A stretch of DNA of 57,275 nucleotides, taken from a virus (lineage: Duplodnaviria; Caudoviricetes). The notes below the pieces were generated by a model. It was not told the origin of the DNA. It was given only the letters and a program-made list of their open reading frames with translations, and searched no databases. This document shows, one piece after another, positions 1 to 57,275 of the stretch (the first letter of the stretch is position 1; every line of letters begins with the position of its first letter). The DNA lies in the IMG/VR virus record IMGVR_UViG_3300021375_000031, positions 1-57,275 of that record, one strand, 5' to 3'. The translations under genes were made by a program, and so were the position numbers.

Positions 1-2149
1 TGGTTGCTGAGTTTAAAGCAAAAGCAAGTGTTGTTGAATTGGATGTTAAAGTAATACCTGTTCCACCTACCATACCTTTAATGCCGTTGAATGAATCTAC
101 ACCTACAACTCTTTGTCCTGCTAGTAAAGATTCACCGTTTCCTTGAAGTCCACCATAGGAATAAGTTACACCAGCATTTGCTCGTTCAACTGCTCCCACT
201 GATGAAGTAGGTGTAAGTTCTCTAATACCTGAACCAGGCGTTTCCACAAACACTTGGTCTCCACTTAGGAATATAGCACGGTCTGTTGAACTGTTTGCAT
301 TTGGAATAAGCAGTTCAGTACTGACTGCTACTGTGCCTAGGTTGGTCATATTGCCTGTATAGTTAGGCAATGTTGTTCCTGTTACTCTAGTATCAACTCT
401 AGTATCAGTATAATAAAAATTTGTTGTGCCTTCTGCTAAATCATCTGTATTTTTTGCTAATGGGTAGTCTGTTGATCCATCATTTGTGAACTCCCATCTA
501 TCTGCTGTTTCGTCCCATTTAATATAAACATCTGCTGATGGATTAGGTCTGTCTACTTTTAAATGAGAATCTTGAGCAACGTTACCACTGTTCATAGTGA
601 TGTCTGCGTTCTCAACTATTAAATCTGTTTGCGTAACTGAGTTTAATGTACCTGTTACGTCTAGGTTACCTGTTACAGTAAATGCTGGAACTGTTGCTCC
701 ACTTAAATCTACTGTGCCTGTAAATGTTTTTGCTCCAGCCATTGACTGGTCGCCTGTTGTTCTTATAACACTACTGTCAACTGCAAAACTTCTTGAAGTG
801 GTAATATCGCCACCTCCACTTAAACCGTCACCTGCTGTTAATGTAACACCACTATGGTCAATATGTTCGTTTGCAACAAAGCCACTTAAACTGTCGTGAA
901 GTATGGCTACATCTGTTGCACTTGTTAGTTGCCCTTGAGCATTAACTGTGAATTGACCTACTGCTGTAGCACTTCCATATGTTGCGGCAGTTACACCACT
1001 ATTAGTAATACTGATGTCACCAGCACTATATGTAATACCTGTTCCACCTACTAAGTGAGCATCTATCCTTGCTTCTGCCTCAGATTGAGTTGGCCCAGTG
1101 TATGTCATTACACCGTTGCTGTAACTAAATGATCCATCGCCACCTGCATCAACCGAACTGAATAATCCTTTTATGTGAGTGTCGTCTGTGATGAATACTC
1201 CAGTACCACTACTGTAAGTAATACCAGTACCTCCGGATACAGCACCTCTATAGTCTGCATTGCTTGGTCCGGTATATGTAAAGTTTCCTGTTGCACTACT
1301 ATAAGTTAAACTTCCGTCTCCACTAGTAACGGCATCTACTGCCGCTCTTACTCTAGCATCAGTATAATATAAATTTGTTGAACCTTCGCTTATGTTATCA
1401 GTATTTCCTGCGAGTTGACTTAATGCTGTTGGAACACTTGCAGGTGTAAATGTAAATACACCGTTGCTGTATGATAATGCTCCGTTACCACTTGCTGAAT
1501 TACTTGTTACACTAAACAATGCTTCTGCGGCTGTTTCAAAATTACTAACTTGTGAACTTGTAATACTTACTGTTGTTTCGCCTGCGGCTGTTATTAATCC
1601 TTTTGCTGTTACAGTAAAGTTTGGTATAGTTGCTCCATCGCCGAAACTTCCTACGTTACTGTTTACTGTTGCTAATGTTCCTGTTAAACTAGGTGCTGAT
1701 GTGTTAGCATTTAATCCTAATGCTACACTACCTGTGACATCGCCTGTTAGTGTTAAAGTTCTATCATTAACTAATGCTCCGGCGTTTGTTGCTGTACCTG
1801 ATAAATTACCTGTAAAGCCACCGCCTCCAATAGAGCCACCGCCGTTAATAATAATTTGCTGTCCTGCTCCAACATAAAAGTTTCCTTCTGCTGGTTTGTT
1901 AAATACAACATTTCCTGAAGCACCATAACTGATATCTGCGTTACTAGATGCGTTTCCTAGTCTTAAAGTTCCTGTTGCGGCATCATTGTCTGCGTTTATG
2001 GCATAAGTGTCTGCACTATTAAGTGTTGTTGTATCGTTAAGATATGTTGTAGTTCCACTAACTACTAAGTTACCGCCTACTGTGAATGTACCATTTTGAG
2101 GATTAAAACTTATATCCCCTTGTGGATTGAAAACTGATTTATCTGCCAT
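1..2149 (-). CDS. Virion fibre-like structural protein (Gly/Thr/Ser-rich repeats), partial, runs off the window start; missing from the ORF track
   Basis: ATG at 2149 with GGAG RBS. The frame reads open from MADKSVFNPQGDISFNP to ...FALNSAT at base 2. Repeats include TDNISEGSTNLYYTDARV/TDDLAEGTTNFYYTDTRV and GDGS(L/F)(T/S)YS..G..TYTGP. GATAAATA lies upstream. Confidence 0.8.
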   Translation of the reverse strand, partial: MADKSVFNPQGDISFNPQNGTFTVGGNLVVSGTTTYLNDTTTLNSADTYAINADNDAATGTLRLGNASSNADISYGASGNVVFNKPAEGNFYVGAGQQIIINGGGSIGGGGFTGNLSGTATNAGALVNDRTLTLTGDVTGSVALGLNANTSAPSLTGTLATVNSNVGSFGDGATIPNFTVTAKGLITAAGETTVSITSSQVSNFETAAEALFSVTSNSASGNGALSYSNGVFTFTPASVPTALSQLAGNTDNISEGSTNLYYTDARVRAAVDAVTSGDGSLTYSSATGNFTYTGPSNADYRGAVSGGTGITYSSGTGVFITDDTHIKGLFSSVDAGGDGSFSYSNGVMTYTGPTQSEAEARIDAHLVGGTGITYSAGDISITNSGVTAATYGSATAVGQFTVNAQGQLTSATDVAILHDSLSGFVANEHIDHSGVTLTAGDGLSGGGDITTSRSFAVDSSVIRTTGDQSMAGAKTFTGTVDLSGATVPAFTVTGNLDVTGTLNSVTQTDLIVENADITMNSGNVAQDSHLKVDRPNPSADVYIKWDETADRWEFTNDGSTDYPLAKNTDDLAEGTTNFYYTDTRVDTRVTGTTLPNYTGNMTNLGTVAVSTELLIPNANSSTDRAIFLSGDQVFVETPGSGIRELTPTSSVGAVERANAGVTYSYGGLQGNGESLLAGQRVVGVDSFNGIKGMVGGTGITLTSNSTTLAFALNSAT

Positions 2150-2171
2150 TTAAGAAACTCCTAATTACAAG

Positions 2172-2179
2172 TATTTATC
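2172..2179 (-). promoter_or_regulatory. Late promoter GATAAATA (T4 TATAAATA-like) for the fibre gene
   Basis: TATTTATC on the + strand, 22 nt upstream of the ATG and just after the capsid terminator; the same octamer recurs before many structural genes. Confidence 0.7.
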
Positions 2180-2204
2180 AGATTGTTGCAAATTTTTTAC
2201 AGTC

Positions 2205-2232
2205 AAAAAAAAGCACTCCGAGGAGTGCTTTT
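2205..2232 (-). terminator. Rho-independent terminator after the major capsid gene
   Basis: Minus strand AAAAGCACTC-CTCG-GAGTGCTTTTTTTT: perfect stem plus U8 tract, ~25 nt after the gp23 stop. Confidence 0.9.
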
Positions 2233-2257
2233 AGTATTCAAGTTCTGAATTAAATTC

Positions 2258-3412
2258 TTATTTGAATGATACGTTTGAAAGTGCAATTTCACCGACATAG
2301 TCAGCCGCGTTACCCAATGAACTTGCTGTATTAGTAAGTTCTAAGTAACCGTAACGTGTCATAAATGAAACTACTGGTTCAAAACTGTTTGGATCCATAA
2401 CTGGTCCTGTACTCATTAAAGGAATATATGGGCAATAGAACGCAGGTGCGTCTGTTTCGCTTGATCCTTTATAACCAACTAATACAGAGCCACCGTCTGC
2501 TTGATATTGGTCTACGAATACTTTAATAGTACCGTTAAGTGTACCAACTAATTTGCTGTTTGAAGGTGCATCAAATGATCCTTCAGTTGTTCTTGCAAAA
2601 GTAGAAGTTGTCGCACTTTGTAAAATTGTTAATGCTTCTGGTGAAACAACAACATAGTTACCTGCGCCTCTTCTTGTTCTTGCCGCAATTAAGTTAGCCG
2701 CTCTGTTGATTCCGATTGCTAGTACGGCGTGCTTGTCACCGATGAATGCTGGAGTTCCGGAAATGTTTCCTGAACTTGCATCGAAGTCTAATGTATCAAC
2801 TGTTGGTGCTAGAGATCTGAGGTTGCCAAGCATTTCTTGGTCGATTTCAACCGCGATTTCTTGTGCAAGTGCCTGCATAATTTCTGCTTCAACATCAACA
2901 CCGTGCATAGAATTGGCATCTTGAGCACTCTCAAAAGTCCATCTAGCACTTAGACGTCTAGTTTTCGCTTCAACTGTTTGTTTTAAGATTTGAACACTCA
3001 TTTTTCTACCAACTGAACCCTCAGCCGCCGCTGTTGCGTCTGGTGATCCTGCGTAAGTAGATGCTAGTTTGAATGGACTTAATGCTTCGTCGCCTGCATT
3101 TGCTCCACCGCCACTTTCTGCGTATCTTACTCTTAATGTGTGAATTTGACCTACTGGTCCGGTCATTGGCTGTACCCCTAACAATTCGTTAGAAATCAAA
3201 GAAGGTAAAACCCTTCTGATTAAAGGTAGCATAACCTTGTTTAATGTTGCAATATTACCCGCCATTGTAGCACCTGAAGAAGCCGCTTCTTGAAGTTGTA
3301 CTTTAGAATTTTCTAAAATAGTCTCCATAGTCGTCTTCCTGCTACCTTGTAAACCCTCTAATAGAGCGTCTTTCGTTGCGGACCAATTGCTTTCAAATAA
3401 TGCTTCTGCCAT
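2258..3412 (-). CDS. gp23: Major capsid protein, T4 gp23 family (short, 384 aa)
   Basis: Motifs LIRR..P.LI..EL.GVQPMTGPVGQIHTLR, K.TVEAKTRRLSARWT.E.AQD and YKGSSETDAPAFYCPYIPL...MTRYG. Confidence 0.95.
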   Translation of the reverse strand: MAEALFESNWSATKDALLEGLQGSRKTTMETILENSKVQLQEAASSGATMAGNIATLNKVMLPLIRRVLPSLISNELLGVQPMTGPVGQIHTLRVRYAESGGGANAGDEALSPFKLASTYAGSPDATAAAEGSVGRKMSVQILKQTVEAKTRRLSARWTFESAQDANSMHGVDVEAEIMQALAQEIAVEIDQEMLGNLRSLAPTVDTLDFDASSGNISGTPAFIGDKHAVLAIGINRAANLIAARTRRGAGNYVVVSPEALTILQSATTSTFARTTEGSFDAPSNSKLVGTLNGTIKVFVDQYQADGGSVLVGYKGSSETDAPAFYCPYIPLMSTGPVMDPNSFEPVVSFMTRYGYLELTNTASSLGNAADYVGEIALSNVSFK

Positions 3413-3423
3413 TATATTTCTCC

Positions 3424-4542
3424 TTAGTTTAGTCCTGCTAATTTTCTGATTTCGTTTAATTCAACGACATCATTGTTAGTTGCTTCTTGCTCATTGCTGG
3501 CAGGTGCAACCCTGTTACCAGTGTGTTCTGTTGTTTTCACTGATTCATTAAGTGCTTTCTTTTCAGTTCTTACTGATGCGTCCTCATTGAGTACACTTGG
3601 TAAGTACTTATTGAAAGCCTGTTCTAATTTGTTTGTTTGAACTGATTCTAACAATTCAACCATTATTTCTTTTTTCTCTTTGTTAAGCGGAGTCATTAAT
3701 TTATTTAATGTCTCGTTGCGTTGGTACTTGTCCTCTGCAATTCTCAACTTAGAGATAGTTTCTTCGTTCTTCTTAGTAGTTTCTTTTAGTTTCGTGTCTG
3801 CTTCTGTAACTGCTTCTTGCATTACTGCCATCTCTTCTCTAATCTTCTTCACTTCTGAATTTTCATTGAGGTAAGATGAAGCATACTCAGATGCAACCGA
3901 TTCAAAAATTCTTCTACCAAAATCATTTTGCCTTGCCGCTTTAATGTCGTCTCTGTACTGACTAATTTCATTATTAATGATTTTAGTAATACTTGATTCA
4001 ACTTTCCCAGCCGCTTTCTTAATGAATTGCTCTTTAGATTCTGCAAGTTTCTTACGACCTTCAGCAATCAATTGAACTTTCTTCTCAACTAATTCCTGTT
4101 TGTCTTTATGAAACTCTGAAATCTCATCAGCAACTTGTTCAATCACAAAGTTTTCTAACTTACCGATATTTGCTTTATGCGAATCTCTGTCTGCTTTTAA
4201 CTCTTTGATTTCATTTGCTAATGTTTCTGTAACAAACTTATCTAGTAATTTGCTATGTGCATCGATAGACTCTTTATATTTGACTCTATCACTTACTAGT
4301 GCTTGTTTATCTTGTGCGAACTCTTTGATCTCTTCTGCCAGTGCTTCGGAAATAAATGTGTCCATTGCTTCAACTATTTGTCCTTTATCGTGTTCAAATC
4401 GTTGAGCGAACTCTTCCCTTAACTCTGCTGTGATATCATTTCTTGCTTCGCTTAATTGAGCATTCCACGCCGATTGAATTTCGCTTCTTGCCTCTTCAGA
4501 CAATGTGCTTGATTCTAATAGGTCATTAAATGTTGTCGCCAT
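3424..4542 (-). CDS. gp22: Prohead core scaffold protein, gp22-like
   Basis: Coiled-coil E/K-rich protein between protease and capsid; GRRIFE motif; C-terminal IRKLAGL. Confidence 0.8.
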   Translation of the reverse strand: MATTFNDLLESSTLSEEARSEIQSAWNAQLSEARNDITAELREEFAQRFEHDKGQIVEAMDTFISEALAEEIKEFAQDKQALVSDRVKYKESIDAHSKLLDKFVTETLANEIKELKADRDSHKANIGKLENFVIEQVADEISEFHKDKQELVEKKVQLIAEGRKKLAESKEQFIKKAAGKVESSITKIINNEISQYRDDIKAARQNDFGRRIFESVASEYASSYLNENSEVKKIREEMAVMQEAVTEADTKLKETTKKNEETISKLRIAEDKYQRNETLNKLMTPLNKEKKEIMVELLESVQTNKLEQAFNKYLPSVLNEDASVRTEKKALNESVKTTEHTGNRVAPASNEQEATNNDVVELNEIRKLAGLN

Positions 4543-4552
4543 ATGCTCTCTC

Positions 4553-5179
4553 CTATTTCAGATTAAGTTCACGAATAAAATTTAAAATTTCTCGTGATAA
4601 ATGTTTTTGTGCGCCTTTATCGTGTGTAACTGCTTCGGCAATGTCGTGTATTACTCCACCGCCTTGCATATTAAATAAACTTTCCCTTATTGCCTTAGGG
4701 TAGGCATCCGGGGCACTTGGTTGTGCTACGATGTCTACGGTAACTATATCAAAGTCAGACACACGTCCTGACTCGTTTACATTACCGCTACCCCTACTAG
4801 ATACTCCTAACTTAGCACCACTCGTAAGTAGTGTTTTAGCAATATTACCCATAGGCGTATCTAAGAGTTTTAGTTTACCATAGCCGTTTGCGTCTTGCAT
4901 TTCCATATTTGTAATCATATGACTACATCTGTCTAAATTGATTTGTAACTCTTCTGGATGATCTAACTCTCCCAAAACAGTTTCGCCTTCGTCTAGACGT
5001 GACTGAATGCTTTTTACGGCTCTTGCAATCTCTGTAGTAGGATAAACCCTACCATTTTGATTTTTAACGTCTCCTTGAATAAAAAGACCACTCATAACTA
5101 AATCTTTACCGTCGGCACTACTTTCTACTAATAAGTTAGCCTTATCGTGTGAGTAATATTCGTATAATTTTCTAGTCAT
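4553..5179 (-). CDS. gp21: Prohead protease, T4 gp21 family
   Basis: GLFIQGDVKNQNGRVYP, LGELDHP, LGVSSRGSG, DIVAQPSAPDAY. Confidence 0.95.
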   Translation of the reverse strand: MTRKLYEYYSHDKANLLVESSADGKDLVMSGLFIQGDVKNQNGRVYPTTEIARAVKSIQSRLDEGETVLGELDHPEELQINLDRCSHMITNMEMQDANGYGKLKLLDTPMGNIAKTLLTSGAKLGVSSRGSGNVNESGRVSDFDIVTVDIVAQPSAPDAYPKAIRESLFNMQGGGVIHDIAEAVTHDKGAQKHLSREILNFIRELNLK

Positions 5180-5206
5180 TGTATTCTACCTTTTTATTTA
5201 AAAGTC

Positions 5207-6043
5207 TTATCCACTGATAGGACTTTTTCCACCGTCACTTTCATCACCCTTAGGTGCTGGTGCGGCTTTCGGTTCTTCTCCAATGTTGTCACTTGGTGTA
5301 TGGTCTTTAGCACTTTCGCCTTTGACACTTTCTTCGCCACCGTGTGATACGTTGTCTTTTGCTGATGCGCCTGCATCAAATGTTTGTTTAGGCTTAGAAC
5401 TCAAAGGACTTTTACCGCCGCTTTGTGCTTCTTTGCTCTTAACCAACGAAGCCTTATCATCTTGAAGTTTAGTTGCTTCTTCGATTGCTAAATCTTCACT
5501 TTCTTCAGATTCGAAACCTAGTTCTGCTTCTAATTCATCTTCTGAATCTTCAACTTCTTCTTCCGCTTCGTCATCATCTGACATAAGTTTTTCAAATTCT
5601 GCTCTCAAATCATCTAATTGGTCTTCAATATCGTCGACTCTGTCTTCAATTTCTTCTTCGCCTTCTTCTTCTGACTCTTCGCCATCCATTTCAGGTTCCA
5701 TTTCCATTTCCATTTCGTCTTCGCCATCGACTTCTTCGATACTTGATTCTTCTTGGTCAATTTCTTGTTCGATTTCGTCCAGTAAGTCTTCGCTTTCTGC
5801 TCCGCCTACTGTTTCTTCCACAGACTCTTCTTCAGATTCTTCAGCCTCTTCAACTGCCTCTTCTTCAGATTCTTCTGCTTCTTCTACTGTTTCTTCTTCT
5901 ACAGCCTCTTCTTCATCTAATAGACTCTCATAAACATCGCGAGCCTTTTCCACCATAAAATCGTGAATTAAGTCTTTCGCTTTGTCCTGTTCGTCGGCAA
6001 GAAGATGCTCTAAAACTTGTTCTAGTTTTGTTTTATCTGACAT
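5207..6043 (-). CDS. Highly acidic prohead core/internal protein (gp67/gp68-like position)
   Basis: 278 aa with long E/D tracts; GGAGAGG RBS; lies between portal and protease. Confidence 0.65.
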   Translation of the reverse strand: MSDKTKLEQVLEHLLADEQDKAKDLIHDFMVEKARDVYESLLDEEEAVEEETVEEAEESEEEAVEEAEESEEESVEETVGGAESEDLLDEIEQEIDQEESSIEEVDGEDEMEMEMEPEMDGEESEEEGEEEIEDRVDDIEDQLDDLRAEFEKLMSDDDEAEEEVEDSEDELEAELGFESEESEDLAIEEATKLQDDKASLVKSKEAQSGGKSPLSSKPKQTFDAGASAKDNVSHGGEESVKGESAKDHTPSDNIGEEPKAAPAPKGDESDGGKSPISG

Positions 6044-6123
6044 CGTAGCCTCTCCGTTTTGTTATAGTTTTGGTGCTCGGACAATTTGACAAAAAATCAT
6101 ACTGACATACGAGCATCTAATAG

Positions 6124-6131
6124 TATTTAAT
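6124..6131 (-). promoter_or_regulatory. Probable late promoter variant ATTAAATA for the core-protease-scaffold-capsid operon
   Basis: TATTTAAT on the + strand in the intergenic gap; shares the TAAATA core. Confidence 0.45.
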
Positions 6132-6222
6132 GTTCTATGCTGTTTTTATAGTTAAATAGTGTGTTTTTGAACTATTTTTGGTGTTTTTTCGCAGAAAATG
6201 GTATTTCTGGAGTGAAATTGTG

Positions 6223-6441
6223 TTAAATAAGACCGCCGCCCATTCCGCCTGCATTAGGGTCTTGTTTCTTATAAATCTTTTGAACAAACTCTTTACGAGA
6301 TTCATTCTCAGTTTTTTTGTAAAGTTTAATCCTTTTTAACTTGTTCAAATTCTCTAAACTTAACTTAGGCTTTCTAGTGTCATCTAAGTCATACTTATTT
6401 ATCGAATCTGCGTCTGGATTGTAAAACTCATTTAATCTCAT
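6223..6441 (-). CDS. Small hypothetical head-associated protein (72 aa)
   Basis: ATG directly abuts the portal stop; DDTRKPKLSL..LNKL motif; Gly-rich tail. Confidence 0.7.
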   Translation of the reverse strand: MRLNEFYNPDADSINKYDLDDTRKPKLSLENLNKLKRIKLYKKTENESRKEFVQKIYKKQDPNAGGMGGGLI

Positions 6442-8142
6442 TTATATTCCTGGTTCTGTTCCTGGCTCAGTAGTATTTATGTCTCCGCCCGGTGCTAATG
6501 GGTCTATAGGTGCGCCTTCATCTGGTGATAAATCTGGCCCTAAATCAGGAGTTAAGCCTGCATCAACCTGAGGTGTTACTCCAACTTGTCTTAAATTATC
6601 TCCGTCTGGAGCAACATAATCTTCGCCGTTTTCTTCTCTCCAATGCTTTTCATTCTCTAATATTTCTTTTTCACTTAAACCTAAATACTTTTTAAGTTTA
6701 AACTGTGTACTTAGATATGGTATGCCTTCTAACTGTCCAAATACCTGTGCTCTTGCAGTATCTATTTCTAAGTCTCTGTAACTAGCAAAGTTTTGAGCGT
6801 CGGCATATCCAATGCTAAACAGTCCTGCATCAATTTCAAAGCCACTATGCTTTAGGTATCTTTTAAACTCTCTGTCAATTTCTCTTATAATAGTGTTTTG
6901 TAATCTTTGACAATATTTTGTAAATCTATATTCTTGTATATATGCTACGCCAACTTTACCATCATTGTATGTGCCTGTTCCATCATCTGGGCCTGTTGGC
7001 AAATAACTTGTTGGTATTCTTAAACCTCTAAGCAACTTGTTGTTAAAGTATTTTAAGTCATCTATCTCGCCTAAGTTGTCTCCGCCTGGTAGTGTGTCTA
7101 CTTTACTTCCTCTACCTTCTGCTGTTGTGGCAAAGAAATAATCTTCCAACATACTCATTGGATTATAACTGCTGTCTACTACGTTACCGCCTTGACTGTT
7201 TTTGCTTGGTATACGTTTTTGTTGTACTTCGTATCTAACTTTTTCCAAGTATTGCTGTGCTTTGTGGGGAGGCATATTACCTACGTCAATAAAGAACACA
7301 CGTCTTTCAGGTGCTCTGTGTACCCTATATATAATAATAGAGTCTTCTAATAATTCTTTTTGCTTAAACACTTTGAAAACAGGATCTAGTATACTACTAC
7401 CAAAGGGCCAAGTAGGTTCCATACCTTCTGCTAAACTTAAATGTACAACGTGCTCTGCTGGAATAGGCATACTGGTGCTCGATGAACCGTGGTCTGTGCC
7501 TTGTATGTATCCTGCTGTTGATGTAGGATTTGAATAGTCTGTTAATATAGCACCACTTCCATATGGTCTATTATGACTTGGTGCATAGTTAGTAGCGGCT
7601 AAGTCTTTTAAATGGAAGTCTATATTTTTAATAAAGTAGGCATCAATCTTTTTCCCTTTGCTTTCGTTTACAACGACTTTCTCTACATTGGCAGGGTCTA
7701 CCCAAAACAGTTTAAATGTTTCTGGGTCTCTTATGAAAACTTGGTCACCGTACTTTATAGTACCTCTGAACATTCCAAATGCTCTTCTATTAAGTTGATT
7801 TAGTCTGCACCATTGCTCTAACTTTTCTGTGATAATTTTTACTTCACTGTCACTAGGGTCATCATTGTAATGCACTTCAAACGGTGTTTTGCTTTTGTCA
7901 CTCACTTGAGTACTAAATTCTGCTATAGTGTCCAGTGCCGCATTTACTTCCAAATCTCTATCCATTTGGTCATATTGCATATATCTCATTAACCTATCAG
8001 GCGAACCTTGATAAACTTCAGGTAGCCAACTGCTATATCTACTAGTTGCTGATGCACCGTAAGTATCTCCTCCCTGTGTGGGATTAGTTCCATATGGTAA
8101 TCCTGCGTTATCGACTGGTGTAAAGTATTTTTTCCAACTCAT
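6442..8142 (-). CDS. gp20: Portal vertex protein, T4 gp20 family
   Basis: LLEDSIIIYRVHRAPERRVFFIDVGNMP, MLEDYFF, GRGSKVDTLPGGDNLGEIDDLKYF. Confidence 0.96.
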   Translation of the reverse strand: MSWKKYFTPVDNAGLPYGTNPTQGGDTYGASATSRYSSWLPEVYQGSPDRLMRYMQYDQMDRDLEVNAALDTIAEFSTQVSDKSKTPFEVHYNDDPSDSEVKIITEKLEQWCRLNQLNRRAFGMFRGTIKYGDQVFIRDPETFKLFWVDPANVEKVVVNESKGKKIDAYFIKNIDFHLKDLAATNYAPSHNRPYGSGAILTDYSNPTSTAGYIQGTDHGSSSTSMPIPAEHVVHLSLAEGMEPTWPFGSSILDPVFKVFKQKELLEDSIIIYRVHRAPERRVFFIDVGNMPPHKAQQYLEKVRYEVQQKRIPSKNSQGGNVVDSSYNPMSMLEDYFFATTAEGRGSKVDTLPGGDNLGEIDDLKYFNNKLLRGLRIPTSYLPTGPDDGTGTYNDGKVGVAYIQEYRFTKYCQRLQNTIIREIDREFKRYLKHSGFEIDAGLFSIGYADAQNFASYRDLEIDTARAQVFGQLEGIPYLSTQFKLKKYLGLSEKEILENEKHWREENGEDYVAPDGDNLRQVGVTPQVDAGLTPDLGPDLSPDEGAPIDPLAPGGDINTTEPGTEPGI

Positions 8143-8162
8143 ATATTTCTCTTATAGTGTTT

Positions 8163-8191
8163 ATATTACTATATTTATCATTTGATGTCAA
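8163..8191 (-). promoter_or_regulatory. Nested promoters for portal: sigma70-like TTGACA-N17-TAATAT with late GATAAATA (8172-8179) in its spacer
   Basis: Minus strand TTGACA tcaaatGATAAATAtag TAATAT. Confidence 0.6.
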
Positions 8192-8220
8192 TCGGAAGTA
8201 TTGTTGTGGCTGGAGTGCTA

Positions 8221-11097
8221 TTACATATCTTTGATTACGTTGTGAATCTTTCTCAAATAGTTTGCTTGTTCTTGCTGTAATATTTCTGCTCTCAGTTGAG
8301 AATCAGTATTGTCTGTGTTACTAGCATTTAGAATTGCTTGTTGCTTTTTGTATTCTTCTGTGCCTTCTGTGTATTGGGCATCTAAATCTATACCTAGTTG
8401 TTTTGCACTATTCTGCATCAACTCTTTTTGACGGTCTTTGATAGCATCTATATCTGATTGAATACTTTTTCTAGATTTTTTATTACTAGTCATAGCCAAG
8501 TCTTCTTCTAGTATACTTAACTGTGTGTCAAGGTACTTGTCTTCTGCTTGTAAACTTTCCATTAATATATTTGAAAACTTTTCACTGGATTTTGCAATGG
8601 CATTATCAGCCGTCATTCCAAACGGTACTAGGAAATTGTCTGTGAGTATCTGCTTGTATTGATTTATATTTGATGCATCTGTTCGAAGCGAATCAATTTC
8701 ATCAGCACTCCAAGTTAAGCCATCACCTATAGCATCTCCTACCATTTGCGCCGCCGCAGTGGTTAAAAATCCTACTGGTCCTAGTAAAAATCCTAATGCC
8801 CCTATTGCCATACCTATTCCGCCGCCAGTTCCTTCTGCTCTTCTGGCATAAGTTTCTATAATATCTCTGCCTTGTTGCATTTGACCATCTCTGCTACCTG
8901 CCAACATATCACCTATAACATCAGCACCTGAGAAAGCAAGACTGAGTGGTCCTGCAACTCTTCCTGCAGATGAGAGTGCTTTACCTGTTTTAGTTTGACC
9001 CATAAAGTTTAAGGCTGTTGCTCCTGGTCTAGTTTGTGCTAATGCTTGTTGAGATTTACTTAAATTTTTGTATGCGTTTCCACGTTTATCATACAAGCCT
9101 GCATTTGTAATTCTTCCTCCGGCAGGAGTTCTAGTCATACCTGCGGCAAACCTTGTGCCCCTGGTTACTAGAGGTGCAATCATAGGACCTAACACCATTA
9201 AACCTAACACTTTTAAAATAATTTCCATTTTGTCTACTATGCCGCCAAGTACATTGGCAAATGTTGCTAGTGATTTACCAATTCCGTCAAATACTCCTGC
9301 AATATTTTGTGCGGCATCTATGTGTTTATTTTCAGATTTTATACCATTTTCTAGTGCTTTCGTCTGTTCTAGAATTTTTGCCCTTTGATCTTCACTTAAA
9401 GTATCATCATCTCTTAATCTAGCCTTTCTGCCGTCTATTTCTTTCTGCATAAATTTTATATTTTGTGCCGCTTCTTTGGCTCTATCTGCTTTTTCATTGT
9501 CTTCGCTTGACCTAAGACTTCTAACAAAATTCTCTATGTGCTCTGACATCCTGATAGCCATTTTACCAAATTTTTCTCCGAAATTATTTGCCGCAAGTTT
9601 TATTTTTTCGGCATTCAAAGTAAGGCTGTTGCTGAAACCATCTATTGTTGCAGATCCTGGAATTAAAGTGTTCATCAGATTCATTAATGCTGTATTCATT
9701 CCTTTTATAGCATCTTCATTGCTGAATAGTGTGATAAGAAAATTCCCAAAGGAATTCCTAACAGCATCCATATTCCTTCTAAACTGACTGAAATTTTTCA
9801 CTTGATCTTGGGCGAGTTTTTTAGCGGTAAAACCAAATAAAGAAATACTTGTTTTTGCTCTTTCAAAATTGTTAGTGAATTCAAGAAGTTTTGTGGCTGA
9901 TTCATCGCCTGCCCTAGCAAGAATGAATAAACGTTGCCTAGTTGCTTCACTTTGATTGCCTAGCAACTTGCTCATACGTTCTCGCATTTCTACTTCATTT
10001 AATTCTCCTGTGAGCAGACCCATTCGCAAATTTTGAAACTCCTTGTTCATTCCTGGCAATGCTCTCACAATACCAACTGCGGCGTCACTAAAACCTAATG
10101 CTCCTTTACCTGCGGCATCTATAAATGCGGCGGCTATCTGCCCACCTGCTTCTCCGCCCACTCTAATCATTTCATCTGCAAACTTGGTCATTGTGTCTAA
10201 CTGCATTTCTCTGGCTTGTTTGCTACCCCTAGCAAGACCTATTAGTGCATCGCCTGAAGTCACTGCGGCGTGCCTTAATGCTACAAACTCATTCACACTT
10301 AGACCTAAAACTTGTGCGTATTCAATGGCTCTGTCTGCTGATTCTAGCATTGCCGATTCAAAACTCTTAGACCCAACGTCTATCATACCTATTTGATTGA
10401 TTCTGAATTCTGTTTCTCTACCTATAAACTCTGCGGCTTCGGCGGCGGAGTAACCAAATTTTATAAGAGGACTATTTACATCTGTAACTGTTTTTATTAA
10501 ACCACTAAAACTTCGGGCATTTAAGGCTGTTACTCCTGAGAATGTATTAAGCACTCCGGCAAGTTCATCGAACGACATACCCATACCAGTTGCCGTAGTG
10601 GCTAAATCATTTGCAAAACCGTTTACATTCAATGCAAAACCTGTGCCTGCTTGTATGCTGGCTTCCATAGTACCGACATATTTCATCATTGCTTCACCGG
10701 CATAAGTAGCCGCTGTTCTCAGCAACACAAAACCTGCTGTGCCCAATGCACTACTTAATGCTCCAAAACTTCTGCCTAGACTGGCGGCGGCTTTTCGATT
10801 AAATATCGACTGACCTCTTTCAAGTTTTAAATTGTCTACTAAACCAGACCGTTCTCTGTTTTCTTTTTTTAGGTTATTTGCAAATTCATTTGCTGTTCGT
10901 TTAACATCGTCGAATGTTCCTTTGCCTGAGCCTGCATTTTTTACAGTCTGTCTGCTTGATGATCCTGCAGAACCTCCGCCCAGTTTGTTTATTAGATTAA
11001 TTAAATCTTTGGCTGTTTTTTCCGTGATGAAATCTGGTATACCGTCTACCTTAAATTGACTTCCATTGCCTCCAATTTCAGTTAATGTTATTGCCAT
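8221..11097 (-). CDS. Tape measure-like protein (958 aa)
   Basis: Long Ala/Gly-rich helical protein with coiled coils, a hydrophobic segment (ILKVLGLMVLGPMIAPLV) and a glycine zipper (GGGIGMAIGALGFLLGPVG); adjacent to a gp26-like chaperone. Confidence 0.7.
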   Translation of the reverse strand: MAITLTEIGGNGSQFKVDGIPDFITEKTAKDLINLINKLGGGSAGSSSRQTVKNAGSGKGTFDDVKRTANEFANNLKKENRERSGLVDNLKLERGQSIFNRKAAASLGRSFGALSSALGTAGFVLLRTAATYAGEAMMKYVGTMEASIQAGTGFALNVNGFANDLATTATGMGMSFDELAGVLNTFSGVTALNARSFSGLIKTVTDVNSPLIKFGYSAAEAAEFIGRETEFRINQIGMIDVGSKSFESAMLESADRAIEYAQVLGLSVNEFVALRHAAVTSGDALIGLARGSKQAREMQLDTMTKFADEMIRVGGEAGGQIAAAFIDAAGKGALGFSDAAVGIVRALPGMNKEFQNLRMGLLTGELNEVEMRERMSKLLGNQSEATRQRLFILARAGDESATKLLEFTNNFERAKTSISLFGFTAKKLAQDQVKNFSQFRRNMDAVRNSFGNFLITLFSNEDAIKGMNTALMNLMNTLIPGSATIDGFSNSLTLNAEKIKLAANNFGEKFGKMAIRMSEHIENFVRSLRSSEDNEKADRAKEAAQNIKFMQKEIDGRKARLRDDDTLSEDQRAKILEQTKALENGIKSENKHIDAAQNIAGVFDGIGKSLATFANVLGGIVDKMEIILKVLGLMVLGPMIAPLVTRGTRFAAGMTRTPAGGRITNAGLYDKRGNAYKNLSKSQQALAQTRPGATALNFMGQTKTGKALSSAGRVAGPLSLAFSGADVIGDMLAGSRDGQMQQGRDIIETYARRAEGTGGGIGMAIGALGFLLGPVGFLTTAAAQMVGDAIGDGLTWSADEIDSLRTDASNINQYKQILTDNFLVPFGMTADNAIAKSSEKFSNILMESLQAEDKYLDTQLSILEEDLAMTSNKKSRKSIQSDIDAIKDRQKELMQNSAKQLGIDLDAQYTEGTEEYKKQQAILNASNTDNTDSQLRAEILQQEQANYLRKIHNVIKDM

Positions 11098-11112
11098 TAA
11101 TCACGATCCAGT

Positions 11113-11168
11113 TAAAACTAGTTTTTACGAAGATAAATACTTTCCTAGTTAAGTTATAACTATTTATC
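11113..11168. promoter_or_regulatory. Face-to-face late promoters (GATAAATA + at 11132-11139; - at 11161-11168) with palindrome TAAAAC-TA-GTTTT
   Basis: Read directly in the 91-nt gap between the divergent tape measure and gp26-like genes. Confidence 0.7.
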
Positions 11169-11188
11169 AAAACTAATTTGGAGCAGAA

Positions 11189-12082
11189 ATGAGCGACGAG
11201 AACACACAGAATATAGCAAGTAACCCACTTAAAGGGTTTTTTAGAAATCCAGGATTATATATTTCACTACCCAGTAGTGGAGCATTTTACGAACCAGGAG
11301 AAATAAAATTCGACAGAGGAGAAGAATTAGCAGTTTATCCTATGACAGCACAAGACGAAATGATTACAAGAAGTCCTGATGCATTATTAAACGGAGATGC
11401 TGTTTACAAAGTTATTGCAAGTTGCGTACCTGGAATTATATATCCAACAAAATTAACAGCCAAAGATGCTCAATCATTAATGATTGGTATTAGATGTGCT
11501 ACTTACGGCGATGAGCAAGAAATAAATCAAACGTGTCCGGAATGTAGAGCAGAAAGCAAGTATATGATGAACCTTAGAGATGTTATTGCAAACATTGAAC
11601 CGTTCACTGACAATCACGAAGTTAAAACTTCAAATGGTTTAAAAATTGTGCTTACACCAGTAAGTTACGATTCAACGTTGGCTACTAGCAGATACACATT
11701 TGAAAATGCTTCTATTTTAGCCAGTATGGCAAATGTGGCAGATGAAGATGCTGTTACGCAAACAGAAAGAATGGAAACATTTAGAAATGCTTTTGCCAAA
11801 ATGGCAAATTTAAATTTACAAATTATGTTAGACAGTATCAAATCTATTACTATACACAATGCTTCAGAAGAAACACAAGAAACAGTTGTTACTGACAAAG
11901 AACATATTACTGAATTCCTAACCAACTGTGATGCTAAAACCAGCCAACAGATTGAACAAGCAATAGCAGAATACAATAGCACAATTTCAACTGAAACATT
12001 ATCTGCAACTTGTGGCGAATGTTCACACGATTATGAAACACCATTGGAGTTTGATCCAGTAAGTTTTTTCTCAGGGTCCTAA
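11189..12082 (+). CDS. gp26: Baseplate hub assembly/tail chaperone, T4 gp26-like
   Basis: NPL..FFR.P.LYI.LPS.G.FY, VYPMTAQDE, IR.ATYG, two CxxC motifs (CPEC, CGEC), ending FDPVSFF. Confidence 0.75.
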   Translation: MSDENTQNIASNPLKGFFRNPGLYISLPSSGAFYEPGEIKFDRGEELAVYPMTAQDEMITRSPDALLNGDAVYKVIASCVPGIIYPTKLTAKDAQSLMIGIRCATYGDEQEINQTCPECRAESKYMMNLRDVIANIEPFTDNHEVKTSNGLKIVLTPVSYDSTLATSRYTFENASILASMANVADEDAVTQTERMETFRNAFAKMANLNLQIMLDSIKSITIHNASEETQETVVTDKEHITEFLTNCDAKTSQQIEQAIAEYNSTISTETLSATCGECSHDYETPLEFDPVSFFSGS

Positions 12083-12120
12083 GTAGCGAAGATCCTGAAC
12101 TGATCCAGGAGTACTTAGGA
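12064..12120 (+). other. Candidate programmed -1 ribosomal frameshift signal
   Basis: In-frame T TTT TTC heptamer, 6-nt spacer, stem TCCTAAGTA (12077-85)/TACTTAGGA (12112-20) with inner TCCTG/CAGGA. Confidence 0.7.
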
Positions 12121-12312
12121 CGAATCAAGCAAGAATCAGAAGAGATTGTTAGATCCCTAACACTAATAGTAATGAATTACGAAGGTGGTATAAGTTATTC
12201 CGAAGTATGGGAAATGTCTCATTATCAAAGAGATATAGCAATAAAAGAACTAGTCAAGAAGAGTGATGCAATAAAGTCTTCTCAAGGCATTTCAACTCAA
12301 AAACAATTATAA
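12070..12312 (+). CDS. gp51-like C-terminal ORF without its own start, probably expressed by -1 frameshift from gp26-like (fusion ~374 aa)
   Basis: The -1 frame reads LRVLSSEDPELIQEYLGRIKQESEEIVRSLTLIVMNYEGGISYSEVWEMSHYQRDIAIKEL...KQL*. GGISYSEVWEMS..QR resembles gp51/gpT-type chaperone tails. Slippery site at 12064-12070. Confidence 0.7.
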   Translation, partial: LRVLSSEDPELIQEYLGRIKQESEEIVRSLTLIVMNYEGGISYSEVWEMSHYQRDIAIKELVKKSDAIKSSQGISTQKQL

Positions 12313-12339
12313 AGAACTATAAACAACTAAACACTTTAT

Positions 12340-12357
12340 AGACACTTCGTGTCTTTT
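12340..12357 (+). terminator. Probable terminator for the gp26/gp51 transcript
   Basis: AGACAC-TTC-GTGTCT followed by TTT, ~28 nt after the 12312 stop. Confidence 0.5.
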
Positions 12358-12856
12358 AAAACTACATTCAATCGTTTCGTTTCACTTCACTCTTTCATTT
12401 GTTTTAAAGTTTTTTAAATTAATATTTAATTAACATTGGCTTATCTCGAAAGTGGAGTCATAATTCACCCTTGCGGGTGAAAAATAAATCTCATCTCGAT
12501 GAGCCTCGTCATCTCTAACCCAGGTGCTATAAAGAGGTGGTGAGCCTTATCCCCTCATACACTACTGTCACGAATCTCACGGAAACCAATATAACCTGGT
12601 AGAGTTGAGTTATATTGACTGCAGGTTGCTTTTTCTCAGAGCCTGATCATTTAATACTGTTTGTCGTTTGTCTGTATTTCATTTAACGCCATACATTCCA
12701 GAATCTCGCACCGGGTGTTTCCATTGCCGGATTGTCAAAGAAATCGATATTAATAGCCTCGATGGGGTGGTGTATGGACCTATGTGTGCCTTGTGTAGCC
12801 TTGTGTGTTTGACTTTGCGTCTGTGTGTGCCGTAATGTTTGTTGTTGCAAAAATAG
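12340..12856 (-). ncRNA. Large structured non-coding RNA candidate (~500 nt), family not identified
   Basis: No ORF of 60 aa or more. Helices include TTCACCC-GCAA-GGGTGAA (GNRA loop on the - strand), CAATATAAC/GTTATATTG, CTCATC/GATGAG, ATCGA/TCGAT, CCGG/CCGG around a GAAA loop, CAGG/CCTG, and a long-range 9/10 pairing of 12556-65 with 12767-76. Confidence 0.65.
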
Positions 12857-13282
12857 TTATCTATCTTTTAATGCTTCTTTTAATATTTGTGAACCTCCGA
12901 CTCTTACATTGATGATTCCGTTGTAATAGTCGTCACTTAATAATACTTTGTGTTTGAATTGTAGTTCTGCTTCAACGTAACTTGCTACTCCTCTACTAGG
13001 GCAATACTCTAATATCTCTCTAGTAAATTGGTCTTCTCCAAGTTCGTTGACGTCATTTATTAAATGATCCGAACTCCCCCAATAAGTACGCCAGTCACTT
13101 TCTTTATAACCACGTCTTTTATTCTTTCTGCCTTTTAATGGGGGTTTGGTTGTTTTGAATTTGGCAAGTTTCTTACCAATATACTTCATACCGTTTTGGT
13201 TGTTTGTGATTAAATATACAAATGCTTCGCAATCATCAGGAAGTGTGTCTACTACTTTACCGTTATGTGTCCAGTCGCTCAT
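12857..13282 (-). CDS. Small stand-alone GIY-YIG endonuclease (Seg-like catalytic domain only)
   Basis: FVYLITN..NGMKYIGKK, YWGSS, FTREILEYC, E..LQF, YYNG; TAATG-coupled to gp46. Confidence 0.8.
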   Translation of the reverse strand: MSDWTHNGKVVDTLPDDCEAFVYLITNNQNGMKYIGKKLAKFKTTKPPLKGRKNKRRGYKESDWRTYWGSSDHLINDVNELGEDQFTREILEYCPSRGVASYVEAELQFKHKVLLSDDYYNGIINVRVGGSQILKEALKDR

Positions 13283-15048
13283 TAGTTTACATACTCCGTA
13301 TCGGTATTGTAACTAGTGAAGCCTCCCTCTTTGATTACAGTTAGTACATTGTTCACTCTGCCTTGTAGTTCTTCTCTGTGGCTGATTAAGTAAATGTTTT
13401 TGTTCTGCTCTCTGCTCATTTTTTTAAGTATGCTAAGAGCATTCTCTACACCTACACCGTCTAGTCCACTGTCTATGAGTTCGTCTATGCAAAGGAAATT
13501 CATTGGCTGATTAAGACTCTCATATATGTCTCTAAATGCCCAACTAAGACTTAAAATGAGTCTATTTCGCTCTCCTCTACTAAGGTTATCAAAGTCTAAG
13601 TCACGTCCAAATTCTGTAATTTCTACACTTAAATCGCTCTTAAATTTAACATCGTGTGGTAATCCTATGCGTTCTAGGTAGTTTGCAAGCCTATGATTGA
13701 GGAACATTAAGTTTTGGTCAATTATACGTCTTCTAATAAAACTATCTTTAGAAGTCAATAGTTTATATAAGAAATCTTGATGTTCTCTTAACTCATTCAA
13801 CTCGTTTACAGTCTCCCAACTTATAGGTTGTAGTCCTGTATCTTCTAATGTTTTAATTTGTTCTATATACGGATTCTCTAATGCTACAGCATCTTTAAGT
13901 TGCTGGGCAATATTGTTTAAATTGTTTTGATGTGCTATTGCTTCTTCTTTTGTGTGGTAAAACACTTCTGGTGATTCTGGAATATCGCCTACATCATCTA
14001 TGTCTTTTGTGATGTTTACAATATTTTTATCTAGTTCTTTGAAATGTTCTTGTTCTGTTGCTAGTTTGTTTTCTAAATCTTGTGTGTATTCTTCGTGTGT
14101 ATCTAAATGTGCTGTACTTTGTTCACAAGCAGGGCAAACACCTTCTTTTGCTTTTTCGATGTTTACTTTTAATTCTTGTATTCTAGTATCGGATCTTGCA
14201 AGACTGGATACGTTTGAGTCTAAATCTTTTTGCAGTTGTTTTTTCAAGGTAGACTTTTCGTTTATTTCACCTAGTAGTGTATGCGACTCTAGTTCTGTAT
14301 CTATATCTATCTCTTGTAGTGTTGCAATAGCAGTTTCAAAGTTAGCAATCTTGTCATTGCTATTCTTTTGCCACGCCTTACTGCGACTTTCAATATCTTT
14401 TATGCTTTTTTCAACTCTGCTGTTGCTATCTTTAACAGCATTTATTCTAATCTCTTCTTCTTTTATACTGTCTCTAGTTTCTTTTAGTCTAACTTTAAGT
14501 ATTTCTGCTTTTTCACTTAGTTCTGTTATGCCCAACAGTTGCTCAATCATTGCACGTTGGTCATTTGCTTTCATACCTAAGAACGGTTCGGTGTAAGTGT
14601 TAAGTGCAACAATGTGTTTGAACATATTATGACTAAAACCAATTAGTTTTTCTATATCCTTTTGTGTCTCTCTGCTGTCACCTTGTTGTTCTTGGTCTTC
14701 TTTTTCTTCTCCGTTCACATAAAACTTTAAAAAGTTAGGACGTCTTGCTCTTTCTATTTTGTACTCTATGCCATTTTTTTCAAACTCCACACTTACAACC
14801 ATATTCTTACCATTTGTTTTGTTGATAAGATTATCTCTTCTAATGTTTGTTAGTGCTTCACCATATAAGGCATAACTGAGTGCATTGATAATAGTAGTTT
14901 TACCAGTACCATTTCTGCTACCGTCTCCACCTAGGTCTAAATTATTACCTAAAACCAGTGTGAGTGTTTCACTGTCGAATCTTACTCCTTGTGTGTTGTT
15001 ACCAACACTCATAAAATTCTTTACAGTTAATGATTTAATCTTTAGCAT
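13282..15048 (-). CDS. gp46: Recombination endonuclease ATPase subunit (SbcC/Rad50-like)
   Basis: Walker A NGTGKTT, zinc hook CPAC, signature LSRGE, Walker B IDELID, ISH. Confidence 0.95.
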   Translation of the reverse strand: MLKIKSLTVKNFMSVGNNTQGVRFDSETLTLVLGNNLDLGGDGSRNGTGKTTIINALSYALYGEALTNIRRDNLINKTNGKNMVVSVEFEKNGIEYKIERARRPNFLKFYVNGEEKEDQEQQGDSRETQKDIEKLIGFSHNMFKHIVALNTYTEPFLGMKANDQRAMIEQLLGITELSEKAEILKVRLKETRDSIKEEEIRINAVKDSNSRVEKSIKDIESRSKAWQKNSNDKIANFETAIATLQEIDIDTELESHTLLGEINEKSTLKKQLQKDLDSNVSSLARSDTRIQELKVNIEKAKEGVCPACEQSTAHLDTHEEYTQDLENKLATEQEHFKELDKNIVNITKDIDDVGDIPESPEVFYHTKEEAIAHQNNLNNIAQQLKDAVALENPYIEQIKTLEDTGLQPISWETVNELNELREHQDFLYKLLTSKDSFIRRRIIDQNLMFLNHRLANYLERIGLPHDVKFKSDLSVEITEFGRDLDFDNLSRGERNRLILSLSWAFRDIYESLNQPMNFLCIDELIDSGLDGVGVENALSILKKMSREQNKNIYLISHREELQGRVNNVLTVIKEGGFTSYNTDTEYVN

Positions 15049-15049
15049 A

Positions 15050-16063
15050 TTAAATTTCTATATCGTTATAAATGTCTATTAGCATTTGTTTATCGATTGT
15101 ATTACTTTCTACAGTTTCTAATTGTTGCAACACAATTTGGTTAACTGTTTCAAAATGAATATCCTCTTCTACATACTCTTCTGCTTCTTCTTTTGCAGGT
15201 ATAAGACTGAGTTCTCTTACTCCAAACTGTTTGCTAAATGCTTCTTTAATAAATGTTGCTTCTTCATAACTGATAGGCACATCTATCTTAACCCTAGCAT
15301 AAGTGTTTTCATTAAGTAGTTCATCTTTTTCATCTAGAAGTTGTTTTAGTCCACAACTTACATATCTAGGACAGTCGGGCCAGTTTACAAACACCGGCTC
15401 TTGGTCCCATTCTAAAAACATTGCTCCACGTTCGTTATCGAACACGTCTGCGTAATTGTGCGGGAAAGCATTACCTATATAATGTATATTGTTTTTGTAT
15501 TGACGTTTGTGGAAGTGCCCACTAAACACATACTCGGGTCCTTCTAAATGTTCTGCTTTAATTCCACCGTGGTCTGGCATCTCTACCATTGCATTCATTT
15601 TAAAGTATGGTAATTCAAAGTGACCAAACATATATTTAACTTGCATCTTTGCAACTTGTTTATGTTCATCTCCGACTAGCCAAGGGATAATAGCACAGTC
15701 TCCTTGTTCCATTATCTCATCTACCATAACAAAGTTATCTAAGTCTCTAGCAAACTCCATACTGTTGAGTTCACGTTTGTCTCTGTAAAACAAATCGTGG
15801 TTACCTGTTATAAAGTAAACAGTCTCAAATGCGTCGTTAAGTTTCTTTAAGTCTCTCCAACTCGCATTTAGTGTTGCCACGTTTACACTTGCTCTTTGAT
15901 GATGCCAATCACCCAAGAACAAACAAGTCTCTGCACCTCTGGCGTGAGCCTCGGCAATAAACCAGTCTATAAATTTGTTACAGTCTTTAAGATGAACACC
16001 GCTATTTGATTTCAAGCCGTAGTGTATATCTGTAAATACTGCGGCGTGTTTAAATAGATTCAT
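15050..16063 (-). CDS. gp47: Recombination endonuclease nuclease subunit (SbcD/Mre11-like)
   Basis: Metallophosphoesterase motifs TDIHYG, LGDWHH, GNHD, GHFE, SGHFH. Confidence 0.95.
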   Translation of the reverse strand: MNLFKHAAVFTDIHYGLKSNSGVHLKDCNKFIDWFIAEAHARGAETCLFLGDWHHQRASVNVATLNASWRDLKKLNDAFETVYFITGNHDLFYRDKRELNSMEFARDLDNFVMVDEIMEQGDCAIIPWLVGDEHKQVAKMQVKYMFGHFELPYFKMNAMVEMPDHGGIKAEHLEGPEYVFSGHFHKRQYKNNIHYIGNAFPHNYADVFDNERGAMFLEWDQEPVFVNWPDCPRYVSCGLKQLLDEKDELLNENTYARVKIDVPISYEEATFIKEAFSKQFGVRELSLIPAKEEAEEYVEEDIHFETVNQIVLQQLETVESNTIDKQMLIDIYNDIEI

Positions 16064-16910
16064 CTAAATTGGTATTTTCCTGCTTTGCTAATTCTCTGTT
16101 TGCTTTAGTTTCTTCTTCGTGTTTGATTTGTCTAGTGAAACTTGGCAACTGCCCTGCTTCGATAAGTAAATCATCTCTGATGTTTTGATTACGTTTTTCA
16201 ATGTTTAAAACTCTAGTAAAACTATTTGTAATTGCGGCAGTATAATAAGCAAATGGATTATCCGATTTTGCTTCATTAAACTGTAAACCAATTTGTGCTA
16301 ATTGCACTAATGCCTGACCTCTCATTTCATCAACGTAAGTATATCCTCTCCAGTTTGCTCTTTGACTATATCTTTCAACTAACTTTAAGAACATATGGCC
16401 CAACTTGGGAGTAATAGTTCCTTTGGTTAAATCAAACTTACCACTCTTAGGTCCGCCATTCCAATGACTTCTTGCTACTTCTGTAAGTTCGTCATCTTTG
16501 TAAGCATAGTGTTTAAAAGGTAAAAAGTTTAGTTTTACTTTTGTTTCTGCAATGTTCTTAGGATTATTTTTCCTACCTGGTTCATCAGGTATGTGGTCAA
16601 AGTCCATAACTCTAAAAGTTAATTCATCTAAACTAAAACTATCTGGATCAATAATAAATTCCTTTTGTCTAGGTTTTTTATTTGCTGGACCATCGTATTC
16701 TGCTACAGCAGATTTATAGTTTAGTTCTTTTAATTTTTGTGCTTTATTAATTCTTGCAGTTTCAATTGCATTGCTGTCAATTTCATCTGTGTGATTTACA
16801 ATAATATCAAAATCATAGTGGTTTTGTGATTTAACCCAACAAAACGACATTTTGCTTTTGTGAATCTCTAATAAGATATCTTTATTATTAAGATAATTTG
16901 TTTTAGCCAT
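16050..16910 (-). CDS. gp55: Late-transcription sigma factor, T4 gp55 family (start revised to ATG 16910, 286 aa)
   Basis: NYLNNKD.L.EI, NWRGYTY.DEM, QFNEAKSDNPFAYYT. GGAG RBS at 16916-16919; the track start 16937 falls inside the -10 box. Confidence 0.88.
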   Translation of the reverse strand: MAKTNYLNNKDILLEIHKSKMSFCWVKSQNHYDFDIIVNHTDEIDSNAIETARINKAQKLKELNYKSAVAEYDGPANKKPRQKEFIIDPDSFSLDELTFRVMDFDHIPDEPGRKNNPKNIAETKVKLNFLPFKHYAYKDDELTEVARSHWNGGPKSGKFDLTKGTITPKLGHMFLKLVERYSQRANWRGYTYVDEMRGQALVQLAQIGLQFNEAKSDNPFAYYTAAITNSFTRVLNIEKRNQNIRDDLLIEAGQLPSFTRQIKHEEETKANRELAKQENTNLDESI

Positions 16911-16936
16911 TTGTTCTCCAAATATATTTTTAAACA

Positions 16937-16965
16937 ATTATAGTACACTTTTACGGCATTGTCAA
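16937..16965 (-). promoter_or_regulatory. Consensus sigma70 (early) promoter for gp55-gp47-gp46-GIY-YIG
   Basis: Perfect TTGACA-N17-TATAAT. Confidence 0.9.
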
Positions 16966-16988
16966 GTATTACTTATGCTTTTCTTTAT

Positions 16989-17020
16989 ATTAAAACGTGT
17001 TTTATTGATAACGATAAATA
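16989..17020 (+). promoter_or_regulatory. Palindrome TAAAAC-GT-GTTTTA plus late promoter GATAAATA (17013-17020)
   Basis: Read directly; AGGAG RBS and ATG 17040 follow. Confidence 0.7.
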
Positions 17021-17039
17021 CAGTTATTAGGAGAACTTA

Positions 17040-17840
17040 ATGGCAGACCAACAAACAGTTATTACAAATCAAGTAGGAGACAGACGTCTTAGTCCTACTG
17101 ATTGGCGAGCAAAAATAGGTCCGTACAAAAAAGCAGACTTTGACCAAATATTTGGTCCTAACTTGAAGAACAAAGAAATGAGGCAAGTGTTAGGCACAGG
17201 CGAAGATGGCACCAGTGATAGGCAAGACACAATTTTACAACCACTCAAAGACATTGGTGGTATTATATATCCTTACACGCCTACTATACTTGTAACAGGA
17301 CAAGCAAACTATAACGAAATGACGTTCACTCATTATAACTATCCTATATACAGTTTTATGAACAGTACTCCTCCTGTCTTTACAGTTAGTGGACCTTTTA
17401 CAGCAAACAATGTAAATGAAGCAAGATATCTTTTAGCAGTTTTAAACTTTTTAAAAGTATGTATTAAGGCACAGAACGGAAGGGGAGCAATGAACACAGG
17501 ATTTAGAGTACCGCCTGTGTTGGCGTTTAGTTATTTAGGACCAAATGGTTATGACAAAGTGCCGTGTGTTATAAGAAACTATTCATACCAGTTAAGAGAC
17601 GATGTTGATTATGTACCAGTAGACACACAAGACTATTTTGCAACCAAGGCAATATACAAAGAAGAAACAGATAATTTATTTTTACATCAACGTGATGGTT
17701 CAGATAACTATACAACTTATGTGCCCACTAGTGTTGATATTTTGATTGACTTAGCACCACAATATAATCCTTCAGAATTACGAAAAAGGTTTGACTTAGA
17801 TCTTATGACCCAAGGAGCATTAGGAGGTAAGTATACATAA
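17040..17840 (+). CDS. Tail tube initiator/baseplate protein (gp48/gp54-like tube fold)
   Basis: GIIYPYTPTI, PPVFTVSGPFTA, PPVLAFSYLG...VPCVI; precedes gp53-like. Confidence 0.6.
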   Translation: MADQQTVITNQVGDRRLSPTDWRAKIGPYKKADFDQIFGPNLKNKEMRQVLGTGEDGTSDRQDTILQPLKDIGGIIYPYTPTILVTGQANYNEMTFTHYNYPIYSFMNSTPPVFTVSGPFTANNVNEARYLLAVLNFLKVCIKAQNGRGAMNTGFRVPPVLAFSYLGPNGYDKVPCVIRNYSYQLRDDVDYVPVDTQDYFATKAIYKEETDNLFLHQRDGSDNYTTYVPTSVDILIDLAPQYNPSELRKRFDLDLMTQGALGGKYT

Positions 17841-18136
17841 TGGCATCATCCAAAAACAGTTTTATTAATAATGCAAAAGAAAGAGACTTTTATTTAGATA
17901 TAAATTATTTAAATTTAAAAGGATTCAAACCATCTGTAACAGACGTTACGATTACAATAGATAAGAAAACAGAAAATAGACCAGACTTACTTGCTTACGA
18001 ATTATATGCAGATTCGAATCTATGGTGGGTATTTACATTGAGGAACCCGGACCTTTTAAGAGATCCAGTTGGAGATATGGTTCCTGGTTTAAAAATTAAA
18101 GTACCTACTTTAGAAAGAGTACAGCAAAGGTTATAA
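17840..18136 (+). CDS. gp53: Baseplate wedge protein gp53-like (LysM-like)
   Basis: RPDLLAYELY.DSNLWWVF...GLKIKVP. Confidence 0.8.
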   Translation: MASSKNSFINNAKERDFYLDINYLNLKGFKPSVTDVTITIDKKTENRPDLLAYELYADSNLWWVFTLRNPDLLRDPVGDMVPGLKIKVPTLERVQQRL

Positions 18137-21123
18137 TGGGATTAGAAAAATATTCAGGTCCAGTTAGAGAATGCCCGTTTGTAACCGGAGGGTTTGTACC
18201 GTCTAACATTCTTGATGAATATTCAACAGCAACGTATAACCTCAAACTGTATATGCTAGGATTAAGTTCTCTTGTTGCTGGCGCAGGCGAGGGTGGACAA
18301 GGATTTATTAGAGATGATAACAACGAAATAATCATTGCTCAAACAGGTGTTACAGATATAAAAATAGATGACTTAGTTATAAGTTCCGTAGTAGGAGGAG
18401 GTGGAGAAGGAGCATCTGCTAACAGCATAGGTACAAGTATAAATTTTAAATTAATACAACCTTTGCGTTGTGATTTAATGGAAAGATTATTGGCGGCCCA
18501 AGAAGCACTTAACTTAAAACCTTTTCAAGAGTTTCCCTTATTTTTAGAAATAGGATTTGTAGGCGGACAAAGATTTAACTCAGGTAATTTAAACAGTCCT
18601 ATAGAATTTGAAGCACCTACTAAAATTATTAGAATGTTAATATCAGACTTTGATATGTTAATTCAAAGTAATTCCACAGAATATAATGTATCCTGTGTAG
18701 GATACGAAGATGGTGTATTTGAAGCCAACTTAGAAAGAAGACAGTCATTAGATAAATTTAGTATAGTATATTCCAATATCGCAGAAGGGTTAAATAATTT
18801 AGCAAAAGCATATAATAGATTGAACAAAAATGCGTACAGCGATAAAATAAGAGAAAACAAAACAGACGAAAACGAAAATCCAGGACAAACACCTTACGAT
18901 GTACACGAGTTTGATACTAGTACCATTTATCCAGAAGCAGGCACAGAGGGAGTTATTTCAGAAGATTTAAAGATATTACAAGGCTGGCCCAATTCTTTAA
19001 TAGATTTAACGGCTAAAATTGACACATCAAAATACTCTTCCGAAAGCACAGTGGCATTTAGCGAATTAGAATTAGAAAAGAGAGAAGATCTTACGGTGCC
19101 AGGATCTACTGATCCAAACCCAGATCAAACTTATATTATTACGACATTTCCAGCACAAACAGATTTAATTACTGCTACATCAAAAATTATTTTACAAGAT
19201 ATTAAAATTCAAAATATGGTTGTTAGATTAGTGAGCGGAAAAACACTTGCAGATATAAAAAAATTAGTCCCCACTGATATAGATTACGACAAGACAGCAG
19301 TATTTTGGTTTGATGTTAAAACAGATATTGCGCCACTTGGCTTAAATGTTCTACACAACAGAATAGCATACAAGTACACTCATAGAATTATGTTAAAAAG
19401 AGTGTATTCTACTATGTTCTTAATACCAGATGAAATTTTAAAAATTACAGAAATAGGAAAGAAAAACTTACAAGAAGAATTAAATGCAATCACACATAGA
19501 TACTATCCATATATTTTTACAGGACAAAATGACCAAATACTGAATGCAACTATTTCAGATACGTCCGGAAACGGAATGATGTTAACCCTGCCTACAGGCG
19601 GTGTAAACTTAAAAGCAAGAGTTAGACAAAGCGAAGTTAAGAATCAAAGTGCAAGTGAAGTTGCGGAAGAGTTTGACCAAAAATATCTAGCAGGTGTATT
19701 GAGCCAATTAGACGTTGCAAAGTATGTTACTAAGTTACAAACACAGGTTGAAGATGTTATTGTAAAAGGAGCACAGGCAACTGTCCAAGATTTTCAACGT
19801 GTTGTTACACTTGCACGAACAAAAGGATTTAGTGCTTTACTAGGAGGAGACATAGACTTTGTAAACACTAGAATAGATCCTAAACTTTTAGGAAGAATTA
19901 GTCCATTAGGAGAAGCAATTACAAAATTCGACGAACGTTTAAACAAAGCAAAATCGTTAGTAGAAGATATACAGAATTTAGATGACGTTATCTCAGAAGA
20001 CTTTGGTCAGGTTGGTGAAGACATAATGAAAGACTTCTTGTCAAAAGCAACTGATGTAGGAGATATATTTAGGCAAAAGATTGAAGAATTTACAGGTCCG
20101 TTGAGATCAGGTCTACTTGCTCCTATACAAGAACAATACGATGCATTTAAAAATGATATGCAAGGCATATTAACAGACAATGGACCACTACTTTATAATT
20201 TAGGAATAGAAGACGAATTTCAAGACTTCTTTGATAATGTGTTCGATCCAGTAGATAGTTTGCTATCAGAAATTAATAGCACATTAGATAGCCTTACAGA
20301 TTTTGATGGATTGTTAGGAGACTTAATAGAAGGATTTAATGACCCAAGAGTTATACAATTATCAGAAGATGATATTCCAGTAAAATATTTAGATGATATT
20401 TTAGAAGTAGGCGGCTTTGATAAAATACGAGACAACAACGAATCACCCACAGGTGTTGCTACCAGCAAAGCAAACGAGGAAGTTGTAGCAGATAAAGAGA
20501 AAGTCGGAGATTTAAGTATTACAAATAGTGCTATAGAATTGATGTATAATCAAAATTTATACCCTGCATTCTTAAAAACATTAGACTTAGAAATTAAAGG
20601 AGACCCTTATTGGTTACCAGGCACACTAAAAACATCAGGACCGACACAAGAAGCAGAAGGTATCACAGAGGTATCAGTTGCATTAAACAGAAAAGAATCA
20701 ATGATGCCTAGTTACTTTGAAAGGTTGTTTATTTTTAGTTTTTCTACACCTGATTATGATGTGTCATTAGGCAAAGCATCAACACCAAATCACGGTAGGT
20801 ATACAGGATACTATCTTGCTACAAATGTAGAACATACGTTCCAAGGCGGTATATATACATCTAGAATTACAGGAGTCAAGAACGAAAGACTTTCAAACCC
20901 TAAAAAGTTAAATAATGAAGTAGCAGATAACAACAGTTCAGAACCACTTGAGTTTGAAAGACCGTTAAACATCACAATGCCTGTATATTATCAAGAAGGT
21001 GGAGAGTATGACGGTCAATACTTAGATGCCGCCGGAGAGTACTGGACCGGAGAAGAAATACAAGAATGGCAAGCAAATCAAAGCACTGAAACAAACGATG
21101 ATGTACCGATAGACGGAGGATAA
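18136..21123 (+). CDS. Baseplate hub protein (gp27-like) with large helical insertion
   Basis: N-terminal NILDEYSTATYNLKL; C-terminal LEIKGDPYW and GYY.ATNVEHTFQGG.Y; lies between gp53 and spike. Confidence 0.6.
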   Translation: MGLEKYSGPVRECPFVTGGFVPSNILDEYSTATYNLKLYMLGLSSLVAGAGEGGQGFIRDDNNEIIIAQTGVTDIKIDDLVISSVVGGGGEGASANSIGTSINFKLIQPLRCDLMERLLAAQEALNLKPFQEFPLFLEIGFVGGQRFNSGNLNSPIEFEAPTKIIRMLISDFDMLIQSNSTEYNVSCVGYEDGVFEANLERRQSLDKFSIVYSNIAEGLNNLAKAYNRLNKNAYSDKIRENKTDENENPGQTPYDVHEFDTSTIYPEAGTEGVISEDLKILQGWPNSLIDLTAKIDTSKYSSESTVAFSELELEKREDLTVPGSTDPNPDQTYIITTFPAQTDLITATSKIILQDIKIQNMVVRLVSGKTLADIKKLVPTDIDYDKTAVFWFDVKTDIAPLGLNVLHNRIAYKYTHRIMLKRVYSTMFLIPDEILKITEIGKKNLQEELNAITHRYYPYIFTGQNDQILNATISDTSGNGMMLTLPTGGVNLKARVRQSEVKNQSASEVAEEFDQKYLAGVLSQLDVAKYVTKLQTQVEDVIVKGAQATVQDFQRVVTLARTKGFSALLGGDIDFVNTRIDPKLLGRISPLGEAITKFDERLNKAKSLVEDIQNLDDVISEDFGQVGEDIMKDFLSKATDVGDIFRQKIEEFTGPLRSGLLAPIQEQYDAFKNDMQGILTDNGPLLYNLGIEDEFQDFFDNVFDPVDSLLSEINSTLDSLTDFDGLLGDLIEGFNDPRVIQLSEDDIPVKYLDDILEVGGFDKIRDNNESPTGVATSKANEEVVADKEKVGDLSITNSAIELMYNQNLYPAFLKTLDLEIKGDPYWLPGTLKTSGPTQEAEGITEVSVALNRKESMMPSYFERLFIFSFSTPDYDVSLGKASTPNHGRYTGYYLATNVEHTFQGGIYTSRITGVKNERLSNPKKLNNEVADNNSSEPLEFERPLNITMPVYYQEGGEYDGQYLDAAGEYWTGEEIQEWQANQSTETNDDVPIDGG

Positions 21124-21124
21124 G

Positions 21125-23140
21125 ATGAGCGGAAAAATTACAAGAACAAACAGACAGTCTCCGTCAGAAAGAACCAGTGACAATGATGAAAAATATTACG
21201 GCGTTTACAAATGCGAAGTTGTAAACTCCTCAGACCCAAACCGAGACGGTAGATTATTTGTAAAGAATGATTTAATAGGAGACAGTTTTTGGGTAACGTG
21301 GACAACACCCTTTGGCGGAGTAGCAAATAACAATCCAGTTGAAGGCGGAACAGAATATGCAGAAACACAAACCAGTTATGGTATGTGGATGGTACCACCT
21401 GATATAGGTAACGAAGTTATAGTTGCGTTCGAAGGCGGAGATGTCAATAGAGGGTTTTGTATAGGCTGTGTACAACCTACATTAATGAATCATATGATAC
21501 CTGGTATTCCTGCAGGTGTAACACACGACGGCAATGTTATGCCAGTCACAGAAAAAGATAAAACCACAACTGAGAATCCAGATACTGGTTACAAATATAG
21601 AGCAGGTTCAAACAAATTAGATGCAAAAGGCGGCAAACACGCGGCACACGATCCGCTTACAGCAGTATTAGAAGCACAAGGTATTAGTAATGATTGGCCC
21701 AGAGGTTTAACCAGTAGTGGTGCTAGAAGAGAATCACCTAGTCAAGTGTTTGGTATACTTACCCCTGGTCCTTTAAAATCAGCATCAGGAACAAGAGATG
21801 GAGGACATCAATTTATACTAGATGACCATCCAGACGACAGTCAAATAAGATTGCGTACTAAAAATGGTATGCAAATTCTTATGCACGATTCAACAGACAC
21901 AATTTTTATTATAAACAAATATGGCACAGGCTGGATAGAAATAGACGGCGACGGCAATATGGATTTCTTTGCAGATGGTAATTTCAGTGTTAGAGCAAGA
22001 GGCGACGTAAATCTAAGAGGCGACAACAATGTAAATATAGAAGCAGGTGGCGATGTAAACATTAAAGCAAGAAACGATAACCCTGTACCAAGTGAGATAG
22101 ATGGACTAAGTTTAAGTATAGAAGGCGGCAAGCCTAAAGTAGGACTTAAACTTTCTAGCAAGTATGGAATTATTCACCCTGCAGATAACTTAGGTAGAGG
22201 AGACCCAATTTGGGAAACACTACAGTTAGGCAGAATGCACAGCAAAGGCGGACGAGTAAACATACACGGCGTAAACGGAATGAATTTGAGAAACGATTAT
22301 GGCGGTGTTAGAATCAGTAGTAAACAAGGTAAAGTTGGTTTAAGAGGAAAACCTGTAAACATACATTCGTATGGTGTAATGGGTATTAAGTCCAGTATAC
22401 CTTTACCTGATCCTTCATTGCAAAGCCAGTTGGAAAATGCCTATGGTGCTATCGACGGAGCCATTGGAGATGCGGCGTCAGGATTGCTTAACGGAGATGG
22501 GTTAAATTTATCAAATCCTTTAGAAGCATTTATCCCAAGGGGAGGCTTACAGGTAGACATAGTAGGAGATATTACTATTAATAACGGTATTACTCCTGGT
22601 ACTGTTAAAGATGCAGTACTAGACGGAGACTTAGAAGAAGCGGCAACATCTGCCGCGGCGGCACAGTTTATACCAGGTAACTTCTATATGAACAGTATGG
22701 GACTGATGTTACAAACAGCACCGTTGGGTATTATGTTAAATACTGCACCTATACCAACAATGAAGGCGGCTAGTAGTGTAGGCAATGCCAGAAAGCCAAG
22801 TTCATCAAGAAGAACAAATACACTAACAACTCAAAGCAGTATAGGACTAAGTTTAGGTGGACCAGTAAATATTAAACGTGTTGCTCAGCAAGGTTCAGGT
22901 ATAGGACTTGACGGCATAAAAGACAAAATTGTAGGCACAATAGCAGAAGGTCTAGTAGGAGGCGGATCGCCTTATGCATCTACTCCTTCAGTATTACCAG
23001 AAATGCAAGGAGCACCAGACAGTATTATATCTAGATGGAACAGTTATCAACCAAGTCCAAGCAGAAAAGACTTAGGTGCAAACCCATTGTTCAAAGCAGT
23101 AAGTGGGTTCCTAACTAAGGTTACAGGCGGAGATGGGTAA
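21125..23140 (+). CDS. gp5: Central baseplate spike gp5/VgrG-like (OB-fold plus beta-helix)
   Basis: V.NSSDPNRDGRL.V, SYGMWMVPPDIGNEVIVAF, GHQFILDD, IRLRT..G.QILM; beta-helix repeats GDVNLRGD.NVNIEAG. Confidence 0.8.
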   Translation: MSGKITRTNRQSPSERTSDNDEKYYGVYKCEVVNSSDPNRDGRLFVKNDLIGDSFWVTWTTPFGGVANNNPVEGGTEYAETQTSYGMWMVPPDIGNEVIVAFEGGDVNRGFCIGCVQPTLMNHMIPGIPAGVTHDGNVMPVTEKDKTTTENPDTGYKYRAGSNKLDAKGGKHAAHDPLTAVLEAQGISNDWPRGLTSSGARRESPSQVFGILTPGPLKSASGTRDGGHQFILDDHPDDSQIRLRTKNGMQILMHDSTDTIFIINKYGTGWIEIDGDGNMDFFADGNFSVRARGDVNLRGDNNVNIEAGGDVNIKARNDNPVPSEIDGLSLSIEGGKPKVGLKLSSKYGIIHPADNLGRGDPIWETLQLGRMHSKGGRVNIHGVNGMNLRNDYGGVRISSKQGKVGLRGKPVNIHSYGVMGIKSSIPLPDPSLQSQLENAYGAIDGAIGDAASGLLNGDGLNLSNPLEAFIPRGGLQVDIVGDITINNGITPGTVKDAVLDGDLEEAATSAAAAQFIPGNFYMNSMGLMLQTAPLGIMLNTAPIPTMKAASSVGNARKPSSSRRTNTLTTQSSIGLSLGGPVNIKRVAQQGSGIGLDGIKDKIVGTIAEGLVGGGSPYASTPSVLPEMQGAPDSIISRWNSYQPSPSRKDLGANPLFKAVSGFLTKVTGGDG

Positions 23141-23913
23141 TGGCACTTTTAATAGGACAACTTGACGAGTTAGATGTTAAACCAGTATCTTATCAAACAC
23201 CAAAAGGATTATTTGTAGGAAAAGGTTTTTCTTCTGAAGGAGAACCACAATACAAAAAGGTACAACAAAAAGGTGATAAGTTTCACGATCCTATTACACT
23301 AACACTAGATGACGAAGGGGACGAAGTATTAGATAATATGTTCAAATTTTTTCCTCTAGATTTAGCAAATAGAGGAGTAGTTGGATTCTCTCACAAACTT
23401 TCAGAAAGCGAAAAGGCAGAAAAAGTTATTGCTTATAATAAAAACAGTTTCTTAGATCCTAAATCAGAAGAAATACAAAAATTAATTATTCAATATAAAG
23501 ATATTTTAGTTCCTAGCAATATGCTTGGTATAACTAATTTTGATTTGAATAGTATTCCACAAAGTTTTATAAAAATTAAAAAGTCAAACATCACGTTAGT
23601 AAGTTTAATACTTCCAATAATGCCTACTCCTTCTAGAGAGATATTTAAATTAGATAAAATAACAGCACAAAGAATTGTGCAAAAAAATGTTAAAACACTT
23701 TTAACACAAAGAATGTTTAACAGTTTGGTTGGATGTGCTATGTTGTTATCAGAATCAGATTTTATTTCTAATAAAGGTGTTCAAAGTCTTAATGCAGGAA
23801 CATATAATCAATTTCCTACATTGCTATTAACAGAAGTTGATGAACTAGTAGACTCCCAAGAATATTCTTACTTCTTGACTATGATGCAGTACTATACTTT
23901 TTTAAGAGTTTGA
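23140..23913 (+). CDS. Degenerate GH24 lysozyme-like baseplate protein
   Basis: VQKNVKTLLTQRMFNSLV...QSLNAGTY matches the GH24 C-lobe pattern (VKVPLTQNQFDALV...LNAGDY); no recognisable catalytic E-x8-D-x5-T. Confidence 0.5.
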   Translation: MALLIGQLDELDVKPVSYQTPKGLFVGKGFSSEGEPQYKKVQQKGDKFHDPITLTLDDEGDEVLDNMFKFFPLDLANRGVVGFSHKLSESEKAEKVIAYNKNSFLDPKSEEIQKLIIQYKDILVPSNMLGITNFDLNSIPQSFIKIKKSNITLVSLILPIMPTPSREIFKLDKITAQRIVQKNVKTLLTQRMFNSLVGCAMLLSESDFISNKGVQSLNAGTYNQFPTLLLTEVDELVDSQEYSYFLTMMQYYTFLRV

Positions 23914-24119
23914 GCCTTTAGTATATTGAGTTCAGACTTTAGGTCTGCCGATTTTACTAATGCCCTGTACTTTTGCTCTTGTTCATCTGCAACACACTTT
24001 TCCAATATTTCTATTTGAGCCTTAAGGTGTTTACACTCGTTGTTTTTATCAACGAGCATAGTCCTTAATTCTTCTTCAAGTGTATTGTTAGTGAATTTCT
24101 TTGTTAAAGAGTCAGTCAT
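23892..24119 (-). CDS. Small coiled-coil hypothetical protein (75 aa)
   Basis: Heptad-rich; ATG 1 nt after the upstream stop; converges on and overlaps the lysozyme-like gene end. Confidence 0.7.
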   Translation of the reverse strand: MTDSLTKKFTNNTLEEELRTMLVDKNNECKHLKAQIEILEKCVADEQEQKYRALVKSADLKSELNILKAQTLKKV

Positions 24120-24120
24120 T

Positions 24121-24381
24121 TTACTTTGCTTGAGATATGATTTGTTTGATATGTCCTAATTCTTTTATATCTTCAAATCGTTTTGTTCTATAATTATTTA
24201 ATTCAACTATAGCATATTTTTTAGTTTTTGTATCATATACACCAACTGCTTTAATAAGTCCTGTGTCTGGATCCTTATCTACACATTCTGCAACACGTCT
24301 ATCCGCTGATTTATTTGGAAGTGCTGACACAATTTTGTTGTATGTATCGATGATACGCCTGTCGAGTTTACTGTATGACAA
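24121..24381 (-). CDS. Hypothetical protein (86 aa, TTG start)
   Basis: AAGGAG RBS upstream of TTG. Confidence 0.7.
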   Translation of the reverse strand: MSYSKLDRRIIDTYNKIVSALPNKSADRRVAECVDKDPDTGLIKAVGVYDTKTKKYAIVELNNYRTKRFEDIKELGHIKQIISQAK

Positions 24382-24394
24382 AAGGTTTCTCCTT

Positions 24395-24550
24395 TTAGAT
24401 TTTAGTCATTTCTACTAAGTAGCCTAATGCAAGTAGTTCATCCGTTCTTTGATGTGCTTCTTGCCCCTTATAAATTCTCTTATCTGTGATCCAATTTGCA
24501 TTGTTTCCTTTAATTGAGAACTTGTCAATATATTTAATTTTATATTGCAT
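24395..24550 (-). CDS. Hypothetical protein (51 aa), not in the ORF track
   Basis: MQYKIKYIDKFSIKGNNANWITDKRIYKGQEAHQRTDELLALGYLVEMTKI* fills the gap in the operon; no clear RBS. Confidence 0.55.
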   Translation of the reverse strand: MQYKIKYIDKFSIKGNNANWITDKRIYKGQEAHQRTDELLALGYLVEMTKI

Positions 24551-24571
24551 AAAGGTACAGTAAATGTGGCA

Positions 24572-25099
24572 TTATGATGCCTGTTTTATTTCCTTATACA
24601 ATAATGTGCTTTCTGCAGGGAACACTTCAACAAATCCCATTCCAGCAACTTGATGGTATCTAGTACCCTCTACAGTTCTTTCCGCAACAATGTCGCCTAC
24701 TGAAAGTGAGTGCATATCTCTGTATGTTATCACTTCACCGTCTTTACGAGTAATTGTTTTCATTTTGTATCCTGACACGTGATTATCAAATACAATATCT
24801 TCGCCTGACTCTTCATCAAAGTAGTAACCGTTAAGAATTTTAAATACTTCTTCTAAGTGGTTTACAAGATACTCATCGTCGCCTTGTGTTAAACCTCCGT
24901 TTTCAGTTACTTCACATACTTTGGTGTAATGTGCAAAGTCTTCAGGCTGGAATCCTTCTTTTCTAGAACTCATAGTATTTCGCATATGGGCCTCATAGAT
25001 TGGAAACTTTTCTTCCGCACCTAAATGACCTCTGTCATTACTGTTGACATAGTCGCTAACTTCTTTGTTGATTTTGATTTGATAAATTTCGTAAAACAT
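24572..25099 (-). CDS. YodL-like domain early protein
   Basis: YEIYQI N-terminus, LEEVF.ILN, HSLSVGDIV...Y.V..MGF C-terminal motif; AGGAG RBS. Confidence 0.55.
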   Translation of the reverse strand: MFYEIYQIKINKEVSDYVNSNDRGHLGAEEKFPIYEAHMRNTMSSRKEGFQPEDFAHYTKVCEVTENGGLTQGDDEYLVNHLEEVFKILNGYYFDEESGEDIVFDNHVSGYKMKTITRKDGEVITYRDMHSLSVGDIVAERTVEGTRYHQVAGMGFVEVFPAESTLLYKEIKQAS

Positions 25100-25130
25100 A
25101 AAAACTCCTACCTTTTTAAATTATACAACT

Positions 25131-25159
25131 ATTATAACAATTCTAGTGGTACTTGTCAA
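25131..25159 (-). promoter_or_regulatory. Consensus sigma70 (early) promoter with extended -10
   Basis: TTGACA-N17-TATAAT with TG at -15/-14. Confidence 0.9.
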
Positions 25160-25163
25160 CCCC

Positions 25164-25571
25164 TTACCAAAACATTTCTACCAGTTTTTCTTCTAACCTG
25201 TATGCTTCTACTTCCCAAGGTTTCTTTCTATATGGAGTTTGAGTATGGTCTTGCCTACACCAAGTTTCTGTGCTAGGGTGTAATTCGCCTTTAATAAATT
25301 GTTTTGCGTGGACTAACTCGTGTGCAAGATTAAGTGCTATCTCATCTGCTGATAAATGATGTTTTCCGTGTTTCCTGCATATTTCTATTTCAGCAGTCTT
25401 TTTGTCTCCCCAGCATAATCCTAAATTACCACCTTCACAGCGAGTGACAACTTGGATATCAATATTTACATCTCGTCTAATTCTAGGCATTAAATGTCTG
25501 ATAATAGTATCAGCAAACTGTGTTAGTTTTTTCTTTTGTTTTACTCTGCCTTCAATGTTTAAAATTATCAT
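25164..25571 (-). CDS. Putative zinc metallopeptidase (HEXXH)
   Basis: LAHELVHAKQF...PWEVEAY. Confidence 0.75.
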   Translation of the reverse strand: MIILNIEGRVKQKKKLTQFADTIIRHLMPRIRRDVNIDIQVVTRCEGGNLGLCWGDKKTAEIEICRKHGKHHLSADEIALNLAHELVHAKQFIKGELHPSTETWCRQDHTQTPYRKKPWEVEAYRLEEKLVEMFW

Positions 25572-26343
25572 TATTTTTAATCCATTCGCTTAATGTTTTT
25601 GCTATATATCTGTGCCCTTTTGCACTTGGATGATGCCAAGAATCAGGCTCAGACCATAAGACTTCAGATCCTTTCTTTTTTTGCTTGTGCAATATGTTAT
25701 TTTTAACATAACCACCTAGTGGGTCGCTGTTACCTGAAAGTCCCAATAAGTTTGTTAATGTAGTTTCATTATAGCACCAGAAATTTTCTCTGTCAACGGA
25801 TAAATGTCTGCTTATTATGTGGTCATCAGCATTATCCATATCTATATCTTTTGTAACATCTACTAAAGCATTGTTTTGACATACTTTTATGCCTCTACTC
25901 TTACAAACTTCCTGAATTAGTATAATATGGTCTAATTGTTGCCTCACTATATCATCTTCATATAGCAATGCTATTTCTCTACTTGCAAACAACATTGTTT
26001 TTAATCTCTTTGGAAGTACTAATCCATCAAAATTACTCATCTGATTTATCGAACCCATTGTAAATTTTGGATCTGCGTAATAAAATCTGTGAGGATTACT
26101 CCAACTTATAATAACTAAGTCGTCTTTTTTGATATCTGGAAGTACTTTAAAGAAATGATTTACTATGTCTTGATTGCCAAAACCACTTACAGCACAACTT
26201 TGGGAGGGACGGTCAAGTTCATCACCTATTATGCCTCCCCAACCTACTGTGTCTCTAACCCATTCTGGGTCACCTGGCTCAATAGTTGTACCATACATAA
26301 AACTGCATCCGAATCCCCATACTTTATTAAAGTTCAATTCCAT
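25552..26343 (-). CDS. SGNH/GDSL hydrolase-like protein (start revised to ATG 26343, 263 aa)
   Basis: Block I GFGCSF..G, block II AVSGFGN, VIISWS, C-terminal HHPSAKGH; ATG overlaps the upstream gene end. Confidence 0.65.
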   Translation of the reverse strand: MELNFNKVWGFGCSFMYGTTIEPGDPEWVRDTVGWGGIIGDELDRPSQSCAVSGFGNQDIVNHFFKVLPDIKKDDLVIISWSNPHRFYYADPKFTMGSINQMSNFDGLVLPKRLKTMLFASREIALLYEDDIVRQQLDHIILIQEVCKSRGIKVCQNNALVDVTKDIDMDNADDHIISRHLSVDRENFWCYNETTLTNLLGLSGNSDPLGGYVKNNILHKQKKKGSEVLWSEPDSWHHPSAKGHRYIAKTLSEWIKNNDNFKH

Positions 26344-26884
26344 AATCAGTTTTAAATATAGTCTTAAAAATATCTTGCCCTGTGTTAAAGTTCTCCTTCC
26401 ATTGAGTAGACTGGTCATTACCGCCTACAATATCACTAATCCACTTGTATGATGTAAAGTGTTTGTCCATATTGTGACATACTTTTGCTAATGCGTATGC
26501 CTCCATATCTACACAATCCACTTCAATTGCAGGTTTGGTTAGTTGAAATTGGTCAAACGACATACAGGTCTTACCATCTATAAAGTCTTGGTTGAAATCA
26601 AACTGTTGAATATCTTCATAAGGTGTATGTCCCAAAGGAACGCCTAATGCTCTACAGTCTATATCTCCTTGCAAGAACTTTGTACATTTAAGTAAGCCTC
26701 TGAACTCAGGATTGATGCCTCCAGCACTTCCATAGTTTACTACATTTTCTATGTCTGGATTATCGCATAAATATTTTGTTAGTTTCCAGGCGGCATTTAC
26801 TTTGCCTATGCCCGTATATAAGATGTGTTTGTATTTGATGTCCTCTAATTCAGACTCTAGTGCAACTACTAATAGTGTGTTCAT
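26327..26884 (-). CDS. MTA/SAH nucleosidase-like (purine nucleoside phosphorylase superfamily)
   Basis: TGIGKVNAA, NYGSAGG, DMEAYALAKVC, KWISD. Confidence 0.85.
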   Translation of the reverse strand: MNTLLVVALESELEDIKYKHILYTGIGKVNAAWKLTKYLCDNPDIENVVNYGSAGGINPEFRGLLKCTKFLQGDIDCRALGVPLGHTPYEDIQQFDFNQDFIDGKTCMSFDQFQLTKPAIEVDCVDMEAYALAKVCHNMDKHFTSYKWISDIVGGNDQSTQWKENFNTGQDIFKTIFKTDYGIEL

Positions 26885-26889
26885 ACTAG

Positions 26890-26897
26890 TACTTATC
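26890..26897 (-). promoter_or_regulatory. Late promoter variant GATAAGTA, 5 nt before the ATG (apparently leaderless)
   Basis: Minus strand GATAAGTA-CTAGT-ATG; no SD sequence. Confidence 0.5.
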
Positions 26898-26940
26898 TAA
26901 GACTAAAATTTTGGTATTTTTATAAAGGAAAACTGTGCAT

Positions 26941-26972
26941 ATTAAAACACGTTTTAATCTTTTAGATAAATA
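26941..26972 (+). promoter_or_regulatory. Perfect palindrome ATTAAAAC-AC-GTTTTAAT plus late promoter GATAAATA (26965-26972)
   Basis: Read directly; the ATG follows 5 nt after the octamer. Confidence 0.75.
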
Positions 26973-26977
26973 TTGTT

Positions 26978-27388
26978 ATGGCAACATTTAAAGGTTTTAG
27001 TACAGTGGACAGGAATGGACCTCCCTTTAACTTAGAAGATTTAGAATTAGTCAAACAGGACATTTTAAATCAACTAAAAACATCTAAAGGGGAGAGAGTT
27101 ATGCTACCAGAATTTGGTAGTGTTATACCTGACTTGTTAATGGAGCCTTTAACAGAAGCAACTATTGGTTTTGTTAAAGACGATGTAACAGATATTGTAA
27201 ATCAAGACCCAAGAGTAAACTTACTTAACTTAAATGTTTCCGCAATGGATAACACATTGAGATGTGAAATTCATTTAGAGTATAAACCAGACCTTACTGA
27301 AGATGTACTTGTAGCAGAATTTGAATCAACTACAGGCATATCTTTAAATAGCAGTGGAGTTGACTCCACTCAAGGCACAACGTATTAG
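26978..27388 (+). CDS. gp25: Baseplate wedge/sheath initiator gp25
   Basis: LVKQDILN.L.T.KGERVM.PEFG..I.DLL.EPL...DPRV. Confidence 0.9.
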   Translation: MATFKGFSTVDRNGPPFNLEDLELVKQDILNQLKTSKGERVMLPEFGSVIPDLLMEPLTEATIGFVKDDVTDIVNQDPRVNLLNLNVSAMDNTLRCEIHLEYKPDLTEDVLVAEFESTTGISLNSSGVDSTQGTTY

Positions 27389-27395
27389 GTAGAGT

Positions 27396-30300
27396 ATGGC
27401 GCAAGACATAAGACAAAATAATTTATTTGCCGCAGAAGATTGGCAAACAGCATATAAGGCGTTCACTAACGTAGATTTTAAAGCATACGACTTTAACACA
27501 ATACGCCAGTCTATGATTACATATATCAGGGAAAACTATCCTGAGAAATTTAACGACTATATTGAAAGTTCAGAATTTATTGCAATTATAGAATTACTTG
27601 CATACCTAAGTCAAAACTTGGCATTCAGAGTTGACTTAAACACCAGAGAAAACTTCCTAGCAACTGCTGAAAGTAGAGAAAGTGTTTTACGTTTAGCAAA
27701 GATGTTAGGTTATGCACCTAAACGTAATACTGCAAGTAGCGGTGTAATGAAAGTAACAGCAATTCAAACTACACAAAATGTTGCAGACAGTTTCGGTAGA
27801 AGTATTGCTAACGAACGTATCAATTTTGATGATGCCACAGAGTCTGAAAGTTACGACAAATTTATTAGTATAATGAATGCGGCTTTCACAACATATAACA
27901 AGTTTACAAAACCGGTTGCTAAAGAGATAATCGGAGGTATAAGTTCAGAACTATACCAAATTAATAGTGTACCAGGCACAAATGTAACATTCCCATTTAG
28001 TTTAAATTTAAGCAATACAGGTGTTCCGTTTGAAATGGTCAGTACACAGTTCAGCGAAAATAAAGCATTCCAAGAAAAAGCACCTGATCCAGATGCTCCA
28101 TTCCAAATCATATATAGAAATGACGGAAGAGGACTTTCAGGCAGTAACACAGGTTTCTTTATGATGTTCAAACAAGGCTCAATGGCATATCAAGATGCTA
28201 TTTTTGACAAGCCTATAAAGAACAACCAAGTTACAATTAGCCAATCAATGATTAACGAAAGTGATGTTTGGGTACAAGAGATTAATTCTGCAGGTGAAGT
28301 ACTAAGTCAATGGACTAAAGTTCCTAACTTGATTGGTCAAACATTGTTCTACAACAATTTAAAATTAGACAACAAAAGAGTGTTTGCAGTAGACAGCGGT
28401 TTTGAAGACAATATCACAATTAAGTTTGCAGATGGCAACTTTGGTGCTATTCCAGTAGGCACATACAGAATGTGGCACAGAAGTAGTGCAGGAACATATC
28501 AAACAATAAACCCAACAGATGCAGTAGACAAGCAAATTAATGTACCGTACACTGATGCAAACGGCGACCAACAAGTTTTAACAATGTTCTGCAGTCTACA
28601 ATATACAGTTTCAAACGGTACTCCTGCAGAAAGTATACAAAGTATTAAGCAAAGAGCACCACAAGTTTACCAATCACAAGATAGAATGGTATCAGCACAG
28701 GATTACAATGTATATCCATATGCTGTAAACAATAATATTTTAAAATTAAAAGCAATTAACAGGACACACTCAGGTCATAGTAGATTTATTGATATAAACG
28801 ATCCAACTGGAAAGTATCAAAGTGTTACTGTTTATGGTGAAGATGGATTACTTTACAAAGAAGATGCAAAAGATGTAAACACTATTGATATTGAAGGTAG
28901 TTCAATTATGTCTGAGATTGTTGAATCATTAATAACCAGTAAATTAAACAATAGTCATTTAAAGAACTTTATATATGAAGATTATAGAAATGTACATTTA
29001 GCAAATGACAGTTTGGTTTTTGATTTAACAAGAAATTATACAGTTATAAAATGGGTAACACAGCCTAATAGGTCAACAAGTACTACAGGTTACTTAACAA
29101 TAGATACTGGTGGTACTCCAGTTGTATTAAAGAATAATCAAGTAGGCGATGTTTATAGACAAATACAAGAGAATGCTAGGGTTAAATTTCAAAGTCCTAC
29201 GGATAGTACAAAATATAGATGGGTTGTTATTAAAGATATACAGAACAACGGTGGACTTATTACTAGTTCGAGTGCAGGTAAAGGCCCCATTACAATGTCA
29301 ACAAGTTTAGAAAACGGCTGGAGAGCAACAGAGTTGGTTGTAAGTGTACAATCTAATTTGCTTTCTAACATAACTACAGAAGTTAGTGCTGAACTAACAG
29401 CAAAACGAGACTTTGGTTTAGGTTATAATCCTAATCCATCAGGAGCATCGCAAACACACTTCTTTGTAATCAGTAATTCTATTCTGCAGAAAGATGCAGA
29501 GTATAGTGCAGATTTAAGCACAGGTGCTTGTTGGATTGCTAAGTTCGAATATGAGGAAGGTTCATCAGATGATGACTACTCATTTAAAATGACCACAAGA
29601 GGTAAAAAACTTTTGTTTGAAAGTTACGAAGATGTAGAGTTTATAGATGCAGATGAAAACTACACAGTTGATCCTGCAACAGGTAATGTTAAAAAAGACG
29701 TTATAGAACTGTTAGATAATAACAGTAAACCAAGTATTGAAGAAACGTACTATTGGGTAGACACCAATGCAGACGGCGTAGGCGATGCTTGGAATTTAAA
29801 AGACACAAATAACTACTATACTCCTACAGGAAATAGTCCTGAGATTGTTCTTAAAAACAGAGATGTGAGAGCAAACGAGTTAAGTGTAAAACTAATTTCT
29901 AACTTTGGATTATTACAAGGCGGAGATGCTAATGTAAGTGTTTCAGATACATACAGTGGTACAGAGTTTATAAGTCCCATAACAGTTGAAATGAGTGTTA
30001 ATAGTCAAACCAATTCAAATGGACAAGCAGTAGTTAAACCTAACTCAGGTAAAATTACAAACTTACCAAATAGTGTAGAGATACCATTAAGCAAGTTACC
30101 AGCAAATATAACAGGTGGCGCAAACGGTAATATTGCTTATGTGTTTACAGACTCATCAGGTGTAAACACTTTTAGAGGTAATGTGTCCACAACCAGTTTA
30201 CAAAGAGCAAACAGTCAAGTACAAGGCTCTATAGATGTTACAAGTAATACAACAATTAAAGTAAATGAATTTGACTCTAAAAGAACATTAGGTTTAGGTA

Positions 30301-31793
30301 ACCAAGATGTACTTAAAGTAAAATATTCAGATACAAGAGAAAGATTAGACGAAAATATTAAATTTGATATCTCAGATAAATTTACATATTCAGATGGATA
30401 TATAGATTATAGAAAAATTGAAGTATTACCAGTTGATACAGATTTCGATGGTGTGCCAGATGAGCCACTAGCATTTAGTAGATTTGTAGATCCAGACGAT
30501 TTAGTATTTTTTGAAAATCAAAAAGACTTACAAGGTAACGATTTTATTAGACCTATTAAGACTGGTATATTAGATTACAGAGCAGAAACAAGTGCTATAG
30601 TAGATTTCTTAAATGAAAACTTAGCACCAGGTTCAAATGTATTAGACCAAACAGACTTTACTAAGTTTGCATTAATACTTGTACCTACAAAAACTTTTGC
30701 TCAAACATACTTAACAAACAACAAAGCAAAATTACACGGTAAGAAGGTGTATGTAGCAGATACTAAAAAACTGTTTGACTTACAAATTGAGTTTTCAGAT
30801 TCAACTAACGTTATATTAACAGACAGTCAAAGTTATACCGTGAAAAACGGAAGATCCTTTACACAAAATACTAATACTACATACCGCCCAGTTAGTTTTA
30901 AATGGGAACACGTTGCACCTAGTGACGTTAGAATAGATCCTAGTATTAGTAATATTGTAGAAATGTTTGTTTTAACAAGAACATATTATTCAGAAGTTTT
31001 AAAATATAAAAACTCATCAGAGTTAGGTAAAACTTTCCCACTTGGTCCAACTTCTGAAACACTAGCACAAAACTTTAGTGAACTAGAAAAATACAAAAGT
31101 ATTTCAGACCAAATAATTTATAGAAGCGGAAAGTTTAAAGTGTTATTCGGCGCAGAAGCACTTCCAGAATTACAAGCAACATTTAAAGCAATCAAAATGC
31201 CAAATGTTACAATTAGTGATAACGAAATTAAGAGTAGAGTTAAACAAGCAATAGACCAATTCTTCAATATACAGAATTGGGACTTCGGTGAAAGTTTTTA
31301 CTTTACAGAATTAACAGCATACGTTCATACTCAAACAAATGATATATTAGGTAGTTTAGTAATTGTACCTAAAGACCCAAGCAGAAGATTTGGAGACTTA
31401 TTTGTTGTAAGGTGTGAACCAGATGAAATATTTATGAGTACGGCAACAGTCAACGATATTAAAATAGTATCAGACTTTAATCAAGAAACTTTACAGCAAA
31501 TTGGTTCAGCAGTACAAGGTTCAACAGCAGGAGCAACTGCTGATAATGGACCGTATGCAATTAACGGATACTATCCTTTATACTCAACAGCAGACGCGGC
31601 GTCAGAGGCAGGAGACGGTACTAGTCATCAGCACACATTCTTTGGGCAAACATTCTATATGCCTAATGGTGTAACTTATTACCACGGTACTTATAACGTA
31701 AGTAGCGATGGTCTAAATAGTAGTAACACAGGCGGTTCGGGTAGTAGTGGTAGTAGTGGTAGTAGCGGATCAAGTGGAAGTGGTGGATATTAA
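27396..31793 (+). CDS. gp6: Baseplate wedge subunit gp6-like (1465 aa)
   Basis: DF..IR..MI.Y....YPE.FNDY.ESSE, RENFL.TA..RESV.RLA..LGY, I.FADG.FG.IP, ESI..IK.RAP..Y..QDRMV.A.DY, WDFGE.FY. Confidence 0.85.
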   Translation: MAQDIRQNNLFAAEDWQTAYKAFTNVDFKAYDFNTIRQSMITYIRENYPEKFNDYIESSEFIAIIELLAYLSQNLAFRVDLNTRENFLATAESRESVLRLAKMLGYAPKRNTASSGVMKVTAIQTTQNVADSFGRSIANERINFDDATESESYDKFISIMNAAFTTYNKFTKPVAKEIIGGISSELYQINSVPGTNVTFPFSLNLSNTGVPFEMVSTQFSENKAFQEKAPDPDAPFQIIYRNDGRGLSGSNTGFFMMFKQGSMAYQDAIFDKPIKNNQVTISQSMINESDVWVQEINSAGEVLSQWTKVPNLIGQTLFYNNLKLDNKRVFAVDSGFEDNITIKFADGNFGAIPVGTYRMWHRSSAGTYQTINPTDAVDKQINVPYTDANGDQQVLTMFCSLQYTVSNGTPAESIQSIKQRAPQVYQSQDRMVSAQDYNVYPYAVNNNILKLKAINRTHSGHSRFIDINDPTGKYQSVTVYGEDGLLYKEDAKDVNTIDIEGSSIMSEIVESLITSKLNNSHLKNFIYEDYRNVHLANDSLVFDLTRNYTVIKWVTQPNRSTSTTGYLTIDTGGTPVVLKNNQVGDVYRQIQENARVKFQSPTDSTKYRWVVIKDIQNNGGLITSSSAGKGPITMSTSLENGWRATELVVSVQSNLLSNITTEVSAELTAKRDFGLGYNPNPSGASQTHFFVISNSILQKDAEYSADLSTGACWIAKFEYEEGSSDDDYSFKMTTRGKKLLFESYEDVEFIDADENYTVDPATGNVKKDVIELLDNNSKPSIEETYYWVDTNADGVGDAWNLKDTNNYYTPTGNSPEIVLKNRDVRANELSVKLISNFGLLQGGDANVSVSDTYSGTEFISPITVEMSVNSQTNSNGQAVVKPNSGKITNLPNSVEIPLSKLPANITGGANGNIAYVFTDSSGVNTFRGNVSTTSLQRANSQVQGSIDVTSNTTIKVNEFDSKRTLGLGNQDVLKVKYSDTRERLDENIKFDISDKFTYSDGYIDYRKIEVLPVDTDFDGVPDEPLAFSRFVDPDDLVFFENQKDLQGNDFIRPIKTGILDYRAETSAIVDFLNENLAPGSNVLDQTDFTKFALILVPTKTFAQTYLTNNKAKLHGKKVYVADTKKLFDLQIEFSDSTNVILTDSQSYTVKNGRSFTQNTNTTYRPVSFKWEHVAPSDVRIDPSISNIVEMFVLTRTYYSEVLKYKNSSELGKTFPLGPTSETLAQNFSELEKYKSISDQIIYRSGKFKVLFGAEALPELQATFKAIKMPNVTISDNEIKSRVKQAIDQFFNIQNWDFGESFYFTELTAYVHTQTNDILGSLVIVPKDPSRRFGDLFVVRCEPDEIFMSTATVNDIKIVSDFNQETLQQIGSAVQGSTAGATADNGPYAINGYYPLYSTADAASEAGDGTSHQHTFFGQTFYMPNGVTYYHGTYNVSSDGLNSSNTGGSGSSGSSGSSGSSGSGGY
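31740..31766 (+). repeat. 9-bp tandem repeat (GGTAGTAGY x3) encoding a Gly-Ser-Ser tail
   Basis: GGTAGTAGT GGTAGTAGT GGTAGTAGC. Confidence 0.8.
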
Positions 31794-34700
31794 TGAGCAA
31801 TAAACCTTACGATTTATTACCAATACAGTTTCAATCAGAGACCAATAAAACGTTCTTTGAAAATACCGTAGACCAACTATTTAAAAAAGCAAATACAGAA
31901 ATTGTTGACGGATTAATTGGAAGAAAAATCCCAGGCACAGACTCGCCCGAAAGAGCAGACTTCATTGAACACAATGATACGGGTAGAAACTTTTACACCC
32001 TAGAGCCTACTTATACAAGTACAGAACCAGTTTCCGGAACACCAGGTAACTTTGTATTTTACGAAGACTTGCTGTTCTCTTTAAAAAGTTACAACGCATT
32101 TGTAAACAATCATAATAGACTGTTTAAATCAAAACAGTTTACTTACAGTCCCCCGATAGACATTGATAAGTTTGTGAACTATCAAAACTATTTCTGGATT
32201 CCAGAGAATTTAGATATAGTTAAAATATATGGCTCTGCAGACAGCACTATTAACATAGACAACATTCCAGGATCTAAAACTTTTGTTGCCCCAAATGGTA
32301 CAGAATTACTTAACGGTAGTTTTGTACAATTTACTGGAACTCACGTAAGTGGTAGCACATATCTAAAGGACACAACTTATCAAGTCGAGGGTGTAGGACA
32401 CCACATAAGATTATTAGTACCAAACACAAAAGACAAAATATCTGCATACGCAACATTTGACAGTATTGCCTTTGATGCAGATTGGGACGGCATTGGAAAC
32501 TTCTCAGGTGCAGGTTTAACATACGATGCAGATAATATTAATCCTACATTATACAGTTTTGATAATCAGCCATATGATGCAGTTAGTAACCAACGTGAAG
32601 CAGATTACTTACTACAACAAAGAGGTGCAAAAAATCATAATCCTTGGAGTAGGTTAAATTACTGGTACCACATACAAACAATTCAGCAATCAAGAATTGT
32701 TTCAACACAGGTACCAAATCCTTGGGACGTTAGCAGTTACGACACAACAAGTTTCGATTATGAATTTGTTGAAGGTCAAGCAATAGGCAGTATTCCAGCA
32801 AATGCCATTAGAGCAACAAGACCAATTATAGAATTTAATAGAGATTTAGAATTATACAATTACGGTATAGATTTTAACAATTATGTAGATGTAGTAATTA
32901 ACGAACCAAAAAATCAAATTGATGACAAATTACCAATGGGTAATCCTATTAACGGCACAACTTCAGCAGTAGGTAAGAAAGCAATCTTTACTGCCAATGA
33001 ACAAGGTGCAACCATTTACGATATTGTAGATACTGGTACAGGTAATGTATCATTTACTGCAAACAGCAGTATTACAATATCAACGGGAGACACATTCTTA
33101 ATACAAGAAGGTGCTGACATAGGTGCAGAATATTATTATAATGGTTCTAAATGGACAAAAGCACAGTTCAAAAACAAAGTTAATTTAGCACCTAAGTTCA
33201 AACTGTACGATGATGCTGGAGTGTCGTTAGACGACAGTACAACGTATCCTAGTAGTACATTTAAAGGCAATGAGTTATTCAGTTATAAGACTAATAGTTT
33301 AAATGCAAACGATTCAATTTTAAACTTTGCTATAGATAGAAGAAGTGGACAGTACTCCAGTGATATGCTTTTTGAAAATGATATTTCTAAAGATATTTAC
33401 AACTATGTACCAACAGGATCTACAATAAAAAGTGTTATCCCAGGTTATTACTATGCAAAAGATTTAACATATGATTTCAACGGTAATAGAAATGATAGAT
33501 ATCTTCACAGTTGGATGCCAAATGATGTACCTAGTTTTTATCTAACCTTCGATGTTAGTAGAAATTATAAAGCAGGACAAACTGTAAGTTACAAAAAACA
33601 ATTCTTCACAGCAAAAGCAGATATCACAGCAGGTAATTTTGATATTACAGAATGGGATATAGAGGCAGAAAAATTCTCAGTACAGGTTGTAAGAGATGAG
33701 TACTTTATTACTGAAGCAAACAAAACAACAAAACGATTTGATATAAGTGCTACCCCAATAAACGAACAAGTAGATGTATTTGTTAACCAAAGAAAACTTG
33801 CTAAAGGCACAGACTTTACTGTAGTTACTAGCCAAAACGGAATATTGTTTACTAGCACTCCTGCATTAGGCAGTTTAGTTACAATTAAAACAACTACAAA
33901 CAGCGATGTAGATTTAACAAAACAAGGTAGATTTGAGATACCTAGTGCATTATCACATAACGTTGAAAACAAAAGTATTACAGAATTTACAACCAGTGAT
34001 GTTTTAAGTCATTACTTAGGACTAATAGAAGACCAGCCTACTTTCAAAGGAAATGCTTTAGGTATAAACAACTATACTAATAGTGAAAGAATACACACTG
34101 GAAATAATGCAAAAATTAGGCAAACGTTTAGTGACTTGCCAACTGCTATGCTTTTATCCAGAGGTAGTGTATTAAACTTAATAGAAGCATTAAGATATAG
34201 TGAAGTAGAATACAACAAGTTTAAAAACAGATTAAAAGGCAAAATTAAAAATTATGTCACTAATAACACCATTCAAGGTAAAACAGATGCACAAATTTTT
34301 GAAGACGTATATTCAGAATTAATTGCAACTAGAACAAATGATACTGCATTCAATAGAACATATATGTTACCTTGGGGTACAGAATACGAAGAAAAAGAAT
34401 TCACAGCAAACACAACTACAACTTTCACCACAACTGTAAGTGCAAACTTAGAGCAAATGAATAACTTTGTTAGTGTTTATAAAAATAATGAATTGCAAAC
34501 AATAGGCACAGACTATACTGTAACAAGTAGTGTGCCAGTTATAGTTTCAATGACATCAGTTGCGGCAAATGACAAGATTAAGATTAGAGCATACCAAGAT
34601 AGTTCGCCAAGTAATATACCATTTACTCCTTCAGCATTAGGATTATATGCAGTCAAAGAACCAGGTTTTATAACAGATACATCATATACAGCAAACCTTG

Positions 34701-37700
34701 ATGTTATATGTGGACACGATGGCAGTTATACCACAAAGGAAAATAACAAAGTAGATGATATTATTTTACATTATGAAAAATTGGTGTACAATAGTATTCC
34801 ACAAAGTGTTAGAGATAGAGATACAATAAGCAAATACTTAACTATAGATAATGTTAAGCCTAGTTACTTTGCAAATACAGATTTTAAAAAGAAAGAAATT
34901 GATAGTGTTTTATTTAATGGCTTCTCAAGATGGGTTAGTCAAAACAATGTAGACTTTGTAACAAACAGCACAGTTGATAGTGCAGATCCATTTACTTGGA
35001 ATTACGGAGAATTAGGACATTGGAGAAATATATTTGAATACTATTATGATACACAAACTCCTAATACAACACCTTGGGAAATGTTTGGCTTTGACAGTAT
35101 GCCTACTTGGTGGGTAACATATTATGGTAGTGCAACAGTAACCAGCAACAGTACAAGTTTTTGGACAAACGTATCAACAGGATTTATTCCAGAAGGAGAA
35201 AGACAAGGATACCATCCAAGATATAAAAGAGAAAGTATTTTGTCTATGCTACCTGTGGACACTAATGGTAATTTAGTTGCACCAAATGTAAGTATTGCAA
35301 GTGGTGTTACATCTACTTCAGATGTAATATATGAATCTTGGTCATTCGGAGACAGCGGACCAGCGGAAACGGCTTGGAAAAGAAGTTCAGCATATCCGTA
35401 TGCAGTTGTAACAGCATTGTTCTTAACAAGACCAGGCGAGTTTGTAAAATATTATTTAGATCCAGATCAAATACTAGAGCCTACTGTATTACCACAGCAA
35501 CTGGTAGATAAAACTACTAAGAAAAGAATTTCACACAGTAAAATTACTGTTCACGGTGGACTAGAAGCAGATAATACAACAAGAATTTTAAAAATAGGTT
35601 TCAGTCCTATATTAGATAGTTGGGTGTCTTCACAAGGATTAGACACTCACGTACAAGTTCAACAAACTATACAAAATACAGATGTTAAACTAGGTCATAA
35701 ACACAGCGGTTTTGTTAACCTTAATGACATTAAACTTTATAGTGATAAATTAAGTATTGACGGATTCAGTACTGGTGAAAAAGTACCGTCAGAAGATGTT
35801 TATACAGGATTACATACTAGTGGTGTAATTGCAAGAAACTATTATACTGGTGTTAAGATTACTAGAACAGCAAACGGCTATCAAGTAAATGGTTATGATA
35901 AAAGTAACAATGTGTTTAACATATTAGAGAGTGACGTAAATGGCGGCTCAGTAGGAATTGATGTAGGAGGAACTCCTATTATACCTGCTATTTTCAGTAT
36001 AAGCGGAACATACAATCAAAACGATATTATAAGTTACAACGGCAATTTTTATAAAGCAAATAATAACCTAGAACCTGCAGACTTTGATTTTGCTAATTGG
36101 ACTCAGGTTAGTGACCTTCCTAAAGAAAATGTAAGAACAGGAAAATATTATAACAATACCACAGGAAAAGTCAAGCAAATAACATACGGGCATACTTTCC
36201 CTGATATAGATTCAACTTTTGATTTCTTAATTAGTTTAGGAAGACATCAAGAAAAATTAGGTTTCGACTTCGGTGATTACAATGAAAGTATAGGAGATGT
36301 AGGTAATTGGATTTATACAGCAAAACAATTTTTATTCTGGGTAGACAGTAATCCAGCAGTTGGTACTATAACAGCATTTAGTCCAATGGCAGAAAAACTA
36401 ATGTTTGAATCTGCAATAGGCACAGTTAATCAAATAAACAAATTTACAAAAGGCATTCCATCATTTATAGATGCAGATGGTAGTGTACTAAATCCTAAAC
36501 AATGTGGAATAACTAGAAGCGGAAGACAAATTACAATTACACCTCCACAAGGAAAAAGTATTTACGGTGTTTTATTATTAACAAGTGTAACAGAACACGC
36601 AACTGTTATTAATAACAAGAGTGTGTTTAATGATACAATTAATAATGACATTTACAGTATTAGACAAGAACGTTTAAGATTAAAAACACAAATTTCTAGA
36701 GAATGGGACGGATCACTTAATGCTCCGGGTTACATTATTACACCAAGTCAAGTTTTACCTAACTTTGAAAACTTGGTAGAAGCAACTAGAAATTATCATC
36801 AAATGTTTAGTACTCCTACATTGCCAATTAAACGAATTTTATCGAGGTCATTGTTTGGATATAATGACTCAGAATATTTAAATAATTTAGGTATTGAAGA
36901 AGACGAGCAAGTTGAATTAATGAAAGGTGCTATCAGAGCCAAAGGTACAGTAGCAGGTTTAGATAGAATATTAAGAAGTGATAGCATTAACACAAATAAA
37001 GACTTTACAGTTTACGAAGAATGGGCAATTAAGCAGGGAGCATTTGGAGACATCAGTTCTAATAAGAGTTTTGATTTAATTATAAACAAAAAAGACTTTG
37101 TAAGAGACCAGCAGTTACTAGAACTTAAATTCCCTGAAAGTGTTACAGGTATTGTTTCAGCAATTAATATTGTAGAAAAGAAAACACAATACTTTGCACC
37201 ACCAATTATAGAAGTTGATAAGCCTCCAGTACCACCCTCAGGACTAAGTGGTGAAGGAAATGGTAGAGCATTAGCAAGTGCTACACTGGCATTAGATGGT
37301 ACATTGGGTAATATATCAGTAGACTACAAAGGGTTTAATTATGATAATGCACCTAATGTTACTGTAATTACAGGTAATTTGTATGTTTCTAAAATAGATG
37401 AAGTATTAACTAATGGACTTGCAATGAGTAGCAGTTTAGTTCCACAACCATTCAGCAATGTAGGGTTAAGTAATTTGGTTGTTACCGACCACACAAACGG
37501 TGGAACCATAACAACTAATGTTGCCGCAACAACAAGTTTAAGCAATTTAGTAACAGCATTTAACATTCAAGCAAGTGCAATCAGTAATGCTAATGTAATA
37601 GCGGCAACAGAATTTACAAATTCAGTTGGTCCTATGTTCCTAAAACTTACAGGTAGCGACTTCACAGTAGCAGATGACGATTCAGGAACAACATTAAGTT

Positions 37701-40700
37701 ACCTGAATATTGCGGCAGGCAGATATCAGCCAAAACAGAAATTTAAAATTGAAGTTGCAAACAATACAACAATAGATAATATTGTTACTTCGATTGATAA
37801 CACAATAGTTAACCAGTCTTACTATTCATATATGGATAGTTCAAGACACACAGTACCATCTAACGTTACATTATACACTAATTATGTAAGCAATGATTCG
37901 TTTACAATTAAACGTACATTTAATAACCTTGCACAAAACTTAACCACTAGTGGTGGTAATTATGATTATATTAGTGCTTATATAGATGGCACAAAGATTA
38001 CAAATGATGCAGACTACACTAGACTCACAGTAAGTAATGCTAGTGGTTTAGCAGAATTAGTATTTTCAAATATTAGTACATTGGTAAATTATACAACTTC
38101 ATCTCAGGTGATAATTGTAGAAGAAGCAAGTATTACATTTGATACGTCTTTAACAACAGATGTTCCTGGTAGTAATGTAGAAGTAAAAGTCGAATCTGAC
38201 GACAGGTTAGTGGCAGTACCAGGCACGACCAGAACCTATGCCATTAGCAAAGACGATCCAAATGATAATGTAGTTACTATAGATATTGACGACAAAAATA
38301 GATTTGTAAAACGACCAACAACTGAAGACCTAAATGTTAAGTTATATCCTGCAAGTAAATTTAACAAAGACAGCACACTAATTAAGAACAGTGGATTTGT
38401 ACATAAGGATAATGTAAGCATTCAGGTATTCGATATTAACCACTTTGACCAAGAAGTAAGTGCTAATACAAAAATTGTGTTGAGAGGCAATGATGTTGTA
38501 CATATGGCTAAAGGCGAACACGAAAACTTTGATGTTTATCAGTTAAGAAGTTTGAAAAACGAAACAGGGTTTAATAACTTTTATATAAATCAAGTAACAG
38601 AAGGAACAAGTAAATTGTTCAGTCCTGTGAGTTTACAAGATTTTAATGATAGTAATGTTATCAACGATCCTGAAAATAAAACTTTTTATGATAATACATT
38701 GTATATTAAAAACAGTCAATTGCCTAATGCAGTTGTAAAATATACAAACGAACAATTAGTACTAGATAATAAATCTATTTACAGAGGAACTTATAATCCA
38801 CCGCCAACCACACAAGGCTTGGTAACTAGAATTAAACCAAATAAAACTGCAAACGTTGTTGGTGTATATCCAGATATAACAAGTGAATTTAAACTTGTTA
38901 GTTTAAGACTAAACAATATTAATGGAGATGCAACTATTGCCAGTAATGTAGCCATAGCGGCAAACGTAGACGGACAAAATAATGTAGCAATTGGCATAAA
39001 CAAAATTGACGGTGTTCAAGATACAAGTTTAATTAGATTCTATGGAGATGACTTAGCGGCAACAGGTATATCAAATGGTGCTACAAAAGTGTACTCAGTA
39101 CAAAGTGTAGTTTATGACAAAGACAGTTTTACAATTTTAGAACCTAATGCAAGTGTACTAGTAGGTCAAGTAACAAGTTTAGGAAATATTAATATTAGAA
39201 GTACTGAAACTGTAACTGCAACTTCTAGTTTAGTAGCAGGAACATACCCAGTTAGCCTTACACAAATATCATCAGATGGTGCTGGTACAGGATTAAGTGC
39301 AAGTGTTGTAGTTGGTGGAGCAAGTAGTGTTACTTCTATCACAGTAACTACAGCAGGTCAGAATTATTTGTTTGATGAAGAAATTAAAATACCAGAAACT
39401 GCTTTAGGTGGTAGTGATGCAAACATATTTGTATTTGCAAATATTACAGGCACAAAAGATAACTCCACAGTGATACGAGATCAAGCAAATGTATATGCTG
39501 TTATAAGTAACCCGATACAAGGAGGCAGTAATGCTCAACCAACAGGATTTAGTTTTAGTAATAAAAGAGTTAAATTCTTAGTAGATGAAATAGATGACTT
39601 TGCCAATAGTGCAGATGTGAATGTTTCACAGGGCAAAAACGATACTTCGATGAGTATGGTAGACGCATACGGCGACTACACAATAGCAGATGTAAATGCA
39701 GTTGCAAAAACATTTAGTGTAACATCAAATAATATTAGATTTAAAGACGTTAGTGTATCCAGAGCAATAACAAACAGCAAGTTAGTAAGTATTACTGCTA
39801 ATGGAGATGGCACAGGTAATGCTGAAATGACATTGAATACTGTGATGCCAACAAATACATTTATCAAGTTAGACAGTGGCAAATCAAACGCAACCTACCC
39901 AGTTTGGAAAAACACCAATAACAATAAGAAACTGCATTTTTATGATAACAATTTTGTTACCACAGTAAGTGGAAATACTGCATTTTATAAAGGTGAAGTA
40001 ACAACACAATATGCTATAGTAAATTCATATGATGCAGGTAATAACAAGTTTATTTTAGCAAACGTTAGTACTACTGCTTTAGGTACATCATACGCAAATG
40101 CAGAATTTGTACACGCAGACATAGTAAACGGAAAAGGCGAATGCGGAGACATAGTTGGTTTAACAGGGAAAAGAAAATCACTAACTATAGAAAGTGCTTC
40201 GACAATGAGTTTGCCAGATTCAAGTGCTGTAGACATTACACCATCATTTAGTGTAAATGCAGTAAACGATACAACAGTATCTGCAAACAGCAACGTAACA
40301 GTTTTATATTTCCCTCAAAACGATGCACAAAACACAGTGGATCAATTAATAGACGACTTTGCAACTACTCAGCAAAAAACAGCAGAAATAGAAGCAGTTC
40401 CATATAGTCAAGCATATATGACAACTGCTAATACTGAAAATCCTAGTGTAGAATTACTACTAGATGGACAGGCAGGAAAACTAACATCTATTGATGATAT
40501 TGTGTTAGGGTTTAACATCAAATACTTAGATGAAGAAACAGACAAAGCATTTAAAGAAGAATTAAAAGAAGCAACAGGCGAGCAAACTAGAAGAATTATA
40601 GAAAACTATTATATAAACAAAGCCAAAGACATAGACCAACCTTCATTAGAAAACTTAACAATTAGTTTACAAAAAGTAGGCGGCAACGATGTAGGCTACC

Positions 40701-43700
40701 ACTTAATCAAAGATGGCTCACCGATTAAGGTTAACAGCGAAAGCAACAAACAAGTTATTGCTGGATTACAAAAAAGTGCAACAGACGGACTTGTATTTGA
40801 TGAAATGGGAGTAGGCGGATACAAACTAAGTCCTACAGCACCAACTGAAAAAGAAATTAAACTTTCATTTAGTGATGACTACAAAGAACCTAAAACTTCT
40901 AACAGCGACTTACTAGAATATGTGGATACTGTTCCTAGAATAAATCCTACAGTTTCTACTTCAATAGTTGATAGATTTAAATTAAAAGATATTGCAACTA
41001 CTACACAGAGTGGTGCAGTAAACAGATTAGGTGTTGCTAATGATATTAAATTAACAGAACTTGTTAGAAGAGTCAAAAACGGTAACAGAGGATTTGATGG
41101 GCAGTTTGTTGTTAAGTTTGAATTTAAAAACGGTGACAGTTTTACATATGATCCATTAAGTAATGAGTTCTCAGGATATAGAAATGCTATTGTAAGAATT
41201 AATCACGTAAAAGTTAATTACTCTGTAACAAGCAATGATCCTGGACTAGTAAACGATGTAAGAGTTTCATTATATGATCCTTCAGGAAATATTAGTATAC
41301 CTAATACACGAGTTAAAGAAGCATTTGCTAGTGGGATAATAATTGAAGATTCAATCCCTGCAGACGACGTCACAGGCAATCTTAAAGCAGTTATATGGAG
41401 TAAAGACTCTGAAACAGGAGACTTTATATTTGCTAGTTCGTTTAGTGAAAGAGCATTTAGACCTAGTGAAGCAGATAAGGGTGTAACAGTTGGTAAACTA
41501 GTTTCTAGTGATTCTACAGCAGTTGACATTTATAATAACTTCCACACCGCAGTTGTATTGAATAACAACAGAGCACACAATATAGAATCTATGGCATTAA
41601 GGATTAAAAATCCTACATCATACGATCCTTTCAAAATATTTGGTGCAGATTTAACTCCAAGCAGTTTAAAATACTTAGCAGTTAGAAACAGCAAATACAC
41701 TATAGAAAATGCTGTGATGCCAAAACTAAAACTTAAAACACAAAGTATTACAGATGACGTGTTTATGTTTGGTGATGCTAAAGGTATAAACAATGGCGAC
41801 AAAGTAAACTTTGATGATTTACTGTTTAGTGGTGCAAGTCCATTTGATACCTCAGGCGGATTTACAATATCAGATTTAGAAAGCGACAAGTTTACAATAA
41901 GCGGTATAACAACTACAGCATTTGCAGACTATTACGCAACAAGTTTAACATCTTTGAATATGCTTGTCAAGAACAGCAACAGCAAAGCATTCTTAATTAA
42001 CCATAATAATCACAACTTACAAAATGGCGACATTGTTGTGATGAATGACACATCAGGTACAAGTGCATTTAGTAATGTTAAGTTTAAAATTAACAATGTA
42101 ACAAGTAAAGACACTTACTTTGTTGGATTAAATGGAACAACACCGCCTACAAGTAACATTGCAGGACTTAAAGCATTTACCACAACACCACAAATGATGT
42201 TTGGTACAGTTAAAGCAAATTTAGAATCATTAGTAGTATACAGTAATAATCATAAAATGCTTAGTGGTATGACATTTACTGCTTACGCAGATAGTCCAGA
42301 TCCAGCATCACTGAATGGACAAACATTAACAGTTAATGAAGCATACTCACAAGATGCTTTCTCAGTTAAAGTTGCAAATATTAGTGCAGTTACAAATAAC
42401 TCTGCAAACTTAACTTATGTTTCAGATGGTACAAAATTAGTATGTAGTTACTTAGGTAGAAACTTACCAGTACACGACCAAGAATTTATGGTATACGATC
42501 CGTTAAACGAATTAGGGTTAGACGGAGAAATGTTAACGGCAAATGTTTATTATTCAGATACAGAAGATACAACTGCTGTTGAAGGAGATGTATCATTTGA
42601 TTTAGCAACACCAATTGCAAGAACAATTAATGCTAATACATTAATACTTAAACATTATGAAGATAGTGTATTGCACGTTCCAAGTCACGGTATGTTCCAG
42701 CATACTGTTAGCATTCCAGTTTTATCAACTGGCACACCAGATGCAAACAATAATGTTTCTATAACAGTAAATGACCTAACTTATTTTGAAGTTGGTAGTA
42801 CTGTATTATTCGATGATGCAAATGTTGACCATCCATTAAGTTCTAACAGTTACGATATTATAGACATTAATGAATCAAACAATACTTTTATAATTGTTGA
42901 TGCTACAGGAACTGCTACTGCTACTGCAAACATATTTAGAGTAGAAACAGATGCTTATATTACTAACTCAGAAAGAGTTATACAAATTGGTGATACAAGT
43001 TTATATGACGGATTTGCAAATCCAAAAATTGTAACGAAAGATACAATGAGTATTAAAGGCAGATTTAAAGGCACAGCAACAGGGTACATTACTAATGATG
43101 CAATGACAGTATTTGTAAACGGTGATGTAAATGAATTAAACGGTGACGCATTAGTTATATCAGATTGTCCACAGAATTATTACAACAGAGTTTATCCTGT
43201 ATTAAGCAGTTATACAGAAGACCAAAGTGCAAATATATTTGTTGTGAGAGGGTTTGCTCAAAACAATTTGACATTGGAATTAGCAAATACGCAAACTAGA
43301 TATACTAACACTAACAAAAATAGAATTACAGTAAACGGCACATCAATTAACTTGGCTAATACAGATTCAATGACAAACTTTGTGAAAAGTTTTAACCAAT
43401 CAGTTATAGACAGAGAAGGTGCTATTGTTGATAGTGAAGACGGATTACAAGTTGCATTCTTATATGGTAGAAGAAATCAAGAATTTGATAACAGCAACAG
43501 CAAGTATGTAAATGCTCCAGTTGATACATCAGGATTAAAAGTACAAGTAGATGTAAATGCTAATCCTAATATGAATCCTGGAGGGGACGATGTACTGAGT
43601 GCAAATAGATACTTGCCACTAGACAGTCAAATTATAAATGCAAAAGGCCCAGCAAGTAAAATTGGTATGCCAATGCTGGACTTAGATAGATTAGAAGGTG

Positions 43701-46700
43701 CATTTAAATCACAACGTAAGGCGTACAAGAACAAAAAACGTATACCTACAGAAAGAATTTCCAGCAATGCTTTAGATAACAATGCTAAAAACAGTATGGT
43801 GCTTAAAGAACACGACAAGTGGGTTAACGGCTATGTACAAAATTCAGATGTAACAGAAAACCCAGATGCAAGACAACCATTATCATTCAAGATTAAAACA
43901 TACAACAAAGTAGCAAAACAAGATTACTTTATTGACGATACTGAAACAAGTAACGAGTATGCAAGTAGTCCGATTAAGTTTGGTGGTGATGCTGGAAACA
44001 ATAAAGCAATGCAGAGGTTCGGACAATCTAATGGTTGGTATGATTGGGAAAATCATACATATATGCAATACAACGGACACGGAGAGCCAGGCTTTTTTGG
44101 TGTGGGAGATAATGAATACAGAGGCGGTGGCGGCGGCGGCAATGGCGGCGGTGGCGGCAGAAACGGCACAGGTAACAATGGTAACGGAAATACAGGCGGT
44201 AACAACGGAGCAAATAATGGTGCAGGCACAGTTGCAGGTAACGAAGTAGATGTAACAGTTAATCAACAATATGTTGTAGAACTTGCAGGTAACTTATGTA
44301 CACAGTCCGGAGAGATATTAGAATTCAGCGATGGTACGCAAGTAACATTAGGTGAAGGATGTGATCCAGAACAATTGGCGGCATTATTGGCTTCTCAGAA
44401 TCCTAACTACACTTATATTACTACAAACACAACACCTCAAGAACCTTGTGTTGAAACACCAGCACAAGCAATGGGACACGCGAAAGTAGATGCAAGATTT
44501 AAAGATGCGTTAAAACGTTACGGTGGCGATAATCAAAGAGGTGCAAGTAGACCTACATACAGAGCCGATGTAAAAGACTTTGGTGTTATTACAAGTAAAG
44601 CCGCAAGTAGGCATAGTTGGAATGAGTGGGACGTTAGAAATTTTGTTGAAACAGTTAAGAATATTGCAAATGCAGAAGGCATTGATATTAATAGATTCCC
44701 AACAAGTTATGGAAAAGACAAGTACTTCTCAACAGGAAAAGGCGGAGTATGGATTGAGTGGGAAGGAACTCATAGAAGTGAAATACAGATTTTAGGCTCA
44801 TCAGGACTTTGGAAAAGAAAAGGAACAATGGGATATAAAGGAATTAGTAAGTCCAGAGGATATATGTTCTTTAGAAATCCAAGAGGTATGTTAAATGACC
44901 AAGACTTTGCTGGTGCTGTAATGGGTTGGAAGATTCACCAAAAGTCATACAATGTAGGGTATAACAAATATACATTATACATTGGTGGTGCTGGACAACC
45001 TGTAGTAAGTATTCCTTTATTTAAATCCAACTACTTCCAGAGTGGAGGTGGTGACGGTAGTTCATATATGCGTAGATTTGTACGTGAAAGATTTGATGCA
45101 GGTACAGGAACATATATAGTAAGTGTTTCAGGTTCACAAGCACCAGGCTTTAGACAAAATAGTATAATACACGAATATCCAAGAGCAACAAAAACAAACA
45201 ACTGTCCTCCACCACAAGAACCAGGTGCAGGAGGCAACAACGGATTACAACAAGTTGGTGCAAGAAATATAAACAGCAGTATAAAAATTAAGAGTGACTT
45301 ACCATTTAGTTTAGCAAAAGGTTGTGCTTTTGGTAGCATAAGCGAATGTGCTGAATTTTATCCAGTACAAGAAAGAAACTTAACAACTAACTTTGATCCG
45401 CAACAAGCAAAAACAGAATTCCAAAAACTGCAAACACAAGGCTTCTATGATAAAACTTTAGAAATAAGTGCAGACAGTGAAGATCCTAGACCAGAAGCAG
45501 GATATGGCGGATTTACTTTCCCAACTAAGTTAGGATTACCTAGTGTATTTCCAGACTTCGTTGCAGGTGGTAGATTAATTTCACCTAGGGAAATAACAAA
45601 CACTAAACATAAATTTATTAATGGTAGATTTGTAGGTAGCACTAACAAAAGAGACAGCAGATTTGTAATGTTAGAACCACCAGAAATACCAACAGGAAAT
45701 TTATCAGACGGTAGTGGTTTTGGTTACAGAGTTGGAGACCAAGTTGTTGCAACAGGAGGTAGACCTAAGAGTGTACAAGATGATGACTATATGTTCCAAA
45801 GTGTAGACTTAAATGAATCTATACCTTTAAGAAGTATTGCATTGTCACAAGACTTAGTTGACTTACCAATTGACCAATTAAAACGTAGACTAACATTTGA
45901 AGTAGTTGATGAAAACAGCAATCCAATTCCAGGTGTTGCTATTAAGCCAACATTTAATTCTGTACACAATGCAGAAGATTTTGAAGAAGCACAACACGAT
46001 AAAACAATGATTAGTCCAAACGGTGTTGCTGTTATGAATTACAGAGATTACATTTATGCTGGAGGAGACACTTCAGCAGATTGGGACTCACCTGCGTATG
46101 CTGGAGTTAGAGAGCAATACAGAAACTTAGGATTAAGTGACATTGCTTCTGCAAACTTTAGATTAGATGTAGGCGAAGGAAATGCAACCACAATGACCAT
46201 TGATAATATCAGTGGACAAAGTAAAAATTACGAAGTGTTTATAGGTAATGCAGATTTACAATCATCATACTGTATGATTGGTAAAGTAGGTTACGGTCAT
46301 TTATTTGATGATGGCTCAGAAGCAAGTCAAAGTGCTAGAATGAAAAGTTTCGATTCTGCTTACTTAGAAACATATGATGGAAATACTATTGCTGTATGGG
46401 ACACACAAGGTCAACCAGCATTAGAAACATTGCTACAAAATACTCCAAAAGGTGCGGAAGGTATTTGGAAAATGGTAGGAGACTACAGCAATAATCCAGA
46501 CTTAGATAAAAAAGAACATTTATTAACAGTAGCAATGATTAACTGGAACTCGCGTTACGTTCAGTTCTTAGGATTCAAAGACCACAGAGCATACTTTAAA
46601 ATGCTTACAATTGGTACAGTTATTCCTACAAGCGAAGCAAGAAACGGATGGTATGAGTATGATGTTAAAAACTTATATGATCCTAAAAACAAATCATTTA

Positions 46701-49700
46701 GAAAAGTTACTTCAAGATTCTACGCAATGCCTTTAGGCTCATCAACAGACGGTGCTAATCAAGGACATAAGAAATATAGCCACACATCAAACAGTGGCGG
46801 CGTAGTAACTCTAGATAAGATTAGAACATTTACTGAAACTGCAAGAACAACTCACTTAGAAAATATAAATGCAAATCCAACAGCAAGTACATATGATGCT
46901 GAGACAGGTGTAACAACAGTAGATCCTTCAAGTGATAATTCATTTACAATTAACAACACTATTAGAACTATGCACCTTACAATAAGTGCAGGAACAGATG
47001 TAAGTAGAGATTCAGAACAGTTAGACGTTATGTTTATTGAAAATGACAACTACCTTAACGTATTAAGAATACCAGTTACTGTACACAAAGCAACAGCAGA
47101 AAAAACAGCAAAACAAATTGCAGACGATTACAACAAAATAGGTTTAAAACAATATTTAACAATATTCAACAAAGGTACAGGTACAAAAATTGGTGAAAGT
47201 AAAGCAGTTGTATATACATTTAGCACTAGCCACATACCAGATGGTGCAAAAATTACAGATGTTAAACTAAACATTCAATGGAAATCAAAAGATCCTTCAG
47301 AATGGGGTATGGTTTGGTTACAAGCACCAGATGGAACAAGGTTACCAGTACTACAGCCACTAGGAGAAGGTGCTATAGATTCAACTGGAACAACTACAGG
47401 TATGTTTGGCTCAGATCACCAGGGTGGGATATTCAAAGGATACGAAATTACTGAAAGAAGTGCAGGCAAATACCATAACTTTACTATATCAGGCGGTGTT
47501 GCTGACAACAATGTATTTAAACCTACAGCAGAAACGTTCCCAGTAGACGGAAGAAACATAAGTCCAATACAAGGCAAGCATAAACGTTACTATAGAGCAA
47601 AAGATAGACACGGATTTATAGGAACTGTGGATTATGACAGACCAAATACTGTGGCAAATACTATTTGGCAGGCAGAAAACATTATTAGAGAGTATATCAG
47701 ACAGTATGATAAAAATGCTAAAGGTGAATGGAGAGTAGAAATTACCAGACCAGGCAGAAATTGGGACGATTGGAAATACGAACAACCAATTACTAAAAGA
47801 GATGCCGCAGGCAATGAAACTTTTGAGTATGGTCCAGAAGATGTAAACGAAATATTTGCACCAAGACTTAAAGTTAGTTATGCAGTATTTGGAGAAGGCG
47901 AAGCACCAACAAGTGTTGCTAATTCAGACGAAGCAATCACAGGATTAGAAATTACTAACCAAGGAATTTACACACAATCAGAAATACAAACATTCGGAGC
48001 AATGAGTGTTAGAAGTACAGGTGTTATGGTTCCCGGTAGTATGTTAAGTGGTGCTAGAGTAAGAATAGAAAAAGGTAATGAACTAGATAAGTCTGTGAGA
48101 AACAGAACTGCTAAATTTGTGGTTACTGGTGTAAACAGTTTGGGTAGCATTACAAAATTAAGAATTACAGACAGAGGTACATATATTAACTTCCCACCAG
48201 AAATGGAAAGAGGTGTATCTCTAAAATATGATGATGACTTTGCAAAAGGATTAGCAGGAACTAGACCAGAAGGTTTAGGATATGGCGGTAGAGTTGCAAT
48301 GACAAGTAGAAGTAAGATAAATTGTCAAAACAATCCTCCGATATTCCCAGCACCTGGAGACAATATCGGAACACTTGAACCTATTGCAGATGCAATAGCA
48401 GACGGAATTAATGGAGCCTCTAGAGGTAATGCAGGCATACAAGCATTTAGTTATGATGTTAACCCTAGTGTTAGTGTGTTAAACATTGTTACTCCTGATG
48501 ATGGTATGGAGTTTGTTGCATTAAACGGAGGATTTAATCCGTGGAATTTCCCAGAAGGCGAAATAGATCCAGACTTAGTAGGTGTTAGAGCATTAGATGA
48601 CTTCAACAATAGTATAGATGATGTAAACAACTTATCACAATTTGGTAATTTGATTGATCCTACAACAGGTTTATCAATAGAAAGATTAAGAGAGTTAGGA
48701 ATATTAGATGATGACGATGGATCTGATAACGGTAAAGACGGGTTTACATTAATAAATGTAACAGATGCCCCTACAATAACAGGATTAGAACAAGTTACAA
48801 CAACTAATATGTACTCATATGACTTGTATACATTAGATAATACATCAGTTGACGTTACAGGAACCACAGCAAATCTAGATCCAATGTACTTTAAGAGTGT
48901 ATTATTTAAAGATGATATCGTTATGGACAGAAATAATGCAAATGTTTGGGTAACTAACTTCCAAAACGCAGGTAGTGTTTACTATGAAAACGGCAATATT
49001 GCATTTAGAGAGAATGACTTAGTAGAAAGTAAGAGAATGGAAAAGGCTGTTATATACGATTTAGATGATAACACCACAATTAAAGAATTAGAATACATCG
49101 ATCCGTTTAAAGATGCAATATCAAGCCAAGCAAAAATTAACTTGACATATATTACAGAATCAGATCCAGTTGTTTATCAAAACAACGGTTCAAACTTCAC
49201 CAACAATAACACTGGTGAACTATGGTGGGACACTTCAACTTGTAGAAGTTTATGGTATGAGCAAGGCAATGTAACATACAGAAGTAGAAATTGGGGTAAA
49301 TGGCATCCAGGTAGTAGTTTTGATGTGTACGAATGGACAAGAAGTCCTTTCTCACCAAGTGATTATGTGAGAAACGGAGGAGACGGTACTCCTAGAAACA
49401 ACACAGACTTCTTATTAGTTAAAGAATTTAATTTAAGCAATAACGCATATCAAAACGTTTATTACTATTGGGTAAAAGATGTAAAAACTGTGCCTGCTTT
49501 AGATGATAGAACAATGAGTGCTAGAAGTGTAGCATTACAAATTGAAGATCCAATTAGTTTAGGACTTCCGTTCTATGCACCAGTTAGCAATACAACTATT
49601 ATGGTACAGAACACAAAACGTTTTATTAAAGACGATAAAGTTGCTTTCCAAATGAATTACTCTGTAAAAGATACAAAGTATGACAAAAAACATACAGAAT

Positions 49701-51730
49701 GGAAACTGTATAGAGAAGGAGATACATCAAGTCAAATTAGTGCTACAATAATTAACAAGATGATTGATAGTTTATGTGGTTACGACAGCAATAATAAAGT
49801 TGTACCAGATCCAGGATTAAACGAATTTGAAAAATACGGTTTAAGTATTAGACCAAAACAAACAATGTTTAAAGACTTGAAAGCGGCTAGACGTGTATTT
49901 GTAGAATTTATTAATAGAGAAGCATACAATACTGAACTAACTGATTCGAAATATAAGAATTGGAATGCAGATATCACAGATGATACTTACTTAGAGATTA
50001 TAGATTGGATTAAGCCTAAGTTCGATAAAACTAAAAAGCCAAGATATGTACTTAACCAGTTTAAGAAATTAAACTTTGCAGGTGAATTAAGTGACGGCGA
50101 TGTTGTAAGAGTTGATAATAAGAAAGATGCTTGGAAAGATTACGAATGGAGCCAAGCAAATCAACAGTTTACTCACGTAAGAACTTATAATGCAAGTTAT
50201 AAATTAAAAGATGTGGTGTTTACTAGTAACAATACTTTAGCACTTGCTACAAAACTTAGAGTAATAGTTAATGCAATATTTAATAAATTGTACATACAAG
50301 AGAATTCAGTTAAGACTAACGAGTTGTTCTTTGCATTATTACATTATGTAAACACTGAGCAAGACGAAACTAATTGGGCATTTAAAACAAGTTACTTCAA
50401 CATCAAACAAGGTGCTGATGAACTTAGTCAAACTTATATTTCAAAAGCAGATGCTTTCCCTAACGTAACTGAATTTGTAAATGAACAAAAACCATTTACA
50501 AGTAAGTTAAGAGATTTCCAAGATGTTAAGAGTATTAGCGGAGAGATTATAAGGAACAGCAGTACAGACTTTGATAAACCACCGTACCAGCCTAATCCAA
50601 ATAATGATTCTATTGTGTTAGACGTAGATAACGTAACACATTCAAACATTATGCTAACAGATCCAGACTACAAGTTTTGGATCAGTAACTTTAACAAAGC
50701 AGACAGCAAAGTTAGAACATTTAACCAAACTATTAATATAGATAGAACAAGTTTTGTAATTAGCGAAGCAAGAAAAACAGAATTACTTGGAGGATTTACT
50801 CCAACAAATGCCGCAGAAAGAATATTCTTATATGATGTAGACGTTGCTAAACTGAATACTGCTATAGCAAACTCAGGTAACATTTATAGTGCGGCAAGTA
50901 TTACAGCATTCAAGATTGAAAGAGATGCTTTAATTAAAACTAAAGTAGGCGCAGACTTTAACGGATTAGATTTAGATGCTGGCAAGTTTGTAGATAATAT
51001 TATTAATGCAGGCGGTGACGATGCCTTAGTAGCAGTACTAGGCTGGGATAGTGCACCATATGATATTGGAGACTTTGACCAAATAATAGAAATTGAAAAC
51101 TATGACGGAGTGTTTGGAAACAACGGCAACTTAACTATTGCTGGAGTCAAATACGAAGGCTTAGGCGGAACATCATTTACTAAGATTAACGGTCCTGATA
51201 GACCAGAAGAATTAATAATGGTTGATCCAAAAGAAAACTTAATTATTAATGTTGACACATTCTCTAACAGTAGTGTGTCTGCAACAAGTACTAAAACAGT
51301 TAGTTATAGAGCACATATAGATATGTTTGGTAAAACAAACTATTACAGATTGGGTAGTGCAAACAGCACAACAATTAGTGCAAACATAACTTCAAATGAT
51401 AAAGATATTTCAGTAAGCAGTACAACAATGTTTGGTCCTGTTTCCCCAGGAAATCCAGGATACGCATTTATTAATGATGAAATGATTAAGGTAACAAGAA
51501 TAGATGGTAACACATTGGTTGGCGTACAACGTGGATTAAATGGTACAACTATTGGCGTTCATACAACTAACGATAAGATATATAACGCAAATAGTAGTGT
51601 AACATTAAATCAAGAAAATGTCAATGCAAACGTGTTGCTTTGGAACACAAATATAACTGATACTACAAATAGTAACCCAGGTGCAGTCTTTTTACAAGGC
51701 GACGATAACCCAGGAGGGTATATTTCCTAG
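31793..51730 (+). CDS. Giant (6645 aa) baseplate wedge/structural protein, gp7-like, with ~3900-aa multidomain insertion
   Basis: TAATG-coupled to gp6. N-terminal LLP.QFQ...NK.F, PPIDIDKFVNYQNYFW, NPWSR.N.W.H; C-terminal GELWWD, W..W.PG...DVYEW, YYYWVK, W.FKTS, KPF.SK.R. Confidence 0.75.
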   Translation: MSNKPYDLLPIQFQSETNKTFFENTVDQLFKKANTEIVDGLIGRKIPGTDSPERADFIEHNDTGRNFYTLEPTYTSTEPVSGTPGNFVFYEDLLFSLKSYNAFVNNHNRLFKSKQFTYSPPIDIDKFVNYQNYFWIPENLDIVKIYGSADSTINIDNIPGSKTFVAPNGTELLNGSFVQFTGTHVSGSTYLKDTTYQVEGVGHHIRLLVPNTKDKISAYATFDSIAFDADWDGIGNFSGAGLTYDADNINPTLYSFDNQPYDAVSNQREADYLLQQRGAKNHNPWSRLNYWYHIQTIQQSRIVSTQVPNPWDVSSYDTTSFDYEFVEGQAIGSIPANAIRATRPIIEFNRDLELYNYGIDFNNYVDVVINEPKNQIDDKLPMGNPINGTTSAVGKKAIFTANEQGATIYDIVDTGTGNVSFTANSSITISTGDTFLIQEGADIGAEYYYNGSKWTKAQFKNKVNLAPKFKLYDDAGVSLDDSTTYPSSTFKGNELFSYKTNSLNANDSILNFAIDRRSGQYSSDMLFENDISKDIYNYVPTGSTIKSVIPGYYYAKDLTYDFNGNRNDRYLHSWMPNDVPSFYLTFDVSRNYKAGQTVSYKKQFFTAKADITAGNFDITEWDIEAEKFSVQVVRDEYFITEANKTTKRFDISATPINEQVDVFVNQRKLAKGTDFTVVTSQNGILFTSTPALGSLVTIKTTTNSDVDLTKQGRFEIPSALSHNVENKSITEFTTSDVLSHYLGLIEDQPTFKGNALGINNYTNSERIHTGNNAKIRQTFSDLPTAMLLSRGSVLNLIEALRYSEVEYNKFKNRLKGKIKNYVTNNTIQGKTDAQIFEDVYSELIATRTNDTAFNRTYMLPWGTEYEEKEFTANTTTTFTTTVSANLEQMNNFVSVYKNNELQTIGTDYTVTSSVPVIVSMTSVAANDKIKIRAYQDSSPSNIPFTPSALGLYAVKEPGFITDTSYTANLDVICGHDGSYTTKENNKVDDIILHYEKLVYNSIPQSVRDRDTISKYLTIDNVKPSYFANTDFKKKEIDSVLFNGFSRWVSQNNVDFVTNSTVDSADPFTWNYGELGHWRNIFEYYYDTQTPNTTPWEMFGFDSMPTWWVTYYGSATVTSNSTSFWTNVSTGFIPEGERQGYHPRYKRESILSMLPVDTNGNLVAPNVSIASGVTSTSDVIYESWSFGDSGPAETAWKRSSAYPYAVVTALFLTRPGEFVKYYLDPDQILEPTVLPQQLVDKTTKKRISHSKITVHGGLEADNTTRILKIGFSPILDSWVSSQGLDTHVQVQQTIQNTDVKLGHKHSGFVNLNDIKLYSDKLSIDGFSTGEKVPSEDVYTGLHTSGVIARNYYTGVKITRTANGYQVNGYDKSNNVFNILESDVNGGSVGIDVGGTPIIPAIFSISGTYNQNDIISYNGNFYKANNNLEPADFDFANWTQVSDLPKENVRTGKYYNNTTGKVKQITYGHTFPDIDSTFDFLISLGRHQEKLGFDFGDYNESIGDVGNWIYTAKQFLFWVDSNPAVGTITAFSPMAEKLMFESAIGTVNQINKFTKGIPSFIDADGSVLNPKQCGITRSGRQITITPPQGKSIYGVLLLTSVTEHATVINNKSVFNDTINNDIYSIRQERLRLKTQISREWDGSLNAPGYIITPSQVLPNFENLVEATRNYHQMFSTPTLPIKRILSRSLFGYNDSEYLNNLGIEEDEQVELMKGAIRAKGTVAGLDRILRSDSINTNKDFTVYEEWAIKQGAFGDISSNKSFDLIINKKDFVRDQQLLELKFPESVTGIVSAINIVEKKTQYFAPPIIEVDKPPVPPSGLSGEGNGRALASATLALDGTLGNISVDYKGFNYDNAPNVTVITGNLYVSKIDEVLTNGLAMSSSLVPQPFSNVGLSNLVVTDHTNGGTITTNVAATTSLSNLVTAFNIQASAISNANVIAATEFTNSVGPMFLKLTGSDFTVADDDSGTTLSYLNIAAGRYQPKQKFKIEVANNTTIDNIVTSIDNTIVNQSYYSYMDSSRHTVPSNVTLYTNYVSNDSFTIKRTFNNLAQNLTTSGGNYDYISAYIDGTKITNDADYTRLTVSNASGLAELVFSNISTLVNYTTSSQVIIVEEASITFDTSLTTDVPGSNVEVKVESDDRLVAVPGTTRTYAISKDDPNDNVVTIDIDDKNRFVKRPTTEDLNVKLYPASKFNKDSTLIKNSGFVHKDNVSIQVFDINHFDQEVSANTKIVLRGNDVVHMAKGEHENFDVYQLRSLKNETGFNNFYINQVTEGTSKLFSPVSLQDFNDSNVINDPENKTFYDNTLYIKNSQLPNAVVKYTNEQLVLDNKSIYRGTYNPPPTTQGLVTRIKPNKTANVVGVYPDITSEFKLVSLRLNNINGDATIASNVAIAANVDGQNNVAIGINKIDGVQDTSLIRFYGDDLAATGISNGATKVYSVQSVVYDKDSFTILEPNASVLVGQVTSLGNINIRSTETVTATSSLVAGTYPVSLTQISSDGAGTGLSASVVVGGASSVTSITVTTAGQNYLFDEEIKIPETALGGSDANIFVFANITGTKDNSTVIRDQANVYAVISNPIQGGSNAQPTGFSFSNKRVKFLVDEIDDFANSADVNVSQGKNDTSMSMVDAYGDYTIADVNAVAKTFSVTSNNIRFKDVSVSRAITNSKLVSITANGDGTGNAEMTLNTVMPTNTFIKLDSGKSNATYPVWKNTNNNKKLHFYDNNFVTTVSGNTAFYKGEVTTQYAIVNSYDAGNNKFILANVSTTALGTSYANAEFVHADIVNGKGECGDIVGLTGKRKSLTIESASTMSLPDSSAVDITPSFSVNAVNDTTVSANSNVTVLYFPQNDAQNTVDQLIDDFATTQQKTAEIEAVPYSQAYMTTANTENPSVELLLDGQAGKLTSIDDIVLGFNIKYLDEETDKAFKEELKEATGEQTRRIIENYYINKAKDIDQPSLENLTISLQKVGGNDVGYHLIKDGSPIKVNSESNKQVIAGLQKSATDGLVFDEMGVGGYKLSPTAPTEKEIKLSFSDDYKEPKTSNSDLLEYVDTVPRINPTVSTSIVDRFKLKDIATTTQSGAVNRLGVANDIKLTELVRRVKNGNRGFDGQFVVKFEFKNGDSFTYDPLSNEFSGYRNAIVRINHVKVNYSVTSNDPGLVNDVRVSLYDPSGNISIPNTRVKEAFASGIIIEDSIPADDVTGNLKAVIWSKDSETGDFIFASSFSERAFRPSEADKGVTVGKLVSSDSTAVDIYNNFHTAVVLNNNRAHNIESMALRIKNPTSYDPFKIFGADLTPSSLKYLAVRNSKYTIENAVMPKLKLKTQSITDDVFMFGDAKGINNGDKVNFDDLLFSGASPFDTSGGFTISDLESDKFTISGITTTAFADYYATSLTSLNMLVKNSNSKAFLINHNNHNLQNGDIVVMNDTSGTSAFSNVKFKINNVTSKDTYFVGLNGTTPPTSNIAGLKAFTTTPQMMFGTVKANLESLVVYSNNHKMLSGMTFTAYADSPDPASLNGQTLTVNEAYSQDAFSVKVANISAVTNNSANLTYVSDGTKLVCSYLGRNLPVHDQEFMVYDPLNELGLDGEMLTANVYYSDTEDTTAVEGDVSFDLATPIARTINANTLILKHYEDSVLHVPSHGMFQHTVSIPVLSTGTPDANNNVSITVNDLTYFEVGSTVLFDDANVDHPLSSNSYDIIDINESNNTFIIVDATGTATATANIFRVETDAYITNSERVIQIGDTSLYDGFANPKIVTKDTMSIKGRFKGTATGYITNDAMTVFVNGDVNELNGDALVISDCPQNYYNRVYPVLSSYTEDQSANIFVVRGFAQNNLTLELANTQTRYTNTNKNRITVNGTSINLANTDSMTNFVKSFNQSVIDREGAIVDSEDGLQVAFLYGRRNQEFDNSNSKYVNAPVDTSGLKVQVDVNANPNMNPGGDDVLSANRYLPLDSQIINAKGPASKIGMPMLDLDRLEGAFKSQRKAYKNKKRIPTERISSNALDNNAKNSMVLKEHDKWVNGYVQNSDVTENPDARQPLSFKIKTYNKVAKQDYFIDDTETSNEYASSPIKFGGDAGNNKAMQRFGQSNGWYDWENHTYMQYNGHGEPGFFGVGDNEYRGGGGGGNGGGGGRNGTGNNGNGNTGGNNGANNGAGTVAGNEVDVTVNQQYVVELAGNLCTQSGEILEFSDGTQVTLGEGCDPEQLAALLASQNPNYTYITTNTTPQEPCVETPAQAMGHAKVDARFKDALKRYGGDNQRGASRPTYRADVKDFGVITSKAASRHSWNEWDVRNFVETVKNIANAEGIDINRFPTSYGKDKYFSTGKGGVWIEWEGTHRSEIQILGSSGLWKRKGTMGYKGISKSRGYMFFRNPRGMLNDQDFAGAVMGWKIHQKSYNVGYNKYTLYIGGAGQPVVSIPLFKSNYFQSGGGDGSSYMRRFVRERFDAGTGTYIVSVSGSQAPGFRQNSIIHEYPRATKTNNCPPPQEPGAGGNNGLQQVGARNINSSIKIKSDLPFSLAKGCAFGSISECAEFYPVQERNLTTNFDPQQAKTEFQKLQTQGFYDKTLEISADSEDPRPEAGYGGFTFPTKLGLPSVFPDFVAGGRLISPREITNTKHKFINGRFVGSTNKRDSRFVMLEPPEIPTGNLSDGSGFGYRVGDQVVATGGRPKSVQDDDYMFQSVDLNESIPLRSIALSQDLVDLPIDQLKRRLTFEVVDENSNPIPGVAIKPTFNSVHNAEDFEEAQHDKTMISPNGVAVMNYRDYIYAGGDTSADWDSPAYAGVREQYRNLGLSDIASANFRLDVGEGNATTMTIDNISGQSKNYEVFIGNADLQSSYCMIGKVGYGHLFDDGSEASQSARMKSFDSAYLETYDGNTIAVWDTQGQPALETLLQNTPKGAEGIWKMVGDYSNNPDLDKKEHLLTVAMINWNSRYVQFLGFKDHRAYFKMLTIGTVIPTSEARNGWYEYDVKNLYDPKNKSFRKVTSRFYAMPLGSSTDGANQGHKKYSHTSNSGGVVTLDKIRTFTETARTTHLENINANPTASTYDAETGVTTVDPSSDNSFTINNTIRTMHLTISAGTDVSRDSEQLDVMFIENDNYLNVLRIPVTVHKATAEKTAKQIADDYNKIGLKQYLTIFNKGTGTKIGESKAVVYTFSTSHIPDGAKITDVKLNIQWKSKDPSEWGMVWLQAPDGTRLPVLQPLGEGAIDSTGTTTGMFGSDHQGGIFKGYEITERSAGKYHNFTISGGVADNNVFKPTAETFPVDGRNISPIQGKHKRYYRAKDRHGFIGTVDYDRPNTVANTIWQAENIIREYIRQYDKNAKGEWRVEITRPGRNWDDWKYEQPITKRDAAGNETFEYGPEDVNEIFAPRLKVSYAVFGEGEAPTSVANSDEAITGLEITNQGIYTQSEIQTFGAMSVRSTGVMVPGSMLSGARVRIEKGNELDKSVRNRTAKFVVTGVNSLGSITKLRITDRGTYINFPPEMERGVSLKYDDDFAKGLAGTRPEGLGYGGRVAMTSRSKINCQNNPPIFPAPGDNIGTLEPIADAIADGINGASRGNAGIQAFSYDVNPSVSVLNIVTPDDGMEFVALNGGFNPWNFPEGEIDPDLVGVRALDDFNNSIDDVNNLSQFGNLIDPTTGLSIERLRELGILDDDDGSDNGKDGFTLINVTDAPTITGLEQVTTTNMYSYDLYTLDNTSVDVTGTTANLDPMYFKSVLFKDDIVMDRNNANVWVTNFQNAGSVYYENGNIAFRENDLVESKRMEKAVIYDLDDNTTIKELEYIDPFKDAISSQAKINLTYITESDPVVYQNNGSNFTNNNTGELWWDTSTCRSLWYEQGNVTYRSRNWGKWHPGSSFDVYEWTRSPFSPSDYVRNGGDGTPRNNTDFLLVKEFNLSNNAYQNVYYYWVKDVKTVPALDDRTMSARSVALQIEDPISLGLPFYAPVSNTTIMVQNTKRFIKDDKVAFQMNYSVKDTKYDKKHTEWKLYREGDTSSQISATIINKMIDSLCGYDSNNKVVPDPGLNEFEKYGLSIRPKQTMFKDLKAARRVFVEFINREAYNTELTDSKYKNWNADITDDTYLEIIDWIKPKFDKTKKPRYVLNQFKKLNFAGELSDGDVVRVDNKKDAWKDYEWSQANQQFTHVRTYNASYKLKDVVFTSNNTLALATKLRVIVNAIFNKLYIQENSVKTNELFFALLHYVNTEQDETNWAFKTSYFNIKQGADELSQTYISKADAFPNVTEFVNEQKPFTSKLRDFQDVKSISGEIIRNSSTDFDKPPYQPNPNNDSIVLDVDNVTHSNIMLTDPDYKFWISNFNKADSKVRTFNQTINIDRTSFVISEARKTELLGGFTPTNAAERIFLYDVDVAKLNTAIANSGNIYSAASITAFKIERDALIKTKVGADFNGLDLDAGKFVDNIINAGGDDALVAVLGWDSAPYDIGDFDQIIEIENYDGVFGNNGNLTIAGVKYEGLGGTSFTKINGPDRPEELIMVDPKENLIINVDTFSNSSVSATSTKTVSYRAHIDMFGKTNYYRLGSANSTTISANITSNDKDISVSSTTMFGPVSPGNPGYAFINDEMIKVTRIDGNTLVGVQRGLNGTTIGVHTTNDKIYNANSSVTLNQENVNANVLLWNTNITDTTNSNPGAVFLQGDDNPGGYIS

Positions 51731-51741
51731 TATTATAGTTA

Positions 51742-51763
51742 GTTTTAATAGAAAAGATAAATA
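51742..51763 (+). promoter_or_regulatory. GTTTTAAT half-site plus late promoter GATAAATA (51756-51763), 5 nt before the ATG
   Basis: Same GTTTT-N9-GATAAATA geometry as at 17013 and 26965. Confidence 0.7.
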
Positions 51764-51768
51764 TAGAT

Positions 51769-52398
51769 ATGTACGATAAAGATGATAACACTAATAAAGA
51801 GACCGACGTAATGAAGGACGAAACTAATATGAATGTGTCAGGACATATTCTTATCAGAGATAAAGAGACAGGTGAGGAATTAGTGAATAAAAGAAATGCT
51901 ATTCACTATGGAAATTTAGGTGCTCTTATTGCCGCAGGTTTACAGAATCAAAGTAATAAAATTATTCATTTTATGGCTTTTGGTAATGGTGGTAGTAGTG
52001 TAGATAGTAGTGGAACAGTTTTGTATAAAGCACCAAATACAAGTGAATCAACAGAACCCACAGCATCATTGTTCAATGAAACATTTAGTAAAGTTGTTAG
52101 TAGCACAAGTTCTAACAATGACACAGCAAACAATAAAATTGAACTTACATCAGGTACAAATTATACAGATTTAAAAATAACCTGTACATTAGGATTGAGT
52201 GAGCCTAGTGGACAAGAAAATTTTGATACGGCAACGAATCAAAACAGTAATTTTATCTTTGACGAATTAGGATTAAAAGGCTTTGCAACGTCTTCCAACA
52301 ATGCAGAACTTTTAACTCACGTAATTTTTCACCCAGTACAAAAAAGTTTGAACAGGGTTATAGAGATAGTATACACAGTTAGGATTCAACTGTCGTAA
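51769..52398 (+). CDS. Baseplate wedge protein (gp8-like position)
   Basis: GHILIRD..TGE.LV.K.NAIHY, FIFDELGL, LLTHVIFHPVQKS.NR.IEI.YT. Confidence 0.65.
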   Translation: MYDKDDNTNKETDVMKDETNMNVSGHILIRDKETGEELVNKRNAIHYGNLGALIAAGLQNQSNKIIHFMAFGNGGSSVDSSGTVLYKAPNTSESTEPTASLFNETFSKVVSSTSSNNDTANNKIELTSGTNYTDLKITCTLGLSEPSGQENFDTATNQNSNFIFDELGLKGFATSSNNAELLTHVIFHPVQKSLNRVIEIVYTVRIQLS

Positions 52399-52404
52399 TA
52401 AATA
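52397..52404 (+). promoter_or_regulatory. Late promoter variant AATAAATA
   Basis: Overlaps the upstream stop; GAGG RBS and ATG 52426 follow. Confidence 0.5.
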
Positions 52405-52425
52405 GTTTAGAGGAATAAAAAGAAA

Positions 52426-54576
52426 ATGGCATATACAGTATCAACGACAAGTGGCACAAGTGTTACAGTTGCAGACGGTGTAGTTGACACTACTAATTAT
52501 AGTCTTTCCTTAGTAGGTAAGAACGTTAGTGGTTACGGACAATATTTTGTTCAAAATTCAATTAGACACTTAGAGAACTTTGCAAACAGCACCGCCCCTA
52601 GTCCAACAAATAAATTAACTGGACAATTATGGTATGACACATCATCTAGTCAGATGAGAGTATACAATGGAAGTAGTTGGATCAGACTTACCCCAGGCGT
52701 TAGTGCTTCAGCACCAGCAGATGGATTCCAATCAGGTACTATGTACTTTGATACAACCGATGACAAATTAAAAATTTACAATGGAACAAGTTTTGTAGAT
52801 ACTAGTTATGCAGGTGAAGTATCAGATGCATACAGTAGCACATACGGAACAGCAGGTGGAACTAAGTTAAGAAATATTTTCTTAAATGCTACAGCAGGTG
52901 GCCCTTATCCTGTTACTGCTTTAGTAAGTGTGAACCAAACAGAAAGTTCAGGTGACGGCACAGGGTCTATACCAAGTGGTGAAACTATTATGGCTATATT
53001 CAGTGATTATGAATTTACAGCCGCAGATAGTGTTTCATCATCAATGGGCGACAACATTAATTGGCACGACCAATTAACTGCTTCAAATGGTATTGGTTCT
53101 ACAATTAAGAAAGGTCTTAATCTAAGAGACGAATATGCTAACACTTCAATTGCTTTAGCAGACAGAGCCTATAGAGCAGACGCAGTTACAGGCAACATTA
53201 TTGTTGGTGCTAGTAACGTGTCTCTTTCAGCACTTGTACAAACAGGTGGTAGTTTTGTTCCAGCAACAGATGTTACTTACGATTTAGGTAACAGCACAAA
53301 TAGATTTAGCCAAACTTGGTCACAATACGTTAATGTAGGAAATGGATCTAATGGTTTCATTAGAGCATATGGTGACTTAGCAATTGGTAATTCCACAACA
53401 AGAGTTAATACATTTCACTCAACAAATGCAGATATTAACACTCTAACTGTGAACACCGGAGCAACAATAAGTGCTCCTTTAGGTGTTACAGGAACATTAA
53501 CAGCATCAGGTAACTTAACAGTCGCAGGTACAACTACTCTAAACGGTAGTACAACGATTGGTAACGCAAGTACTGATACAGTTTCATTTGGTGGATTATT
53601 GGCAAGTCCAATTATTCCTGATACTGATGTTACTTACTCATTGGGTAATACTAATAACAAATTTAGTATTGTATATGCTAATCAGTTCCAAGGAGATGTA
53701 ACAGGTGATGTAACAGGTAATGTTTCAGGTAGTGCAGGTAGTTCAGCAACAGTGAACACTATTACTAGTGGAAACAATAGCACACATTATCTAACTTTTG
53801 TAAACAGTGACAATGGTTCATCAACAGCAGAAGTTATTAATACAGATGCAGGTATCAGTTACAATCCAAGTACAAATATTTTAACTGTGGCAGGTTCAAC
53901 TGCTTCAGACTTAACTGGTGATGTAACAGGTTCTATCTCAGGTGGAACAGTTGCAGGTAGTAGTGTAACAGCAAGTGGTACTGTAACAGGTGCAACTTTA
54001 ACTGATGGTACAGCAAGTATTAACAGTGGTCAAATTACAGGTGGTGTTACAGCAACATTCAGTGGTGCAGTACAAGGTGGTACATTAACAGATGGCACTA
54101 TGTCAATTAGCAGTGGTGTACTAACAGGTGGTGTTACAGGTGACTTTAGTGGTGATGTAACAGCAGTAAACTTTAATGGTGTTGCAACTTCCGCCAAGTA
54201 TGCGGATATGGCTGAGATATATTCAGCAGATGCAGATTATGAAGCAGGTACAGTAGTTAAAATTGGTGGCGAAGCAGAGATTACACAAACAACAGAACAC
54301 GCAGATGCAGATGTGTTCGGTGTTATATCAACTAATCCAGCATACTTAATGAACTCAGAAGCAGAAGGTTTACCAGTAGCATTAGCAGGACGTGTTCCAG
54401 TTAAAGTTGTAGGTAAAGTTGCTAAAGGAGAACGTTTAGTTGCTAGTGATGAGCCAGGAATGGCTTGGGCATTAGGTTCAGATGATTATGATACAAGAGC
54501 AATTATAGGCAGAAGTTTAGAAGATAAAGACGACGGTGGCATTGGCTTAGTAGAAGCGGTTATCGGAGTCAAGTAA
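52426..54576 (+). CDS. Baseplate-attached fibre/tail pin protein with C-terminal peptidase G2-like autocleavage chaperone domain
   Basis: N-terminal SL.LVGKN..GYG......HLENFA and GQLWYD; G/T-rich GDVTG repeats; C-terminal YADMAE..., FGVISTNPAYLMN, VALAGRVPVKV. Confidence 0.7.
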   Translation: MAYTVSTTSGTSVTVADGVVDTTNYSLSLVGKNVSGYGQYFVQNSIRHLENFANSTAPSPTNKLTGQLWYDTSSSQMRVYNGSSWIRLTPGVSASAPADGFQSGTMYFDTTDDKLKIYNGTSFVDTSYAGEVSDAYSSTYGTAGGTKLRNIFLNATAGGPYPVTALVSVNQTESSGDGTGSIPSGETIMAIFSDYEFTAADSVSSSMGDNINWHDQLTASNGIGSTIKKGLNLRDEYANTSIALADRAYRADAVTGNIIVGASNVSLSALVQTGGSFVPATDVTYDLGNSTNRFSQTWSQYVNVGNGSNGFIRAYGDLAIGNSTTRVNTFHSTNADINTLTVNTGATISAPLGVTGTLTASGNLTVAGTTTLNGSTTIGNASTDTVSFGGLLASPIIPDTDVTYSLGNTNNKFSIVYANQFQGDVTGDVTGNVSGSAGSSATVNTITSGNNSTHYLTFVNSDNGSSTAEVINTDAGISYNPSTNILTVAGSTASDLTGDVTGSISGGTVAGSSVTASGTVTGATLTDGTASINSGQITGGVTATFSGAVQGGTLTDGTMSISSGVLTGGVTGDFSGDVTAVNFNGVATSAKYADMAEIYSADADYEAGTVVKIGGEAEITQTTEHADADVFGVISTNPAYLMNSEAEGLPVALAGRVPVKVVGKVAKGERLVASDEPGMAWALGSDDYDTRAIIGRSLEDKDDGGIGLVEAVIGVK

Positions 54577-54585
54577 ACAATTTAA

Positions 54586-54593
54586 GATAAATA
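54586..54593 (+). promoter_or_regulatory. Late promoter GATAAATA
   Basis: Intergenic, followed by AGGAG RBS and ATG 54621. Confidence 0.7.
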
Positions 54594-54620
54594 AGTGTAT
54601 ATACTTTGTAGGAGATAAGA

Positions 54621-55523
54621 ATGGCTTTAAGCACAATGACTAACAGATCCGCAGGAGACAGTATTACTGCTTCTGATTGGGATATTGCTAGAAATAATAT
54701 ATTACTAATAACAGGTTCAGCAACTGGATCACAAGAAGGTTGGGGACAAAGTTTTTCAGTATATAATCCATCCGCAGGTGCAACAATTTCAGATACTAAC
54801 ACAAACGATATTATCAATGCCGCTCAGGACATTGCTACTTATGTTGGTGCTAGTGTTACAGTTAGTGATGTGGCAAACGCAGGAAGTATTCAAGAAACAG
54901 ATTTAAATACAATACAAAGTACAATTACAAATGCTTATAACAGCAGATTTAGTGCGTCAAGTTCATACTTATCAACAGAAGCAAAGATTTCTTCCACAAG
55001 AACATCAAGTTGGAACACTAGTGTTACTCACAACTTTACTGTAGACTTTACCAGTGACTCACACGCAAAAGAATTTTTCAATGCAGGTGGTAAGATTACT
55101 TTTAGTGCAAGTAGAAGTGGTGGTGCAACTAATGACCAAAACACAGATTGGACTAACTTACTAAGTGCTATGGGAACAATTAAAATGGGTTACACCAGTG
55201 TAACTGCTAGTTCAGGTAGTAACACAGGTTCAAGAGGTTTCTACGACTTGACATCAAGTATGCAAGAGATCTATATCAAAACAGGTTCAGGTTCATATTC
55301 AAGTAACTATTATCAAATTAGTGCCAGTTATGCAAGTGCTTCAGGAACTATTTCTTTCCAAGTAGTTATGTCAGACGTGCATACAGGTAGAGGTTACTTT
55401 GATACTGTAGACGGAACACTAACACATAATGTAGGACAAGATAGACCAAACAGTGGTACTTTGCCTAATGGATATGCTGTAACAGTTGCTACACCTACAT
55501 ACGCAGAATCCAGCGAACTGTAA
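54621..55523 (+). CDS. Ser/Thr-rich virion structural protein (tail/fibre associated)
   Basis: AGD.ITA.DW, GWGQ, F.S...A..FFNAGG.I, W..LL..MG. Confidence 0.6.
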   Translation: MALSTMTNRSAGDSITASDWDIARNNILLITGSATGSQEGWGQSFSVYNPSAGATISDTNTNDIINAAQDIATYVGASVTVSDVANAGSIQETDLNTIQSTITNAYNSRFSASSSYLSTEAKISSTRTSSWNTSVTHNFTVDFTSDSHAKEFFNAGGKITFSASRSGGATNDQNTDWTNLLSAMGTIKMGYTSVTASSGSNTGSRGFYDLTSSMQEIYIKTGSGSYSSNYYQISASYASASGTISFQVVMSDVHTGRGYFDTVDGTLTHNVGQDRPNSGTLPNGYAVTVATPTYAESSEL

Positions 55524-55555
55524 ACTAAAAATACTTTAATACATTCTAGAAGTCT

Positions 55556-55563
55556 GATAAATA
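55556..55563 (+). promoter_or_regulatory. Late promoter GATAAATA
   Basis: Intergenic, upstream of AGGA RBS and ATG 55588. Confidence 0.7.
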
Positions 55564-55587
55564 CTGTGTACAACAGGACACAATATT

Positions 55588-55947
55588 ATGAGCGACAGAT
55601 TAGAAAAAGCACTAAAATTTGCCAACTACAGGCATACTCTCAACAATCAAAGAATCCAACTCAAAGCAAAAAACAAAACTCTACTCACTTATAGTTTTGG
55701 TGGAGGCACGTTCTTCATAGATAGAAGTTTGATTTCATTTGTTGATATGCTAATTAAAGACGGTGAAGACTCAGTAGTATTATTAGACCAATACGAACTG
55801 CCTATTCTAGTTGAAGATTTGCAGGAATTCAAAGACGAAATACTAGGTCGTTATTTCGAATCCACTAATGAATATCACGCAGACTATACAAAACTTAGAC
55901 AGTCCAGAAGTGTTGATAAATTATTGGATTTGGATTTAGATGAGTAG
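55588..55947 (+). CDS. Hypothetical protein (119 aa; possibly a fibre assembly chaperone)
   Basis: Clean ORF with RBS; overlaps the next start; function not recognised. Confidence 0.7.
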   Translation: MSDRLEKALKFANYRHTLNNQRIQLKAKNKTLLTYSFGGGTFFIDRSLISFVDMLIKDGEDSVVLLDQYELPILVEDLQEFKDEILGRYFESTNEYHADYTKLRQSRSVDKLLDLDLDE

Positions 55948-56827
55948 TAAAGGCGTAGTATTATTTGCACATAACAACAAGGAAATTAATTATTTAAAAT
56001 TAGCCTGTGTGTCTTGTGCTATGATTAAAAAGAACTTAGGCACAGAAAATATAACTGTAGTATCAGACATTGACAGTTATGAATATAATTTAGATGTACT
56101 AGGCAAAGACTTTATAGAAAAACATATTCCCAATCTCATACTAGTTCAAAAAGATTACGACTTTAAAAATAAAAATATCAGAAGTTTTAGAGATACAAAT
56201 CATAATATACAAACATTAAGTTTTTATAACGAAAACAGATCCTCTGTTTACGACATTACACCTTACGATGAAACCCTTGTAATAGACGTAGATTACTTAG
56301 TAATGTGTGATAGTTTAAACTTATGTTGGGGACACGAAAACGATTTAATGGTTAATTATGATGTACAAGACATACAGTCAAGTAGACAAACAGGTAAAGA
56401 AAGACTGCAAAATTATGGCATAACTATGTACTGGGCAACAGTAGTGTACTTTAGAAAGAACGAGTTTACTAAACAGTTCTTCGATATAGTTACGCACGTC
56501 AAACAAAACTATGAGTTTTACAAAGACTTATATGAGTTCTCAGGTATGCTATATAGGAACGATTATGCTTTTAGTATTGCCGCTCATATGATGGGGAACT
56601 TTAGCAGTGAAGCAATACCTCCTTTGCCTGAACGCACAATGTATATGAGTTACGATTGGGACGATATTTACAAAGTAAATGGTGTAAATGATATCACTAT
56701 GTACTTGGAATTAGACAAACAAATTAAGAATTTTAACCTGTGCCGTTGGAAAGATTTAGACTTACACTTGATGAACAAGTGGGCATTACAACGACACGCA
56801 GACGATTTATTGGAAATATATGGCTAA
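55940..56827 (+). CDS. GT-A fold glycosyltransferase-like protein
   Basis: GVVLFA.N, TPYDETLVIDVDY (DxD), YWATVVYF.K, YRND.AFSIA. Confidence 0.7.
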   Translation: MSSKGVVLFAHNNKEINYLKLACVSCAMIKKNLGTENITVVSDIDSYEYNLDVLGKDFIEKHIPNLILVQKDYDFKNKNIRSFRDTNHNIQTLSFYNENRSSVYDITPYDETLVIDVDYLVMCDSLNLCWGHENDLMVNYDVQDIQSSRQTGKERLQNYGITMYWATVVYFRKNEFTKQFFDIVTHVKQNYEFYKDLYEFSGMLYRNDYAFSIAAHMMGNFSSEAIPPLPERTMYMSYDWDDIYKVNGVNDITMYLELDKQIKNFNLCRWKDLDLHLMNKWALQRHADDLLEIYG

Positions 56828-57002
56828 GAATAAACACCCAAAGTTAGGAGATAGAATACTACACAAAGAACCTGCATTTCGCAGAGAAAACGAAGGCATT
56901 GTTATAGAAATGTTAGGAATGCAATTTGTGTATAAAACAGACAGTGGCGAAGAACGTTTTTGTTTGTTTAGAGAAGATTGGAAAAAGATAAGTGAAAAAT
57001 AG
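56820..57002 (+). CDS. Small SH3/KOW-like hypothetical protein (60 aa)
   Basis: PKLGDRI.H...GIVIE pattern; overlaps both neighbours. Confidence 0.55.
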   Translation: MAKNKHPKLGDRILHKEPAFRRENEGIVIEMLGMQFVYKTDSGEERFCLFREDWKKISEK

Positions 57003-57275
57003 ATATTACATACTAGCAGGTATAGTTTACACATTGCTTATAGGCTTTACTGCAAGTTCAATTCAACAAAGAGTTACAAGTGAAGCAATTAAAGACCAAT
57101 GTTTTATAGATGGCTGTACAAAAGTATATGAATTCACAGGTGAAGTCGGTGGCGAGGAATGGGAAGAATTAATTGTTATTGCTGAAGAGTATCAAGAAGA
57201 AGCAGAGATGTGGAAGGAAGATGCTGAAGCAAAATGGGAAAGTGAAGAGAATCCGTACTACAAGGCAGGCAGTGA
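56992..57275 (+). CDS. Membrane-anchored hypothetical protein, partial (runs off the window end)
   Basis: GTG start; MKNRYYILAGIVYTLLIGFTASSIQQ... open to the end of the window; N-terminal hydrophobic helix. Confidence 0.6.
   Translation, partial: MKNRYYILAGIVYTLLIGFTASSIQQRVTSEAIKDQCFIDGCTKVYEFTGEVGGEEWEELIVIAEEYQEEAEMWKEDAEAKWESEENPYYKAGS

What the first reader, a model, noticed from the sequence alone, without database searches (positions are those of the whole stretch)
12340..12856. ~500-nt ornate non-coding RNA at the 3' end of the gp55-gp47-gp46-GIY-YIG operon
Seen: this is the only large ORF-free gap in an otherwise densely packed window, and it is full of helices. These are TTCACCC-GCAA-GGGTGAA (12464-12481), CTCATC/GATGAG (12490-12503), GAGG/CCTC (~12534-12556), the 9-bp CAATATAAC/GTTATATTG (12587-12617), CAGG-CTCTGAGAAAAAGCAA-CCTG (12622-12645), CCGG..TG-GAAA-CA..CCGG (12711-12730) and ATCGA/TCGAT (12743-12763). 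A long-range 9/10 helix (12556-65 with 12767-76) closes a ~200-nt multibranch domain. GCAA and GAAA tetraloops read correctly only on the minus strand, i.e. co-directional with the nuclease gene, and GAGATTC occurs twice. Known: phages carry large structured RNAs (GOLLD, ROOL, nuclease-linked HEARO/omega RNAs). Inference: a large functional phage RNA, possibly a new class; I cannot assign a family.
Basis: partly seen in the sequence, partly recalled or inferred. Interest (0 to 1): 0.85.

Follow-up and report, generated by a model that had tools for sequence, protein, structure and literature searches.

The report
Knotted twin-word RNA gene of marine phages
The gene-free gap holds a real, roughly 450-base, doubly knotted non-coding RNA shared by hundreds of uncultured marine T4-like phages; it shows the same short, fast-changing word twice to a reader that is still unknown, and it is absent from the RNA family catalogue.

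Summary
Window 12340-12800, minus strand, encodes a structured non-coding RNA. On 54 relatives, 110 proposed pairs are 96.1% paired, and 67 show changes on both sides (0 of 500 shuffles reach this). Two pseudoknots covary. G-U cells outnumber A-C cells 298 to 19, which fixes the strand. There is no coding signal and no Rfam 15 match.

Downstream of the core sit two "box + word" modules about 50 nt apart. The 7-mer word varies between phages but is identical at both sites in 54 of 54 main-class copies. It is identical in 47 of 50 distant copies. No complementary partner was found in cis.

The small SegE-like GIY-YIG gene is a habitual neighbour: tandem in most loci, divergent in one subfamily, and missing in a few. 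It also occurs without the RNA, for example in the complete Melnitz genome. The RNA is therefore an independent gene and not simply the operon's 3' end.

Function is unknown. My best guess is a trans-acting scaffold that presents two identical recognition words.

This scan has found the family before on other DNA. Those notes link freshwater relatives to Rfam Polynucleobacter-1. I could not reproduce that link on the window or on 66 related marine loci.

The parts
12857..13282 (-). 141-aa stand-alone SegE-like GIY-YIG nuclease gene. It is the usual neighbour of the RNA and not shown to be part of it.
   Evidence: Pfam PF19835 E=9e-33. PHROG 447 and homing-endonuclease PHROGs. 596 of 600 candidate stretches in IMG/VR encode a relative.
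12783..12856 (-). Variable, CA-rich 5' tail with GGCACA / AGACNCAAAGTC-type short repeats. The 5' end of the RNA lies somewhere in it and is not mapped.
   Evidence: Alignments. Length and repeat number differ between relatives. No sigma-70-like promoter on this strand.
12688..12779 (-). 5' domain closed by P1 (12771-12779 with 12688-12695). It holds P2 (12759-12763 with 12743-12747) and P3 (12727-12739 with 12705-12714, GAAA-capped).
   Evidence: helices 2-4. P1 has 4 of 8 pairs changed on both sides, P2 has 5 of 5, and P3 has 5 of 10.
12653..12678 (-). P4 hairpin (12674-12678 with 12653-12657)
   Evidence: helix 5: 100% paired, 2 of 5 pairs with double-sided change.
12621..12646 (-). P5 hairpin with a nearly invariant 16-nt loop CUCUGAGAAAAAGCAA. 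This is the most conserved stretch of the family.
   Evidence: helix 6: 4 of 5 pairs with double-sided change. The 16-mer used as an RNA-first probe found 119 stretches.
12583..12620 (-). P6 long hairpin. Its loop (12600-12604) forms pseudoknot PK1.
   Evidence: helix 8: 13 of 14 pairs with double-sided change.
12513..12517 (-). 3' strand of pseudoknot PK1 (UAGAG), pairing with the P6 loop 12600-12604
   Evidence: helix 9: 5 of 5 pairs with double-sided change, 94.8% paired. Also, helix 4.
12521..12580 (-). Core: the PK2 5' strand GUGAG (12576-12580) pairs with the P9 loop CUCAC (12540-12544). P8 is 12559-12567 with 12521-12527. P9 is 12551-12557 with 12531-12537.
   Evidence: helices 10-12. 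PK2 is 100% paired with 4 of 5 pairs changed on both sides. helices 5-7.
12490..12512 (-). Module 1: AUGAC box (12508-12512), spacer, then word copy 1, UCGAGAU|GAG (12490-12499).
   Evidence: the word 7-mer is identical to copy 2 in 54 of 54 aligned relatives, although 5 of its 7 positions vary.
12465..12480 (-). P10 hairpin with a GCAA loop, between the two words
   Evidence: helix 13: 2 of 6 pairs with double-sided change, 93.8% paired.
12440..12461 (-). Module 2: AUGAC box (12457-12461), spacer, then word copy 2, UCGAGAU|AAG (12440-12449).
   Evidence: These are the only two exact sites of the 10-mer in the 57-kb window.
12355..12408 (-). P12 long 3' hairpin with internal loops
   Evidence: helices 15-18: 13 of 14 pairs with double-sided change.
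12340..12354 (-). P13 terminal stem-loop. On the + strand it reads as a cUUCGg hairpin followed by TTTT, so it may also stop the convergent gp26 operon.
   Evidence: helix 19: 100% paired, 4 of 6 pairs with double-sided change. Sequence. The terminator scan did not call it.

Best explanation
What is shown: window ~12340-12800 (minus strand) is an independent gene for a roughly 450-nt, multi-domain, doubly pseudoknotted non-coding RNA. The RNA belongs to a large family in uncultured marine T4-like phages.

What is inferred: the folded body (5' domain, knotted core, 3' hairpins) is a stable scaffold. Its working end is two tandem modules, each a (A/G)UGAC box, a spacer and a 7-10-nt word, about 50 nt apart around a hairpin. 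The word differs between phage lineages but is kept identical at both sites, and no complementary strand exists in the RNA. I therefore think the RNA acts in trans by offering two copies of one recognition word to a single sequence-specific reader.

The GIY-YIG nuclease next door is most likely a habitual, homing-type neighbour of this conserved RNA locus and not a required partner.
For: Real RNA:
- The gap is conserved at 68-100% nucleotide identity in 54 of 80 loci fetched through the GIY-YIG protein.
- On 54 sequences, 110 pairs in 19 helices are 96.1% paired against 85.8% in shuffles. 67 pairs show double-sided changes. 0 of 500 shuffles reach this, and slid controls give 36-42%.
- The core alone, including distant members, is 93.7% paired against 80.7%, with 36 of 45 pairs changed on both sides.
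- G-U cells outnumber A-C cells 298 to 19.
- 587 of 655 indel runs are not multiples of 3, and substitutions show no 3-periodicity.

Independent gene:
- The GIY-YIG + RNA pair lies inverted between gp46 and gp26 in 9 of the 41 loci listed.
- Covariance model R1 matches 60 of 80 loci of a 165-aa GIY-YIG subfamily, always on the strand opposite to GIY-YIG.
- 4 of 69 RNA copies with enough flank have no GIY-YIG nearby. In third-tier locus L127, which has no GIY-YIG hit, the upstream genes are ABC-transporter-like.
- The complete Melnitz genome has the GIY-YIG at 72% identity but no R1 match.

Twin words:
- They are identical in 54 of 54 main-class copies.
- The pattern CUC-N7 ... UCU-same N7 holds in 47 of 50 distant copies, with 11 different 7-mers.
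- It holds in 95 of 99 copies of a second core type.
- No complementary 7-mer sits at a consistent place within about 5 kb.
- Mutual information finds no Watson-Crick partner column for the word positions.
Against: No transcript ends or RNA levels were obtained. Only assembled contigs of RNA libraries could be laid, and these cannot show transcription. No promoter was found. No reader was identified, so the trans-acting step is inference only.

GIY-YIG is adjacent in 65 of 69 informative copies and stays adjacent through two rearrangements. A functional link therefore cannot be excluded.

Word copy 2 could pair with the invariant AUUAUG just upstream (94.1% paired), and word copy 1 with the 5' ACAUAGG (93.3% paired). 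Neither helix shows a double-sided change (helices 14 and 1), so an internal switch is not ruled out.
Confidence: 0.4

Rival explanations
1. The RNA is the partner of the neighbouring GIY-YIG nuclease. This small protein lacks a DNA-binding domain. The RNA would supply target recognition or scaffolding, with the words as specificity elements.
For: GIY-YIG is adjacent in 65 of 69 informative RNA copies (54 tandem, 8 tandem with an insert, 3 divergent). Adjacency survives inversion of the pair and a switch to the divergent arrangement in 60 of 80 subfamily loci. The second core type also follows GIY-YIG in 95 of 99 copies. The protein is only the catalytic domain (Pfam match 4-124 of 141 aa).
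Against: The RNA occurs without GIY-YIG in 4 of 69 copies. GIY-YIG at 72-76% identity occurs without this RNA: in the complete Melnitz genome and in loci where a small ORF follows it instead. More distant homologues sit in 837 phage records, for example directly before ferrochelatase in a cyanophage. A 7-nt word is very short for a guide. Orientation-independent adjacency is equally what a free-standing homing nuclease shows.
Confidence: 0.12
2. The RNA is a self-processing or processed precursor. The two identical words mark two equivalent cleavage, ligation or splice-like sites. These would release or excise the ~50-nt hairpin segment between them.
For: The two sites share the word and its flanking box. 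They differ consistently at the next base: G at site 1 in 54 of 54 copies and A at site 2 in 53 of 54. A knotted core with a tetraloop-receptor-like motif is the kind of fold that ribozymes have (the motif name is recalled, not tested).
Against: No known ribozyme or intron model matches. No internal guide complementary to the words exists. No contig in four RNA libraries joined across exactly the two words (table 5), but contigs drop rare forms.
Confidence: 0.12
3. The RNA acts in cis on its own locus, for example as an origin or primer transcript forming an R-loop. This is the ColE1 RNA II analogy offered in earlier scan note e1-5735907. The words would then be DNA-level repeats for an initiator.
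For: The position is fixed at the convergent gp46 | gp26 junction across deep divergence. An AT-rich stretch and hairpins follow word 2. The words are direct repeats.
Against: The spacing between the words is not fixed: insertions of up to about 25 nt occur. This fits poorly with phased DNA sites. The strong G-U asymmetry and the pseudoknots point to selection on one RNA strand. The pair also works in either orientation at the junction. I ran no test of replication.
Confidence: 0.1
4. The stretch is only a structured 3' untranslated region and terminator that stabilises the GIY-YIG / gp46 operon message. It would have no function of its own.
For: It directly follows the GIY-YIG stop codon in the window, and I found no promoter.
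Against: It is divergent from GIY-YIG in 60 of 80 subfamily loci and separated from it by 0.6-1.6 kb inserts in 8 copies. Nineteen helices, two pseudoknots and the matched words are far more than a stabiliser needs.
Confidence: 0.03

Closest known systems
Polynucleobacter-1 RNA motif (Rfam RF01718; listed in Weinberg et al. 2010, PMC2864571, where I saw only the table row through a term search)
   Same: It is an orphan structured RNA from aquatic (fresh water/estuary) sequence with unknown function. Earlier notes of this scan say that the first third of freshwater relatives of this RNA matches that model.
   Different: The 141-position model does not match the window even at E <= 10. It also matches none of 66 related loci: 11 scanned at lax E-values and 55 at the gathering score. 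I held no sequence that does match RF01718, so homology through freshwater intermediates is untested here. The catalogued motif would in any case cover at most a third of this RNA and not the twin words.
GOLLD and ROOL large ornate RNAs of phages and prophages (Rfam; cryo-EM paper PMC12286853 seen as search listing and start of abstract only)
   Same: These are large, multi-helix, pseudoknotted, phage-associated non-coding RNAs of unknown function.
   Different: There is no model match. This RNA is smaller (about 450 nt), sits at a fixed gp46 | gp26 junction in T4-like phages, and carries matched variable words, which I do not recall for those RNAs. Self-assembly was not tested.
Free-standing GIY-YIG homing endonucleases beside RNA genes, such as phage T4 SegB in the tRNA cluster (recalled, from no call)
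   Same: A small GIY-YIG gene keeps close to a conserved structured-RNA gene whatever its orientation. This is what the neighbour relation looks like here.
   Different: This GIY-YIG is near-universal and well conserved in the clade (74-82% amino-acid identity, against 63-79% for gp46, gp47 and gp55), not sporadic. It also lacks the C-terminal DNA-binding part. Homing was not tested.
Nuclease-linked guide RNAs (HEARO / omega RNAs of IscB and TnpB)
   Same: A structured RNA is encoded beside a small nuclease gene, with a constant scaffold plus a variable short segment.
   Different: There is no Rfam match. The nuclease is GIY-YIG, not RuvC/HNH. The variable segment is 7-10 nt, internal and present twice. 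The RNA and the nuclease also occur apart.
Type III antitoxin RNAs (ToxI-like tandem repeats; recalled, from no call)
   Same: Repeated units must stay alike because one protein reads each of them.
   Different: Here there are only two short modules, embedded in a large knotted scaffold. No toxin gene is downstream, and the units are not whole-length tandem repeats.

Membership tests
Rfam RF01718 Polynucleobacter-1 | Match to the family covariance model at its gathering score (37 bits) | tested here: not met
   No match in the window at E <= 10. None in 11 related loci scanned at lax E-values: 8 at E <= 1 and 3 at E <= 10. None in 55 further related loci at the gathering score.
Rfam RF01718 Polynucleobacter-1 | Homology through intermediate (freshwater) members, as claimed in earlier scan notes | not tested
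Any other Rfam 15 family (GOLLD, ROOL, HEARO, OLE, raiA, group I/II introns, RNase P, tmRNA, T-box, 6S) | Covariance-model match | tested here: not met
   0 matches at gathering score over the whole window. Over 12000-13000 at E <= 10 there were only three chance-level hits, to SscA, CRISPR-DR57 and Fibro-purF. ARAGORN found no tRNA or tmRNA.
Structured non-coding RNA (generic) | Compensatory base changes above shuffled and slid controls | tested here: met
   67 of 110 pairs have double-sided changes, 0 of 500 shuffles reach this, and 96.1% of cells are paired against 36-42% when slid. One search gives the same picture for the core with distant members.
Structured non-coding RNA (generic) | Absence of a conserved reading frame | tested here: met
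   587 of 655 indel runs are not multiples of 3. Substitutions by position mod 3 are 1973/1841/1714. The median longest stop-free stretch on the RNA strand is 49 codons.
Structured non-coding RNA (generic) | A discrete transcript with defined ends | tested here: inconclusive
   Only Logan contigs of RNA libraries were available. They hold the stretch but cannot show transcription, strand or ends.
RNA-guided nuclease system (omega-RNA-like) | Obligate co-occurrence of nuclease and RNA | tested here: not met
   The RNA lacks GIY-YIG in 4 of 69 copies. GIY-YIG at 72% identity occurs without the RNA in the complete Melnitz genome.
RNA-guided nuclease system (omega-RNA-like) | A guide segment matching a target | tested here: inconclusive
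   The words vary like guides, but no complementary site was found within about 5 kb or in the 57-kb window. Whole phage and host genomes were not searched.
SegE-like GIY-YIG domain family (the neighbouring protein) | Pfam PF19835 match above the curated cut-off | tested here: met
   113.6 bits against a cut-off of 25, over residues 4-124 of 141. There is no solved-structure relative by sequence.

The most novel reading that the evidence does not exclude
The twin words are a programmable specifier. The constant knotted scaffold would be an effector, either a ribozyme or the core of a ribonucleoprotein. The two identical 7-10-nt words would select a nucleic-acid target by base pairing, giving a phage-encoded, re-targetable RNA device of a kind not yet described.

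One concrete form of this idea: every one of the 28 distinct 7-mers listed (8 main-class; 11 distant; 11 second-core-type; two shared) has A at position 6. Their central triplets are codon-like (AUG, AUA, UUG, GUG, GAG, CAC, CAG, CGU). This resembles a T-box specifier followed by its conserved purine (recalled), so the RNA might dock two copies of one tRNA.
Probability: 0.15. Interest if true: 0.9.

Novelty: new variant of a known kind. Interest (0 to 1): 0.7.

Why it matters
Large, elaborately folded RNAs without a known job are rare, and they have repeatedly led to new biochemistry. This one is common. It sits in T4-like phages of abundant marine bacteria.

It also has a feature that makes its function testable. 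A short word is free to change but is forced to be the same at two sites, so it points to a specific reader that can be fished out or predicted.

Tried and rejected
- **Phage database by DNA.** blastn of the gap against 50,697 phage records found nothing. The closest isolates by protein (Melnitz) lack the RNA.
- **Expression.** The look-up of sequencing runs listed 21 runs, 15 on record as RNA. All four runs I laid were assembled contigs. In run X1 they cover the whole 3.5 kb and cannot show transcription, strand, ends or level. I draw no conclusion from this.
- **Promoter and terminator scan.** No site was found on the minus strand.
- **Protein-coding reading.** Rejected.
- **Mini-ORF from the AUG of box 2 to the stop in word 2.** By eye on the alignment, it is in frame in many sequences. 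It is not in frame in those with a one-base insertion, and I did not count the cases. It is absent from the second core type. I dropped this reading.
No support.
- **Helices word 1 with 5' ACAUAGG, and word 2 with AUUAUG.** These are paired but show no double-sided change. They remain open.
- **Partner complementary to the word.** None sits at a consistent place within about 5 kb. None appears as a covarying column. None is in the window.
- **Phage tRNA matching the codon-like centre of the word.** Five long contigs with CAC-type words were searched (they are fragments). Two hold tRNAs: Asp, Ala and Thr in one, and Leu, Thr and Ala in the other. None is His. This gives no support, and host tRNAs remain untested.
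- **T4 endonuclease II-like identity of the GIY-YIG protein.** There is no sequence match to any solved structure.
- **Literature.** Four full-text searches found no description of this RNA.

Full report
**Setting.** The window is a 57-kb fragment of an uncultured T4-like phage record.
- On the minus strand lie a late sigma factor gp55 homologue (16050-16937), gp47 (15050-16063), gp46 (13282-15048) and a 141-aa protein that is only a SegE-type GIY-YIG domain (12857-13282).
- On the plus strand a gp26-like baseplate-hub gene (11189-12082) and a 46-aa ORF (12172-12312) run towards them.
- The 544 bases between, 12313-12856, have no tRNA or tmRNA. They have no Rfam 15 match at gathering score, and at E <= 10 only three chance-level hits.
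- blastn finds nothing among 50,697 phage records.
- Alone, the minus strand folds only slightly better than shuffles: z = -1.81, with 5 of 100 shuffles as good. The plus strand does not (z = -0.44).

**Conservation.** The GIY-YIG protein has at least 596 relatives in IMG/VR, and the best 80 loci were kept.
- The gap sequence is found directly behind the gene in 54 of those 80 loci, at 68-100% nucleotide identity and mostly over 400-540 nt.
- In the same loci the gp26 protein is only 28-39% identical outside the window's closest relatives.
- A profile search over the 196 loci then held gave 146 matches. There are 68 distinct full-length copies with a median pairwise identity of 71%.
- A more distant class matches only the central part.

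**Structure.** Mutual information on the 68 copies put Watson-Crick pairs with two to four pair types at the top of the list. I then fixed a structure and counted it on tool-made alignments.
- Whole RNA (A2, 54 sequences): 110 pairs in 19 helices are 96.1% paired against 85.8% in shuffles. 67 pairs change on both sides. 0 of 500 shuffles reach any measure, and slid controls give 36-42%.
- Core with distant members (A1, 52 sequences): 93.7% paired against 80.7%, with 36 of 45 pairs changed on both sides.
- Two pseudoknots covary. The loop of the long P6 hairpin pairs with UAGAG further on (5 of 5 pairs). GUGAG pairs with the apical loop of P9 (4 of 5 pairs).
- G-U cells outnumber A-C cells 298 to 19, so the RNA is read from the window's minus strand.
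- Some members carry an extra GNRA-capped hairpin in the core.
- P3 is often capped by GAAA, and P9 carries a UAUGG/CCUAA motif like the classic tetraloop receptor. The receptor identification is from memory and was not tested.
- The stretch does not code: 587 of 655 indel runs are not multiples of three, and substitutions have no period of three.
The CTCATC/GATGAG pair and the long-range 12556-65 / 12767-76 helix are not.

**Twin words.** Mutual information also showed columns that covary by identity.
- Behind the core there are two modules, each an (A/G)UGAC box, a spacer and a word, about 50 nt apart around hairpin P10.
- In the window the words are UCGAGAU|GAG (12490-12499) and UCGAGAU|AAG (12440-12449).
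- In the 54 aligned main-class copies the 7-mer varies at five positions, yet it is identical at the two sites in 54 of 54.
- The next base is G at site 1 in 54 of 54 and A at site 2 in 53 of 54. The two bases after that agree in 54 and 53 of 54.
- In more distant copies the rule CUC-N7 ... UCU-same N7, 30-120 nt apart, holds in 47 of 50 distinct tails, with 11 different 7-mers.
- I found no complementary strand. There is no Watson-Crick partner column, no consistent site within about 5 kb, and nothing in the window beyond the two sites themselves.
- Each word could pair with a nearby invariant segment, but those two helices show no double-sided change.

**Relation to the nuclease.** The locus is always the convergent junction between the gp55-gp47-gp46 genes and gp26.
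- The GIY-YIG + RNA pair is co-directional with gp46 in most loci, but inverted as a unit in 9 of the 41 loci listed.
- Covariance model R1 of the core scored the window at 144 bits. It found the distant class (88-102 bits) and a third tier (46-58 bits).
- In that third tier GIY-YIG is either on the opposite strand or absent. In one such locus (L127) the RNA follows ABC-transporter-like genes.
- Counted over 88 distinct sites with the 16-mer, 78 are the RNA. Of these, 54 have GIY-YIG directly upstream on the same strand and 8 have it upstream with a 0.6-1.6-kb insert. Three have it divergent, 4 have none, and 9 have too little flank.
- A search with the 165-aa GIY-YIG of the divergent type returned 600 relatives. 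R1 matched 60 of the 80 loci kept, every time on the strand opposite to the gene and just upstream of its start.
- GIY-YIG also occurs without this RNA. It does so in the complete Melnitz genome at 72% identity, in loci where a small ORF follows it, and as more distant homologues in 837 phage records.
- So the RNA needs its own promoter in many phages. The two genes are close companions but not inseparable.

**A second core type.** Some GIY-YIG loci carry, at the same place, a different central sequence with the same 5' CA-rich repeats, boxes, twin words and 3' hairpins.
- A motif scan gave 99 distinct sites. 95 have the twin-word pattern and 95 have GIY-YIG upstream on the same strand.
- On 40 of 77 representatives, RNAalifold predicted 42 pairs, 21 with double-sided changes.
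- R1 does not match these loci, and Rfam does not either.

**Comparison with known families.**
- Nothing in Rfam 15 matches.
- Earlier notes of this scan describe the same kind of RNA on other genomes and tie freshwater relatives to Polynucleobacter-1 (RF01718).
- I could not reproduce that link here. There is no match in the window at E <= 10 and none in 66 related loci.
- I held no true RF01718 member with which to test the reverse direction.
- The only paper in the library that holds the name lists it in a table.
- Searches for a description of a GIY-YIG-linked or pelagimyophage RNA found none. Supplements were closed.

**Mechanism.**
- Shown: this is an independent, strongly constrained RNA fold with two matched, lineage-specific words.
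- Inferred: identity at up to nine positions across two sites, without a cis partner, calls for one reader that sees both. So I favour a trans-acting scaffold that presents two copies of a recognition word (confidence 0.4).
- The rivals are a nuclease partner, a processed precursor or ribozyme, a cis-acting origin-type transcript, and a mere 3' UTR. They are weighed in their own sections.
- A tRNA-docking variant is attractive because every word has A after a codon-like triplet. But the two CAC-word contigs that carry tRNAs have no tRNA-His.

**Limits.** The RNA ends, its abundance and its reader are unknown. All relatives are metagenomic contigs. Alignments outside the core are MAFFT alignments, so some "unpaired" cells are alignment error.

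Noticed in passing
window 12055-12312 (+), slippery run near 12064-12070: The -1 frame is open from 12055 into the 46-aa ORF (12172-12312). The gp26-like gene has T_TTT_TTC just before its stop. A -1 frameshift would therefore extend gp26 by about 80 residues. Earlier scan notes report the same design in freshwater relatives.
   Followed up: partly
loci L051, L067, L077, L037, L008, L076 and L284-L401: A second, longer (about 560-600 nt) non-coding core type sits at the same place behind GIY-YIG. It has the motif GGKWAAGGTCAGAGCC and the same twin-word design: 95 of 99 distinct sites have twin words and 95 of 99 have GIY-YIG upstream. There is no Rfam match.
   Followed up: partly
loci L048, L050, L052-L054, L068, L070, L072, L075, L079: In these relatives GIY-YIG is followed by a small ORF of about 37-47 codons with a Shine-Dalgarno-like AAGG (or TAGG) a few bases before its ATG, about 110 nt after the GIY-YIG stop. 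No RNA follows it.
   Followed up: no
window 12340-12362: The terminal stem-loop of the RNA reads on the opposite strand as a cUUCGg (in relatives cUACGg) hairpin followed by TTTT. This is a plausible terminator for the convergent gp26 operon, so the hairpin may serve both directions.
   Followed up: no
window 12783-12856 (-): The 5' tail is CA-rich, with variable numbers of GGCACA and AGAC-N5-GTC-type units. Their copy number differs between close relatives.
   Followed up: no
window 8221-11097 (-): A 958-aa ORF next to the baseplate-hub gene has no Pfam or PHROG match.
   Followed up: no
loci L018, L024, L033, L169, L173, L180, L189, L092, L097, L181: Inserts of about 0.6-1.6 kb separate GIY-YIG from the RNA in these phages. 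I did not examine their content.
   Followed up: no
loci L095, L096, L127, L141, L163: This is a phage lineage that carries the RNA without GIY-YIG. In L127 it has ABC-transporter-like genes (permease, ATPase, binding-protein-like) just upstream, which are probable auxiliary metabolic genes.
   Followed up: partly
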